A DNA stretch of 64,000 nucleotides from Haliotis rubra (GCF_003918875.1 NW_025764926.1:744001-808000); one strand, 5' to 3'. Counted from the first letter of the stretch, positions 1 to 64,000 are shown. Numbers and translations: made by a program. The notes: generated from the sequence alone by a model not told the origin.

Positions 1-117
1 AGATGTTACCCATCGTCTGCATGCATGTTTGTATTACATGTTACCCACTGTCTGTCTCATGTTTAGACAACGTCTGGGCGGTCGTACTGTCTGAATGCTT
101 AAATAATTGCTACGCAC

Positions 118-360
118 CATCAGCATGTTTGTAGGAATCGGTGATATCTTCTCTAGAGATTGTCCCGGCAGCCTTGGTACTGATACATCTGCCAACGATG
201 TTGCTGTCCGCTTTGAAGGCGCTCATGTTGCCGTCACTGTCAACGGTCCAGTGAAGCCGGTCGCCGTTCACCTCGGCGAAGATGAACTTGGCATCATAAC
301 CTAGATACACATCTCCGTCTTTGATTGCCTTCACCGACGCCGGCCCACAAGTAAACACGC
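118..360 (-). CDS. TGM: Transglutaminase coding exon (core domain, GVFTCGPASVKAIKDG...REDITDSYK); gene continues beyond the window start
   Basis: AG acceptor at 362-361 and GT donor at 117-116; phase 1/1; translation matches the TGase CGPASV.AIK.G, AEVN.D and REDIT..YK motifs. Confidence 0.95.
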
Positions 361-1015
361 CTGGGGAATGATGAAGACACACTGAACATTAATTTATTTG
401 TCACAACTAATCACAAACATTCTTACTAAAACCATGAAAACAATTTAATAAGTTTCATTCGGAAATAACTTATTTTATACATATTTATTTATTCATTGTT
501 CAGCATACATAGTGTCAAATCACCTAAATCGTATTATCTCTGTTGCTTTTGTTGTTTAACTCTGCGATATCCTAGCTATATGAAGGCAGTCTGTAAATAA
601 TCGACCCTGGACCTGACAATATAGTGACTGCCGTTACGAGCGTCGATCTACGCAGTGGGGATACCATGACATGCTTCAACCAAGTCGGCGAGCCTGATCG
701 CGTTATTCGCCCGTAGCGACAAGAATGGGTTGCTAATGGCCGCCCGATCTCTGGTGTAGTGGTCGAGATGATGAACATATAATCCTCCTTACATCAATCC
801 TCGATAATACAGTATTCATTAATTATGGAGTATTTATAAAAGATGCTCTTCAAAATATGTATTTTTACATGCTTAATGTATTATTTGATTTAAGATTTTC
901 ACTGTATATCTCCTTTAAGTCCCTGCGTCGGAGGATTATGTGATAGGTTGATGTTAGAGAGATGGATAGGATACACGTGACCATCAAGGCTGAGTTCACA
1001 TGATGGAAGACGTAC

Positions 1016-1119
1016 CTTCATTGCACTCTTGAGGGGTAGGGTCAAACGCTTGCCAGCCATCGTGGCCAGATGGAAGATCAGGACGCTTGAACCAGGCCTC
1101 GTTCCAGACATGGAAGTCC
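1016..1119 (-). CDS. TGM: Transglutaminase exon with catalytic His and Asp ([32 protein letters not shown])
   Basis: Manual translation; AG/GT boundaries; phase 2/1 matches neighbouring exons; FHVW and DPTPQE motifs. Confidence 0.95.
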
Positions 1120-1477
1120 CTGGTAATTGATACGGCTCATAAGAGACTGGTTACTACAAACGCGAAATTGTATGGAATGAACCAGCAAGAAAGTCTACCA
1201 CTTTTAGATCCCGTTAGTCGCATCTGACGACAAGGAGTGAGTGAGTGAGTCTGGTGTTACGCCGCTTTTAGCAATATTCCAGCAATATCACATCGGAGGA
1301 CACTAAAAATGGGCTCTTAGGACAAGGAAGGTCTTTTGACAAGCATGGGTTGCTGAATTCTAACCCGGATCTTCAATTCTTCTACGAATTTTCACGGTTC
1401 TGTGTTTGTTGTTGTGCCACTTTCAGGAGTATCTCAGCTACTTCTTGTAATCGATTCAAATATAGATCTTATACTGA

Positions 1478-2040
1478 TATATACACAAAGAACTTAGTTA
1501 AGCACTCCTGACATATCTCACGATTGAATGAGCCCAGATCTTAACCCTTCGGAGCATATATGGGACATGATTGGTCGTCGTGTGCAACAAAGGGATCCTC
1601 CTGTACAGAACTTGGCCCAATTGGAAGCTGCTTTACACGAGGAATGGAGGCTGACAGAGTGTATGAGGAGGAGAGTGCTGGCTGCCATACAGTCACATGG
1701 AGGTTACACTCGGTATTCACCTTGAATCGTGTAAGACACGCAAAATGACATTTTGAATGTTCACATTCACCAATAAGTTCAACATCAAACATCCTAGGGC
1801 CATTCTTGTATACAGACATGATTTTGTATGAAAATCAGTGTTTTTTTAAATGCGCAATTGTCATCATAAAATGAACATGGATTCCCATCATTTTGTCGTT
1901 TTTTTATGAGTCAAAGGATCATACGGGTCAGAAAAACTCGTGTTTTTCGATCGTGGTCACCACTAGAAGTTGTATGTACGTGTTTAAAACCTATCACTGC
2001 AAAAATACAGGGATGCTTAATTATGTTCTTTGTGTACATA
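1478..2040 (+). mobile_element. Internally deleted Tc1-like DNA transposon
   Basis: About 30-bp imperfect TIRs (tacacaaagaacttagttaagcactcctg / cagggatgcttaattatgttctttgtgta); C-terminal transposase remnant SPDLNP.EH.W...GGYTRY at 1528-1725. Confidence 0.85.
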
Positions 2041-2306
2041 TTTTACGAAACTCGACTGAGACAGGCAGTTAGTTTAGATTCTGTCAATGAGACAGGACTG
2101 CATTTTGTTAGAAGCAATATTCCAGCAATATCACAACAGGAAACCAGAAAAAGGCTTCATACATTGTGTCCACGTGGGGAATCGGACCGGGGTCTACGAT
2201 CTAACGTTTTAACCTCTGGGCTACCCCCACAACCCTTGTGGTGATTGAAGGTGTAATGGTGGTGATTGGAGTGGAATACGTCCACTTAAAGTTATCAAAC
2301 ACTCAC

Positions 2307-2442
2307 CAGATGGCGTCGTTCATTGTTTTCCGGGGTCTGCCTTCTGGTGTCCAATGGAAGTTGACGGTGCTGCTGAAATCACTGTCATGCGCAGAGCGGA
2401 AACACGACACACATCGAACAGGAATGCCAAGAGCTCTTAATA
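2307..2442 (-). CDS. TGM: Transglutaminase exon (LLRALGIPVRCVSCFRSAHDSD...DAIW)
   Basis: Manual translation; RALGIP and SAHD motifs; AG/GTGAGT boundaries; phase 1/2. Confidence 0.95.
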
Positions 2443-2960
2443 CTGAAGACAGACGAAATATTACCAAATCATGCTAGTTGAAATTATATAGAACAGCTGT
2501 TTTAACATACATAATATTTATTGAAATAGGACACCGAAACAACTTCACCCGTTTGCCTGACTTAACTTTTTAAGTGAGTGAGTTTAGTTTTACGCCGCAC
2601 TCAGCAATATTCCAGCTATATGGTGGCGGTCTGTAAATAATCGAGTCTGGAAGACAATCCAGTGATTAACAGCATGAGTATCGATCTACGCAATGGGGAT
2701 ACAATGACATGTGTCAACAAAGTCAGCGAGGCTGACCACCCGATCCCGTTAGTCGCCTCTTACGACAAGCATGAAGACCCATTCTAACCATTAACGACGT
2801 AGCAGTAACAACGCGTTAGTTCCAAGCAAGGTTCTAATAGCATAGATAGATAAACAGACAAACTGAAAGATAGATACTCTTCAGTATATTTTGGACGGTT
2901 ATTCGTTACTGGAATAATAATCAATTATGCCAATGCCTAAGGCCATACGGCTAGACTTAC

Positions 2961-3138
2961 GCGTTGTCTCCACGGCAGCGAATGTCCAGCACTGTCCATA
3001 CTTAACACCCTTCCTTTTCTTGAGGAACTCTTCCAAGATGGCTGCACTTCCGTTCCATGCGTATGGAGCCACGCCGTCGTCGTACTTTCCAGACCAGTTG
3101 CCATTCAGCACGCCGCCGTCACGCTCGTTGTTGTTGAT
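2961..3138 (-). CDS. TGM: Transglutaminase exon with catalytic Cys (VLNGNWSG...VKYGQCWTFAAV)
   Basis: GQCW motif (Cys codon 2991-2989); AG/GTAAGT boundaries; phase 0/1. Confidence 0.96.
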
Positions 3139-3298
3139 CTGGACATGAACATAATATCATATCGTAGAAGTATACCAGCACACCTTCACAATTATATACA
3201 TGTACCAGCATACCAGTACACCTTTACAATTATATACCAGTATACCAGTACATTGACAGTTCCATGTGCGAAGCCAGTTACCCATTTGCCCGCTACCA

Positions 3299-3564
3299 CC
3301 TGTGAGTAATAACACCTGCCCCTTTAGAAAAACCACCTGACTGTAAATAATGACACATGCCCCTTTACACGTGGCCCTGACTGTAAATAATGACTTGTAT
3401 ACACCTATAGACAAGGCCCTGGCTGCAAATAATGACACATATATATATCTATATATCTTTAGACATGACCCTGACTGTAAATAATGATACCTAATACTTC
3501 ACGCATAGCCCTGACAAAGAGTAATGACACCTACCACTTTACACATAGCCCTGACAATGAGTAA
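3299..3564. repeat. Degenerate ~40-bp tandem repeat overlapping the TGase exon/intron junction
   Basis: About 6-7 units of ccctgac..(g/a)taatgacac......tttacac.t.g; the last unit is the exon 3' end plus the donor. Confidence 0.75.
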
Positions 3565-3642
3565 CGGGTTATTTCTGGCCTGGTCGCCCAGTTCCGATTT
3601 CTCCATCAAGGCTAGGGCGGCGATGAGACATACGTCATCAAA
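3535..3642 (-). CDS. TGM: Transglutaminase exon (FDDVCLIAALALMEKSELGDQARNNPLLIVRAMCKV)
   Basis: Manual translation; AG/GTAGGT boundaries; phase 0/0; follows the WNFGQ exon, as expected for TGase. Confidence 0.9.
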
Positions 3643-4024
3643 CTGCAAAAGGATACATTAGTATATAATTACTGATGTATCACACGGGAATGTGGCATGT
3701 GATGCCCACTTGAACGTCAGTCAGCGTACTTTACCCAAGATTTTGGGATCATGTATTTAAAAATTGATGAAATGTTTTATACAGATGTATGTCCATTATT
3801 CATAACCCTTTTAAGGACGTCTTCAAGTACATGGACCTGTTTATCCTGCTGGACCGTGTCCACAAAGCGATATCAACGGTAGAAATTGCGACAGTAGAAC
3901 TAAGATCAGTCTGTCGAGCAGGACCCAGAAAATGGTCCGTGCCAGAAATTTGTCATCTGCACGTGCATGGTATATATTCGATTGAACTCTATTTTAGCAG
4001 AGATTTATCCGATGGTAGATGATA

Positions 4025-5326
4025 CAGTACAACCAGAAATTATTGAGAATTTAAAGATTGTAATTTTTTTATTTCTTTTCACTCATTACTCACGTATTAA
4101 ATGTGAATATTAGCAGAACATAACTCCAGATTCAAAGACAGGTGAACAGTTAGTATTTTGTCAAGTCACCATGGGCAGCAATGCAGGCTTCAATGCGACG
4201 GGGCATACTACTGATCAAAGAAGTTAGAAAGTCGTGGTCCATGCTGTCCCAATATCGGACCACCTCTTCTTTCATTTCAACAATATTTGTCAGATTTTTC
4301 TTATTGACACTTTCCTTCATAAGTCCCTAAACATTTTCTATTGGATTTAGGTCAGGGCTATAGCTTGGCCAATCTAATAATGTCATATATTGGGTCCGAA
4401 ACCAGGCCTGTGAATGCTTTGAAAGATGTTTTGGGTCGTTGTCCTGCTGGAAAATCCCAAACTTTCCATAGAACACGTGAGCAGATGGAAGTAAATGTCC
4501 CTCGAGAATATCTGTGTACCGCTCACTGTTCTTATTCCCTTCAAATACACAGAGGGGCGTTGCCCCTAACACAGATATGCCACCCCACACGTTAAATTTC
4601 GGACTGTACTTTGGGCGCTGATACAAAGGTTTTTCAGTTTGTTTGGTCCAGAACTTCAGTGTATTAGGAAACAGCCACACAGAACTTTCATCTGAGAAAA
4701 TCACATTGTCACAGTTAAAATTTCTATGCTGTAAGCACCAGTTAAACCTTCGCTCCTTCTGTTCAGGTTTCATGATCGGTGATAGAATTCCTCGACTTTT
4801 CTGCTAACCCATTGCATGCAGCTCAGTTCTAATTGTCTCCTTACAGACAGCTACAGTTCCTCTATCAATCATATCCAGCCTTAAGTTTTCTAAACTCCTT
4901 CGTTTGTTTTTAGAAACAAGAATACCAAGCCGCCTCCTGCCACCGACAGTCAATTTTCTGGGCCTACCTGCGCCTCCCTGGTGCTCAAATGCCATATCCA
5001 TTTGCAATATTTTTCAAAACACGATAAACAGTGGACAAAGGGATGCCTGTTCTACTTGAAATCACTTTAGCTGATCTGATGTCCTTGTTATAATACTCTA
5101 AAATCAACTTCCTCTTCTCTAAATCATCCATACTGAGGATCACTGAAAATGTCGTCTGCTAGCAAGTAAACAAAGGGGGATAACTCTTCACAAACTAATG
5201 AAAAAAAGATTAACGGAGTTGTCTCTCTTGAATGAAACCAAGCACTTGATGGCTGGTCAAGGTTGTTTATATTAGAAATCCAATTAAACATATTCCTAAA
5301 ATTCTCAATAACTTCTGGTCATACTA
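4025..5326 (-). mobile_element. Near full-length Tc1 (DD34E) transposon with a disabled transposase, in a TGase intron
   Basis: Imperfect TIRs (cagtacaaccagaaattattgagaattt), TA on both sides (4023-24, 5327-28); transposase 5131-4150 with FSDES, QQDNDPKH and SPDLNPIE (34 aa between D and E), two TGG>TAG stops (4806-4804, 4329-4327) and a frameshift near 5010. Confidence 0.93.
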
Positions 5327-5339
5327 TATGTGGACTCAC

Positions 5340-5458
5340 CTGGCCGAAGTTCCACGGTCTGACGCAGTACTTGCCAACTGTCCCCAACCAGATCCGACCA
5401 GTTTCCCGGAGCACGTGCTCCTGACGTTGAGTCTCGTCTGGCAGAAACACGCTGTCCG
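5340..5458 (-). CDS. TGM: Transglutaminase exon (DSVFLPDETQRQEHVLRETGRIW...RPWNFGQ)
   Basis: Manual translation; PWNFGQ motif; AG/GTGAGT boundaries; phase 1/0. Confidence 0.94.
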
Positions 5459-5613
5459 CTACACATACAAACACATCAGTTAGTTCCATTCACCTTCCAG
5501 GTTCCTCGAATATCGAAGTATTTCATGATATACATCGAGCAACAGAGAAACAGACACAGACACACACAAACGCGCACGCACGCTCACACTCACACAAAAA
5601 CACAAGTACTCAC

Positions 5614-5874
5614 CATCACACCAAGGGTTGAACAGAATGTATATGTCGTCTGGATGCTTGTATCGGAACTTCTCCACGTTTCCTTGGCTCGACGTGTGCA
5701 CAGTGTCCACAAACAGCTGATACCGACCCACAATGGCGTCAGCATCAGACGACACCTTCAGCACCAACGCTTTTTCCTCCACCGACAGAATCTGGAAACC
5801 CCACGCATTTTCCTTGACCTTGTCCACTTTTTGAACGGCCACCACGCTACCTTTACTCTGCTGTGGGCGACTAC
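5614..5874 (-). CDS. TGM: Transglutaminase N-terminal beta-sandwich exon (...ADAIVGRYQL...YILFNPWC)
   Basis: ORF 5480-5893; LFNPWC motif; AG/GTGAGT boundaries; phase 1/1. Confidence 0.94.
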
Positions 5875-6439
5875 CTAAGACAGGATGGAACATAGACTAA
5901 CAGATGGTCTTCTAGAATAAACACATTTTACCTAAAAAACAGTGATTAAAATATTTTACTTGAATATAATATCAAAGAGACCAGAGTCTATCTTCATTGT
6001 CAGAGACTGCAGAAATCTAGACTTGCCTCATATTATAGACTTGCATATATTTGATATATTTGTTTTTTGGCTCTGTGTTATTGAACAAGAAGAACAATAT
6101 TTGCCAAAATAACATCTAAATTTATTTCTCGAAATTGTCTTGCATGGCTAAATACAACTGAAAAACATTACATCGTTATTCGATAATCAAATAAGGTGAC
6201 GTCTTTACCTTTTTATCTAAGCCTCTCTTTTTTGTGGTTTTGATATTTTCAGGGTCGTAAGCCAAATATAGAATTAATATATAATTGAAAAAGAATAGTT
6301 TTAAGGAATGTAATATTACATAGTTAGAATCACGAAACAAATGGTCAAGTGATAATTAGTGTTAAGTCACATTCCCATTTGTACCATTAACGATAGGGAC
6401 ATTTATAAGGACCGTGCCCGGAATATGACATTGACCCAC

Positions 6440-6622
6440 CTGTGACAAACTTGAGCACAATCTGATCCTCGGGGGCAATGTAGTTCCTCTCGAAATATAT
6501 TTTGACTTGAAATTCTTGCCCACGCCTGATGATGAGATTCGGGATCTCATAATCACTGGTTCTGTGCGCTACTCGGTTGACACTCTTCTCCAAGTCGATG
6601 GTCTTCGGCTTCAGTTGACCCT
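6440..6622 (-). CDS. TGM: Transglutaminase N-terminal exon (NRVAHRTSDYEIPNLIIRRGQEF)
   Basis: N..AH.T..Y and RRGQ.F motifs; AG/GTGGGT boundaries; phase 1/1. Confidence 0.93.
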
Positions 6623-7051
6623 CTGGATAAAGGTGTGAATGAGTGAGTGAGGAAACAGTTCATGTCATATCACCAGCGGTTCAGCTGTATGCTACTCAAT
6701 ATTTGATAAGGACACTCAGGACGTGAATAGTATCGTTAGACTCTCGCATCTGAATTAACATGAGACTTAACAAAAAATAAACTTCTTACCATCCACATCA
6801 CAAACACTATAAACTATACAAAACATATGACAATATTGCAGTGTTTTTTAATTGAAGACTCCCTTGTTTAGTTTTGTTAATTATCATTTGAAATGAATCT
6901 TAACATGATCACATCCAACATCTCCAAACATCCAGATTATTCCCCACCTGGACACTCAGTGTCCTTATCAAGTAGTGTAGTGTATAAAGCAGTTTACAGA
7001 GATTCTTGAAAGTAACTTTCTCGGATATGTCGCCATGTTGTATATATAGAG

Positions 7052-7818
7052 AATACTACACGAGGTCTCATTACATACGAATTATACGAAACGAGTGTCC
7101 TTCCTATGGTATCTGACCGAGCGAAAGCGAGGTCAGAAACCATAGGAAGGTCACGAGTTTCGTATAATTCGTATGTAATGAGACCTCGTGTGGTATTTTA
7201 TTTATTACCCACGTCTTACATGCATTAAATTGACAAAATAGCGTAGTTTTGGTATTGTTGTGGTTTCAAACCGAAACCGGTTTCATAAAGAGGTTGCGGA
7301 AGAATTTTGTTCTGACGTAAATTTTTTGCATGACGTCACACTGTATTGACGTCACTACGCCATTTCTCGTCTGTCCCCTTGGTAACCGACGTCACGATGC
7401 ATGTCAGTTGCCACCGCCTCGTACAGCCTCCTACAGTAAACTACTCCGTAGCACCCAGTTTCTTGGTTTGCAGTTGCTTCATTCGGCTAACATCACTGGT
7501 GGAAACATTGCGTTTATGTTTTTTCGACGTATATAATGTCTCAGTTCGACTCACAATTAAACAGCGACACGGCAACGTTCGCAATGTTTACATTCCAACA
7601 ACGCATCTAAGTTGTAGAATGAATGAATTCACGTGTTTGTTATGAATGAACAAGTAGTTCCGTCACAACGTGACCTAACTGAGAGGTAATCGGTTATCCA
7701 ATCAAATCGTTAGAATCTCAGGTCAAGTCGTTACGACACAGGTCAACGCGATACGACACTCGTGTGACGTACGAGATTAGTATGCAACTACCCATACGTT
7801 GACCACGTGGGTAATAAA
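7052..7818. mobile_element. Non-autonomous element with a 146-bp terminal hairpin and a short asymmetric inverted repeat
   Basis: Hairpin arms 7052-7118 and 7131-7197; IR tttattacccacgt (7201-7214) / acgtgggtaataaa (7805-7818). Confidence 0.65.
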
Positions 7819-8680
7819 TCCAAATATGACGACATCCAATTTATGTTTGGCAGTGTTTATAACTCCCTAAATCCCAAGCCAGACATCCGGACTGGTAACT
7901 TTAAAAAAATTACCAGTCCGGATACAAACTTGCCTGTCCGGTTTTCAACAATGAAAAACAAACAAAAGAAATCAGGTTTCTGAATACTTTACTGTGTGTA
8001 GGCATCGCAATGAAATACATAGCACTAACAGGTAATGCAACAAGTTCAGATAAACTGAAACGGTCGGGCAGGCGGGAATTTTAAACGCTGTGTTTGGTCT
8101 ACAGTTGAAATCCATTACACGTGTTTATGGAGATATTTACATCGTTGTATACACTACACATCTCCATCACCTGTGAATATATATGGTCACTTAGCTGTGC
8201 GTCGGTCTGCATTTAGTCAGCTAAATGAAATCAGGCCATAACATGTTCCGTGCAGGAACCTCTTGCCAACCCCCCGTTCATTGCCCAATACTCAGCAAAG
8301 AGTAGATTGCATCAAGTATATGACACATGTTGCACGATCCGCGAGATGCATAAGATGCAATCTGAGGTCTCATTGGTCAGAACACTCACTATAATCAGTC
8401 CGGGCCTTGATTCGTTGATTAAAAATAGAACCTACACTGTCATTAAAGTCACGCTTTCTTTTACTCTAAAATATCCGTTTTCAGTGTCAACTGGCCTCAA
8501 TTTTCACCCGATTATACAAACGATCTTAAAACTGAAAAACAGTACAGAACCCCACAGAATAAATACAGAACAAGTTAACGACCGGTGCACATCTGTAATA
8601 TTTACGGTATTACGTGTTACATGATTGACGTTAGACAACCATCCTTAGAAATGTCTTCTTTTCCTACAAACAATACCCAC

Positions 8681-8829
8681 CTTCTTTCTCCTTTTTGAAG
8701 CCTGTCAACTGCGCATCCTCTGCAAACGGGTTCTCTTGGTCTGTCGCTCTGCGTCCAGCCAAGTTATTTCCAAGTAACGACGTTCGGAGATTTCCGTAAA
8801 AAGATGCGAACTTCTCCGACAATGACGTC
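8681..8829 (-). CDS. TGM: Probable upstream transglutaminase exon (TSLSEKFASFYGNLR...GFKKEKE); an in-frame ATG at 8846 is an alternative start
   Basis: Open frame ending at a GTGGGT donor in phase 1, matching the next exon; CTAAC branch-like site and pyrimidine tract/AG at 8831-8830; no conserved motif, so less certain. Confidence 0.6.
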
Positions 8830-10042
8830 CTGGAAGTAGAGAACATTGTGTCAGTTAGAGACACAAGCAGACGACCACAACGTGTGCGCCCTTCAGAGAT
8901 GAAGTACACTGAGGGAACAAATTGATAGTTCAGGACAAATCAGATACAGGTATGTCCTCTGGAGGAGGATAATTTTAAATACTGGCCCCGTCAAACCGTG
9001 GTATGAAGATTCAAACAGCTGGTTGTAATGTTCTTCTGTAACCAAAGTACACTTCCTCAAACTGAGAATCACCACAGTATTTTCCAATTACCCTGTTACC
9101 ATAAACCGTGGTATGCAATCCTGTAGTTCTACAGTGTTTTTCTAAGGAACGAACACCTGTTTCAAGAACAGGAGATTAAAGATAATTCTTGTCCGAACAT
9201 TAGTTAGAAGGTCGAGGCAAAATCCACGACCTTATATTCGTAAGACTGCGAATTATCTCCACAAACTGTTTCCGAAGTGGTGGTGTCAATTGAAAGATGT
9301 TACGGTATATTTTCGTCTGATGGAGACGATCTGGTCATATCTTGTGGAGAACTCCGCTGGGATTTCAGGAAATATCCAACAATTACTCTCGTAGGAGTTT
9401 GCCATTTGTTTCCCTGGGCATCACAATTGCCATTATCAATGAGACGAATGCCGTTTAACGTTCGTCGATACGCCGTTCTCATATTATGTGATATAAAGAA
9501 ACGCTCTCTTGGTATTTGCAGGGTGTAGAACATAGCCTAAAGCTGCTGCAGTCGTGGTAGCTAGCCAAAGATTACAAACAGGCCTAGGCAGTTATAACAA
9601 ATGAAGATAGAAGCGCTAGCTGAGCTGTAAATACAATTCACTGAAGTGGAGATGATGGAGATGAAGACGATGCTAGCACTAGATTTAAGCGACTGCTTAT
9701 TGAAGAAGCAAGGGCGGTTCCTGTGTATTTTGCTTGAAATGCATATCAGTAACTTTCCTCTGCATTTTGTCCTTGAAAGTTACAAGGAGATTGTTGAAAA
9801 CAAGGGCCGAAGTTCCTGGAACTCGAGTTAAAAGAAGTCACGTTTACAGGAAATGGGCTATACGCTGACTACGCAAATCTAATTTGATTGAAACTGATAT
9901 CAAAACGATGTTAGAATCATTTTGTTTTGGAAATGGCAAATTCCTTACCTAATTGCAATTGACCTTAATTCTCTCAGCTGATTTATGCAAATGCACAGCT
10001 AAAGGCTAAGCTTTATTGACAACGATTGACAGAATCTCTTGA

Positions 10043-10150
10043 AAGGCATTTAGAAGTTGGACGAACATGAATACATGGCACCTTTTTATGGATAACAACT
10101 TCTTTTTATTCTTTACACGACGTTTGAGAGCTAATTCATGCTCCTTCAAC
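10043..10150 (-). mobile_element. Degenerate third copy of the Penelope-like hammerhead element
   Basis: Minus strand: tgaaggagc...gctctcaaacgtcgtgt...aataaaaagaagttgttatccataaaaa...acttctaaatgcc. Confidence 0.6.
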
Positions 10151-13100
10151 GATTGATAGTCTGCTAAAATATTTCCCAGTCATACAATTTGAACATATTT
10201 TCGTGAATTCAAATTAAACGTGCTGAATTCATGTTACGTTAAACTCGCACCTGTTAAATCAAATAGTTTGGCCAATCACCCATGGAGGCATCAGTGCTAT
10301 TGAGAGTTGCGTCCCTTAGACCAAGGAGAATGGGTCGTAGGTTTGAATCCCAAATCCGCCCCGATTATGATCCTCGGATTTTCTGTGAAATGCGATTCAC
10401 TTTGATAGGCGTTGAGTATGCGCTAATTTCAAATACTTATAATGTTGTCAGGTGACATATCTTGTGACATGCAATTCACATCCACAGTGATAGATAGACA
10501 TCGCGATACGTCCGTTTAAATAAGACGCTACTACCTACTCCCCATCTCTATATACCATGCGTCTCTACCTACCAGTACACCCTATGACTCAGAGCTGCCT
10601 TTACCTGAACACGGGAGGTCACCGTGATGGCCCAGCCACCTATAACGCTGCTGTGCATGCAGAGTTATGTCCCCTAGACGTGCTCGAAACCTAGAACACT
10701 TCTTTCGAATCTCGTTCGGCCATGAAGTATATTTCTTGGTTTTATCAACACCACACCCATTGGTATCATTGAGTAAGTGGGTGAGTTTATTTTACGTCGC
10801 TTTTACCAGTATTCCATCAATATCACGGCGGGGGACACCAGGAATGGGCTTCACGTGGTTACATGGAAGTGGTAAACATTGAAGACCAACAGGTCTCCAA
10901 GCTTTCCGAAATTAATCTGGCACTATGTCATATAACTGAAGTGTTCAAAGCAATGTTACATAAATCTCATTCATTCACTCCAAGTCTCATGTCCAATATG
11001 GCTTTACTTCTGAATATCAGTATATTTAAGCCTGATAAATGTATACTGGTTAATATTGCGCCAACCTTTTTTCTATTTTTAACTGCGTGGGTGTCTCATG
11101 ACGAGAAAACCATATTTCTTAAGGGACCGGTGTTTCTATTCCTTCACGTTTTTACTTCTGGATACGAAGTTTCGTACCGTAGTATTACTTCCGTGAGTAT
11201 GATAGAAATGTCACAAAATATTTCTAATAACAGGTGAACAACAATATTGATCACAGATGACAATAAGTAATTTGTCCATATGTTTTAGAAGAAAAAATAT
11301 TCGAAGAGCATCATGGACATCCTAAGGACGTAAAAGGAAAACTGCTCATCATTTTCATTTTTTCTAAAGTTATGGTCTGTCAGTTTATAACACCCCCACC
11401 CCGAGCCCCCACCCAAAAAAAACAAAAAAACAACAACTTTTTTTCATTTAAACATGAAGACTCAATGATCTGTAATTCATTACTCAAGGGTTTGTCCCTT
11501 AGCCATGCAGGACCTGCTTGCCTTGGCTTTCATTCACATTTCTATTTGTAATATCTCTCACATACACGCACGCACGCACGCGCACGCACACACACGCATA
11601 CTGTAAACAAAATCTCAAAATTGTCTCACACGTATACATCAAACAAACTGCGAGCGAACATTGCCAGGGTGTATTTCGTAAAGCACAGCAGTCAACACAA
11701 TCACGTACAGCCTCATTGCAGCATATTAAACGCCAAGTGCATATTTAGCATAATGAAATTGTTACCGCCGATGTATCTAAATGCATAAATAATTGCAATT
11801 CATAATGTGTAAGCCTAGCATGCATCTACAAGCTTTCAAGGAACACTACGAGTAACCATATCTACGAGTTTCCAATGATGTATTTCGATTGCTATATAGT
11901 TAACATATAATCAGTAATTCCAGTGTGCACTTTGTTGTAAGTGATAAGAATCATTTGTATGTATATATAGTCTACTACTAAAGCGGATACAGTTAGCTCC
12001 CTTGCCCCATCTTTGCTATGGAGAACCTAGGCTGTATACTTACTGTGGAACCGGAGCAACGCTTAAAAAGAAATATATAATTAAAACATGAACGTAACAA
12101 TTCTATATTTATTCAAGATGTAAAATGTTCTTGAATAGAAACTCCCATCTAGGATGCACCTTGAAACAGAACACATGTCAACCATTCGGGCAGCCATTTC
12201 CGTCACCTACAAAATACTCGGCAAAGGAACGGAGTGTAGGGATATTGTATGAGCTCATACCTCATATCATCCGATCCCTCTGCGCAATGTTCTTACAATA
12301 TGACTTTATGAAGAGTCAATATTGTAATATGATTTGAGATCGATCAATATTAGTAAAAGGTTCACAACTGTCGTTCTGTTACGCAATATGCGAGTGACGT
12401 GAAATAGAGAAACTAGATAAAAAATGGCTTCCTCTAAATGCAATCCGAGATAAGGTCTATAATCGAGGTGAGCCGAGTGAAATATAACCATCGTTCAGCA
12501 GAGTACATCAACATGGACAATGTTTCTTACAGGGGGAAGGGGTATATGGTATCGTCCCCGGGAGAGTGAGTGAGTGGTTTTAGTTTTAGGCCGCACCCAT
12601 CAATATTACAGCTATATGGCGGCGGTCTGTAAATAATCGAGTCTGGACCAGACAAACCAGTGATCAACAGCATTAGCATCGATCTACGCAACTGGGATAC
12701 GATAACATGTGTCAACCAAATCTACAGGCCTGATCACCCGATCCCGTTAGTCGCCTCTTACGACAAGCATGGGTTACTGAAGATCAATTCTAACCATTAA
12801 CGACGTAGCAGTAACTATACTTCAATTCCAAGCAAGGTTCTATACTACGGCATAGATAGATAAACAGACAGACAGAAAGATAGATAATCTTCAGCATGAG
12901 TTTAATCCTAACCCAGATCTTCACGAGAGAGAGACAGAGGGCTTCGGCGTGACGGGCTAACGCTTTGACCACTAGGCTACCCCACCGCCCCCTTAATCAG
13001 AGACACGTTATTGTGATTTGAAAGCGTTGTTTAGCCATTCAGTTTGATAATCCGAATACCCTCCAAACCGTCCAATGTTATGCCAAGCGGGCTTGCTTTC

Positions 13101-13496
13101 ATACAGTGATGTATGGTATTCAGGCTTGGGGGCTGTTGATGAACAGTTACAAGCCCAGCACTGTTGTAAAATACGACTTCATGTACAACAGAAATTCACG
13201 CTCATTTATTTGAGAACTAAAAACAGCTCTATGACTCATAAGTCACGACGTGACAACAAATGGGTGGAGACAAAACTCATCGGGACACAACGTGTAGGCG
13301 TTATCACTTTGCTTGACCCAACGAGCGCGGGTGTGTGTGATACAGGACACGGATCCCGACACTGACTACGGATGACACTATGCGAAGATACTGGACACCT
13401 TGTGTACATCCCATTGTGTGCCATGGGACACGGATATAAGTGGAATTACTTTCACTCCTTCCGCGTAACAATATATTTGTTTCTGTATGCTGAATG

Positions 13497-13659
13497 AGTG
13501 AGTGAGTTTAGTTTTACGCCACTTTTAGCAATAGTCCAGCAATATCACAGCGGGGGACACCGCAGATGGGCTTCAAACATTGCGCCCATGTGAGGAATCG
13601 AACCCGGGTCTTCGGCGTGACAAGCCAACGCTTTAACCACTTGGCTACCCTACCGCCCC
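13497..13659 (-). mobile_element. SINE-A (tRNA-derived, ~165 bp), full copy
   Basis: A box TAGCCAAGTGG, B box GGTTCGATTCC, (CACT)n tail, TSD gtatgctgaatga; about 19 full or partial copies in the window. Confidence 0.9.
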
Positions 13660-13924
13660 GTATGCTGAATGACATGTTCAAGCTATTTCCCCCATACATT
13701 ACATAGATTGCAATTGGAATAATAACGATGTGACATTACATCTATGCCTGTTTGCAAATATTTTGACCGAGGTTGCCGACTTGGTCACGCTGTAACAGAC
13801 AGACGTATGTGACGTCGTTCGACAGCCTTAGTGGACAGATGAACGGGAAAGTGAATGAAAAATTCTTTTAAAAAGACTATGAGTAATCTATTCATCCCGG
13901 TGTCAATGGTAAATTGTACATAAT

Positions 13925-14260
13925 CAATGCTAAGTTGTCCAATTCTGTGCTATTCTGTATCCTAAACTGTACATATTCAATGGTACATATTGTACATACA
14001 TATTCAATGCTAAAAATTGTACATATTCAGTGCTAAACTGTACATATTCAATGCTAAACTGTACAAATTCTATGCAAAATTGTACATATTCAATGTACAT
14101 ATTCAAAGGTAATTGTACATATCCAAAGGTAAATTGTACACATTCAATGCACATATTCAATGGTAGATTGTACATATCAAATGCTTAAATTGTAAATATT
14201 TAATACTAGATTGTATACATTCAATGCTACATTGAACGAATTAAAAGGTAAATTATACAT
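13925..14260. repeat. Degenerate ~22-bp tandem repeat (aaattgtacatattcaatgct)
   Basis: Direct reading. Confidence 0.8.
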
Positions 14261-14365
14261 TACTGACTTGGTTTAACCGTATATTTGCCTCATCCCACAT
14301 CAACACTGACAAGCAATCTAAAGTCGCATGCAGCAGGAAACGATCAAACGTTCTTCGAATATACA

Positions 14366-14619
14366 TAGTGAGTGAGTGAGTGAGTTTAGATTTACGCCGC
14401 AATCAGCAATATTACAGCTATATGGCGGCGGTATGTAAATAATCGGATTTGGACCAGACAGTCCAGTGATCAACAGCATGAGCATCGATCTGCACAAATG
14501 GGATACGATGACACGTGTCAACCATGTCAGCGAGCCTGACCACCCGATCCCGTTAGTCGCCTCTTACGACAAGCATGGGTTACTGAAGATCAATATTCTA
14601 ACCCGGACCTTCACGGGTA
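14366..14619 (-). mobile_element. SINE-B (~240 bp, non-tRNA pseudoknot head), full copy
   Basis: TSD cgaatataca (14356-65 / 14620-29); tail shared with SINE-A; about 14 copies (e.g. 2574, 12563, 15185, 23665, 25775, 28159, 43478, 58310, 61882). Confidence 0.9.
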
Positions 14620-15537
14620 CGAATATACAAAGACAACTTCAGATAGATATATTGATATATGCCAGGAAATCTCTTAGCATTTATTGGATCTTGTTTCAGC
14701 CTTTAATCTCAAGGAAACGTTGAACATCTGCGGCAGTAAAGGTCAGCCGGTCTTCTATGTATATATACAAAGAATGTCGCCACTGACTTCAAGCCCTAGA
14801 TCAAGTTTGGTTAGTTTGAATGACGTTTTTGTTCTGAAAAACGAGGTTCTTCATGGTAGCATAATCAGTTACACAGACATGTTAAATACAAAAATTGTTT
14901 GGTGTACTGTTTCCCCGGTATACCCGCGACTGTATCCCGAAATTCGTGGTAGTGCTGCCTAGCGCCGCGAAGATCTGCGGTTTTGTAAGCATTATCATCA
15001 GCACTAATACCGTTATTACGCTGCATCAGTACCGTTATAACGTCGCATATACATGTATATCACGATTGCGCCGCATTATTTTCTTATGGCGCTGTAATAG
15101 GGCACTGATGGTACATGACAGGGCGCAAAGGCGATATCAGTCTGTCAAATCAATATACCCAATGCAGCCCATGCAAGTCTAAAGCGAGTGGGTGAGTTTA
15201 GTTTTACGCCGCTCTCAGCAATATTCCAGCTATAAAGCGGCAGTCTGTAAATGTTCGAGTCTGAACCAGATGATCCAGTAATCAACAGCATGACCATCGA
15301 TCTACGCAACTGGGATACGATGACGTGTCGACCAAGTCAGCGAGCCTGACCACCCGATCCCGTTAGTGTGGCAAATCTAGATTATCACAGCATCTGAAAA
15401 TGAAGAAAGTCTCTGGCCTCCTATTTATTGTATTATATTAACATAGTTTTTAGTAAAATACGTTCATTTTGGAGACTGCATGTTAGTCTATGTTGATATT
15501 GTCCATCAATGACACAGTGAAAGCGCAGTAATTATGA

Positions 15538-15700
15538 GGGGCGGTGGGTTAGCCTAATGGTTAAAGTGTTCGGTCGTCACGCCGAATACCCGGGTTCCAT
15601 TCCCCACATTGGTACAATGTGTGAAGCTCTTTCTGGTGTCATCCGCCGTGATATTGCTAGAATATTGCTAAAAGCGGCGAAAAACTAAACTCACTCACTC
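15538..15700 (+). mobile_element. SINE-A copy
   Basis: Same consensus; TSD cagtaattatga. Confidence 0.9.
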
Positions 15701-16879
15701 AGTAATTATGAACATTCTTACGAAGGCTGATGAAAACTGTGTTAGTGAGATTCCGGGCACTCTGACAACAGTGCATTCACTGCACTCACGATTATCTCCG
15801 GATGCAGATAGACGGGAACACGACACTGATTGGGAATGTAATTCATACCACCAAGAATGCCCTGTTCACTTACGGGGATATGGAGTTATCTCCGTTCTGA
15901 CAAACAACCCAGGGCTTGTTGTTCCCCCGCCTCCCCCCGGCCAGACCACTCTGAGTGTTAACACAGGATTGTAGGCATTGCCTTCCGGAACACTCCACAC
16001 ACACACCTTTCTCTATTGAACATGTCGAGACTGGTGTATCTCACACACCTTACACCGACTGCACATAATTACCTGGCGGGAGATGAAACGAACGACTAAT
16101 TGCCATATGCGAAAGGAATAAGCAAAATAAATATCTCTGCTCAGATCTGGTTTTAATTATGTGCACAGAATGTCGGAGAACAATGAAAACCTATATTTAC
16201 TCGAATTTCGCGTACTCGATATATCGTTTAAGACGATGTTTGAATAAATAATTTCGAATGTTACTTTGTGGTTACTTTGAATAGTTATCGAAAGCAAGGT
16301 TTAAGGGCCACACTCTGCTTGTCTCAAATTCAAGTAAAATGCATAGTAAATAATCAACAAGGTATAGTGAGTGAGTGGGTATGGTTTTACGTCCCTTTTA
16401 GCAATAGTCCAGCAATATCACGACGGGGATACCAGAAATGGGCTTCAAACACTGTGCCTATGTGGGGAATCGAACCCGGATCGAGCGAACGCTGTAACCA
16501 CTAGGCTACCCTACCGCCCCCTCAACAAGCTATACAAGATAAGTCTCAGTGACGAAATAGTATACAGACATCAGGTCAGGAGCAACTTAAGGGCTCATTG
16601 TTGTCATGGGGACCTGGTTAGAAAATGTACCCGGCATCCTGCAACGGATCGGGTGGTTCCGCTGGATGGCCTTGGTGAATGCTTTCATCGTTACATTGAT
16701 CAGAATATCAATTGTTTGGTCCAATAGTCGGTAACACCCTACAGTCACATAGATGAAATACTGAGTCTTGTCCAACCATTAAGTTACATTCTGCCGTCAA
16801 ATCGTCAATCACCGGTTTCTTTGGGTCAATCATCGGTAACATCCTGCCGCCATATAGCTAGAATACCCGATGCGGTCGT

Positions 16880-17222
16880 ACCTACTGGCGAGTAACGGGA
16901 ATACAAGCTTCCTTCAACAGGCGAGGAGAAGCCATTAGATGCATCAGAAAGAACCCGACAACTCAGGTACAACTGCCGGGTATGCATGGACATTCTCTTC
17001 CGTACTCGTATACGGCCCACACAAACACTGGAAGAACGGCAAAGATCACAAAACCTTATCAGTCTCCTGCATGTAAACAGTGCAGATACCTCGGAGGAGG
17101 TCCTGTAAACAACATCAGACAACACGGCCTGACTGGAGCTGCCAGATTATCAGTGATCCTGTACAACCTGTACAACATTGCATGGGCCAACGGCTGTGTG
17201 CCATGGATATACGCAGCAGGTT
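16880..17222 (+). mobile_element. Possible decayed non-LTR (R2/NeSL-like) pre-RT fragment
   Basis: Fragments IQASFNRR.EAIRCIR, TSEEVL and LSVILYNLYNIAWANGCVP in shifting frames resemble the region just upstream of the RT domain. Confidence 0.3.
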
Positions 17223-19039
17223 AAAGACGTATTTCCAGTACGAGCGAACCTGAATAGTGTCCAAAAATGTGAAGCAAAATGTGCATTCACATATTAACAC
17301 GGTGTCGTCCCGGGAAAGCGAAATTTCAATATTCCCTATTCCCGGTAAAGCGAAAACCAAAGTTGTGGTAGAAGTGCCGCGAAAACGAATTGCTATGAAA
17401 ACATCGGATTATCGTACTTCAGATTAGCGCACTCGATCTGTGAGCCTCTTAACTGAGATGAAGTTTCAGTTGTTTCAAGTTTCAGCACTTGATCTATGAC
17501 AAGTTTAAGACAGACAGACATAGTTTATTGAAGTGCCATATGTATGTAAACAAGATATAAAATCGGAAACATCTAATAAGGTTAAAAACTTCATTCTGAA
17601 GTCATCGTAAAAATGGCAATTTAAAAGGAAGTGGATTTCATCCCCTACACTACTGCCAAGTGGGCATGTTCTCTGATTGAGTGGGGTGGGGGCTTGCTGT
17701 ATCGTCCTGTTTCGACATGGAGAGCAAGGTTACCGCAGCGTAGTTTGATGAGATTTCGTCTTGCGTTTCTGTTAACTATCGTCTTTAAGTATATCTCTGG
17801 GTGTCGAACATTTATCGTTGTATATTTATCAAATTTCTACCATGACTACGATATCAGACGACGACTCACATTTCTTTGTTTTTCTTGTGTATTGAGAATC
17901 CATGGACCGCTAAATTCAGTGTTCACTGTAGCTTGACTGTTCCAGCGAAAGCGAAACCTAAATTGAGGAGGTTTAGTCCAGATTTCGTTTTCCCGGGTCA
18001 TAACCATTAACACACCTTAATAGTTTTATTATCACGTGTGATTCAACACAGTTGGTGACACATCATGTAACACAGAAGGGGAGAATGCGATCTTTTTAGA
18101 GACACGATGCTTCCAAGGTCACTTCTTCAAAACATGCGATTACTTATAGTTTTAAAAATCCTGATATTTTTATTTACATTTAAAATATGTTTATTATTTC
18201 TGTCTTAGTTTTTTTTCTTTACTTGTTTGTTTTTCTGTTGTTTTATCGGGTTCTTCTGGTTAAGTTTTTTTTGTTTTTTGTTGATGTTGTTCTCAATTGT
18301 TTCGTTTATGTTTTGTTCGTTTGGCTTTTTGTGTGAGTAGGGGGTTGGGGGGTGTTAGCGTGTTGAGGTGTGTGTCTATTTCAGTTTGTTTTAGAGACGA
18401 AAGAAAGTCAAATCCAAGAACAGCATATGGTTGGTTCCTCATTACTATTGGCACCACCGCTGTCGATCTCCATGTCGATGTCGATGTTGTATCAATCAGT
18501 GGATGCAGTATACGTCTACATGGATGATGGTGCAGTTTGTTCATGTAAGTGTAACGATTGAAACGTCAGTCATTATATACATGGTGCTGCATAAACACCG
18601 TGTACTATATTTGAAAATCCATACCTCCACATCATGACTGTCAAGAGTATAATCTATGTTCCTACACTGTCAAGAGGAACGTCAATATTGAACAACAAAA
18701 GACGACCAAAAACGAATTTCTAGATCAGGTTCTTTTAATAACTTCCCATGTTTTGACAACTTCTGATTTGGAACATTTCATAGAGTCTTAGAACACAAAG
18801 TGTGGCACACAATAGGAAGGTTGCAGACATACGATATCATTAGCTACTTATGCACGCCTGTTGCAAAGCAGTCGGTAGTCGACATCGAGCGTGTCCTCCA
18901 TTATCGTTGACGACTGCTACTATTTGTCACTTTCACGCTGATGTCTCAACATATGTTACAAAAGTAAGCTTCGGGTCAAGATGAACAGCTATATTCTATC
19001 CCGATCTAAAGAGGAGCTGCCATAGCACTACCATGACTT

Positions 19040-19410
19040 CAAAAGGAACATCTCCGCCACACTACATTTACTTCCAGAGGAACATCTATACCACACTACA
19101 TTTACTTCCAGAGGAACATCTATACCACACTACATTTACTTCCAGAGGAACATCTATACCACACTACATTTACTTCCAGAGGAACATCTATACCACACTA
19201 CATTTACTTCAATAGGAACATCTCCACCACACTACAATTACTTCAAGAGGAACATCTCTACCACACTACATTTACTTCAAAAGGAACATCTCCACCACAC
19301 TACAATTACTTCAAGAGGAACATCTATACCGTACTACATTTACTTCAAGAGGAACATCTCTACCACACTACATTTACTTCAAAAGGAACATCTCTACTCC
19401 ACTACACTGG
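19040..19410. repeat. ~34-bp minisatellite (gaggaacatctataccacactacatttacttcca)
   Basis: About 11 units, degenerate tail to about 19580. Confidence 0.9.
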
Positions 19411-19849
19411 CATCATAAGGAACAAATATATCCTCTACAATGACTTCAATGGGACCATTATACTGGCTTCAAAAGGAACAGCTATACTTCCATGCCGACT
19501 TCAAGACGAACAGCTATACTTACATTCTGACTTCAAAAGAAACAGCTATTCTTAAATGCTGACTACATTAGGAACACCTATGTATCTGACTTTTCAATAT
19601 CCAGGTTGTTACTCAAGTGTGAGAGATCCCTCACGCAAGCGATTTGTACAACTGTCGTAACAGACGCCACAGTGAACAATCAACAGACCACTGAAACTTA
19701 GAACCATCGTACTACTATATGTATATTACATCTTCAACCTTTAGTATGATATATTTTGTTGGTCTGCTTGTTTGTTGTTCAACGCCGCACTCAGCAATAT
19801 TCCAGCTATATGGCGGGGGTCTGTAAATGATATAGTGTGGACCAGGGTG

Positions 19850-21627
19850 GTTCCCAATGTGCCTACATCCAAGTTTGCCTACACTCGAAAAAAATTCGTG
19901 GTTTGTGTATTGGGTTCCTCTAATCTATGTAAGCAAATGAACTCTTCGATTGGGTGAATAAGATTGAATAACAATAAGTATTACACTATGTACTATTTTA
20001 ATATCTGCACAACATTATTAGCACAGTTCTACTGAAGTCACCATAGTCACCATAATCACAAAAGTCGCTGACATCACTGAAGTCACATAATCACAAAGAT
20101 CAATAAATGTTCAATGTCACTGAAGTCTGACTAGATGTCCCACAGCGTCAATAAACTGCAGCGGTGCTTTTCTGCCTGTGGACAACTGGTCTTTCTTTCT
20201 TTGTATTTTTGAGTCCAAGTATTTGTAGATTCGGGACCGCTGACGTCTGGTACCGCCGTGTTCCAATTGTTTCGTGAAGATGCGCTCTTCAGACTCCATC
20301 TTTTTAAGTTCTCTGAGAAGTTCGAATATGTTAGGGTGGGCTCTCTTGACTCTTTTCTTCAACCTGTTGTGGAAACCTTCCAAGTGGTTGTTGGTCTTTG
20401 GTCCAGTGTTGCTGTGCTGGTTCCACATACTGACAGGGAAGCGGGCGTCGTAGTCTAACCACGTAGTTGTGATGTAATCGTTGAAAGTTTGGATCTTGTC
20501 AGCATCTGGTCCAGACTCCATCCAGACATCCTGGACGATGTCGGCTGGAAAAAGCGGCAAAGCAGCAGCTCTTCTGACATGGGACTGTACACGGGGATCG
20601 TCACGATACTCTGGAGCAAGACCTTTCTCTGAGACATGTCGCCACAGTGCTTGAGTGTAACGGAAAAAAACACCCTCTGATGTCAGCTTCTGGAAAACCC
20701 TCTTCGACTGCTCTGATTGCGGCACACTCAAAGTCAGTCTGCACAGTATCTGGAGACAGTTCAATATCAAGTCATCTTGAAACCTCTTCTGTCAGCAAGG
20801 TGAACAGTCTGGTGAAAGTGTCACGGGACTTGTTGGGTGGAAGGCAACATGAAACACCTTCCCTCTACAAGACAGTGTACAGCTGTACAGAGATTTGGAC
20901 ACACGAAGACAGTTCCGTCCATGTATATAGCGTCCGAGTCGGCTAGAGTCTCCAGCATGTCTGTAGTCGAAAACACTAAAATCTTGTTGTCTTCCCTATC
21001 AAAGACGGAAAGACACTGTCGTCCATCTGTGGTCTGTGTCCATGGTCCTTCTAGAGATACGTCACGACGCGTCTGTGGCAAAGGTGGAAGAACTGTTCTG
21101 CGGTCGCGGTACATAGCTGATTTCTTGGGAAAGTGGCAACAGTTGCAGCAGCATCGTCGTCAAGTGAAGCTGACACATCGTTGTAAATATTCTGAACAGG
21201 GTTGATGTCAGGGTTGATACCGACACGCTGTCTACGTCGGCTCAGGAGACGGGTCTGGTCCTCATTCTCTGATGGATGGGTGTACATTACTGATATTCTG
21301 ATCCTTATATACCTCTTACAGTCACAATAACACATCAGAGAAGCTATTTTCAGCTTATTACTGTTAGAGACCTACTACTGAACTACGTTGTTACCTATCA
21401 AAACAAGGGCTATTGTATTGATAAGGAAAGTTGGTCGGTTAAATATCTCAGCAGATCATAGGAGGTAAGTTAATGAGCAGAGGACTAGTGTTTAATACTG
21501 AGACCTTACATGTAAGGGTCATACCTATTCTCTAAGTAGGGGTGTATTTTCAGTTCCTCAAGTGCCTACACAACTTTTGTAGGCAAATTGGGATGTAGGC
21601 ACATTGGGATGTTGGCACATTGGGAAC
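19850..21627 (-). mobile_element. MULE/Mutator-like DNA transposon remnant inserted in a SINE-B copy
   Basis: TIRs gttcccaatgtgcc(t/a)acatcc...tttgcctaca; frameshifted transposase fragments with IYMDGT, F.Y.QA.WR and TNNHLEGFH.RLK...HPNIF motifs (20117-21250); SINE-B halves on both sides (19768-19846, 21628-21787). Confidence 0.88.
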
Positions 21628-22044
21628 AAATCCAGGATTCAACATCACATGAGCATCGATCTACACAGTTGGGATTCGATGACATGTGTCAACCAAATCA
21701 GTGAGCCTGACCACCTGATCCCGTTAGTCGCCTCTTACGACAAGCATGGGTTGCTGAAGACCAATTCTACCCCTGATCTTCACGGGTAGTTTAAGTATAA
21801 AGAAAATGCAATGTTTCGCAAGCCTCCACAGACTGGGAATATATTATAGACAAGACCACAAGCATCTGGTACCTGTGAAGTGAATATGCAGTAGAGGCAC
21901 ATAAACAAGAAAATATTTCCCCAATTAAACCTTGGCAAAAGTCTGGAAAATACTTTTCACGTAAGAAAAGTGATGTGCAGGTGTCTAGCTGTGTGTAAAC
22001 AACCAGATGTGTGGTGGTTCCCGAGAAACTGAAAACATTGGGTC

Positions 22045-22438
22045 GAGAGACAAAAATACTGGGGCGAGTGACGGCAAAAACTGGGGCGAGAGACGACAAA
22101 ATACTGGCAAATAGTGGGGCAGGTGACGGCAAAATACTGGGGCAAGTGATGGCAAAATACTGGAAAATAGTGGGGCACGTGGCGGCAAAATAGTGGGGCG
22201 AGTGATGGCAATATACTGGCAAATAGTGGGTCAGGTGACGGCAAAATACGGCAAGATACTGGGGCGAGTGATGGCAAAATACTGGCAAATAGTGGGGCAG
22301 GTGACGGCAAAATAACGGAGGGAGCGATGGCAAAATACTGGCAAATAGTGGGTCAGGTGACGGCAAAAAAACGGAGGGAGTGATGGCAAAATACTGGCAA
22401 ATAGTGGGGCAGATGACGGGAAAATACTGGGGCGAGTA
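22045..22438. repeat. Degenerate ggcaaaatactgg/ggcaggtgac tandem repeat
   Basis: Direct reading; explains the repetitive ORFs at 21791-22500. Confidence 0.85.
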
Positions 22439-23344
22439 ACTTGTCTATATTGACCACCCGGGCCGAATATGCATATCAGCCATAGGGCCGAAACAGTCAA
22501 GTAATAACCTGATGTCTTTCAGTGGCATTTAGAAGTTGTACATTGATGTCCAAGATATTTTTATGGATTAAACTTCTTTTTTAATTTCTCTCACAACGTT
22601 TAGACCATTCCAGGTCCCTTCATCAGGTGAACTGGCAGTTAGGACTATGACGTCGTCACTATGACGTCATAACTGAGTTATGACGTCACAATGCAAGTGA
22701 CATCACAGTATACTCACTTATACAGTACTCTCCCTAGTGTACTGTGATGTCAGTTGCATTGTGACGTCATAACTCAGTTATGACGTCATAGTGACGACGT
22801 CATAGTCCTAACTGCCAGTTCACCTGATGAAGGGACCTGGGTGCCGTTCCACTAACCGATCTTAGCGCTACGCCAATCGTAAACCCATAAAATCCCAATC
22901 TTAGCGTGACGTTACGATCGGCATACCGTTCCACTAACCAATCTTACCCAAGTCAATCGTAAAGTTAAGATTCAAAGTCTAAGTTGCTCATGACCAACTT
23001 AGGATAGCTAAAATCAATCGTAGAGAAACCAAAATGGTGGCTTTCCTATTCTATGTGAAAAATAAGAGCGAGCATTTCACCGTGAGCGTCCCCTAAAATC
23101 CCCCATGAAATGAATTTGTATATTTCTGTGATGTAAACAAACACTGCTTTGAAGCCTTACAAATGTCAGGCCAGTCTGACCACTGTCGTCATGGGAACAC
23201 AACCGAGCGAGTCGGTGTAACGCATTTGTATTGTACAACAATATTGCAACGTCATGGTTAAGAATAGGGACAGCCGTGAAGTGAACAATGTTCTGAAGCA
23301 AAAAGATACAAATATGTTTGATTTCACTGCGCATATATGATGGG

Positions 23345-23550
23345 GGATTCTAAAGGCAGACCGCGTGTTATTCAGGCACATATTAAAAGCTCTGACACAA
23401 TTGACATTTTTAAAGTCCAGACTTAAAACCTGTTCTCAGTTTAGTACCTCGGCAGTAAATGATCTCGTGTAAATTATCTGTACATGGTGCTTTGAGCATG
23501 CCCCAGGATGTGGAATAGGCGCACTATAAATGTGCATTATTATTATTATA
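23345..23550 (+). mobile_element. LINE (CR1/L2-like) 3' end fragment
   Basis: FKS.LKT-like ORF2 end, gctttgagcatg...gcgcactataaat stem region and (ATT)n tail. Confidence 0.55.
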
Positions 23551-23843
23551 TTATGCCTGATACCCAGCGTTCACACGCACTTGCACCTGAAACCAAGGTG
23601 CTCACTACCCTAATATTTTGCTCCAGCCTTTTCTCCACGTTTACACTTGGTTGGAAAAATACCAATGAAGGCCCGGGTTAGAATATTGAACTTCAGTAAC
23701 CCATGCTTGTCGTAAGAGGCCACTAACAGGATCGGGTGGTCAGGCTCGCTGACTTGGTTGACACATGTCATCGGTTCCCAACTGCGCAGATCGATGCTCA
23801 TGCTGTTGATCACTGGATTGTCTGGTCCAGACTCGATTATTTA

Positions 23844-23909
23844 TAGCTAAGATACATAGCGTTAACTAACATGAACTCTCATGTTAGTGAACGCTATGCA
23901 TCTTAGTTA
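23844..23909. mobile_element. 66-bp foldback mini-element with a 9-bp TSD, inside a SINE-B
   Basis: 31-bp arms (3 mismatches), 4-nt loop, TSD gattattta at 23835-43 and 23910-18. Confidence 0.8.
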
Positions 23910-25774
23910 GATTATTTACAGACCGCCGCCATATAGCTTGACTATTGCTGAGTGCGGCGTAAATCTAAACTCACTCACTCAGTTGGTTCGTAAACTACTT
24001 CCATCATTTGCTAGACTATGCAAAGGGAGATAACTCGTGCCTCGCATTCCTCTATCTCTCGCACGAAAGAGTTTCGATCTAAGCTTGGATCGGATCGTAA
24101 GATCGGGACCCGCTACAATCGGCCTAAAATCGGTTAGTGGAACGGGTGTAACTTTTAGCTAAGACCATTGTAAAATTGGCGTAACTTGCTAAGATTGATC
24201 TTAGATAAGATCGGTTAGTGGAACGGCACCCTGGAATGGTCTCGAAACGTTGTGAGAGAAGTTAAAAAAGAAGTTTAATCCATAAAAATATCTTGGACAA
24301 GTAATAACCTCTTAACACAGCACCAGGATATATAATATATATAGCAACAGGCTGTATGTAGCTGAATGGCCTGACTTACAACCTCGTCCCCTCTCTAACG
24401 CGCTGTATATTGAGAACCAGACGGAATGTGTTGTCATTAATCTTGCCGCCGTAAACACGTTTTCTTTGAAGACTCCTCTGAGAGATGGAATGTAAGTATC
24501 GTTGAAGTGCAAATGTGAAAACTTAAAATCTTCTGCTTAAGATTGCTAAACTTCTCCCGAATACCACTTGTCTGCCATGTTTGGAGGTTTTCTTACCACG
24601 CGATCAAAGCGGTGCTATCTATGCTTGGTAAAGTAGTCCTTCAAGCGCAGATACAGATTTCAAAACCCCTGCTAACACAAGTTGTTTGTTTTTTTTCGTT
24701 GTTGTTTTCTGACACAAACGGATATTTGGGTGCACACATTATAATTTATTGTTTCACAGTGTTAGTTAGCCTTGCGAACGGGATGAAAAAATACTTTAGC
24801 TCTTAAGTTTCAAAATATGGATGTTGCTTCGTTTCAATATTCACGTATATCTAACTCATACTACCAACAAATAAGTTCGATGTTAATGACGTGGCATGAA
24901 GCAGATTTATCTCCTAAACGTAAGATTGCCCATCTGTTACCCACAAACAGACGCACTGAGTTGGGTAGTGGCATAACGATGAGGCACAACTTAAAATCTC
25001 ATTAATGTTCTAGAACATTACATAATGGCTTCTTTCTGTGCTTGATGACGCTACCGACATTCACACGGATTACATATACACTGTACACGGAATAATATAA
25101 TTTTGCCCATGCTCCGCTCCCAGATGCCAAAAGATGCCATTAGATCATATGATGTATGTTATTTGCCTGCAACAGTTTGTTTATCGAATTTCCTTGGCAA
25201 ATTATTTCAAAATGAATTGCAATAAAATACATATTACTTCCTTTAGCATGATGAAAGTAGTGTTGTGTGATTACATAAAAGTGTCTGCAAGCATTTTTAT
25301 ATCTTACGCTTAAACGTTATAGGTTTTACCAGCCGGCTAAAAGACGTTCTGATATTACGCATGTGCGGCATTTGGTAGCGGTGTAAGTGCTCATTACGAT
25401 GGAAGTGCTCTGGAAGTAGGTAGCCTCTGTGAGCAGTTAGACCCCATCTGCCACGGATCGCTTGTGTTAGATTCGATCTCGATGCCTCTTCCCATGCCGT
25501 GAGGGATGTCCCAGTCTGGTTACTGTTGAAACTATATATCGCAGCGGGGGACGCCAAGATTGTATCGGGCTTCACAGCTGTGATAGAGTCGAACTGGGCA
25601 ACGTGCCTGAGGAGAGACTGTTCTTACCACATGGCTACGGCACCGCCCTCAATTAGTGAAGAATGATACCAGATGTACTGCGTACTAGCGTTTTAAGGAT
25701 AGGACTTCTTATCTGGAGTTCGAATCTCGAGCATCCTGGCTTCGGTCATCATCTCACGAAATCTGAACATAGGA

Positions 25775-25990
25775 ACCCGTGAAGATCCGGGTTAGAATTG
25801 GTCTCCAGTAACCCATGCTTGTCGTAAGAGGCGACTAACGGGATCAGGTGATCGCTGACTTGGTTGATACATGTCATCGTATCCCAGCTGCGTAGATCGA
25901 TGCTCATGCTGTTAGTCAGTCTTCCCATACTCAACAAACCGAGCGCCATATAGCTGGACTATTCTGAGTGCGGCGTTAAACATCAAACAA
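25775..25990 (+). mobile_element. SINE-B copy
   Basis: Begins acccgtgaagatccgggttag; ends gcggcgttaaac. Confidence 0.85.
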
Positions 25991-26599
25991 CCTGGACCTA
26001 GGTGGCACAGTTCTGTTTCCAGAGTTGCATCCTTCAAAAACTGTGATCATGGGTTCGAATCCAATATTAGCCCTGATTATGTTTTAGGTCTGTAACCATA
26101 CCCTTGCTCGTGGGTTCCACCAAAAAGTTGATATAATCCTTAACCAAATGTGTATGGCATTTGATTTCAAAACCATTGTTTTGTTCCGGGTTTTTTAAAA
26201 CTTTTTCAGTTTCCGGTTAGAATTTGGCGGCCATCTTGGATTTTTAGCTAAAATTAGCTTTCGCAATAATATTCAGATGGGAACCAAACAATTTCTTCAA
26301 CTCCTTTAAGTAATGAACATAAAAGAATATATGCTTTGCGTTCATCAAAGGACTTTCACGGAATTCCATAAGCTACTTGACTATAAATGTCAATGATAAA
26401 AACAAGAGCCTATTTACACTTTCCTCCCATATTAAGCTGGCACACCGTGATATGACTCGATATTCTTTTTGAAATCGGCGATAAACAAACTTCACAATCT
26501 TACTCAAATTGGAAACAAATTCATTATTACAGCATTGTGTATCCCTATGCCAATGGCTGCTCTCCAATCATTTGTTTGTACAACCACGCGTGAAATTAG

Positions 26600-27200
26600 T
26601 TTGTCATGGCCACTGCCGTGATGAATGAAACTGGTATCCTACATGGAATCTGCAATCGTAAAGCCTATCACCTTACACCAGATATCTAAAGACAGGATGC
26701 AGTCGTAGTGCCATATACATACGGGTTGTAGGTTGAGAATGCGCAATCTTCTTTCCTCATTTCGGTGTTTGGGATTTCGGAAGACAGAAGCCCAGTTTTC
26801 AATAGCATTACTCAGGTCAACGTGACCATTCACACATATTTCCCCTCTACACTTTCACCTTTAAGGTCAAGGGGTCGAACTGTGCATTCAGGGAGACTGG
26901 AAACAATACCTAGACATTCCTGTTTGTCCCCCTACATTTTATTCCTTCTCTCAGATGGATCACCGTGACCCGTCTAAACCTCACGCTGGGCTGTAACCCA
27001 AATCTTTTCTCAAGACACATGAATCCATCAAATGTTGCACATGTGCTGTTGTCAAGGTAACATTGGGACCGACTGACGTAATGAATGGAATTGGTTTATA
27101 TCTGATTGACTTAAGATGTAATTTTACGTGATCCATTCCAGACCCCATCCTCTTATCTGAATTACAATGATACATCATCTCCCCAAAACGATTCACAACG
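26600..27200 (-). mobile_element. Degenerate CR1-like LINE ORF2 fragment
   Basis: EERRLRILNLQ resembles the CR1 YEERL..LNL motif; heavily decayed. Confidence 0.4.
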
Positions 27201-27573
27201 ATAACGCCCAAACCCCAAGCTCGCTTTTGAATTAATTAAAACAAATCAAATATTATTATGATATACACTCATAAGGTATGACTTCATGTACCGTACAAAA
27301 GCGAAAGAACAGAGGGGTAGCTTCAGTGATTAAAGTACTGAATAATCTCACAAAAAGCCCTGGGTTCGATTCCACACATGGGGGCCTATTTCTGGTTTCC
27401 GCTGCAATGCTTTTCCTAGAGTATAGCTGAAACTCTACCCACTATCAAAGATAGTCCCGCATGATGCGAGTTGCATTTACACAATGTTTAATATTAAAAC
27501 TTGAAGCATTCATAAGTCAAGATAAAATTTTCCCAAATCTAATTTAGCCAAGTTTAATTTATCTAATTTAACA

Positions 27574-27576
<3 letters not shown>

Positions 27577-27610
<34 letters not shown>

Positions 27611-27625
27611 AGAGAGAGAGAGAGA
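27577..27625. repeat. (GT)n(GA)n compound microsatellite
   Basis: Direct reading. Confidence 0.95.
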
Positions 27626-28666
27626 GGTCCGATTAAAATAAACATATCACAATTATTTCCCCGAGTCCTTAAAACGGCAGAGGGGGAAGGGTCCTTCTGA
27701 AATATATAGTTATATTACAACTATTTGAAAAAAATGTTTTTATAGAACAAGTGTTAGACAAACATACTACATAATCTTACTCACTTTTCAACTCTCACTG
27801 CTGATGAAAATTACCGCCAATGCGTGATAGTATACGGTTTAACTAAGTTGTCAGTGTATGTATGCTATCATGTATGTTTGAGACAACATTGTATTCCCAT
27901 GCAGCTTATACTATATTATTAAAACTGACCATATTTTTTAATATTTAGTGTTGTCTTATTTAACATGATGACTCATGCTGAATGCGGCCACCGGTATTTC
28001 CAAGCGGTATTTTGTGCAATGGTCTGTTTAGCATCCTGTATTCGGAAAAGGAGATGGCTGAGGTGGTCATTTTGGAGTGAGTGTGAGAGTGAGTGTGTTG
28101 GGTTTAACGCCTCCCTGAACAGATATTTAAGAGATACAAGTACAAACAGTTCCATCCCACCCGTGAAGGTCCGGGTTAGAATGTACCTTCAGCAACCCTT
28201 ACTAACGGGATCGGGTGGTCAGGCTCGCTGGCTTGGTTGACACATGCCATCGGTTCCCAATTGCGCAGATCGATGCTCATGCTGTTGATCACTGGATTGT
28301 CTGGTCCAGAATCGACTATTTACAGACCGCCGCCATATAGCTGGAATATTGCTGAGTGCGGCGTAAAACTAACTGACTGACTGAGTTTGGTTTTACGCCG
28401 CTTTTAGCAATATTCCAGCAACATCACGGCGGGGGACACCAGAAATGGGCTTCACACATTGTACCCATGTGGGGATTCGAACCCGGGTCTTTGGCGTGAC
28501 GAGCCAACGTTTTAACCACTAGGCTACCCCACCGCCCCGGCGTAAAACTAAACTCACTCACTCACAATCAGTTCAGTATGTGAGTAGCGCATGTCTTAAA
28601 AGGCTATCACTACGTTAAACGGGTATGCGTTTGGTGCTGGCATACCATTGCTCCAAATCGGGAGTC

Positions 28667-28829
28667 GGGCGGTGGGGTAGCCTTGTGGTTAAAGCGTTCG
28701 CCCGTCACGCCGAAGACCCGGGTTCGATTCCCCACATGGGTACAATGTGTGGAGCCCATTTCTGGTGTTCCCCGCCGTGATATTGCTGGAATATTGCTAA
28801 AAGCGGCGTAAAACGAAAGTCACTCACTC
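28667..28829 (+). mobile_element. SINE-A copy
   Basis: Near-consensus head and tail; flanked by ccaaatcggg direct repeats. Confidence 0.9.
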
Positions 28830-29905
28830 CCAAATCGGGTTTCAAGTCTTTCGACCCCAAAGCCAGCGGATCCTGAGGTCGCGGAATCTGAGTAATGAAG
28901 TCTACGAGTATGAAGTACTGACTGTATAAACAAATTCCATATTTTGTAATTAACAAATTTGATATTACGTTCTGTTTCATTTAAGAAATATGTGCTTAGC
29001 ATAACATAAAAAGAAACAGATCAATAAAAATGAATGGAATTATATTCACACGTTATTGCACCTTTTGTTGTTACGTTTTTCTCGCTTTTCTCACTTAAAT
29101 ACACCTTATTTACAAGGTTATAGAAAACATGTAGCCAAGAAATGCTTCCTACCACAAGTATTTGTCGTATGTTTAAGCGTATCATTTAACCGGCTGCAGT
29201 AATCCTGGCCAAACATCCAGCTCTCCTCAATGTGGAGTTCCCCCATTGTACGGCGTCCAGACCGCATCTATTTATTCTCCGGCACGTGATGATGCAGCTA
29301 AGTGTATACTCAGTGAATGTGTCAGAATGAATGCCTCATTGTTTACATGGCCGTCACAACACCCCCACCCACACCGACGCCATCTTCAACAGCTCCCAAA
29401 CAGCTTCATGCAGATGACTAATGGAGACGACCTATCGCTCCGTCCGAAATACTTGCACGAAAGATACTTGCACGGTAGGATTCGCTATATCTGGATGCAC
29501 GAAATGGATATACGGGAAGCTACGGTTATAACGAACTCAAAGAGAACACTAGTTTTAGTTCGTTAGAACCGTAGTGCGCTATACATATTTCGACTTGGTA
29601 TATAGTAAACTACGGTTCTAACGAACTCAAAGAGAACACAAGTTTTAGTTCGTTAGAACCGTAGTGCACTGTACGTATTTCTATTGAAATGTACAGCAAA
29701 TGGTCAGTACCCACAAACTGTTCGTTATATCCGTCAGTTCGTATAAGCCTGTTCCTTCTAAACGTTGTTGGCTGTACTCGTATTAGTATTTCATTTGCAA
29801 TTCATGTACGAGACACCAACAACCTTGTTTCACGCCCATACAGTAGCGTGTATTCTAGAGGAGGGACCCCCAACACCAGACTAATGAGTGATGTGTTTAC
29901 TATAG

Positions 29906-30659
29906 TAGCCTTGCTCCAAGACTGTACTGAATGCTAAACCCATGGATGTATAGATTCTATCCTTTAAAGAGGCATGTCTAGATTAGCGGACAGTACATCA
30001 AAGGGCGCCAATCTGTTCGAGGAATATTTATATTTTTAAGAAATGTTCATTTAAACTATCAATTATTACGTTAGAGACTTGTGCCAGTCTGCTAATGGAG
30101 GTGCGAACCTCGGAAGAGGACAAGTAAGTATTTACTACCGGACTATGAACCCATGGGGTCTTGGAGTTCAGGAAACAGTCGCTGCCCATACTTCCGGTTA
30201 TCTGCATAGAGTAACAAATAACGCTGTGAAGCAGGCAGCGGGGGCAGTCAACCTTATCACAATAATATGCGTCCATATGTACAACTTTAAGCAAATATAA
30301 AAGATCTCTAGATTGTCCTAGGTCATTATTATATACATTTGTATTATCACATTTTTTTGTTACTCTGATTCATTATATATCTTGTTTATGTAGTTTATAG
30401 AATATTGTCACTGTTTCTGCATGGAACGTATGCGCAATAAATATCTTATCTTATCTATCAAAGACCTAGCCTTGCGCCAAGGCTGTACTGAAGGCTAAGC
30501 CCATGGATGTATAGTAAGTCTATCCTTAAAGAGGGAAGTCTAGATAAGCGTACAGTGTTAGGACGCAAGCCTGTTAGAGGGATATTAACATTTTTAAGAA
30601 ATTATCATTTAAACTATTAATTATTACCTTAGAGTCTTGTGCAAGTCTATCAAAGACCA
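29906..30659. repeat. ~195-bp tandem dimer split by a LINE fragment
   Basis: tagccttgc.ccaag...gtgc.agtct|atcaaagacc occurs twice; the first copy is interrupted at 30091-30456. Confidence 0.7.
30091..30456 (+). mobile_element. 5'-truncated LINE 3' end, same family as 40400-41000
   Basis: Shares tagtttatagaatattg...caataaatatc with 40915-40971 and ends in a (CTTAT)n tail. Confidence 0.6.
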
Positions 30660-31384
30660 TATACCGGCATATGGTCTCCGTAAAACGAGAGTAGTTACAC
30701 TGGCTGTAGAGTGGGAAGAGTACTGGGATGGTCGTGGGTTCGAATCTCAAATTTACCGTTATTATCTTTCTGTGTTTGTCAGCGCCATTACTATGGTGTT
30801 GGGTCTCACCAATGTGATACGAGTCGAAGACCTACACCACTGCAGGCTTTCCCCATAGCAAGCTGACACACCGTGATATAAATCAAATATTGTCCATCAT
30901 CGATAAAACAACCCCCTCACTTACTCCACATGTGGTCACATATGTGGCATACTTCCTTATTCATTTTAACTGTCTGTATCACATAATATACGTCGGAAGT
31001 CTGTAAATAAATAATTTAAAGCCGGAAAAAATTGCTGATAATTTTAAACCGTGACTAGTTCAGAAGAATTACTTGGACACATGTCCGTCTTATGCCGTCA
31101 CGTGGATGTACGGTAATACTCTGTACGGGAACGGTGAGCACGTTGTGGGCTATTATTAGCCTATAGTAAACGTATGGAGCACTAGCTGGACCCCGTGTTG
31201 GGAAATGTCAAGTTCATGAGATCGAGCATGAGAGACTGTTTATAGCATCGTTGTTCGCCGACGTTGTACAACACACCCAAAACACATCCAGCTTATTATA
31301 ACAATGACGTGCGACATGGCGGTTGTGGGAAAAGTTAATTTAGTACAGCCGATACTGTATGAGATCTCGCGTTTTTGTAATGTA

Positions 31385-31546
31385 GTGAGTGAGTTTGGTT
31401 TTACGCCGCTTTTAGCAATATTCCAGCAATATCACGGCGGGGGACACCAGAAATGAGCTTCACACATTGTACCCATGTGGGGAATCGAACCCGGGTCTTC
31501 GGCGTGACGAGCGAACGCTTTAACCATCAGGCTACCCCACCGCCCC
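31385..31546 (-). mobile_element. SINE-A copy
   Basis: Near-consensus; TSD ttgtaatgta. Confidence 0.9.
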
Positions 31547-31554
31547 TATTGTAA

Positions 31555-31975
31555 TGTAAGTGGTGAGACGTTATCATATGTAGTGAAACGTCATCATATG
31601 TAGTGAAACGTCATCATATGTGACACGTCATCATATGTGTCGAGACGTCATTATATGTGGTGAGAGGTTATATGTGAGACATGCAGTTACAATATGTGAT
31701 AAGACGTTATCATTTGCAGTAGGACACTATCATTTGCAGTAAGACGTTACAATATGTGATACGACGTTACTATATACGATAAGACCTTATCCTATGCGAT
31801 AAGACTTTACAATACAATGTATGTGATAGGACGTTATACGTTGAAACGTTATCATTTGCAGTATACGACGTTATTATATCCGGTGAGACGTCATTATATG
31901 TGGTGAGGCGTCACGATATGCGATGAGACATTATCTCATATGTGGTGAGACATTCTCATATGTGCGGTGCGAGAC
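31555..31975. repeat. Degenerate ~22-bp tandem repeat (gagacgt.atcatatgtggt)
   Basis: Direct reading. Confidence 0.7.
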
Positions 31976-32797
31976 ATGAAGTGGCTATAAACCAAGGGGA
32001 AAATATACATACACGTAGTTATATGTTTCAAAATTATTGTATTTATAATGTAATTGACAGTGGGAAGAACTGTTGTTGAAAATGAATATTTATCTTTTTT
32101 TTCCTGCAACTGTTTGTAAAAAGCAATCTGTGGCTGGGAATTTTGTTTAAAAATTAAATGGTTTAATGACGACTGGGAAGAAATGAATTGGCTTCCACAT
32201 GGCCCATACCAGGTTTGAAATGTTGTAAACTTGTACAGACTAAAAGCAAATACATTGACTTTCCAAAGACAATATTCTGAAATACTTTCAAGCAGTTGGG
32301 TATCATGCGAACAAAATGTTTTTGGAAAGTTTGAAGTCCAATTGTATTTTATAATAGCACACAGAAGTTTTCTTTGAAGGCTGACAAAGCGCCAGTACAG
32401 TTTATTTCTTGTGAATAGTATCGCTAAGGTAACATATTTTCATCTTAAAAATTAAACAAAATTAAACACAGAGATAGAGGTTATTTTGCTCAGTTTATAA
32501 GTGATAAGAACTAATCATACAGGCGATAACACATCATAAAATACGAGATAGGTCGTTACTACACGCGATACCCGTTTCTAGATATTCGACAATATGATAT
32601 CTTAGGGCGTTACTTTATGGGATAAGACATGACATTACACGATTACAAGTTACGTGATATGTCATAAACTGTTAACAGGTTGTAGCTCCCTGAGAGATAC
32701 ATGTGCACAGCAATAATTCCGTGAACTATGTTAGCAGATTTAACAGCCAGCATGTTTCCAGTCAAAACATGTATACACATGTAGACATAGAAAGTAC

Positions 32798-32957
32798 TAA
32801 TCTGTCTCACAGTCCCTGAACCACATTATTTTCCCCACTGCCTAGCCCTCCCTGCAATGCTATAGCCCTCAGGCTTTGACTTTCCCTTCTGTACTGGGCC
32901 TCCTTTTCAGTGTTAATGGGCTTGTTATTATCAAAATTATATATATTCACAGACTAA
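32798..32957. mobile_element. Short dispersed MITE-like repeat (other copies at 58694-58873 and, partially, 62630-62715)
   Basis: Shared tctgtctcacagtccctgaacc...tcaaaattatatatattca.agacta; TAGTCT/AGACTA ends in the 58.7-kb copy. Confidence 0.6.
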
Positions 32958-34056
32958 GCGATAGTCAAAGAAAGTACAAGTCATGGTGGCTAAAACCGAA
33001 ACCAGAAATTGTTACTCAATAGTGACGTGCGTGTTTTGGACCTTAGGTTTGCAGTGCTTTAGGTACTGTTTCAGCCTAGTGACGTTTACATACAGTTCAC
33101 TTTGTAATTCTTCGAATTCTAGTTTTCAAGTGTATACTTTCTTTTGCCCCTCGGCATATATTTCATAAGCCTACTATATTTTTACCTTAACTTTGCAATA
33201 ATTCATGGTTTCAGGGACTGTTATCAACGTTGTAAAGTTTATCAGTTGATCAGTTTAGCAGTCTGTATTTGGTTATCAAATCAAGTTTTCAAACGTATGC
33301 TTTCGTTCTCCCTGCAGTTTATGTAGCCATTAAATCTGATCTGATTACATCAGCTCAAGCCAGTTAACACGACTTACTCCACACACTGATAAGTTTTTTC
33401 ATAAATTCCCTGCAAGGAACAGCCAATTCCGTGTTTTATACAACACTCTGCTGGCAGAGGCCCAGCAGAAGGATGACTGTCTCGATCGTGTAACGTGTCT
33501 GTCAATTCCCTGCTGACTTACATCCCTTCAAATAAACTGATAATAAACACCCGACTGAACAAATACACATGGAATATATCTCCCCTGCATCACTGACGTG
33601 CTTCATCCTGCGGTCTGGCTGCTGCAGACCGGCAAGCTGGACGAGCGTTCTACATCCACATTGGCAGTGTTACTGGCGCCAGTGGTGAAAGATGGATACA
33701 CAACCACCCAAGGCCTGTAGCTTGGGTTTGCTTTGTTTGTTGTTTTGCGCCGCACTCAGCAATATTCCAGCTAAAAGGTGGGTAAATAAGGAGTTTGAAC
33801 CAGACGAACCAGTGATCAACATCAGGATGCATCGATCTTTGCATTAGGGATGACCATGTTTCAATCAAGTCAGCGAACGCTTCTGTAGGACATGGGCGGT
33901 TGATGTTTTGTCTATGTATGATCAGGGACTATAGAATGAATTATTATCTATTTCATGGTCTCTTGCTGGATTCGTTATTTGACACGTACTAAATAGCTTA
34001 ATATTAATCGTCACTTCCTGCAGAACCCGGAAGACTTGAAAGTGTATTTGTCACAT

Positions 34057-34295
34057 CGGTGGTTCAAGGTCATTCGTCCCTAGGAGACTGAATGTCCTGT
34101 ACAAAAAAGGGATCGTCAGTTCCTTAAAACACGGAGGTCCAAGGTCATTTGTCACTAGGAGACAATGTCTTGTACAGAACAGAACATCGTCAGTTCTATA
34201 GAATACGGAGGTTCAAGGTCATTCGCCCCTGGGAGACTGAATGTCCTGTACAGAACAGAGCAACGTCACCCCCTGGAGAGCATGGAAGGGTCGAA
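34057..34295. repeat. ~70-75-bp tandem repeat, 3-4 copies
   Basis: cgg.ggt.caaggtcatt...ggagac..aatgtc.tgtac recurs at 34057, 34132 and 34206. Confidence 0.7.
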
Positions 34296-35821
34296 GGTGT
34301 ATTTCGTCTGTGTGTTATTTTGCATACCAGCGGTTCATTCGCCACGACAGGGCGTAGAGGGACAGAATGTCACACTCAAATGTCCCAAGATCAAAACGGT
34401 TTGAAAGTAGTTTTGAGGCCCGTTTTCGTCACATTCTCGTTTGAAGTTTATAGGTCACTGCAGATCACATTCTGTAGAACATATCTCTTTTCTTTTAAAA
34501 TAGTCTTTTCCCGAAAATGGTGAAAATAGTTTCTCCTCGGGTTCAGCTTTTTGCTGGTCAAACATGTTTTTATCCCCCATCCACCACAAACAACTCATCA
34601 AATATTGTCCGAACTCTTTTCATAACATACATACGAAACCACCTCAGCACCAACGATCTTCAACTGATATGGATAACCCGTTGCTTTAAACGTTTAAGAA
34701 ACATCCAAGGCATGAACAAGTTTATGCCTTATTCTAAACACCAACGTTTTAAAGGTCCGAATGCATAATGTTTACAAATATGAGCATGATCATTCTCTGC
34801 CCGCTTTATGAGACTGGAGTCTTGGGCGATGACTGGTTTATTTGAAAAATAGAACGTCGAAAGAAGGACTTGTTTACCAGCATATTACTTATAGGCGATT
34901 ATGATCCCGTGGCGTTCCGTTCTTCATGAAAGGGCTTTGAGATGTCTAGAATGCTCGGTTATTAGTTATTTGAAGTAAAAATCACATTCAAGACGTAAAC
35001 AGTGAACTTGAAACACCGCGTGAGATCAGCCTACACGGAAACAAACGTGCTCGTAAGCATTTCTTGACACTGGTTTACTGGCCAAGCTATTTTCGGTACC
35101 AAAAACTGCATTAGGTGACATAGAGAAAAAATATAACGGTATTTTGACAGATGTCTGGTGTTTTAATCGAGAACGAAACGCCTTTAAATCTCTCCACATC
35201 AGCAAACAGTGACGACAAACGCTTGGATCAAAGTAAATACAAAAATATGAATTGCAACGCGGAAATAATATTCTTTATTGGCAATTTACTGTTCATGAGA
35301 TGCGGCTTAAAGTTGCATATGATAATAAGAAACATCGTTCTTTTTTAATTGAATGCATGCGGTCCGGACATCACCTGGTGCATATACGGGGGTGTTATCG
35401 CGGTCGGTATCTCCTGGTAACTGACGCAGGGTTTGCTCCACATGTTTGAAGTTTTATCTGAGAATTTGGTAGCAAGTGAAAGCTCGATATTCTGCAGTTA
35501 GATATTACTTTTCGGTTTTCATATCTTATGTGCCATATTTTATCATTATGAAAAGGGTTGGATACCACTTATTACAACGTACAAGCCTTTTCACATGGAT
35601 TTATTATTATACTTATTTATACTATTTACAGTTTATAGATAAAATGGCTGGGTGGAAAGAGGAGAAATAAATAAGCGTACATTAACATTGCTCTCTACTT
35701 CATGTAAGTTAAAACAGATATACAGCTCGGACTTTATTGAGACTGTAGTCTGCAATGATATGATCACACAATTCTGCATAGTCTGTCTCCAAGACCTTAG
35801 ACAATAAATCATGGAGCCTAA

Positions 35822-36103
35822 CTCAAGTCTAGAATGTTTGACCAAGTCTAGAATGTTTGACTCAAGTCTAGAATGTTTGACCATGTCTAGAATGTTTGAC
35901 TCAAGTCTAGAATGTTTGACCATGTCTAGAATGTTTGACCATGTCTAGAATGCTTGACCATGTCTAGGTTGTTTAACTCAAGTCTAGAATGTTTGACCAT
36001 GTCTAGAATGTTTAACCATGTGTAGAATGTTTGACTCAAGTCTAAAATGTTTGACCATGTCTAGAATGTTTGACCATGTCTAGAATGTTTGACCATGTCT
36101 AGA
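35822..36103. repeat. 19/21-bp minisatellite (gtctagaatgtttgaccat)
   Basis: About 14 units. Confidence 0.9.
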
Positions 36104-39100
36104 TTGCCTCGGCTCTAGTTTTCCATGTCAGTCTTAGTTATGTTTCAGTGTTTTGAAATGTTTATGGGAACATGTTATGCAGTGTGTGTGTGTGTGATTT
36201 CTGATCAGCCATTTGACAAAAATGGACTCAGAAAAAGCTAAACGTTCAATGATATCACCACAGCTGTTTCATTCATCGTAAACTTATAAGCCTGATTGGT
36301 ATACAAGTGGATGTATGTAGGGGTATCAACATTTCCCCCTGAATTTCCTCGTGGTTAGAATTGATCTGCAATGCACTCTATCATGAAGGAAACCCACCTA
36401 CTGACAACAATGGTAAGTTCTTAATCACGACTACTTTCAATATCTGTTTCCTAGATGAGAATCTATTTGAAAAATGTTTTCCATTGCCTATAAAATAACA
36501 TAATGGAGTAATATTTCCTTGTGAAAGGATTTGTAAAACGACAATCACAATGCAAGAGACTATTCGGGTTTTCTTGGATCTGAAAGAGAAACTTCCCTTT
36601 TGTACATTTCAAGTAATGTTTATTGTGGGTTTTACCGGTGGGCTGTTCTGGTGTCGAAAGACGGAAACGAACTTTGTTATGAGTCATCATCATAGAAGAG
36701 ACACATCGGGACTAGAAACGGTTAGTGGCTATCTAGTAGCTATCTAGTAGCTGAAATGAAAATATTTCAACAAAACAAAAATATTATATTTTTTTAAAAT
36801 ATAATAAATAGGGTCCCAGAGACTCTTTTCAATTTAAGTCTCTGCAGTATTCAAGACTTGCTAACTATTACAGACTTAACGTGAGTTCTCTTGGTTTCAC
36901 TGGTCTGCATGACAGATCAAAGATCCCATTCTCACGCCTCGTCAACTCTGGCCTCACATCCTGTCTTAGTTCTCGTTGTCTCTTGCAGTATTACTATTGA
37001 AGTTCCAGGCGTCTTGTTATAGAGGGACTTCTTAACCTCTGTGTGGATAAGGATGGGTCGTGAGTGAACGGGTTGAGTGAGTAAGTGAGTGAGTGAGTGA
37101 GTCACTGTAGATTTTACAAAGCCCGCAGTGTATTAGAGCTTATCAAAGAACCAGGTGTCTTCATGTAGAGAGACGTATTAACCTATGTATGGATAAATAT
37201 GCGCGAACTGGCTGAGTGAGTGAGTCAGTGTTGTTTTACCCAGCCTGCAGTGTATAAGAGGGTGCCATGTGGTGCTGGTTACCGAGATATATGTGACTGG
37301 CTGTGGAAAAAATTACTCCAGTTACGATGACACGCACTATGAAGACAGCATCAACCCACCCACTCATTTCCAGTGCTCGACGGCATTAGGTACTGGAGAC
37401 TAATTTTGTGTGAATAGCACACAAGCGTAATGGCGATGACGAACATCGTAGTACTGTAAACATTTACAGTATTTTAGGTGCGTTGAGTATTCAATAAAAT
37501 ATATGTAAAAGGGATAAGGGCACACTTGTCTAAACATGGCAGTGAAAGATAAAACCGAATAAATTTAGATTAAATAGCTTACAAGAAATAATTAACGACC
37601 TTCAGATAGGTAATGGCCATGAAAATAACGCCAGTTAAGACTTGCAGGCCTGAAGAATCATACTGGACGCGGAGGAATGTGCAAAGCTGCACAGCACGGG
37701 ACGCGCAGCGCGTCTCACTCGGACAAACTTGCAGAAACGGCGAAAGGGGGATTGGGGAATATCCGCCACGAGATGTCTCAGGTGTCAAGACAGAACTGAC
37801 CCCCTGCCTTTGTTCCCATGGCAACAGAAAAAAAGCTGCCGTCCCTCTTTTAAAATTTACTTAACCCCATTAACAAAACTTAATATTCACGACAAGAAAC
37901 ACATCGCACCAGAACGACCCGTGGTCTCAGCGCCATTCGAATAACTTGGTCCGATTGAGCATTCCGACGCCGTTCAAACCAATGTCCTACATAATGTCAT
38001 TAGTTAATATCTTGTATGCAGGGCCTACCTTTGTTCCGGTTGTATGTCGTATTTTTCTCTGTGCATCATGTTGACGAGAATTCAGGTAAAATCCACTGAA
38101 GTGTTCTGTTGATTTGTTCTCGGCAGATCCCGTCACTCGGCGAACATATTTAGACTTATACGTATATAACGCGCTCTCCTCGTCGCTGCCAGGCAAGACG
38201 GACTGCGCATGCTCCGATGATGCTGTGTTTACAGTGGTATACTTATGGCTTTGAATTTTCGAACGCTGTCGTGATTGTTTAGTGTTCCTGACAGCACTTT
38301 TGTCAGAAAGGAGCCAGACTTATAAATCGGTTATATCTATTCGAAAACAAAGCATGTTATAAGTCTGGTTTTTGTTAGTTTTTGTAGTGTTAAGTAGTTT
38401 CAAATACTTTTTTATCACACACATTCAATCGCTTACAAAAATACGATACATAATTCGACAACGGTATTTGAACTTGTTATCAGTCTTCGTTTCGTAGGGC
38501 GTTATAGTGAGGTATCCGTATAGCCCGCTGAGACAGTCCCTGTATTTTCTGTCTGATGTTACGCTACCGTGTGTTGATGTATACTGCACAAACGTGACGA
38601 CCAGCTGGCAAAGGGGGCATATCAAAAATATTATATACTTTTTTCAGTTATGAGTTGAAAGACTTCTTTATTTTCTAGGCATGTAATAACGTTGTTTTAT
38701 ATTTTTATATTATATTCTTTCACAAAAATATTTGAAAAGTGTATATTCTAGCCACAATCGAACTGTTTTCGATAGGCATCAATAAAATAACATCATTTGT
38801 GAACACTATGTGTACATGTCGCAATATCGAGGTAGAGCTTCGCGATTGTTGAAAATTGCAACTGAAATATAGCTCGCAAAGTTAAGATAAGTTTATCATA
38901 GGTCCCATTATTAGACGTGGCTTTGAGGTACACGTGTTGGTTCCGCCATATGCTCGCCGCAAATAGCAGGAAGATTGCTGATGCGACGTAAAGCAATATT
39001 CATTACAACCCCAAGCGTCATGGACCCAACTCACTCACACCAACCACCAACCCGAGGTGAAGACATCACGCCGAATCACTTGAGAATACTGGTATCTGAT

Positions 39101-39356
39101 CGGGTCAAAAGGATTGAATCAAATCCTGGAAGATTTGGTCTGTGTAATCTTAACGTCTAGAAGTATGAATTAGGGGAAAAGATCGGACTTCATTGAGACT
39201 GTAGTATGCACTGAGGCTGACCAACGATTTGGCCTGTGTTTCAGTTATACCGTGATCCGTCAGTTGGCTATGGGAGGTAAAAGGTAAACAGTACGTACAT
39301 TTTAGCACAACACTCGGTATGGTGCTGGCAAGCATTGGACACAAGTCTGCATAGTC

Positions 39357-39513
39357 TGGGGTGGTGGGGTAGCCTAGTGGTAAAAGCGTCGCTCGTCACG
39401 CCGAAGATCCGGGTTCGATTCATTGGTACGATGTGCGAAGCCCATTTCTGGTGACCCCGCCGTGATATTGCTGTGATATTGCTTAAAGCGGCGTAAAACT
39501 AAAGTCACTCACG
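39357..39513 (+). mobile_element. SINE-A copy
   Basis: Consensus match; TSD ctgcat(a/t)gtctg. Confidence 0.85.
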
Positions 39514-39644
39514 CTGCATTGTCTGCCTCCCAGACCTCAGAGGATAAATTATGGAGCCTAACTCAAGCCAAGAATGATCTAGGCAGGTGCATATTATTAA
39601 TAATGTCGGCTGGCCAGGACCTTAGAAATATACCTATGATTATC

Positions 39645-39646
<2 letters not shown>

Positions 39647-39676
<30 letters not shown>

Positions 39677-39685
39677 CATACATAC
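39647..39685. repeat. (TACA)n microsatellite
   Basis: Direct reading. Confidence 0.95.
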
Positions 39686-40399
39686 GGCGTGACATCATCT
39701 CTTTACCAATATATATATAGCAATGATACCATGTAATTCACTCACTAATACAGCGTATTGTGCTGGATTAATCATTCGGGAAGCGGTAAATCGTCCAGCT
39801 GTTTTTTCTATGGTCCCCGAGGCGTGGCAGTCTCCACAGTGTTCCCGGCATGAAGGGTTGGGTGAAGGAAACACGCTGCAGAATGTCGCCCTGTGTTTGA
39901 CTCATGTTTTACTCTGGAATGCAGAGCAGGGAAAGAAGTGGCTCGACTGTTAACACACGAACACTGTTGTGTACCTAGCTTGAATCGACAGGCTGACCCC
40001 AGTAACTGAATCCTCTCCATCATTAGCACCGTGGCCTGTCTCGGTCGACAGTGATGGACTTCCGACATAGACCGTGTGGCGTGCCAGGGGGAAGGGGCAT
40101 ATGGCATGGTCCCCGGGGACTCTGTGTGTGTGTGTGGTGGGGTGGGGGTGGGGGTTGAACTGAGGAGGGGCGGGGGTAGGGTGCTGGAAGACGATGAGAC
40201 AGACAGACAGAGAGTGGTGTGGTGGAGATGCTTTTCAGTGAGCAATATTCCAATGCCATCGATTAACAATAAATATCACCCATATCGACTAACTGAGTAT
40301 CAGCAAAGTTTGTTGCAGGTATAGGTGATATTTCTTGTCGCCCATGACGAACTAACAAGGCTATCACGGTTTCCAGGTCATGCAAGCAAAGATAATTTG

Positions 40400-41000
40400 A
40401 TTGGTCAAGTCATCCATAAATGTCGAGAAGTATGTATTTCATTGTAAAAACAAAGCCCATAGTTCACATTTCTCAAAACTATGGTTATGTAATCATAAAC
40501 TCAAACTTGAAACTGGTAGATATACAAAACCTGCAACCCCATTAGAACATCGTCTCTATGAAATGTGTAATGCCTTAGACGATGAGCAACACCATGTAAT
40601 ATCCTGTATAGAGTATATCAAACAAAGAGAATCACTTCCACAAACAATCCTTAATCATGATCAAGAATTCCCTACACTTTGCATAAATGAACAATTCATA
40701 ACAACTGTCACAAACAGAAGCCTAGAAACAATTTCCAAAATATGTCATCATATTTACAAGTTTAAATGAATTCTGTGTATTACGATAGTCTCCTCTTATT
40801 GTTTCCATGTCATTATACTATACTTATGATTTGTGAAATTGTTATAATGTACATCATTTATATGTTGAAATGTATCTGTGTATTTCTATATCTTTGTACC
40901 TACTGTTTTTATGTTTGTAGTTTATAGAATATTGCCAGTGTTCTTTCATGTAATACTATGCAATAAATATCGTGTCTTGTCTTGTCTTGTCTTGTCTTGT
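40400..41000 (+). mobile_element. LINE ORF2 C-terminal fragment plus 3' UTR
   Basis: KL..NHKL.LETGRY....R...C...DDE.H....C..Y motif typical of non-LTR ORF2 ends; AATAAA and (CTTGT)n tail. Confidence 0.8.
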
Positions 41001-41520
41001 GTTTCAGATTAGAGTGGAGTTGGTAGAGGTAGAGTTCCAGTTTAGGAAATATGAAAGTTTAACCTGATATCGAAAGAAACACCACGTAAGACGGGACATG
41101 CATAGGCAACATGCAAAATGTACTTACACTGACGACGAAATCAGACTGTGTCAATGTAAGTATCAGACTTGACAAACAGAGACAAAAGGTTATTCTAGAT
41201 GTATCGTTCATAAGTAGAAGGAATCGATAGGGAATTGTCGTGGCAGCGAAAACAAAAAGGAGAGGTTAAATGGGGTTCAGCCACGTGTATATCGCACAAG
41301 CTCAGGGTTTGAATCAGAGACGATAAATGTCTGTCTACGACCTCCATCCTTTTAAGATTACCTTCTACATGAAAATGACACATCGTGAAATAATTTAAAT
41401 ACTCTTAAAAACGGCGTTGAACTCACTCACTCACTCACTCATCAGGGATGGCCATTTAACCAGTTTTAGACATGGGAACATAGTCTGAGGGTACACGGAC
41501 TCCACGATAATGTGCGGAAT

Positions 41521-41694
41521 AGAGTTTTATGAATGTCAACTTCATTATTATGAGGAACACAACGTTTCGGACTATATATCCTTACTCCTTCATGACTCAC
41601 CTGATGAAGGAGTAACGATATACTCCGAAAGAAGTTGACATCCATAAAAACTCTCTTCCTTATGTGTATCACTTCTAAATTCCATTCACATGCC
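41521..41694. mobile_element. Second palindromic Penelope-like hammerhead element (deleted)
   Basis: CAC-CTGATGA-A-GGAGTA..TACTCC-GAAA at 41598-41630; inverted arm 41521-41593 with GAAACGTTGTG; shares gaagtt...tccataaaaa and acttctaaat motifs with the 22.5-kb element. Confidence 0.75.
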
Positions 41695-42568
41695 ATTACT
41701 CAAATGAGCTTAAATGAATACGGTTTTTATATTTATGTTTGGCATAAATGTATGTATATTCATTTAAATCACTATCATTTTACAACTCTTTACAGTGGAC
41801 TTTTTACCGTTTTTCTTCAAACATCTTCAGGCGCCGCTATGCAAACTTTACTTTCACAAGGAAATATTTAACTGAAGCGTGGAGAGGCATTTGATTCGTT
41901 TAAAATTTAATTCAATTTGTTTAGAATCAATTTGTACATAAATGCATGTTGATGTATATAAAATTAAATATGCATTTACTAGCTCGGGCGACTTTTTGCC
42001 TCAAGTGCATTACCTATGTACTGCTGGGGTCATTACAACAGCGTCTTTCAAAAAGGCTAAATGTGGCGTATTTTACGAGTGCTTCTATACTTGTCATGAT
42101 CACCACAGATGAATCTTATCACAAACATGGGTTTCTGAAGATCATTTCTAACCGCACGACAAGCTTTCGCTGGTTTGACACGTTTCATTTTAACAAAACG
42201 TCAAGCATAAATAGTAAATGCGCATCACATAAGTTGACAGTTCAGTATAAACGGTCAAAAGCACATTATGATCTCCAAATGTTTTTGTGCACAACTTGTA
42301 ATTCACGTTCCCTTGACGACGAGTTTAACATCCTCTTGGAGCAGAGAAATGTTTACAGCCTTATTATTATAGTAACCCTTTCATGGATAAAAAAATTATT
42401 ATTATAGTAACCCTTTCATGGATAAAAAAATTATACCAGCTGATGTCATCAACAATTCCTTCAGTTATCAAAAATGTATATTTGTTTTTTAAAAGAAATC
42501 GTTCAAGACGAACTGTATAACTACAACTACAGAAGCAGTGCACGTTGCTTCCAGCAATATAGTTAATA

Positions 42569-42906
42569 GGTGAGGTGAGGTGAAATTGGGTTTAATGTCG
42601 TGCCTGAGAATATTTCGCTCATATGACGACGTGCATGCGTGTGTATGTGTATGTGCAGCTGCTTGTACTAGCCCAGACTTAAGCTGGTTTCATAGTGCTA
42701 GCTCAGTGAAGCATGAATACCCCACTCAGACACATTATACTGACTCCGAGCCGACCAGTCCTTGTTGTACCCATTAATGCCGAGCGCCAGGCAGGGACCA
42801 ACAAGTACCATACTTTAACGTCTTTTGGTATGACGCGGTCGGGGATCGAACCCGCGACCTTCCGCTCTCCGGGCGGACGTTCTAATCACTACACCACGGA
42901 GGCGGC
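42569..42906 (-). mobile_element. SINE-C, tRNA-derived with a Meta-domain-like central block
   Basis: A/B boxes, gtcataccaaaagacgttaaa...ggtacttg block, (CACCT)n tail, 14-bp TSD caatatagttaata. Confidence 0.85.
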
Positions 42907-43477
42907 CAATATAGTTAATATACACAACAAATAGGCTTATCAGCTTAAGTAGACTACGGGGTGAACATTCCGGGGTTACATAGTGAACTACAGCATAGAT
43001 AATATATGAGGCGTTATAGACGTCGTCGTGACAGCTCGATAACCGAGATAAAAACAACCCTCCTGAGCTAAGTTCAACTTTCAGTTGTAAACAATATGGT
43101 TTTGCAATCTGAGAGCAGAATCGTGTTTGATTATGTCAAAACATTTCATTTTTCAACCGTTATACACTTCCATCCCATACGACAGATTTTTGGGGACACT
43201 TCCGAACATATACTTTTATTGTTTTATAAATTGTCCTGATAGAGACTGGTCTGGTATTCATGCACGCTTAGGACTATGTAATGGAGTCTTGTTGATAAAG
43301 CGTTGAATGGTCACGCCGAAGACCTGGTTCGATTCCAAAAAGGCGTGCAAAGTTTGAAGTACATTGTTTCTGTACTTTGCCGTGACTTATTGCTAAAGGT
43401 GGCATAAAACCATACTCCCTCACTCACTCACGAGTAATAAATGCCAATGGTATCGTCTGACGTCCAAACGAAAAAAG

Positions 43478-43715
43478 ACTCGTGAAGATCCGGATTAGAA
43501 TTGGTCTTCATTAACCCATGCTTGTCGTAATATATAAGAAGCGACTAACGGGATCGAGTGGTCAGGCTCGCTGACTCGGTACACACATGTCATCGTAATT
43601 TCGTAGATTGAATTGATCACTGGATTGTCTGGTCCAGACTCGATTATTTACAGACCGCCGCTATGTAGCTGGAATATTTCCGGGTGCGGCGTTAAACAAC
43701 GACCAACCAACCAAA
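43478..43715 (+). mobile_element. SINE-B copy
   Basis: Consensus match; ccaaacg-type flanking direct repeat. Confidence 0.85.
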
Positions 43716-44632
43716 CGGGAAAATAATCGTTCCAACTGCGGCATCGTTTTTCATCAAGTCGTCACCCTTGCACATTCGAAATTCCCTTCCTCGTCAAGCC
43801 GACGGGCCATTCTGCTATAGCTGGAACACAGTTGAAAGCTCGGTTAACCTCAACTCACTCAACAGGTATGGCCGGTTAACATTTCTAGCCGAGTGACAGG
43901 TAGATATATGGAGGATTAAATTTCACCCATATAGTTGGAGAGTGTGTTTAGTCCGCTAAATGTTCATACAACAGTATCGGCACAGTGTTGTTCAGATCGA
44001 GCAGGGATAATCTACAACATAGTCTCCCTGTTTAGAGTGAATGAGAATGGTTTTACGCCGCTTTGAGCAATATTCCAGTAATATCAAGGCTATCGGTACA
44101 GGTGTAGTTTACACAAGCTCGCCTGTCCCGAGTCCACAATCGAACTTGCTGTATATAATAACGCAAAACAATATAGAGAACATATCGAAATGCTTGCATT
44201 AGGCGAGTCGGTTCAGATTTCAGAAAAAGCGCATCAGTTTAATGAGTTTAACAAACAGAAAAAGGTTCCGTCACGTGTTTTGCAAATGATCATGTGGCAG
44301 TCGTGAAATGCTAAGTCATCCCTGAGTGCAGGTACAAGAGAGGCGAGAATCCTCGCGTGTTTCCGGACGTCTTTACGGACACACACGAGATGAATCGATG
44401 TTGAGACTGGGCTCTAGCTCTATTTACATTACATTCGCAGCGCAAACGGGACGTAGAACCATATTTGACACGAGTAGTTACGGAGGCAGTAATCTTCGAT
44501 TCAATGCTCTGCACTCGACTAATCACAGGAACGTCGAAAGTGCACACATTGTTTACGCCCATTTCACAGTTCAGAAGTTGTGACAACATTCAAGTTGCTG
44601 GTGCCCGACTTGCCAAGTGTTCTAGCTACGCC

Positions 44633-44657
44633 ATGTCCCTCAAGTCACACTCCAAAG
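44633..44657 (+). CDS. GSTO: Omega-class GST exon 1 (MSLKSHSK-G)
   Basis: GCCATG start, GTAAG donor, phase 1 joins G+GG to GSPYP in exon 2; resembles omega GST N-termini. Confidence 0.8.
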
Positions 44658-45685
44658 GTAAGATTATTTCCACGACGCCGGGCGAAGTGTGTTCAGTTCA
44701 GTGTCAACTACTTTCACCAAGTTTCTAGGACACAGACTGTCACTGTCAGCCCCTTTCATGTCTTTGCTAGGAGTTCCCTCCGTTCCCCCAACCCTAAACC
44801 CAACTCTAAACCTGACCCTAAAAATAACCCTGACCCTAACTTAAATTTTGGACGTTTAGTCATTTTTGTTAGTCCTCTAGTAATTGTTGTGTTAAGTTTT
44901 GTTTATAATTTTAGAATATATTAATTTATAAATACTATTTGGGATGTGGAGGAACGGGAGGAACTCTTACCCTTTGGTATATGATGTCTGTCATGTTAAT
45001 TACACAAAATTCTGGTTTTGTGGATGTGTCGGGAAACCAAATGTATTTTTCATTTTAAACTTCGTCCACGAATTGCTGTCCTTCAAGTGAATGTTTTGCC
45101 GTTCTGTTATGTGAACTTTCATTAGTTGTATACATTTATGGTAGAGTGCGTACCTACAAAACTAGGTTGAATATCTCAATTCAACAAATCTGTCTGAAAT
45201 ATATGCTCATTAATTTTCAGTTTGACCAAGGTAAACACTTCAATATCTTGGTTGTACTGTGATTACAATCCTCAGCATTGAATTTTTTTCATTTTACATG
45301 TAAAGTCTACTCATATCAGGTCATTAATGTTTGCTGAGTCATTGTAATGTACTGGAGTCTCATAAATTTTACTGTAGTCACACACAAGCTGTTGCAGTGA
45401 TTGTTACTCTGAAGGGTTTGATTCGCTACTATGACTGGGGCCAGATGATTTGTTTCTCAATAAAATATATTGCAAAATTTCTCCATAATGAAAATACATG
45501 AACATGAACATCTGTAGCAGTAACACTGATAGGGAAATTCTGCCTATTGGCTTTCGAATTTCACATTAGGAGTTGTATCACAGTAGTGTTGAATTATACA
45601 TGTTTCTGATTCATGACACAGCTGAACCATTACCAATTTGACTGTCTCGTGGGTATTAAACAAAGTGCCATGTCTTTGTCCCCAG

Positions 45686-45792
45686 GGTCTCCCTACCCTA
45701 GCCTGTCTCCAGGGACGCTGAGGATCTACAGCATGAGATTCTGTCCATATGCCCAGAGGACCCCGTCTAGTGCTGGAGCACAAGAAGATACC
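45686..45792 (+). CDS. GSTO: Omega-class GST exon 2 with active site (LRIYSMRFCPYAQR); extra C at 45761-45764 breaks the frame
   Basis: YSMRFCPYAQR motif; removing one C gives TRLVLEHKKIP and the correct phase 2 at the GTGAGT donor. Confidence 0.92.
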
Positions 45793-45835
45793 GTGAGTGG
45801 AAACGCCAGCTAAAACATTCCCCATTTATTCCACT

Positions 45836-46715
45836 GAAACACTGACAACAGTAAACATTTCCACCAAGGCACTGACAACAGTAAACATTGCCACTAAGGA
45901 CTGACAACAGTAAACATTACTGCCACTAAGGCACTGACAACAGTAAACACTGCCAGTAAGGCACTGACAACAGTAAACATTGCCAGTAAGGGCACTGACA
46001 ACAGTAAACATTGCCAGTAAGGCTCTGACAACAGTAAACATTGCCACTAAGGCACTGACAACAGTAAACATATAACATTGTATTATTATGAAACTTATCT
46101 ATACATGTTTGCCAGTACATGAAATATGGAAAATAAAACCAACCAACCCCCAAAAAAAACCACAGTAAACATTGCCAGTAAGGCACTGACAACAGTAAAC
46201 ATTGCCAGTAAGGCACTGACAACAGTAAACATTGCCACTAAGGCACTGACAACAGTAAACACTGCCACTAAGGCACTGACAGAAGTAAACATTGCCACTA
46301 AGGCACTGACAACAGTAAACATTGCCACTAAGGCACTGACAACAGTAAACATTGCCAGTAAGGCCCTGACAAAGTAAACATTGCCACTAAGGCCCTGACA
46401 AAGGTAAACATTGCCACTAAGGCACTGACAACAGTAAACACTGCCACTAAGGCACTGACAGCAGTAAACATTGCCACTAAGGCACTGACAACAGTAAACA
46501 TTACCACTAAGGCACTGACAACAGTAAACATTTGCCACTAAGGCCCTGACAAAGGTAAACATTGCCACTAAGGCACTGACAACAGTAAACATTGCCACTA
46601 AGGCACTGACATCAGTAAACATTACCACTAAGGCACTGACATCAGTAAACATTACCACTAAGGCACTGACAACAGTAAACATTGCCACTAAGGCACTCAC
46701 ATCAGTAAACACTGC
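45836..46715. repeat. 30-bp minisatellite in GSTO intron 2 (aaggcactgacaacagtaaacattgccact)
   Basis: About 26 units with one non-repeat interruption (46072-46160). Confidence 0.95.
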
Positions 46716-47175
46716 CAGAGGCCCAGATAAGCTGCGTATCCGGGTAAAATTCGCATAGAAAATTTCCAATTACGCATTGAAAATGTTAGATACGCAAAAA
46801 GTTTAAAACAAATGTGTACGGAATATATTTATAGAAATCGCTTGCGTAATGAAAAATACATCGATTGCTATCAAGTCGTACTGTTAGTATAGGATAAGTG
46901 TTGTACTGTCAGTACAGGATGAGTGATTTTTTATGAAATCATTTCCATTATATTTAAGTTGGTTTTGATTAGGTATGACATAACTCAGAACATACCTGCT
47001 TAGTAAACTTACTCAATGACATAATACTTAGGTGCGTAAAATGACTGAAATACTCACATATTTGAAAGCAGTGCGTAACGGAAAATGAAATAACCACTCA
47101 ACATTCATAATACCCACTCCAAAAAAATACAGTGGGTACAGTACGCACATGAGCTAAATCTTATCAGGAGCTCTT
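46716..47175. mobile_element. hAT-like MITE inserted in the 30-bp minisatellite
   Basis: Imperfect TIR agaggcccagataag / cttatcaggagctct; repeat units resume after it. Confidence 0.55.
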
Positions 47176-47543
47176 ACTGCCACTAAGGCACTGACAACGG
47201 TAAACATTCCCAATAATTCACTGAAAACAGGAAACATTCCTAGTAAGGCACTGACAACAATAGTGAACACAGCAGCTGCGTCAGTGGTAACATTTAGTAG
47301 TCCCACTTAAACAACTAAAACACTGACCTACTGACAACATTAAGCATACTCATTGGCAATGGCACAGACAACATGAAACAACGTACCCTTAAGAAGAAGT
47401 TTTGTAATATTGTTGAGTCAGTAAACTCCAGCCACTGACAACAGCCACTGGCAGTTTTACATCATACACCACAGAATAAACCATTTAGTATTGTTGGTGG
47501 TGCATGCCTGTGTAGCTGATGATGCATGTGTCATTGTTTGCAG

Positions 47544-47763
47544 GTACGAGACAATTAACGTGGACTTGAAGAAAAAGCCAGACTGGTTTCTGGAGCGAAA
47601 TCCCATCGGCCTGGTGCCGGTGCTGGAGAAGGGTGACCAGGTGGTGTACGAGTCGCTAGTCTGTGATGACTACCTGGACCAAGTCTACCCAGACATTCCT
47701 CTCTACCCTCAGGATCCCTACCAGAGGGCAAGGGATAGGATTCTGTCAGACACCTCCTCACAG
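47544..47763 (+). CDS. GSTO: Omega-class GST exon 3 (YETINVDLKKKPDWFLERNPIGLVPVLE...YESLVCDDYLD)
   Basis: KP.WF, NP.G.VP.L and ES motifs; CAG/GTAAAT boundaries. Confidence 0.95.
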
Positions 47764-48066
47764 GTAAATATTACAGTTTGTGACTCGTCCAAACCCTGAT
47801 CTACTGAAAGTAATGCCACAATGCAAAGCAGGGAAATTTACTGCTGTATCATCACTGAATTATCATGGGATTCACACAGTTGCTCTATAAATGGCCTGTA
47901 AGGCACTCGCCCAGCCACCACTTCATCTCTGAAAGAGTTAACCTTACAGACATTCTTCATCACACTCCTTGAACACAAACCTATTTCTGGTAGTCCATGT
48001 CGTGATATTGCTGGAATATTGCTAAAGGTAGCATAAAACCATAGTCACTCACTCACTCACTTGTGA

Positions 48067-48790
48067 ACTCATGAAAGATCAACCAGGACCAGTGGCAAGT
48101 TTGGACCTGAAAGACTCTCATCTCCATGTCCAGATACAGTCAGAGTAGCGGCATTCTATCCAGTTCACTTTTAAATGTCCACACTACCTCTGTTGGGTCC
48201 TGCCATTTGGCATTTCCTCAACCACAAACTGAGGGCTTCTCAAGGGAAGTGGCACAGTCTATCATAGCTCCTTATTACACATCCATCACCATTTTATGAC
48301 AATAGATGGAAGGTTTTCAACGATTGTTCTTTGTCCAAACCTACAAACTCTATGATCAGTCTGAAAAATTCCAACCACTAGAATCGGATCTAAGCTTGGT
48401 GTTACAGCATTTGTCTTCAGAGGAATATGAGTCTCTTCAGAATCAGAGCTTGGATAAGATGGCTTTAAGGATAGTCTTCTTATTATCCCTAGCCACAGCA
48501 CCAAGGATCATTGACATTAATGCTCTGGGCACCGTTCCTCAAAGCGATCGTAGCCCTAAGACGATTGGAACTCCCATACTTCAACATAGACTTACGACAG
48601 TGGTAGCACTACGGTCTGATGGATGCTAATCAGGATTACTTAGGACGGTTGACATAGCACAGTCCATATAGGTCCTCCTAGATGGGATTTTATTTTCTAG
48701 ATTCAGCTACCACATACCATACCACATAGGCTGTGTCCTTATTCTATCCACTTGCCTCATCCAGATCATGATCAGTAGCATCCCCATGGT
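48067..48790 (+). mobile_element. DIRS-like tyrosine-recombinase retrotransposon remnant in GSTO intron 3
   Basis: RT-like ASLDLKDSHLHVQI (about 48087-48130) and YR-like DLSLVLQHLS...RIVFLLSLATAPRIIDINAL (48306-48530); internally deleted. Confidence 0.75.
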
Positions 48791-48819
48791 CAATAGCAGA
48801 GGCCGGCAAATCCAAGTTC

Positions 48820-49832
48820 TCAACTCTTCCATTTATGAACATTTACTCATTAGTTACCCTCAACTCTTGTGTTTATGGAGGTACCAGTATACTCCCCTCA
48901 ACTCTTGTGTTTATGGAGGTATACTCCTTAGTTACCCACAACTCTTGTGTTTATGGAGGTTTACTCCTTAGTTACCCTCAACTCTTGTGTTTATGGAGGT
49001 ACTGGTATACTCCCCTCAACTCTTGTGTTTATGGGGGTATACTCCTTAGTTACCCTCAACTCTTGCCTTTATGGAGGTTTACTCCTTAGTTACCCTCAAC
49101 TCTTGTGTTTATGGAGGTTTACTCCTTAGTTACCCTCAACTCTTGCCTTTATGGAGGTTTACTCCTTAGTTACCCTCAACTCTTGCCTTTATGGAGGTTT
49201 ACTCCTTAGTTACCCTCAACTCTTGTGTTTATGGAGGTTTACTCCTTAGTTACCCACAACTCTTGTGTTTATGGAGGTTTACTCCTTAGTTACCCTCAAC
49301 TCTTGTGTTTATGGAGGTACTGGTATACTCCCCTCAACTCTTGTGTTTATGGAGGTATACTCCTTAGTTACCCTCAACTCTTGCCTTTATGGAGGTTTAC
49401 TCTTTAGTTACCCTCAACTCTTGTGTTTATGGAGGTTTACTCCTTAGTTACCCACAACTCTTGTGTTTATGGAGGTTTACTCCTTAGTTACCCTCAACTC
49501 TTGTGTTTATGGAGGTACTGGTATACTCCCCTCAACTCTTGTGTTTATGGAGGTATACTCCTTAGTTACCCTCAACTCTTGCCTTTATGGAGGTTTACTC
49601 CTTAGTTACCCTCAACTCTTGTGTTTATGGAGGTACTGGTATACTCCCCTCAACTCTTGTGTTTATGGAGGTATACTCCTTAGTTACCCTCAACTCTTGT
49701 GTTTATGGAGGTTTACTCCTTAGTTACCCTCAACTCTTGTGTTTATGGAGGTTTACTCCTTAGTTACCCTCAACTCTTGTGTTTATGGAGGTATACTCCT
49801 TAGTTACCCTCAACTCTTGTGTTTATGGAGGC
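48820..49832. repeat. 40/38-bp minisatellite in GSTO intron 3 (actcttgtgtttatggaggtttactccttagttaccctca)
   Basis: About 25 units. Confidence 0.95.
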
Positions 49833-50119
49833 ACTCACCATGTGCATGATTTTGCAAGAATATGTTACTTGTCAGCGACTTATTAAATGTATTATTACCT
49901 ACAATGACAATGTTTTTCAAAGTATGTTGACCAAATGAATACTTTTAGATGCATTTTGATCCACAATCAGGATGTTGGAGATGATTTTCAATACACATCT
50001 TCTTTTTCACAGAACTTGAAAATTGTTGTGGAATTAGTGACTTTTGTTGTTTCAGGTGGGCTTGGTTGTACTTGGTACAGGTGCTGACTGCCTAGTACAG
50101 GTGCTTGTTTGTGTTGCAG

Positions 50120-50240
50120 GTTGTAACTAGCTTTTACAAGTTACTGTCGTCAGGAGGCAGCGATGAGGCAGGGGAGAATTACTTCAAAAGTTTAAGACGT
50201 TATGAAGCTGCCCTTGGAGAGCGAGGCGAGTTCTTTGGAG
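50120..50240 (+). CDS. GSTO: Omega-class GST exon 4 (VVTSFYKLL...LGERGEFFG)
   Basis: Manual translation; CAG/GTGAGA boundaries; phase 0/1; FFGG motif spans the junction with exon 5. Confidence 0.88.
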
Positions 50241-50307
50241 GTGAGAATAAGATATGCTGATGAGATCTACAATCAGTTCTCTTCTGATACCTCAACCCTC
50301 CCTATTA

Positions 50308-53300
50308 CTGACCTGAGATTAACTCTCCCTGTTACCTGACTGAGATCAACAATCTCTGTCACCTGACAAATCTCAACTCACCCTGTGACCGGACAGAGAA
50401 AACTCTCCCTGTGACCTGACTGAGATCAACTCTCCCTGTGACCTGACACAGATCAACTCTCCTTGTAACTTGACACAGATCAACTCTCCCTGTAACCTGA
50501 CACAAATCAACTCTCCCTGTGACCTGACTGAGATCAACTCTCCCTGTGACCTGACACTGATCAACTCTCCTTGTAACTTGACACAGATCAACTCACCCTG
50601 TGACCTGACACAGATCAACTCACCCTGTGACCTGACTGAGATCAACTCTCCCTGTGACCTGACTGAGAAAACTCTCCCTTTGACCTGACACAGATCAACT
50701 CTCCCTGTGACCTGACTGACATCAACTCTCCTGTGACCTGACTGAGATCAACTCTCCCTGTGACCTGACACTGATCAACTCTCCTTATAACATGATGGAG
50801 ATCAACTCTCCCTGTGACCTGACTGAGATCAACTCTCCCTGTGACCTGACAGAGATCAACTCTCCCTGTGACCTGACACTGATCAACTCTCCCTGTGACC
50901 TGACTGAGATCAACTTACCCTGTAACCTGACGGAGATCAACTGTCCCTGTGACATGAGATCAACTGTCCCTGTGACCTGAGTGAGATCAACTGTCCCTGT
51001 GACCTGACTGAGATCAACTCTCCCTATGACCTGACTGAGATCAACTCTCCCTGTCACTTGACACACAGATCATCTCTCACTGTGACCTGACTGAGATCAA
51101 CTGTCCCTTTGACCTGACACAGATCAACTCTCCCTGTAACCTGACGGAGATCAACTGTCCCTGTGACATGAGATCAACTGTCCCTGTGACCTGAGAGAGA
51201 TCAACTGTCCCTTTGACCTGACGGAGATCAACTGTCCCTTTGACCTGACGGAGATCAACTGTCCCTGTGACCTGACTGAGATCAACTCACCCTGTGATCT
51301 GACTGAGATCAACTCTCCCTGTGACCTGACACAGATCAACTCTCCCTGTGACCTGACCGAGATCAACTCACCCTGTGACCTGACCGAGATCAACTCTCCC
51401 TGTGACCTCACTCAGATCAACTCTCCCTGTAACCTGACGGAGATCAACTGTCCCTGTGACATGAGATCAACTCTCCCTGTGACCTGACTGACATCAACTC
51501 TCCTGTGACCTGACTGCGATCAACTCTCCCTGTGACCTGACACTGATCAACTCTCCTTATAACATGATGGAGATCAACTCTCCCTGTGACCTGACTGAGA
51601 TCAACTCTCCCTGTGACCTGACAGAGATCAACTCTCCCTGTGACCTGACACTGATCAACTCTCCCTGTGACCTGACTGAGATCAACTTACCCTGTAACCT
51701 GACGGAGATCAGCTGTCCCTGTGACATGAGATCAACTGTCCCTGTGACCTGAGTGAGATCAACTGTCCCTGTGACCTGACTGAGATCAACTCTCCCTATG
51801 ACCTGACTGAGATCAACTCTCCCTGTCACTTGACACACAGATCATCTCTCACTGTGACCTGACTGAGATCAACTGTCCCTTTGACCTGACACAGATCAAC
51901 TCTCCCTGTAACCTGACGGAGATCAACTGTCCCTGTGACATGAGATCAACTGTCCCTGTGACCTGAGAGAGATCAACTGTCCCTTTGACCTGACGGAGAT
52001 CAACTGTCCCTTTGACCTGACGGAGATCAACTGTCCCTGTGACCTGACACAGATCAACTCACCCTGTGATCTGACTGAGATCAACTCTCCCTGTGACCTG
52101 ACACAGATCAACTCTCCCTGTGACCTGACCGAGATCAACTCACCCTGTGACCTGACCGAGATCAACTCTCCCTGTGACCTCACTCAGATCAACTCTCCCT
52201 GTAACCTGACGGAGATCAACTGTCCCTGTGACATGAGATCAACTGTCCCTTTGACCTGACGGAGATCAACTGTCCCTGTGACCTGACACAGATCAACTCT
52301 CCCTGTAACCTGACGGAGATCAACTCTCCCTGTGACATGAGATCAACTGTCCCTTTGACCTGACGGAGATCAACTCTCCCTGTGACCTGACACAGATCAA
52401 CTCTCCCTGTGACCTGACCGAGATCAACTCACCCTGTGACCTGACCGAGATCAACTCTCCCTGTGACCTCACACAGCTCAACTCTCCCTGTAACCTGACG
52501 GAGATCAACTGTCCCTGTGACATGAGATCAACTGTCCCTGTGACCTGAGTGAGATTAACTCTCCCTGTGACCTGACTGAGATCAACTCTCCCTGTGACCT
52601 GACTGAGATCAACTCACCCTGTGATCTGACTGAGATCAACTCTCCCTGTGACCTGACACAGATCAACTCTCCCTGTGACCTGACCGAGATCAACTCACCC
52701 TGTGACCTGACCGAGATCAACTCTCCCTGTGACCTCACTCAGATCAACTCTCCCTGTAACCTGACGGAGATCAACTGTCCCTGTGACATGAGATCAACTC
52801 TCCCTGTGACCTGACTGACATCAACTCTCCTGTGACCTGACTGCGATCAACTCTCCCTGTGACCTGACACTGATCAACTCTCCTTATAACATGATGGAGA
52901 TCAACTCTCCCTGTGACCTGACTGAGATCAACTCTCCCTGTGACCTGACTGAGATCAACTCTCCCTGTGACCTGACAGAGATCAACTCTCCCTGTGACCT
53001 GACACTGATCAACTCTCCCTGTGACCTGACTGAGATCAACTTACCCTGTAACCTGACGGAGATCAACTGTCCCTGTGACATGAGATCAACTGTCCCTGTG
53101 ACCTGAGTGAGATCAACTGTCCCTGTGACCTGACTGAGATCAACTCTCCCTATGACCTGACTGAGATCAACTCTCCCTGTCACTTGACACACAGATCATC
53201 TCTCACTGTGACCTGACTGAGATCAACTGTCCCTTTGACCTGACACAGATCAACTCTCCCTGTAACCTGACGGAGATCAACTGTCCCTGTGACATGAGAT

Positions 53301-54603
53301 CAACTGTCCCTGTGACCTGAGAGAGATCAACTGTCCCTTTGACCTGACGAGATCAACTGTCCCTTTGACCTGACGGAGATCAACTGTCCCTGTGACCTGA
53401 CACAGATCAACTCACCCTGTGATCTGACTGAGATCAACTCTCCCTGTGACCTGACACAGATCAACTCTCCCTGTGACCTGACCGAGATCAACTCACCCTG
53501 TGACCTGACCGAGATCAACTCTCCCTGTGACCTCACTCAGATCAACTCTCCCTGTAACCTGACGGAGATCAACTGTCCCTGTGACATGAGATCAACTGTC
53601 CCTTTGACCTGACGGAGATCAACTGTCCCTGTGACCTGACACAGATCAACTCTCCCTGTAACCTGACGGAGATCAACTCTCCCTGTGACATGAGATCAAC
53701 TGTCCCTTTGACCTGACGGAGATCAACTCTCCCTGTGACCTGACACAGATCAACTCTCCCTGTGACCTGACCGAGATCAACTCACCCTGTGACCTGACCG
53801 AGATCAACTCTCCCTGTGACCTCACACAGATCAACTCTCCCTGTAACCTGACGGAGATCAACTGTCCCTGTGACATGAGATCAACTGTCCCTGTGACCTG
53901 AGTGAGATTAACTCTCCCTGTGACCTGACTGAGATCAACTCTCCCTGTGACCTGACTGAGATCAACTCTCCCTGTCACTTGACACACAGATCATCTCTCA
54001 CTGTGACCTGACTGAGATCAACTGTCCCTTTGACCTGACACAGATCAACTCTCCCTGTAACCTGACGGAGATCAACTGTCCCTGTGACATGAGATCAACT
54101 GTCCCTGTGACCTGAGTGAGATCAACTGTCCCTTTGACCTGACGGAGATCAACTGTCCCTGTGACCTGACACCGATCAACTCTCCCTGTGACCTGACCAA
54201 GATCAACTCTCCCTGTGGCCTCACACAGATCAACTCTCCCTGTAACCTGACACAGATCAACTGTCCCTGTGACATGAAATCAACTGTCCCTTTGACCTGA
54301 CGGAGATCAACTGTCCCTGTGACCTGACACAGATCAACTGTCCCTGTGACCTGACACAGATCAACTCACCCTGTGACCTGACACAGATCAACTACCCCTG
54401 TGACCTGACCGAGATCAACTCCCCCTTTGACCTGATCGAGATCAACTCTCCCTGTGACCTGACACAGATCAACTCACCCTGTGACCTGACCGAGATCAAC
54501 TCACCCTGTGACCTGACCGAGATCAACTCTCCCTGTGACCTCACACAGATCAACTCACCCTGTGACCTGACACAGAGCAACTCCCCCCATGACACAGATC
54601 AAC
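50308..54603. repeat. 27-bp minisatellite with higher-order structure in GSTO intron 4 (gagatcaactctccctgtgacctgact)
   Basis: About 4.3 kb; near-identical variant blocks offset by 772 bp (50785/51557, 51151/51923) and again at 52884. Confidence 0.97.
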
Positions 54604-54738
54604 ACTTAGCCATGACCTGTCATGGACAAACTGTTGGAGACCACCTGAATCCCATGATTGTGAATCTTTCAGTTTATGTGTAGGTAAAATATGAAACATA
54701 TTCATTGTGTCATTCATGCACTCTTTCCTCCAAACCAG

Positions 54739-54977
54739 GTGCCACCCCGTGCATGGTGGACTTCACTCTGTGGCCATGGTTTGAAAGAGATGGAGTCGTG
54801 GAGAAAGTGGCGCCAAAGTATGCCATCACTGAAAACAACTTCCCAAACCTCGCAGCCTGGCAAAAGAGAATGTATGAACTTCCAGCAGTCAAGGCCACCA
54901 TGTTTGATGCAGAGTCACATTTGAGATTCTATGCGTCCTTCAAAGCAGGTGCCCCAGACTACGACTTTGGTTTATGA
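54739..54977 (+). CDS. GSTO: Omega-class GST last exon (GATPCMVDFTLWPWFER...PDYDFGL*)
   Basis: WPWFER and C-terminal DY.GL-like motifs typical of omega GSTs; CAG acceptor; corrected CDS totals 711 nt, 236 aa. Confidence 0.95.
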
Positions 54978-57900
54978 CTAGGTCAGGCAAAACTCTGAAC
55001 GTTGACTGAACCCAAGGCTGCTTTTGTTTTAGTGCATGGTTTTTTGAAATTTTCTCTATGGTCAGGTGTCAGTTAGTGATATCAGAGAAGAAATAACTGC
55101 CTAATCTGTCCCATGCAAAGCAGGATAAATTGGTTATTTGTAAAACAGAATTGTAGGGGGTTGTGATTTTATCTTTTATCACAAGTAGAGCAATCAGGGA
55201 CGTAAATTCATTTTAGAATCTTTATTATTTTACTTTCTGTTTGTTGCATATTAATGATCAAATTACAAATATTTCATCTTACTCAGATTTTTATTACATG
55301 TCAAGAATGAACAAATGACAGAATGATATGTAGAAACAAAATGGAAGCATATTTTGAGCAGGAAATTACGATTAAGGCAAAAAGGATCTTACCTCATTTG
55401 TCAAGGTAGTAATATTTTAATATTTCCTTGAATAATGTTGATATGAGCATTTCTGGTAAACACAGAAATAAACATTCGTCATAGGACAGTATACTCTTAT
55501 ATTCTCCCATGAGTGGATATGTAAAATTCACACACACAGAAGACAATATACAGTATATATCCCAGTAATTCACTGGTGTCAACTTAGCCTTCACCAAGGG
55601 GCCAATGTATGCAAGTGCTGAGGCTGCATATACCAAGATAGTATTCACTGTGATTTGTTTTAGTATTTGAATTGTAACTTGTACTCTGCGTGATTGAAAG
55701 TTGTTGCACTGTTTACCTACCCCTCTACCTTATTGCATATGTACTACTCAGAAAACAGTATGGATTGTCTGACTTATTCATATGACTAGTTGGTCATTAC
55801 TGGTAGGTATTACAACAATCAGCCGTCCAGTAGTGGGTGCTCTTTAACTTGTTTGAGTAGTATATATTCATTATTACATTCAAAATTAGAACATAATGTA
55901 TTATGGATGAAAAGAATTGAATAGCTTCTGTTAAACAGGCAGGGACAGTTATGAAGCATCCATAGTTTGATCGTCGCCACTATTTGTCAGTCTATATACA
56001 ATTACGTCATACTTCTGGATTGCTAGAATTTATCCACACAAGAAACATTAGGGGAACTAAAGCCGGCATTTAGTTTATTCAAATCAAAGTAGCTTATTGA
56101 TATTTATTTAGAAAATGTGACTATAATGTTTCTTCATAAGTTATACAATGTTATGCCATATTTGGCTACAGAAATTTGTATGTAATAATATTGGGAGAAT
56201 TAATGTTCTCTTTGAATTACAAAAATATACAAATTATATATACTGCCTGTATTCTTTATAATTTTCATTAATTATTCCATTTATATCTGAAATCTATTAT
56301 AATTGGGGATTGTATTCATCAACAATACACATTGTTTGACTTTCATGTTTGCATTACTACTAACTGATGTTTGTAGCTGTATTATCCAAGTGCCATAATT
56401 GCGTTGATAATCATTAATGTTTTATCTGAATTACTGTGTAGCTAGGTTGTTATATAAAATCCTCCAGTTAGTTATTGTTTGACCGAAAGTAATGACCAAT
56501 TCTTCAGCAGCTTACTTGTAATTGTTTCGTTACCCAGTATTTGTGATGTATATCATATTCCCCTCATAGCTGGACCCTTGTAAACATTATGCTTATATGT
56601 GCCATATGATAGATGCAAGACATAGTACATGTTTACAGCTTACCAGTGCTGCATATTCTCAGAGAATATTTAAAAGATTAGAAACATGTTTCTAATGTGT
56701 AGTTGAATTTCTGCTTCTTCTTGTTGCTGTATTTATACAGAAGTTGATACAATGACAAATAGTTTTGAGACATATGATTACTATGGGTACAGATTGTGAT
56801 TGTAAGGCCTTGACTTGTCAGCAAGAATAAAGTTATCACAGTTAAAACAGTGTTTCGAATCAATCAGGTGAGTATTAGTCCCTTTATACGTCTCACTAAC
56901 AGGGGCTAACTGGTTGGTTTTCATTGAGAGGAGGGCTGGGGGGCAGGGGGTTGGTAGCCTAGTGGTTAAAGCATTTGCTCATCTTGCTGAAGTCCGGGGT
57001 TCATTTCCCCACATGGGTACAATGTGTGAAGCCCATTTCCAGTGTCCCCCACCCTGATATTGCTGGAATATTGCTGAATGGGGTGTAAAACTGTTAGTGT
57101 ATACTGTTTTAGAAGATAACGTAAATTATTAAATTTGGATATTATAGATAGTTATTTCTTGCACATGCTAAATGTTTGAGATATTGTGAAAGAGTACCAT
57201 TGCAAGACTAAGGCAGTGACTGAAAATATAACACTTCTAAATAATTGTTTACACAGTAGGATAATAAAACAATAACCATAACCAGTTATGATGTCTCGGT
57301 TTCATGTGGGGCAATTGTTGCAAATACAGGACAAATTTGGCAGACTTATCCCTCTTGAAAGGAAAAGGGTACAACTTTACAATATGTTCGCCTCTTATTA
57401 CACCAACTAATTGTAAGGTAATACCATTTTATCCATGTTGGATTGGATATACAAACCGTTTTATGGACCATGTTACGTATCTGCCTTGGAATTTGAAAAT
57501 AAATGAGAGAGACGCTATCGTCCTTTAATAATCTGAAGTGGCAGTCAACTTTATATGTCTGCCTGCCATTTTTAATTGTTGGTGGGGTAGCATAGTGGGT
57601 AAAGCATTTGCTCGTCACACCGAAGACCCAGGTTCTGGTGTCGCCCGTGATATTGCTGGAATATTGCTAAAAGCGGTGTTAAACTCACTCATGCACTAGT
57701 TATGTTGGTATGATTTTCTCCAAATATCCATATTGCTGAAGCCTTCATAGGACTTAATATCTCAAAACCCAGGACTCAACTCCAAAACCTGCTGAACAAA
57801 TTGTAAATTTGCTCACGGGGAAAAAACGTTCCAAGTCAGGAAAACATTTGACAGTTTGTCCATTAGCTTTTCAAAATAAAACAAAGTATTAATTTGTTTG

Positions 57901-58309
57901 GTGTCAGATGAAGATGGTAATTTCAACTTTAATCGACTACTACGTATCTAAGGGAACTAACTCATCTGATGCTAACGTGACTATCAAAGTCGAATTATCA
58001 TTTGAATCGGACATAAAATAATTCATGATTGGCCGCATGGGTTGCCTACAGCCGTTTGGACGAAGCAAGAATGTTTAACACGGCGGGGAATATAATGATA
58101 GGCACGTTGTTTCTGTTTTTCTAAATGAACCCATGTTACACACGCGACGAACACTCATTTGTAACCATTACGCTGTCTCACATCCTCGATAATCTCCAGG
58201 GTATACGTTACGATCAATCTCCACTATTGGCTTTCTCAAAGCCAAAGAACAAGTATATGCATGTTGAAAATACACAGTAATCATCATCAACTACTTCACA
58301 GCCGTCACG

Positions 58310-58524
58310 ACCCCTGAAGATCCGGTTTAGAATTGATCTTCATTAAGACATGCTTGTCGTAAGAAGCGACTAACGGGATCGAGTGGTCAGGCTCGCTGAC
58401 TTCGTTGATCGATGCTCATGCTGTTGATCACTGGATTGTCAGGTCCAGACTCGATTATTTACAGACCGCAACCATATAGGTGGAATATTGCTGAGTGCGA
58501 CGTTAAACTCAACTCACTCACTCA
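58310..58524 (+). mobile_element. SINE-B copy
   Basis: Consensus match; imperfect TSD tcacag(c/t)cg(t/c)cacg. Confidence 0.85.
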
Positions 58525-59446
58525 CAGTCGCCACGTGAAAAAATATAATTAAAAATTGTTTTCACAAAATTGAAATATAAGAATATTTCACACAACACTA
58601 GTTTCACTCTTGGATAAATGGACCAGTGAATCTTTGGGTGATTAATCTGTGTTTAATGAGATTAATGTGAACACCCGTGAGTCGTGTCTAACCTAGTCTG
58701 TCTCACAGTCCCTGAACCAGATTAATTTCCCTACTGCCAAGCCCTCTCCGCAGTGCTAAAGCCCTAAATAAAGCAAGTCTAGATTTCCTCAGGTTCTCTG
58801 GTCTCCCTGGGGCTCCTTTTCAATATAAATGGGCTTGTTTGTTACTATCAAAATTATATATATTCAGAGACTAAGCCTTAGTCTATGTCTAACCGTGCAC
58901 TTTTACACTCCAACACCACATTTCTATCGACGGGTCTGCTTTGGGATACAGTCGGACACGAGAGACGTCCTGTGACGTCATCTACTGTTTAACGGGATAT
59001 CATATAACGATACAAATGATCATTATTGTCAAGATCAACTATTCTCGATGACAGTTATTTTTTCTTTTCATAGCTTTTGAAACCTGGATACTAACATATT
59101 ACACTGTTTGCCGATACTGGTATTTGCTTCCTTACATCCGCAGCATTTTGTCATAAATGCTTGGCTCTGTTGGGACATGAGTGCACAACAAAGTCAGTAA
59201 TCTTTACTAACCATTTTCCATTTTCTACATTTTGCTACATTTGTTTATGTCGGTTTCTAATTCAGGAGATGCATAAGAGACCGATTGGGCGTTGTTTACG
59301 CCGCTTTTGAAAATATGTAGGGAATATCACTGGGTGAGATGCCAGCAATGGGCTTCACAATCCCTGTCGAAATCAACCAAGGCCATCAGTATGGCTGTAT
59401 CAGTACTCTTTATGGTACTTAACTGAGAATAGCATCTTGAGCAAGG

Positions 59447-61447
59447 TCTTATTTTCCCCACTTGTATTCCCTCTGGTCTTACTTTCCCTCGCCTGCATTC
59501 CTTCTGGTCTTACTTTCCCTCGCCTGCATTCCTTCTGGTCTTACTTTCCCTCGCCTGTTATCCCTCGGGTCTTACTTTCCCTCGCCTGCATTCCTTCTGG
59601 TGTTACTTTCCCTCGCCTGTTATCCCTCGGATCTAACTTTCCCTCGCCTGCATTCCTTCTGGTCTTACTTTCCCTCGCCTGTATTCCCTCGGATCTAACT
59701 TTCCCTCGCCTGCATTCCTTCTGGTCTTACTTTCCCTCGTCTGTATTCCCTCGGATCTAACTTTCCCTCGCCTGCATTCCTTCTGATCTTACTTTCCCTT
59801 GCCTCTGTTCCCATCGGTTCTTAGTTTCCCCACCTGTGTTCCCTCGGGTCTTTCCGCCCGGAGAGCGGAAGGTCGCGGGTTCGATCCCCGGCCGCGTCAT
59901 ACCAAAAGACGTTAAAATATGGTACTTGTTGGTCCCTGCCTGGCGCTCGGCATTAATGGGTACATCAAGGACTGGTCGGCTCGGGGTCCGTATAATGTGT
60001 CTTAGTGGGGTATTCATGCTTCACTGTGGCATGGTATCTCAGTGGGTTAGCACTATAAAACCAGCTTCAGTCTGAGCTAGTACAAGCAGCCGCACCTACA
60101 CATACACACGCATTCATGTCGTCATATGAGTGAAATATTCTCAAGCACGACGTTAAACCCAATTTCACCTCACCACAACTCCCTCGGGTCTTACTTTCCC
60201 CCTTACCTCTATTCCCCTCGGGTCTTACTTTCCCTTGCCTCTATTCCCCTCGGCACTTACTTTCCCTCACCTCTATTCCCCTCGGGTCTTACTTTCCCTT
60301 ACCTCTATTCCCCTCGGGTCTTACTTTCCCTTACCTCTATTCCCCTCGGGTCTTACTTTCCCTTACCTCTATTCCCCTCGGATCTTACTTTCCCTCACCT
60401 CTATTCCCCTGGGGTCCTACTTTCCCCACCTGTATTACCTCGGGTCTTACTTTCCCTTGCCTCTATTCCCCTGGGGTCCTACTTTCCCCACCTGTATTCC
60501 CTGGGGTCCTACTTTTCCTTGCCTCTATTCCCCTCGGGTCTTACTTTCCCTTGTCTCTATGCCCCTGGGGTCCTACTTTCCCCACCTGTATTCCCTCGGG
60601 TCTTACTTTCCCTTGCCTCTATGCCCCTCGGGTCTTACTTTCCCTCACCTCTATTCCCCTCGGGTCTTACTTTCCCATGCCTCTATTCCCCTGGGATCTT
60701 ACTTTCCCTTGCCTCTATTCCCCTGGGGTCTTACTTTCCCTTGCCTCTATTCCCCTGGGGTCTTACTTTCCCTTGCCTCTATTCCCTTTGGGTCTTACTT
60801 TCCCTTGCCTCTATTCCCCTGGGGTCTTACTTTCCCCACCTGTATTCCCTCGGGTCTTACTTTCCCTTTGCTTCTATTCCCCTGGGGTCTTACTTTCCCT
60901 TGCCTCTATGCCCCTCGGGTCTTACTTTCCCTCACCTCTGTTCCCCTCGGGTCTTACTTTCCCTTGCCTCTATTCCCCTGGGGTCTTACTTTCCCCACCT
61001 GTATTCCCTCGGGTCTTACTTTCCCTTGCCTCTATTCCCCTGGGGTCTTACTTTCCCCTTGCCTCTATTCCCTTCAGGTCTTACTTTCCCTTGCCTCTAT
61101 TCCCCTCAGGTCTTACTTTGTCTTGCTTCTATTCCCTTCGGGTCTTACTTTCTTACTTTCCCTCACCTCTGTTCCCCTCGGGTCTTACTTTCCCTTGCCT
61201 CTATTCCCCTGGGGTCTTACTTTCCCCACCTGTATTCCCTCGGGTCTTACTTTCCCTTGCCTCTATTCCCCTGGGGTCTTACTTTCCCTTGCCTCTATTC
61301 CCTTCGGGTCTTACTTTTCCTTGCCTCTATTCCCCTCGGGTCTTACTTTGTCTTGCTTCTATTCCCTTCGGGTCTTACTTTCATTTTGCTTCTATTCCCC
61401 TCGGGTCTTACTTTCCCTTGCCTCTATTCCCCTCGGGTCTTACTTTT
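59447..61447. repeat. 31/32-bp pyrimidine-rich minisatellite interrupted by SINE-C
   Basis: cttgcctctattcccctcgggtcttactttcc units; source of the long spurious ORFs at 60126-61576. Confidence 0.95.
59853..60177 (+). mobile_element. SINE-C copy (5'-truncated) inserted in a minisatellite array
   Basis: Reverse-complement match to 42569-42906. Confidence 0.85.
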
Positions 61448-61881
61448 GATATTGTGAGATCAATTTGCACAGCGCCAATTCAAAACGAGTTATTTCTTCA
61501 ATCTAAAGGGGTGAATGGGGGACACACACTGTCCTTGTTCCTGACTCAAGTGTTTGTCATACAGTTACTGCATTAGTGCGCTGTCAGTCTGGAATTATCT
61601 GCAGTAAAATATGCATATTTATTGCCGCGTGTCACGAGGGACGGAAACATCTCACTAAGCACTTATGAAATAAAATGTTCGACTATTTTAGGAAATGCGG
61701 ACTATGTAACAACCCGTAATGTCAAACAAACGTAAGATACAAGTCAAGTTTGATCCTTTAAGGAACATATGAGACTTAGGTCACAACAAATCGATATTTG
61801 AGGTGGGGTTACCACGTTGTTTCCCTCACCTCTTGGGCGGAGGGGTAGCCTAGTGGTTAAAGCGTTCGCTCGTCACACTGA

Positions 61882-62114
61882 GTGAGTGAGTGAATGAGTT
61901 TATGTTAAGCCGCACTATATGGCGGCGGTCTGTAAATAATCGAGTCTGGACCAGACAACCCAGTGATCAACCGCATGAGCATCGATCGGCGCAAGTGGAA
62001 ACCGATGACACGTGTCAACCAAGCCAGCGAGTCTGACCACCCGATCCCGTTAGTCGCCTCTTACGACAAGCATGGGTTACTGAAGGTTCATTCTAACCCG
62101 GACCTTCACGGGTG
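61882..62114 (-). mobile_element. SINE-B copy inserted into a SINE-A (61836-62230, +)
   Basis: 12-bp TSD tcgtcacactga at 61870-81 and 62115-26 inside the SINE-A tRNA head. Confidence 0.92.
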
Positions 62115-62787
62115 TCGTCACACTGAAGACCCGAGTTCGATTCCCCACATGGGTACAATGTGTGATGCCCATTTCTGGTGTTTCCCGCTCTCTTATTGCA
62201 GGAATATTGCTAAAAGCTGCATAAAACCATATTATTTTACTCTTCACCTCTTACTCTCCCTCGGACTTACTTTTGTTCTAGTCTACTCCACTCATTCAGT
62301 CAGTAGTAGGCTGGGTGACTTGGTGACTTGCCGTACATGGTACTCCGACTGTGCCCATGATAACAGTCACTGGTTTCTCCGACGTATTTGCAGGCCGCAC
62401 TTATACAGTTAGACAATGCTAGGGGCGACGTAAACCAACAAAGACGCCTATATGTGTATAATAAGGGATAATAATGGCCAAACGCCCTCTGAAAGTAGAG
62501 AAGTCGCGATATTTGACGGCGTAAAATCTTATTCACTCACTCGATATTTGACGGCGTAAAATCTTATTCACTCACTCACTAAAATAATGTACGCTATCAT
62601 GATGTATTTGCCCATCCGCCCTCTCAATGAAGCAAGTCTAGGTTTGAGGTGTAACGGCTATCTCCCTTGGGCCTTTTTTCAGTTTAAATGCCGCTGTTTG
62701 GTTCTATCAAAATGATACATGGGCCGCCATTTTTTAAATGATACATGATGATTTTCAGAATAAAGCGCCATGCTACTGCACACCCCC

Positions 62788-63137
62788 GTGAGTGAGTATG
62801 GTTTTACGCCGCGTTTAGCAATGATTCAGCAATATCACGGCGGGGGACAACAGAAATGGGCTTCACACATTGTACCCATGTGGGGAATCGAACCCGGGTC
62901 TTCAGCGTGACGAGCGGACGCTTTAACCATTAGTCTATCCCGCCGCCCCCGTATAACCCTAAGGATCGAGTAGGCACAAGGGATCAGTGAGTGAGTATAG
63001 TTTTACGCCGCTTGTAGCAATATTCCAGCAATATCACGGCTGGGGAACCAGAAATGGGCTTCAAACGTGGGGAATCGAACCCGGGTTTTTGGCGTGACGA
63101 GCGAACGCCTTAACCTCTAGGCTACCTCCACCGCCCC
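62788..63137 (-). mobile_element. Two adjacent SINE-A copies
   Basis: Consensus matches; the second copy is flanked by the 17-bp TSD gcacaagggatcagtga. Confidence 0.88.
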
Positions 63138-64000
63138 GCACAAGGGATCAGTGAAGCCATAGTAAAGATCTCTTCTTGCGGATGTTTGTGTCTTTTACTA
63201 CTACTTATTGGGATTCAATAATCGCACCAAAAGAACTTGTATGTAACTTCCTATGACACGAAGTTGACCCAGTCGTGCAGTCTCCCACGATGCCTCGTCA
63301 ACATAAGTTCGGATTTGCATAAACGAGAGATTAAAATATTTTCACGATGAACAAATTCCTGCTGTACATGCATATGCAGAATGACAGGGTCATAATTCAC
63401 AAATATGTATACACGTCGCGTTAATCACACATGCAAGTCACGGCTGTCCAACAGCGAGACAACAACAACAATAACATCGTCGTCAGAGAGCATCTCGAGT
63501 TGTTTACTCCTGTTCAGTTCCCAATGCCTGTCATTCATATCGGCTTACGCACGTCACCAGTGTCAATTTCATTCAATGGGGGTCACGTGACCACTTACGT
63601 GTACTCGCTTTATCGTGGTAAATGTATTGTCATTTCAAGCCGCAGCGAGGGCCAGTAACAATGTCTGATCGCGGTATACTTGTTTACGTCACTGGGGAGC
63701 GTTTAGCCATCAAACTGTGTTTAATGACTTGTTTGTGAAGCGATTATACATGACACAGTTGGAATATTAGTTTCTGACGATTTTATTGTATACGCACAAG
63801 GAGTGACCTTTGTTCAATTCTAGCGCTGACCCCGATGTTGCAATGGTCATTGGTTGTAGTTTACCCTCTGGAAATATTGCTGAACGTATCGGTTTCTTAA
63901 TGGACCGCCCAGGGGGAACGTGGTAGCTTGTGTGAACAGTACATAGTAAAAGAATGGCTACCAAAGATAGGTTTAAGAATTGAGTAAATTCGAGTTTACA

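What the first reader, a model, noticed from the sequence alone, without database searches (positions are those of the whole stretch)
14549..14619. SINE-like retroposon with a covarying pseudoknot at its 5' end instead of a Pol III promoter: candidate self-cleaving ribozyme head
Seen: SINE-B (about 14 copies) has TSDs and the same 3' tail as the tRNA SINE, but no recognisable A/B boxes. Its consensus head reads CCCGU GAAGRUC C GGGUUA GAAU(n) GRUCUUC AG UAACCC AUGCUU GUCG UAAGAGG CGAC UA ACGGG. This pairs as A-B-C-B'-C'-D-D'-A': CCCGU/ACGGG closes everything, GAAGRUC/GRUCUUC forms a stem, loop GGGUUA pairs with UAACCC (the pseudoknot), and GUCG/CGAC forms a hairpin followed by UA. Copies covary in stem B: GAAGAUC/GAUCUUC (58316), GAAGGUC/GAUCUUC with a G-U pair (this copy), and GAAGGU/ACCUUC (28165 and about 62083-62107). 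Full-length copies start within 1-3 nt of CCCGU (14619, 25775, 28159, 43478, 58310, 62114). Established: several non-LTR elements define their 5' ends with HDV-like ribozymes. Inference: the topology resembles HDV P2/P3/P1.1/P4 without P1 and matches no ribozyme class I can fit exactly. It may be an undescribed self-processing or structured RNA that lets a promoter-less retroposon cut itself out of host transcripts.
Basis: partly seen in the sequence, partly recalled or inferred. Interest (0 to 1): 0.85.

Follow-up and report, generated by a model that had tools for sequence, protein, structure and literature searches.

The report
LINE-derived head of abalone SINE
This is the head of a very abundant, already described abalone "LP-SINE": a stretch copied from the start of its partner LINE that keeps one helix of that LINE's HDV-like ribozyme but has lost the catalytic core, so it is probably a structured mimic of the LINE's 5' end and not a new ribozyme.

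Summary
The repeat family is real. It has target-site duplications, an (ACTC)n tail and no tRNA, 5S or Rfam match. Its 5' end is sharp, at (N)ACCCGTGAAG. The genome holds 16,611 exact copies of a 23-nt head pattern.

The pseudoknot claim is weak. In 44 distinct heads, covariation is no higher than in shuffled controls. Only stem B shows compensatory change. Helix C and closing helix A show none. A 2-nt linker could not let a 7-bp stem B and a 6-bp helix C form together, and the two score as near-equal alternative helices.

The family fits the published Haliotis "LP-SINE" (Matetovici 2016, PMC4758252), whose roughly 70-bp head comes from a LINE 5' UTR. I found an abundant I/Nimb-like LINE in this genome with these features:
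- It starts with a minimal HDV-like ribozyme that lacks P4.
- A module homologous to the SINE head follows the ribozyme; its stem B differs at three pairs, all still complementary.
- It ends in the same tail as the SINE.

SINE nt 1-35 equal the ribozyme minus P3, L3, the P1 3' strand and the catalytic C. No known ribozyme fold fits the SINE head.

Self-cleavage is unsupported but not excluded. At least seven first-reader notes on other DNA of this genome describe the same head.

The parts
14368..14620 (-). Full-length SINE-B (LP-SINE) copy of the young subfamily. G1 is at 14620 and the (ACTC)n tail ends at 14368.
   Evidence: Target-site duplication TGTATATTCG at 14620/14621-14630 and at 14356-14365.
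14549..14619 (-). LINE-derived head, nt 2-72 of the element.
   Evidence: Aligns to nt 59-140 of the LINE 5' UTR in L044. For older subfamilies the score is 34-38 against a shuffle mean of 15-16, reached by 0 of 500 shuffles.
14613..14617 (-). Helix A 5' strand, CCCGT. It corresponds to part of the P1 5' strand of the LINE ribozyme.
   Evidence: Pairs with ACGGG at 14549-14553. 87% of cells are paired and there is no compensatory change. The aligned partner is absent in LINE module 2.
14549..14553 (-). Helix A 3' strand, ACGGG.
14606..14612 (-). Stem B 5' strand, GAAGGTC. It corresponds to the P2 5' strand of the LINE ribozyme.
   Evidence: The same helix is seen in three versions: SINE GAAGATC/GATCTTC, LINE module 1 GAAGAGC/GCTCTTC and LINE module 2 GTGGACC/GGTCCAC. 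Four of the 7 pairs show compensatory change across these versions.
14585..14591 (-). Stem B 3' strand, GATCTTC.
14599..14604 (-). Helix C 5' strand, GGGTTA, in the loop of stem B. It is a relic of the GGGTAA joining strand (J1/4) of the LINE ribozyme.
   Evidence: alignment to the ribozyme with nt 18-37 removed. No compensatory change.
14577..14582 (-). Helix C 3' strand, TAACCC. A common variant, CAACCC, breaks the end pair.
14556..14570 (-). Hairpin D, GTCG-TAAGAGG-CGAC.
   Evidence: Found in every single-sequence fold. 91% of cells are paired, with only one-sided changes. LINE module 2 has a C.C mismatch in this stem.
14368..14425 (-). 3' tail: stem-loop plus ACTAAA hexamer plus (ACTC)n. 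It is shared with the tRNA-derived SINE and with the 3' end of the LINE.
   Evidence: Tail-only matches at about 20 further window loci. 80% identity over 56 nt to L044:1907-1961(-), which is the true LINE 3' end: 40 copies end there.
61881..62115 (-). Full-length copy of the ACCTTC subfamily (G-C at stem B pair 5), inserted into a tRNA-derived SINE.
   Evidence: Target-site duplication TCAGTGTGACGA.
58308..58525 (+). Full-length older copy, with an internal deletion in the body.
43476..43695 (+). Full-length older copy, with a 7-nt insertion in hairpin D.
28157..28382 (+). Full-length copy with hairpin D deleted.
25773..25979 (+). Full-length older copy of the GGTCTTC subfamily (U.G wobble in stem B).
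23659..23981 (+). Full-length copy with an insertion in the body.
21631..21789 (-). Copy with an intact 5' end, GGGGTA/CAACCC subfamily. This is the subfamily closest to the LINE module.

Best explanation
The finding is the head of an LP-SINE, a non-autonomous retroposon that imitates both ends of its partner LINE RNA.

The partner is an abundant I/Nimb-like LINE (endonuclease, reverse transcriptase, RNase H) in the same genome. Its anatomy is:
- Nt 1-58 form a minimal HDV-like ribozyme without P4, which cuts exactly at the element's first base.
- From about nt 62 comes a second, ribozyme-less module.
- Its 3' end is a stem-loop followed by (ACTC)n.

The SINE tail is that LINE tail. The SINE head is a mosaic of the two LINE 5' modules:
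- Nt 1-35 are the ribozyme with P3, L3, the P1 3' strand and the catalytic C removed. The ribozyme's P2 helix survives as hairpin B, with the former joining strands as its loop.
- Nt 37-72 match the LINE's second module.

Shown here: the homology, the loss of the catalytic core, and compensatory maintenance of hairpin B. G.U wobbles occur on this strand only, which points to selection at the RNA level.

Inferred: the head does not cleave itself. It more likely serves as a LINE-like structured 5' end. That end would keep the RNA stable and help the LINE machinery make full-length copies. The fixed 5' end would then come from transcription starting at the first base. The start could be driven by the LINE-derived head itself, as proposed for LP-SINEs, or by a few master loci.

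Helices B and C are alternatives or at most partly coexist. The full pseudoknot is unlikely.
For: Family and 5' end:
- Target-site duplications, tail and uniform start.
- 16,611 exact copies of a 23-nt head pattern in the genome.

Published LP-SINEs in Haliotis:
- They have a roughly 70-bp head from the 5' end of Nimb/RTE LINE 5' UTRs, are flanked by target-site duplications, carry an ACTAAA hexamer before the terminal repeats, and share tails with tRNA SINEs.

The LINE in L044:
- Pfam finds endonuclease, RT and RNase H.
- Its 5' end at L044:7979(-) is fixed by 40 copies of 96-99% identity.
- Three HDV-type Rfam models align with their first position on LINE nt 1. The best has E = 6.4e-4 and is below the gathering score.

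SINE head against the LINE:
- Against LINE nt 59-140 the alignment scores 34-38, with a shuffle mean of 15-16; 0 of 500 shuffles reach it.
- SINE nt 1-35 against the ribozyme without nt 18-37: 26 of 34-35 identical and collinear.
- The SINE and LINE start with the same ACCCGTGAAGA.

Stem B:
- It is kept through both-sided changes at four of its seven pairs across the SINE, LINE module 1 and LINE module 2.

Tail:
- It is homologous to the true LINE 3' end.

Against catalysis:
- No HDV or other ribozyme model matches the SINE head at E up to 10.
- No SINE copy carries the LINE-type core, by exact pattern.
- At least 1,694 of about 2,581 LINE module-2 copies still have the ribozyme upstream.

On the role of a 5' structure:
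- A stable structured 5' module raises insertion efficiency for R2 templates (PMC11331408).
Against: - The mechanism that regenerates the exact 5' end was not tested. I found no recognisable promoter motif in the head.
- According to the 2016 paper, the same module sits at the very 5' end of LINEs from locust, zebrafish and turtle. That fits an autonomous 5'-end-defining activity, which could be a promoter or an unknown ribozyme.
- I could not compare directly with the published Hdi_LP or Repbase sequences.
- The LINE evidence rests on one full copy (L044) plus genome-wide counts.
- The LINE ribozyme call is below Rfam's gathering scores and was not tested at the bench.
- The runs laid are contigs of uncertain RNA status and cannot show RNA ends.
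Confidence: 0.6

Rival explanations
1. The head is an undescribed self-cleaving ribozyme that cuts at its own 5' end and frees the SINE RNA from host transcripts.
For: - The 5' ends are uniform without any recognisable promoter.
- The head descends from a ribozyme region.
- By the 2016 paper, the same module is the 5' terminus of LINEs in three phyla.
- Ribozyme-headed non-autonomous elements are known: R2 SIDEs, NARTc. The autonomous Perere-3 LINE carries a twister-variant ribozyme at its 5' end.
Against: - No ribozyme model matches the head.
- The catalytic C, P3/L3 and P1.1 of the parent ribozyme are gone.
- The helix order is nested, not the HDV double pseudoknot.
- Only hairpin B has compensatory support.
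- In the LINE, the module is internal and at least two thirds of copies keep the 60 nt upstream.
- Contigs from RNA-like runs cross the SINE 5' boundary about as often as the 3' boundary: 27 against 23 in X1, and 38 against 42 in X2. This is weak evidence, because the runs may be DNA and are unstranded.
Confidence: 0.08
2. The head has no function of its own. A few master loci with external promoters produce the RNA. The 5' end and hairpins are inherited baggage from the founding LINE-derived RNA.
For: - There is a subfamily structure, with a very young burst at 98-99% identity.
- The one or two bases before ACCC differ between subfamilies (GT, G, T, C, A), as expected if each master has its own start site.
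- Covariation within the family is not above shuffles.
Against: - Stem B is kept through G.U intermediates and both-sided changes in independent lineages.
- The head is conserved across molluscs and in LINEs of other phyla, according to the paper.
- 62% of head-bearing copies are full length.
Confidence: 0.15
3. It is a Pol III SINE with a cryptic internal promoter. GGGTTAGAAT would act as a degenerate B box derived from a tRNA T arm.
For: - SINE nt 8-26 match the T-arm region of the co-resident tRNA SINE at 15 of 19 positions. I saw this by eye; the post hoc chance is about 0.01.
- This copy has no TTTT run in the sense strand.
Against: - ARAGORN and the Rfam tRNA model find nothing.
- The B-box-like motif lies at +17, with no room for an A box upstream. 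It also lacks the conserved C of GGTTCGA.
- The same bases are explained by the GGGTAA joining strand of the LINE ribozyme.
- An ACTAAA poly(A)-signal-like hexamer precedes the tail.
Confidence: 0.07
4. The 5' end is made by processing in trans. A host nuclease would recognise the three-helix fold, or the retained P1 5' strand would be cut by a ribozyme core supplied by LINE RNA.
For: - The SINE keeps the LINE's P1 5' strand. GUACCC can pair with the LINE's GGGUGC.
- Helices A and D form in every single-sequence fold.
Against: - After self-cleavage the LINE core stays paired to its own P1 strand, so no free core is expected.
- No evidence of any kind was obtained here.
Confidence: 0.05

Closest known systems
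LP-SINEs (Hdi_LP/Hmi_LP of Haliotis, Lsa_2, Sgl_LP, Oco/Oed_LP; Matetovici et al. 2016, PMC4758252)
   Same: - Abalone host.
- No small-RNA head.
- A roughly 70-bp head taken from the 5' end of a LINE 5' UTR.
- Target-site duplications.
- Terminal tandem repeats preceded by ACTAAA.
- Tail shared with tRNA-derived SINEs.
   Different: I could not compare sequences directly, because neither the figures nor Repbase are on hand.

The paper treats the head as a possible promoter and mentions no structure. Three points are added here: the head is related to an HDV-like ribozyme region of a resident LINE; that LINE also supplies the tail; hairpin B is kept by compensatory change.
Pr77/L1TcRz of trypanosomatid L1Tc, NARTc, ingi/RIME, SIDER (PMC3383444, PMC4035085)
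   Same: - The first roughly 77 nt are shared by an autonomous LINE and its non-autonomous relatives.
- The region is linked to an HDV-like ribozyme and to an internal promoter.
- Some descendants have lost catalysis.
   Different: There, the non-autonomous elements keep the whole ribozyme fold. Here, the SINE lacks P3, L3, the P1 3' strand and the catalytic C. Promoter activity is untested here.
HDV-like ribozymes at LINE 5' ends (R2, L1Tc and others)
   Same: The partner LINE here starts with one. Its elements are P1 (nt 1-7 with 31-37, including a G1.U37 pair), L3 (UCCUCGU), P1.1, J4/2 (GCUAA) and P2 (nt 10-16 with 52-58). SINE hairpin B is that P2 helix.
   Different: The SINE head itself fails every defining feature of the fold. 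The LINE ribozyme has no P4.
R2 SIDEs (short internally deleted elements, PMC3414825)
   Same: Non-autonomous elements made of the 5' and 3' ends of their LINE.
   Different: SIDEs keep an active 5' ribozyme and are plain deletion derivatives. SINE-B has an unrelated body and a ribozyme-less head.

Membership tests
LP-SINE (LINE-5'-UTR-headed SINE) | Head of about 70 bp homologous to the 5' end of a LINE 5' UTR | tested here: met
   Head against LINE nt 59-140 in L044 scores 34-38, reached by 0 of 500 shuffles. Nt 1-35 match LINE nt 1-58 without nt 18-37 at 26 of 34-35 positions.
LP-SINE (LINE-5'-UTR-headed SINE) | No tRNA, 5S or 7SL-derived head | tested here: met
   ARAGORN finds no gene. 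Rfam gives no hit at gathering scores and only a chance snoRNA hit at E = 2.7.
LP-SINE (LINE-5'-UTR-headed SINE) | Variable target-site duplications and a terminal tandem repeat preceded by a poly(A)-signal-like hexamer | tested here: met
   Duplications of 8-17 nt in 26 copies. ACTAAA followed by (ACTC)n.
LP-SINE (LINE-5'-UTR-headed SINE) | Tail or body shared with tRNA-derived SINEs | tested here: met
   About 20 tail-only matches in the window that belong to the tRNA SINE.
LP-SINE (LINE-5'-UTR-headed SINE) | Sequence identity to the published Hdi_LP/Hmi_LP consensus and to Nimb-17_LMi nt 1-68 | not testable with these tools
   Neither the figures nor the supplements of PMC4758252 are held. 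Repbase is not available.
HDV-like self-cleaving ribozyme | Nested double pseudoknot with strand order P1-P2-P3-P3'-P1'-(P4)-P2' | tested here: not met
   The SINE order is A5'-B5'-B3'-D5'-D3'-A3', with everything nested inside A. The LINE has the canonical order.
HDV-like self-cleaving ribozyme | P1.1 (two L3 bases paired to the two bases after P1) and a catalytic C in J4/2 | tested here: not met
   The loop of D is TAAGAGG and the bases after ACGGG are AT, so no pairing is possible. The LINE's CGC, which holds the candidate catalytic C, is absent from the SINE loop GGGTTAGAAT.
HDV-like self-cleaving ribozyme | Match to HDV-type covariance models | tested here: not met
   No HDV family matches the SINE head at E up to 10. 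The LINE 5' end matches three.
H-type RNA pseudoknot (helices B and C) | Both helices supported by compensatory change | tested here: inconclusive
   B is supported. C has no compensated change and carries a common pair-breaking variant.
H-type RNA pseudoknot (helices B and C) | Loop lengths that allow both helices to form at once | not testable with these tools
   The linker from B3' to C3' is 2 nt (AG) and would have to cross a 7-bp stem. By the usual loop-length rules (my knowledge, not computed here) this is too short. In nested folds B and C give similar energies as alternatives.
tRNA-derived SINE (Pol III A and B boxes) | A box near +10 to +20 and B box 30-60 nt downstream | tested here: not met
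   The only B-box-like string, GGGTTAGAAT, lies at +17 and lacks the conserved C. There is no tRNA model hit.
Hammerhead, twister, twister-sister, pistol, hatchet, hairpin, VS | Match to the family covariance model | tested here: not met
   No hit at E up to 10 on 311 bases, both strands.

The most novel reading that the evidence does not exclude
The LP-type head could be a new kind of 5'-end-defining RNA module. It would be a rearranged descendant of an HDV-like ribozyme that still directs precise 5' processing, either by cutting itself or by recruiting a host nuclease. This would explain why the same roughly 70-nt module sits at the very 5' end of SINEs and of LINEs from several phyla without any promoter motif.
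Probability: 0.08. Interest if true: 0.85.

Novelty: already known. Interest (0 to 1): 0.35.

Why it matters
SINEs are normally defined by Pol III heads taken from small RNAs. LP-SINEs are the published exception, and the origin and role of their head were left open in 2016.

This analysis suggests the abalone head is a catalytically gutted copy of the partner LINE's HDV-like ribozyme region joined to the module that follows it. If that holds, it gives a concrete origin for LP heads. It also shows that a SINE can copy both ends of its LINE. And it predicts that some LP heads in other animals, and the 5' ends of Nimb and RTE LINEs, are or were ribozymes.

For the scan, it settles a motif that first readers flagged many times in this genome. 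It is an ordinary, very abundant repeat, not a supported new ribozyme class.

Tried and rejected
- Rfam on the whole window at gathering scores found nothing. On the element at E up to 10 it gave only a chance snoRNA hit.
- ARAGORN found no tRNA.
- RNAalifold on 44 heads gave a different, weak consensus of -6 kcal/mol.
- A covariance model built from the heads (R1) was meant to find divergent relatives. The genome search returned only SINE-B copies: 150 were scored out of about 696,000 rough candidates. In the held loci it did not detect the LINE module. Its lower-scoring hits were decayed copies, chimeras or a 50-bp satellite.
- An apparent 'longer' head at window 2737 and 12735 is a duplicated block that holds a 5'-truncated copy, not a longer SINE.
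- A pattern scan of viral contigs gave one chance match. Two pattern scans of metagenome contigs gave nothing. A malformed pattern was corrected in between.
- Public runs were all Logan contigs of uncertain RNA status. SINE-B is embedded in thousands of contigs of three organisms, and no information on RNA starts is available.
- I tried to fit the SINE head to an HDV-like fold in several ways: helix A as P1 with hairpin D as P3; ACCC/GGGU or AACC/GGUU as P2; GUCAG/CUGAC as P4. Each fails on P1.1 and on the catalytic C.
- I looked for SINE copies that retain the LINE-type ribozyme core and found none by exact pattern.
LINE evidence therefore rests on locus L044 plus counts. I did not use padded patterns to read further flanks.
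- MAFFT misaligned LINE module 2 by one base, so helix tables were made by script.

Full report
**1. What is at the site**

On the minus strand, window 14368-14620 holds a 253-nt retroposon.
- It starts G-TACCCGTGAAGG and ends in a stem-loop, the hexamer ACTAAA and (ACTC)n.
- It is flanked by the duplication TGTATATTCG.
- About 16 loci in the window hold its body. Eight are full length. About 20 further loci hold only the tail, which belongs to a tRNA-derived SINE.

In the whole 1.38-Gb genome:
- A 103-nt head query finds 40 scored copies at 97-100% identity.
- All 30 copies fetched begin G-TACCCGTG, and their upstream flanks are unrelated.
- A 23-nt head pattern has 16,611 exact matches.

In a 264-kb sample (the window plus twenty 10-kb pieces), 45 hits carry head sequence and 28 start at head positions 1-5.

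Older subfamilies start G, T, C or A followed by ACCCGTG. Target-site duplications were found for 26 copies. Ten of these have 2-3 extra, non-uniform bases between the duplication and G1.

The family, its sharp 5' end and the lack of a longer upstream head are therefore confirmed. The one apparent longer form, at window 2737 and 12735, is a duplicated genomic block.

**2. The proposed fold**

All four complementarities exist in the sequence.
- 90.3% of cells are paired, against 90.0% in shuffles.
- The covariation score is 0.085 against 0.081, and 87 of 500 shuffles reach it.
- Two pairs change on both sides, against 2.9 expected.

The only notable pair is stem B pair 5: A-U in 22 copies, G.U in 16, G-C in 4. 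The G-C copies share the ACCTTC variant, so I read them as one subfamily and one event.

Helix C has a common variant, T39 to C, in 12 of 44 copies. It breaks the end pair and is never compensated. Helix A and hairpin D change on one side only, mostly by CpG decay.

RNAalifold does not recover the fold. Single-sequence folds have z-scores near -1, except for one subfamily at -3.1. Helix A and hairpin D recur in these folds, while B and C compete.

Scored as nested alternatives on the young copy, A+B+D gives -15.7 kcal/mol and A+C+D gives -16.2 kcal/mol.

The connector from the 3' strand of B to the 3' strand of C is 2 nt. By the usual loop-length rules for H-type pseudoknots, that cannot cross a 7-bp stem. 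This rests on my own knowledge and was not computed. The full pseudoknot is therefore doubtful.

**3. Known families**

Rfam finds nothing at gathering scores in the window. It finds no ribozyme or tRNA model at E up to 10 on the element. ARAGORN finds no tRNA.

**4. Literature**

Matetovici et al. 2016 (PMC4758252) describe 'LP-SINEs' in Littorina, Haliotis diversicolor and H. midae (Hdi_LP, Hmi_LP), Ostrea, Saccostrea and scallops. Their features are:
- They are flanked by target-site duplications.
- They end in tandem repeats preceded by AATATA or ACTAAA.
- In Saccostrea the LP-SINE shares its body and tail with tRNA SINEs.
- Their first roughly 70 bp is homologous to the first 68 bp of the LINEs Nimb-17_LMi, I-3_DR and RTE-9_CPB.

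The authors proposed a promoter role and left it untested. Earlier notes of this scan call the genome an abalone. Every feature I could test fits. Sequence identity could not be checked, because the figures and supplements are not held.

**5. The LINE in this genome**

Locus L044 holds a full LINE on its minus strand.
- Its ORF2 has endonuclease, RT and RNase H domains.
- Its ORF1 carries a CCHC-type motif (CFKCQKFGHG), seen in the translation.
- Forty genomic copies of 96-99% identity begin at L044:7979-7980. This fixes the 5' end at GGCACCCGTGAAGAGCC.
- Rfam aligns three HDV-type models with their first position on that first base: RF02682 (E = 6.4e-4), RF00094 and RF01787. All are below gathering scores.

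Read by eye, the fold is:
- P1: nt 1-7 with 31-37, including a G1.U37 pair.
- P3: ACC/GGT.
- L3: UCCUCGU.
- P1.1: C22 C23 with G38 G39.
- J1/4: GGGUAAC.
- No P4.
- J4/2: GCUAA.
- P2: nt 10-16 with 52-58.

This is a minimal HDV-like ribozyme placed to cut exactly at the element's 5' end, as known for other LINEs.

The LINE's 3' end, L044:1907-1961(-), carries the same stem-loop and (ACTC)n as the SINE tail: 80% identity over 56 nt. Forty LINE copies end there. This LINE, or a close relative, is therefore the likely partner.

**6. How the SINE head relates to the LINE**

The SINE head aligns to LINE nt 59-140, which I call module 2. Scores are 34-38 for the older subfamilies. The shuffle mean is 15-16, and 0 of 500 shuffles reach the observed score.

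In module 2, stem B reads GTGGACC/GGTCCAC, against GAAGATC/GATCTTC in the SINE. Three pairs differ and all remain complementary: two are changed on both sides against every SINE variant, and the third (U-A to C-G) is both-sided against the commonest SINE form. In the ribozyme, P2 reads GAAGAGC/GCTCTTC, a further both-sided change at that third pair. SINE subfamilies add a G.U, a U.G and a G-C state.

Hairpin B is thus a maintained helix. The wobble pairs show that the constraint acts on RNA of this strand.

The other helices fare worse in module 2:
- Helix A has no aligned partner.
- Hairpin D has a C.C mismatch.
- Helix C shrinks to 4 bp without compensation.

SINE nt 1-35 align collinearly with the ribozyme once its nt 18-37 (P3, L3, P1 3' strand) are removed. 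Identity is 26 of 34-35, and the first 14 nt match at 13 positions. The CGC that holds the candidate catalytic C is also missing.

The head is therefore a mosaic. Its first part is the ribozyme minus its core. The ribozyme's P2 has become hairpin B, and the GGGUAA...UAAGA joining strands have become its loop. The 3' part of module 2 follows.

**7. Does it cleave?**

- The SINE helix order is A5'-B5'-B3'-D5'-D3'-A3', which is nested. The HDV order is P1-P2-P3-P3'-P1'-P2'.
- P1.1 cannot form.
- No C occupies the catalytic position.
- Alternative assignments that I tried by eye fail on the same points.
- No SINE copy keeps the LINE-type core, by exact pattern.
- In the LINE, module 2 is internal. 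There are 1,694 ribozyme-module 2 junctions against 2,581 module-2 matches, both counted at up to 3 mismatches. All 40 best 5' UTR copies include the ribozyme. Module 2 therefore does not efficiently cut off what lies upstream of it.
- Contigs from four small, possibly RNA runs of two organisms hold thousands of SINE-B pieces. They cross the 5' boundary about as often as the 3' boundary. This is weak evidence, because the contigs are unstranded and may be DNA.

None of this excludes a new catalytic fold, but nothing supports one.

**8. Most likely mechanism**

Shown here:
- The SINE copies both ends of its LINE.
- It keeps the LINE's first bases and the P2 hairpin under RNA-level constraint.
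- It lacks the catalytic core.

Inferred:
- The head works as a LINE-like structured 5' end. For R2 templates, a stable HDV-like 5' fold raises insertion efficiency, probably by protecting the 5' end (PMC11331408).
- In trypanosomatids, the first 77 nt shared by L1Tc and NARTc act both as promoter and as ribozyme.
- The exact 5' end is most simply regenerated by transcription starting at nt 1. The start could be driven by the head itself, which is the LP-SINE proposal, or by a few master loci. The variable one or two bases before ACCC in different subfamilies fit the master-locus version.

I give about 0.6 to this non-catalytic reading as a whole, 0.08 to a new ribozyme, and the rest to the other rivals.

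**9. Novelty and score**

The family and its LINE-derived head are published, so the finding is already known as a kind.

Three points appear to be new, as far as the held literature shows:
- The head is linked to an HDV-like ribozyme region.
- The same LINE supplies both the head and the tail.
- Hairpin B is kept by compensatory change.

These points are modest but testable.

At least seven first-reader notes on other DNA of this genome describe the same head. One followed-up note reports the LINE 5' UTR module with three compensatory changes. I reproduced that result independently.

Noticed in passing
L044:7922-7979 (-): The 5' terminus of an abundant I/Nimb-like LINE is a minimal HDV-like ribozyme without P4. 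Three Rfam HDV-type models align with their first position on the element's first base, all below gathering scores. About 3,300 candidate 5' UTR copies exist in the genome.
   Followed up: partly
L044:1907-1961 (-): The LINE 3' end has the same loop and (ACTC)n as the SINE tail, but its stem reads CGTCAC/GTGACG where the SINE has CGCCGC/GCGGCG. These are apparent compensatory changes in the element recognised at the 3' end.
   Followed up: partly
L040:8857-9572: A 50-bp satellite of about 14 copies. Its unit resembles SINE-B head nt 4-52 (CCTGGTTAGAA...AGCATCCCAGGCTTGTC) but has lost the stem B complementarity.
   Followed up: partly
window 2700-2960 and 12700-12960 (-): Two copies of one block, about 10 kb apart, each holding a 5'-truncated SINE-B with about 100 nt of shared upstream sequence. 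This is a local duplication, not a longer SINE form.
   Followed up: partly
window 61881-62130 (-): A SINE-B copy is inserted inside a tRNA-derived SINE, with the duplication TCAGTGTGACGA. This shows the order of the two insertions.
   Followed up: no
loci L010, L011, L013, L016, L018, L019, L027, L029 (5' junctions near 1500-1600): Among 26 copies with a clear target-site duplication, ten (eight of them young copies, listed here) have 2-3 extra, non-uniform bases between the duplication and the first base of the SINE. This looks like untemplated addition at the 5' junction.
   Followed up: no
window 14595-14613 (-) compared with the tRNA SINE at window 62116-62155: SINE-B nt 8-26 match the anticodon-stem and T-arm region of the co-resident tRNA SINE at 15 of 19 positions (TGAAGAYCCGRGTTMGAWT). 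The post hoc chance is about 0.01. The same bases are also explained by the LINE ribozyme, so the meaning is unclear.
   Followed up: no
window 23843-23910 (+): The SINE-B copy at 23659-23981 carries an insertion of about 66 bp with an internal inverted repeat. It lies inside the stretch that another first-reader note calls a palindromic retro-element.
   Followed up: no
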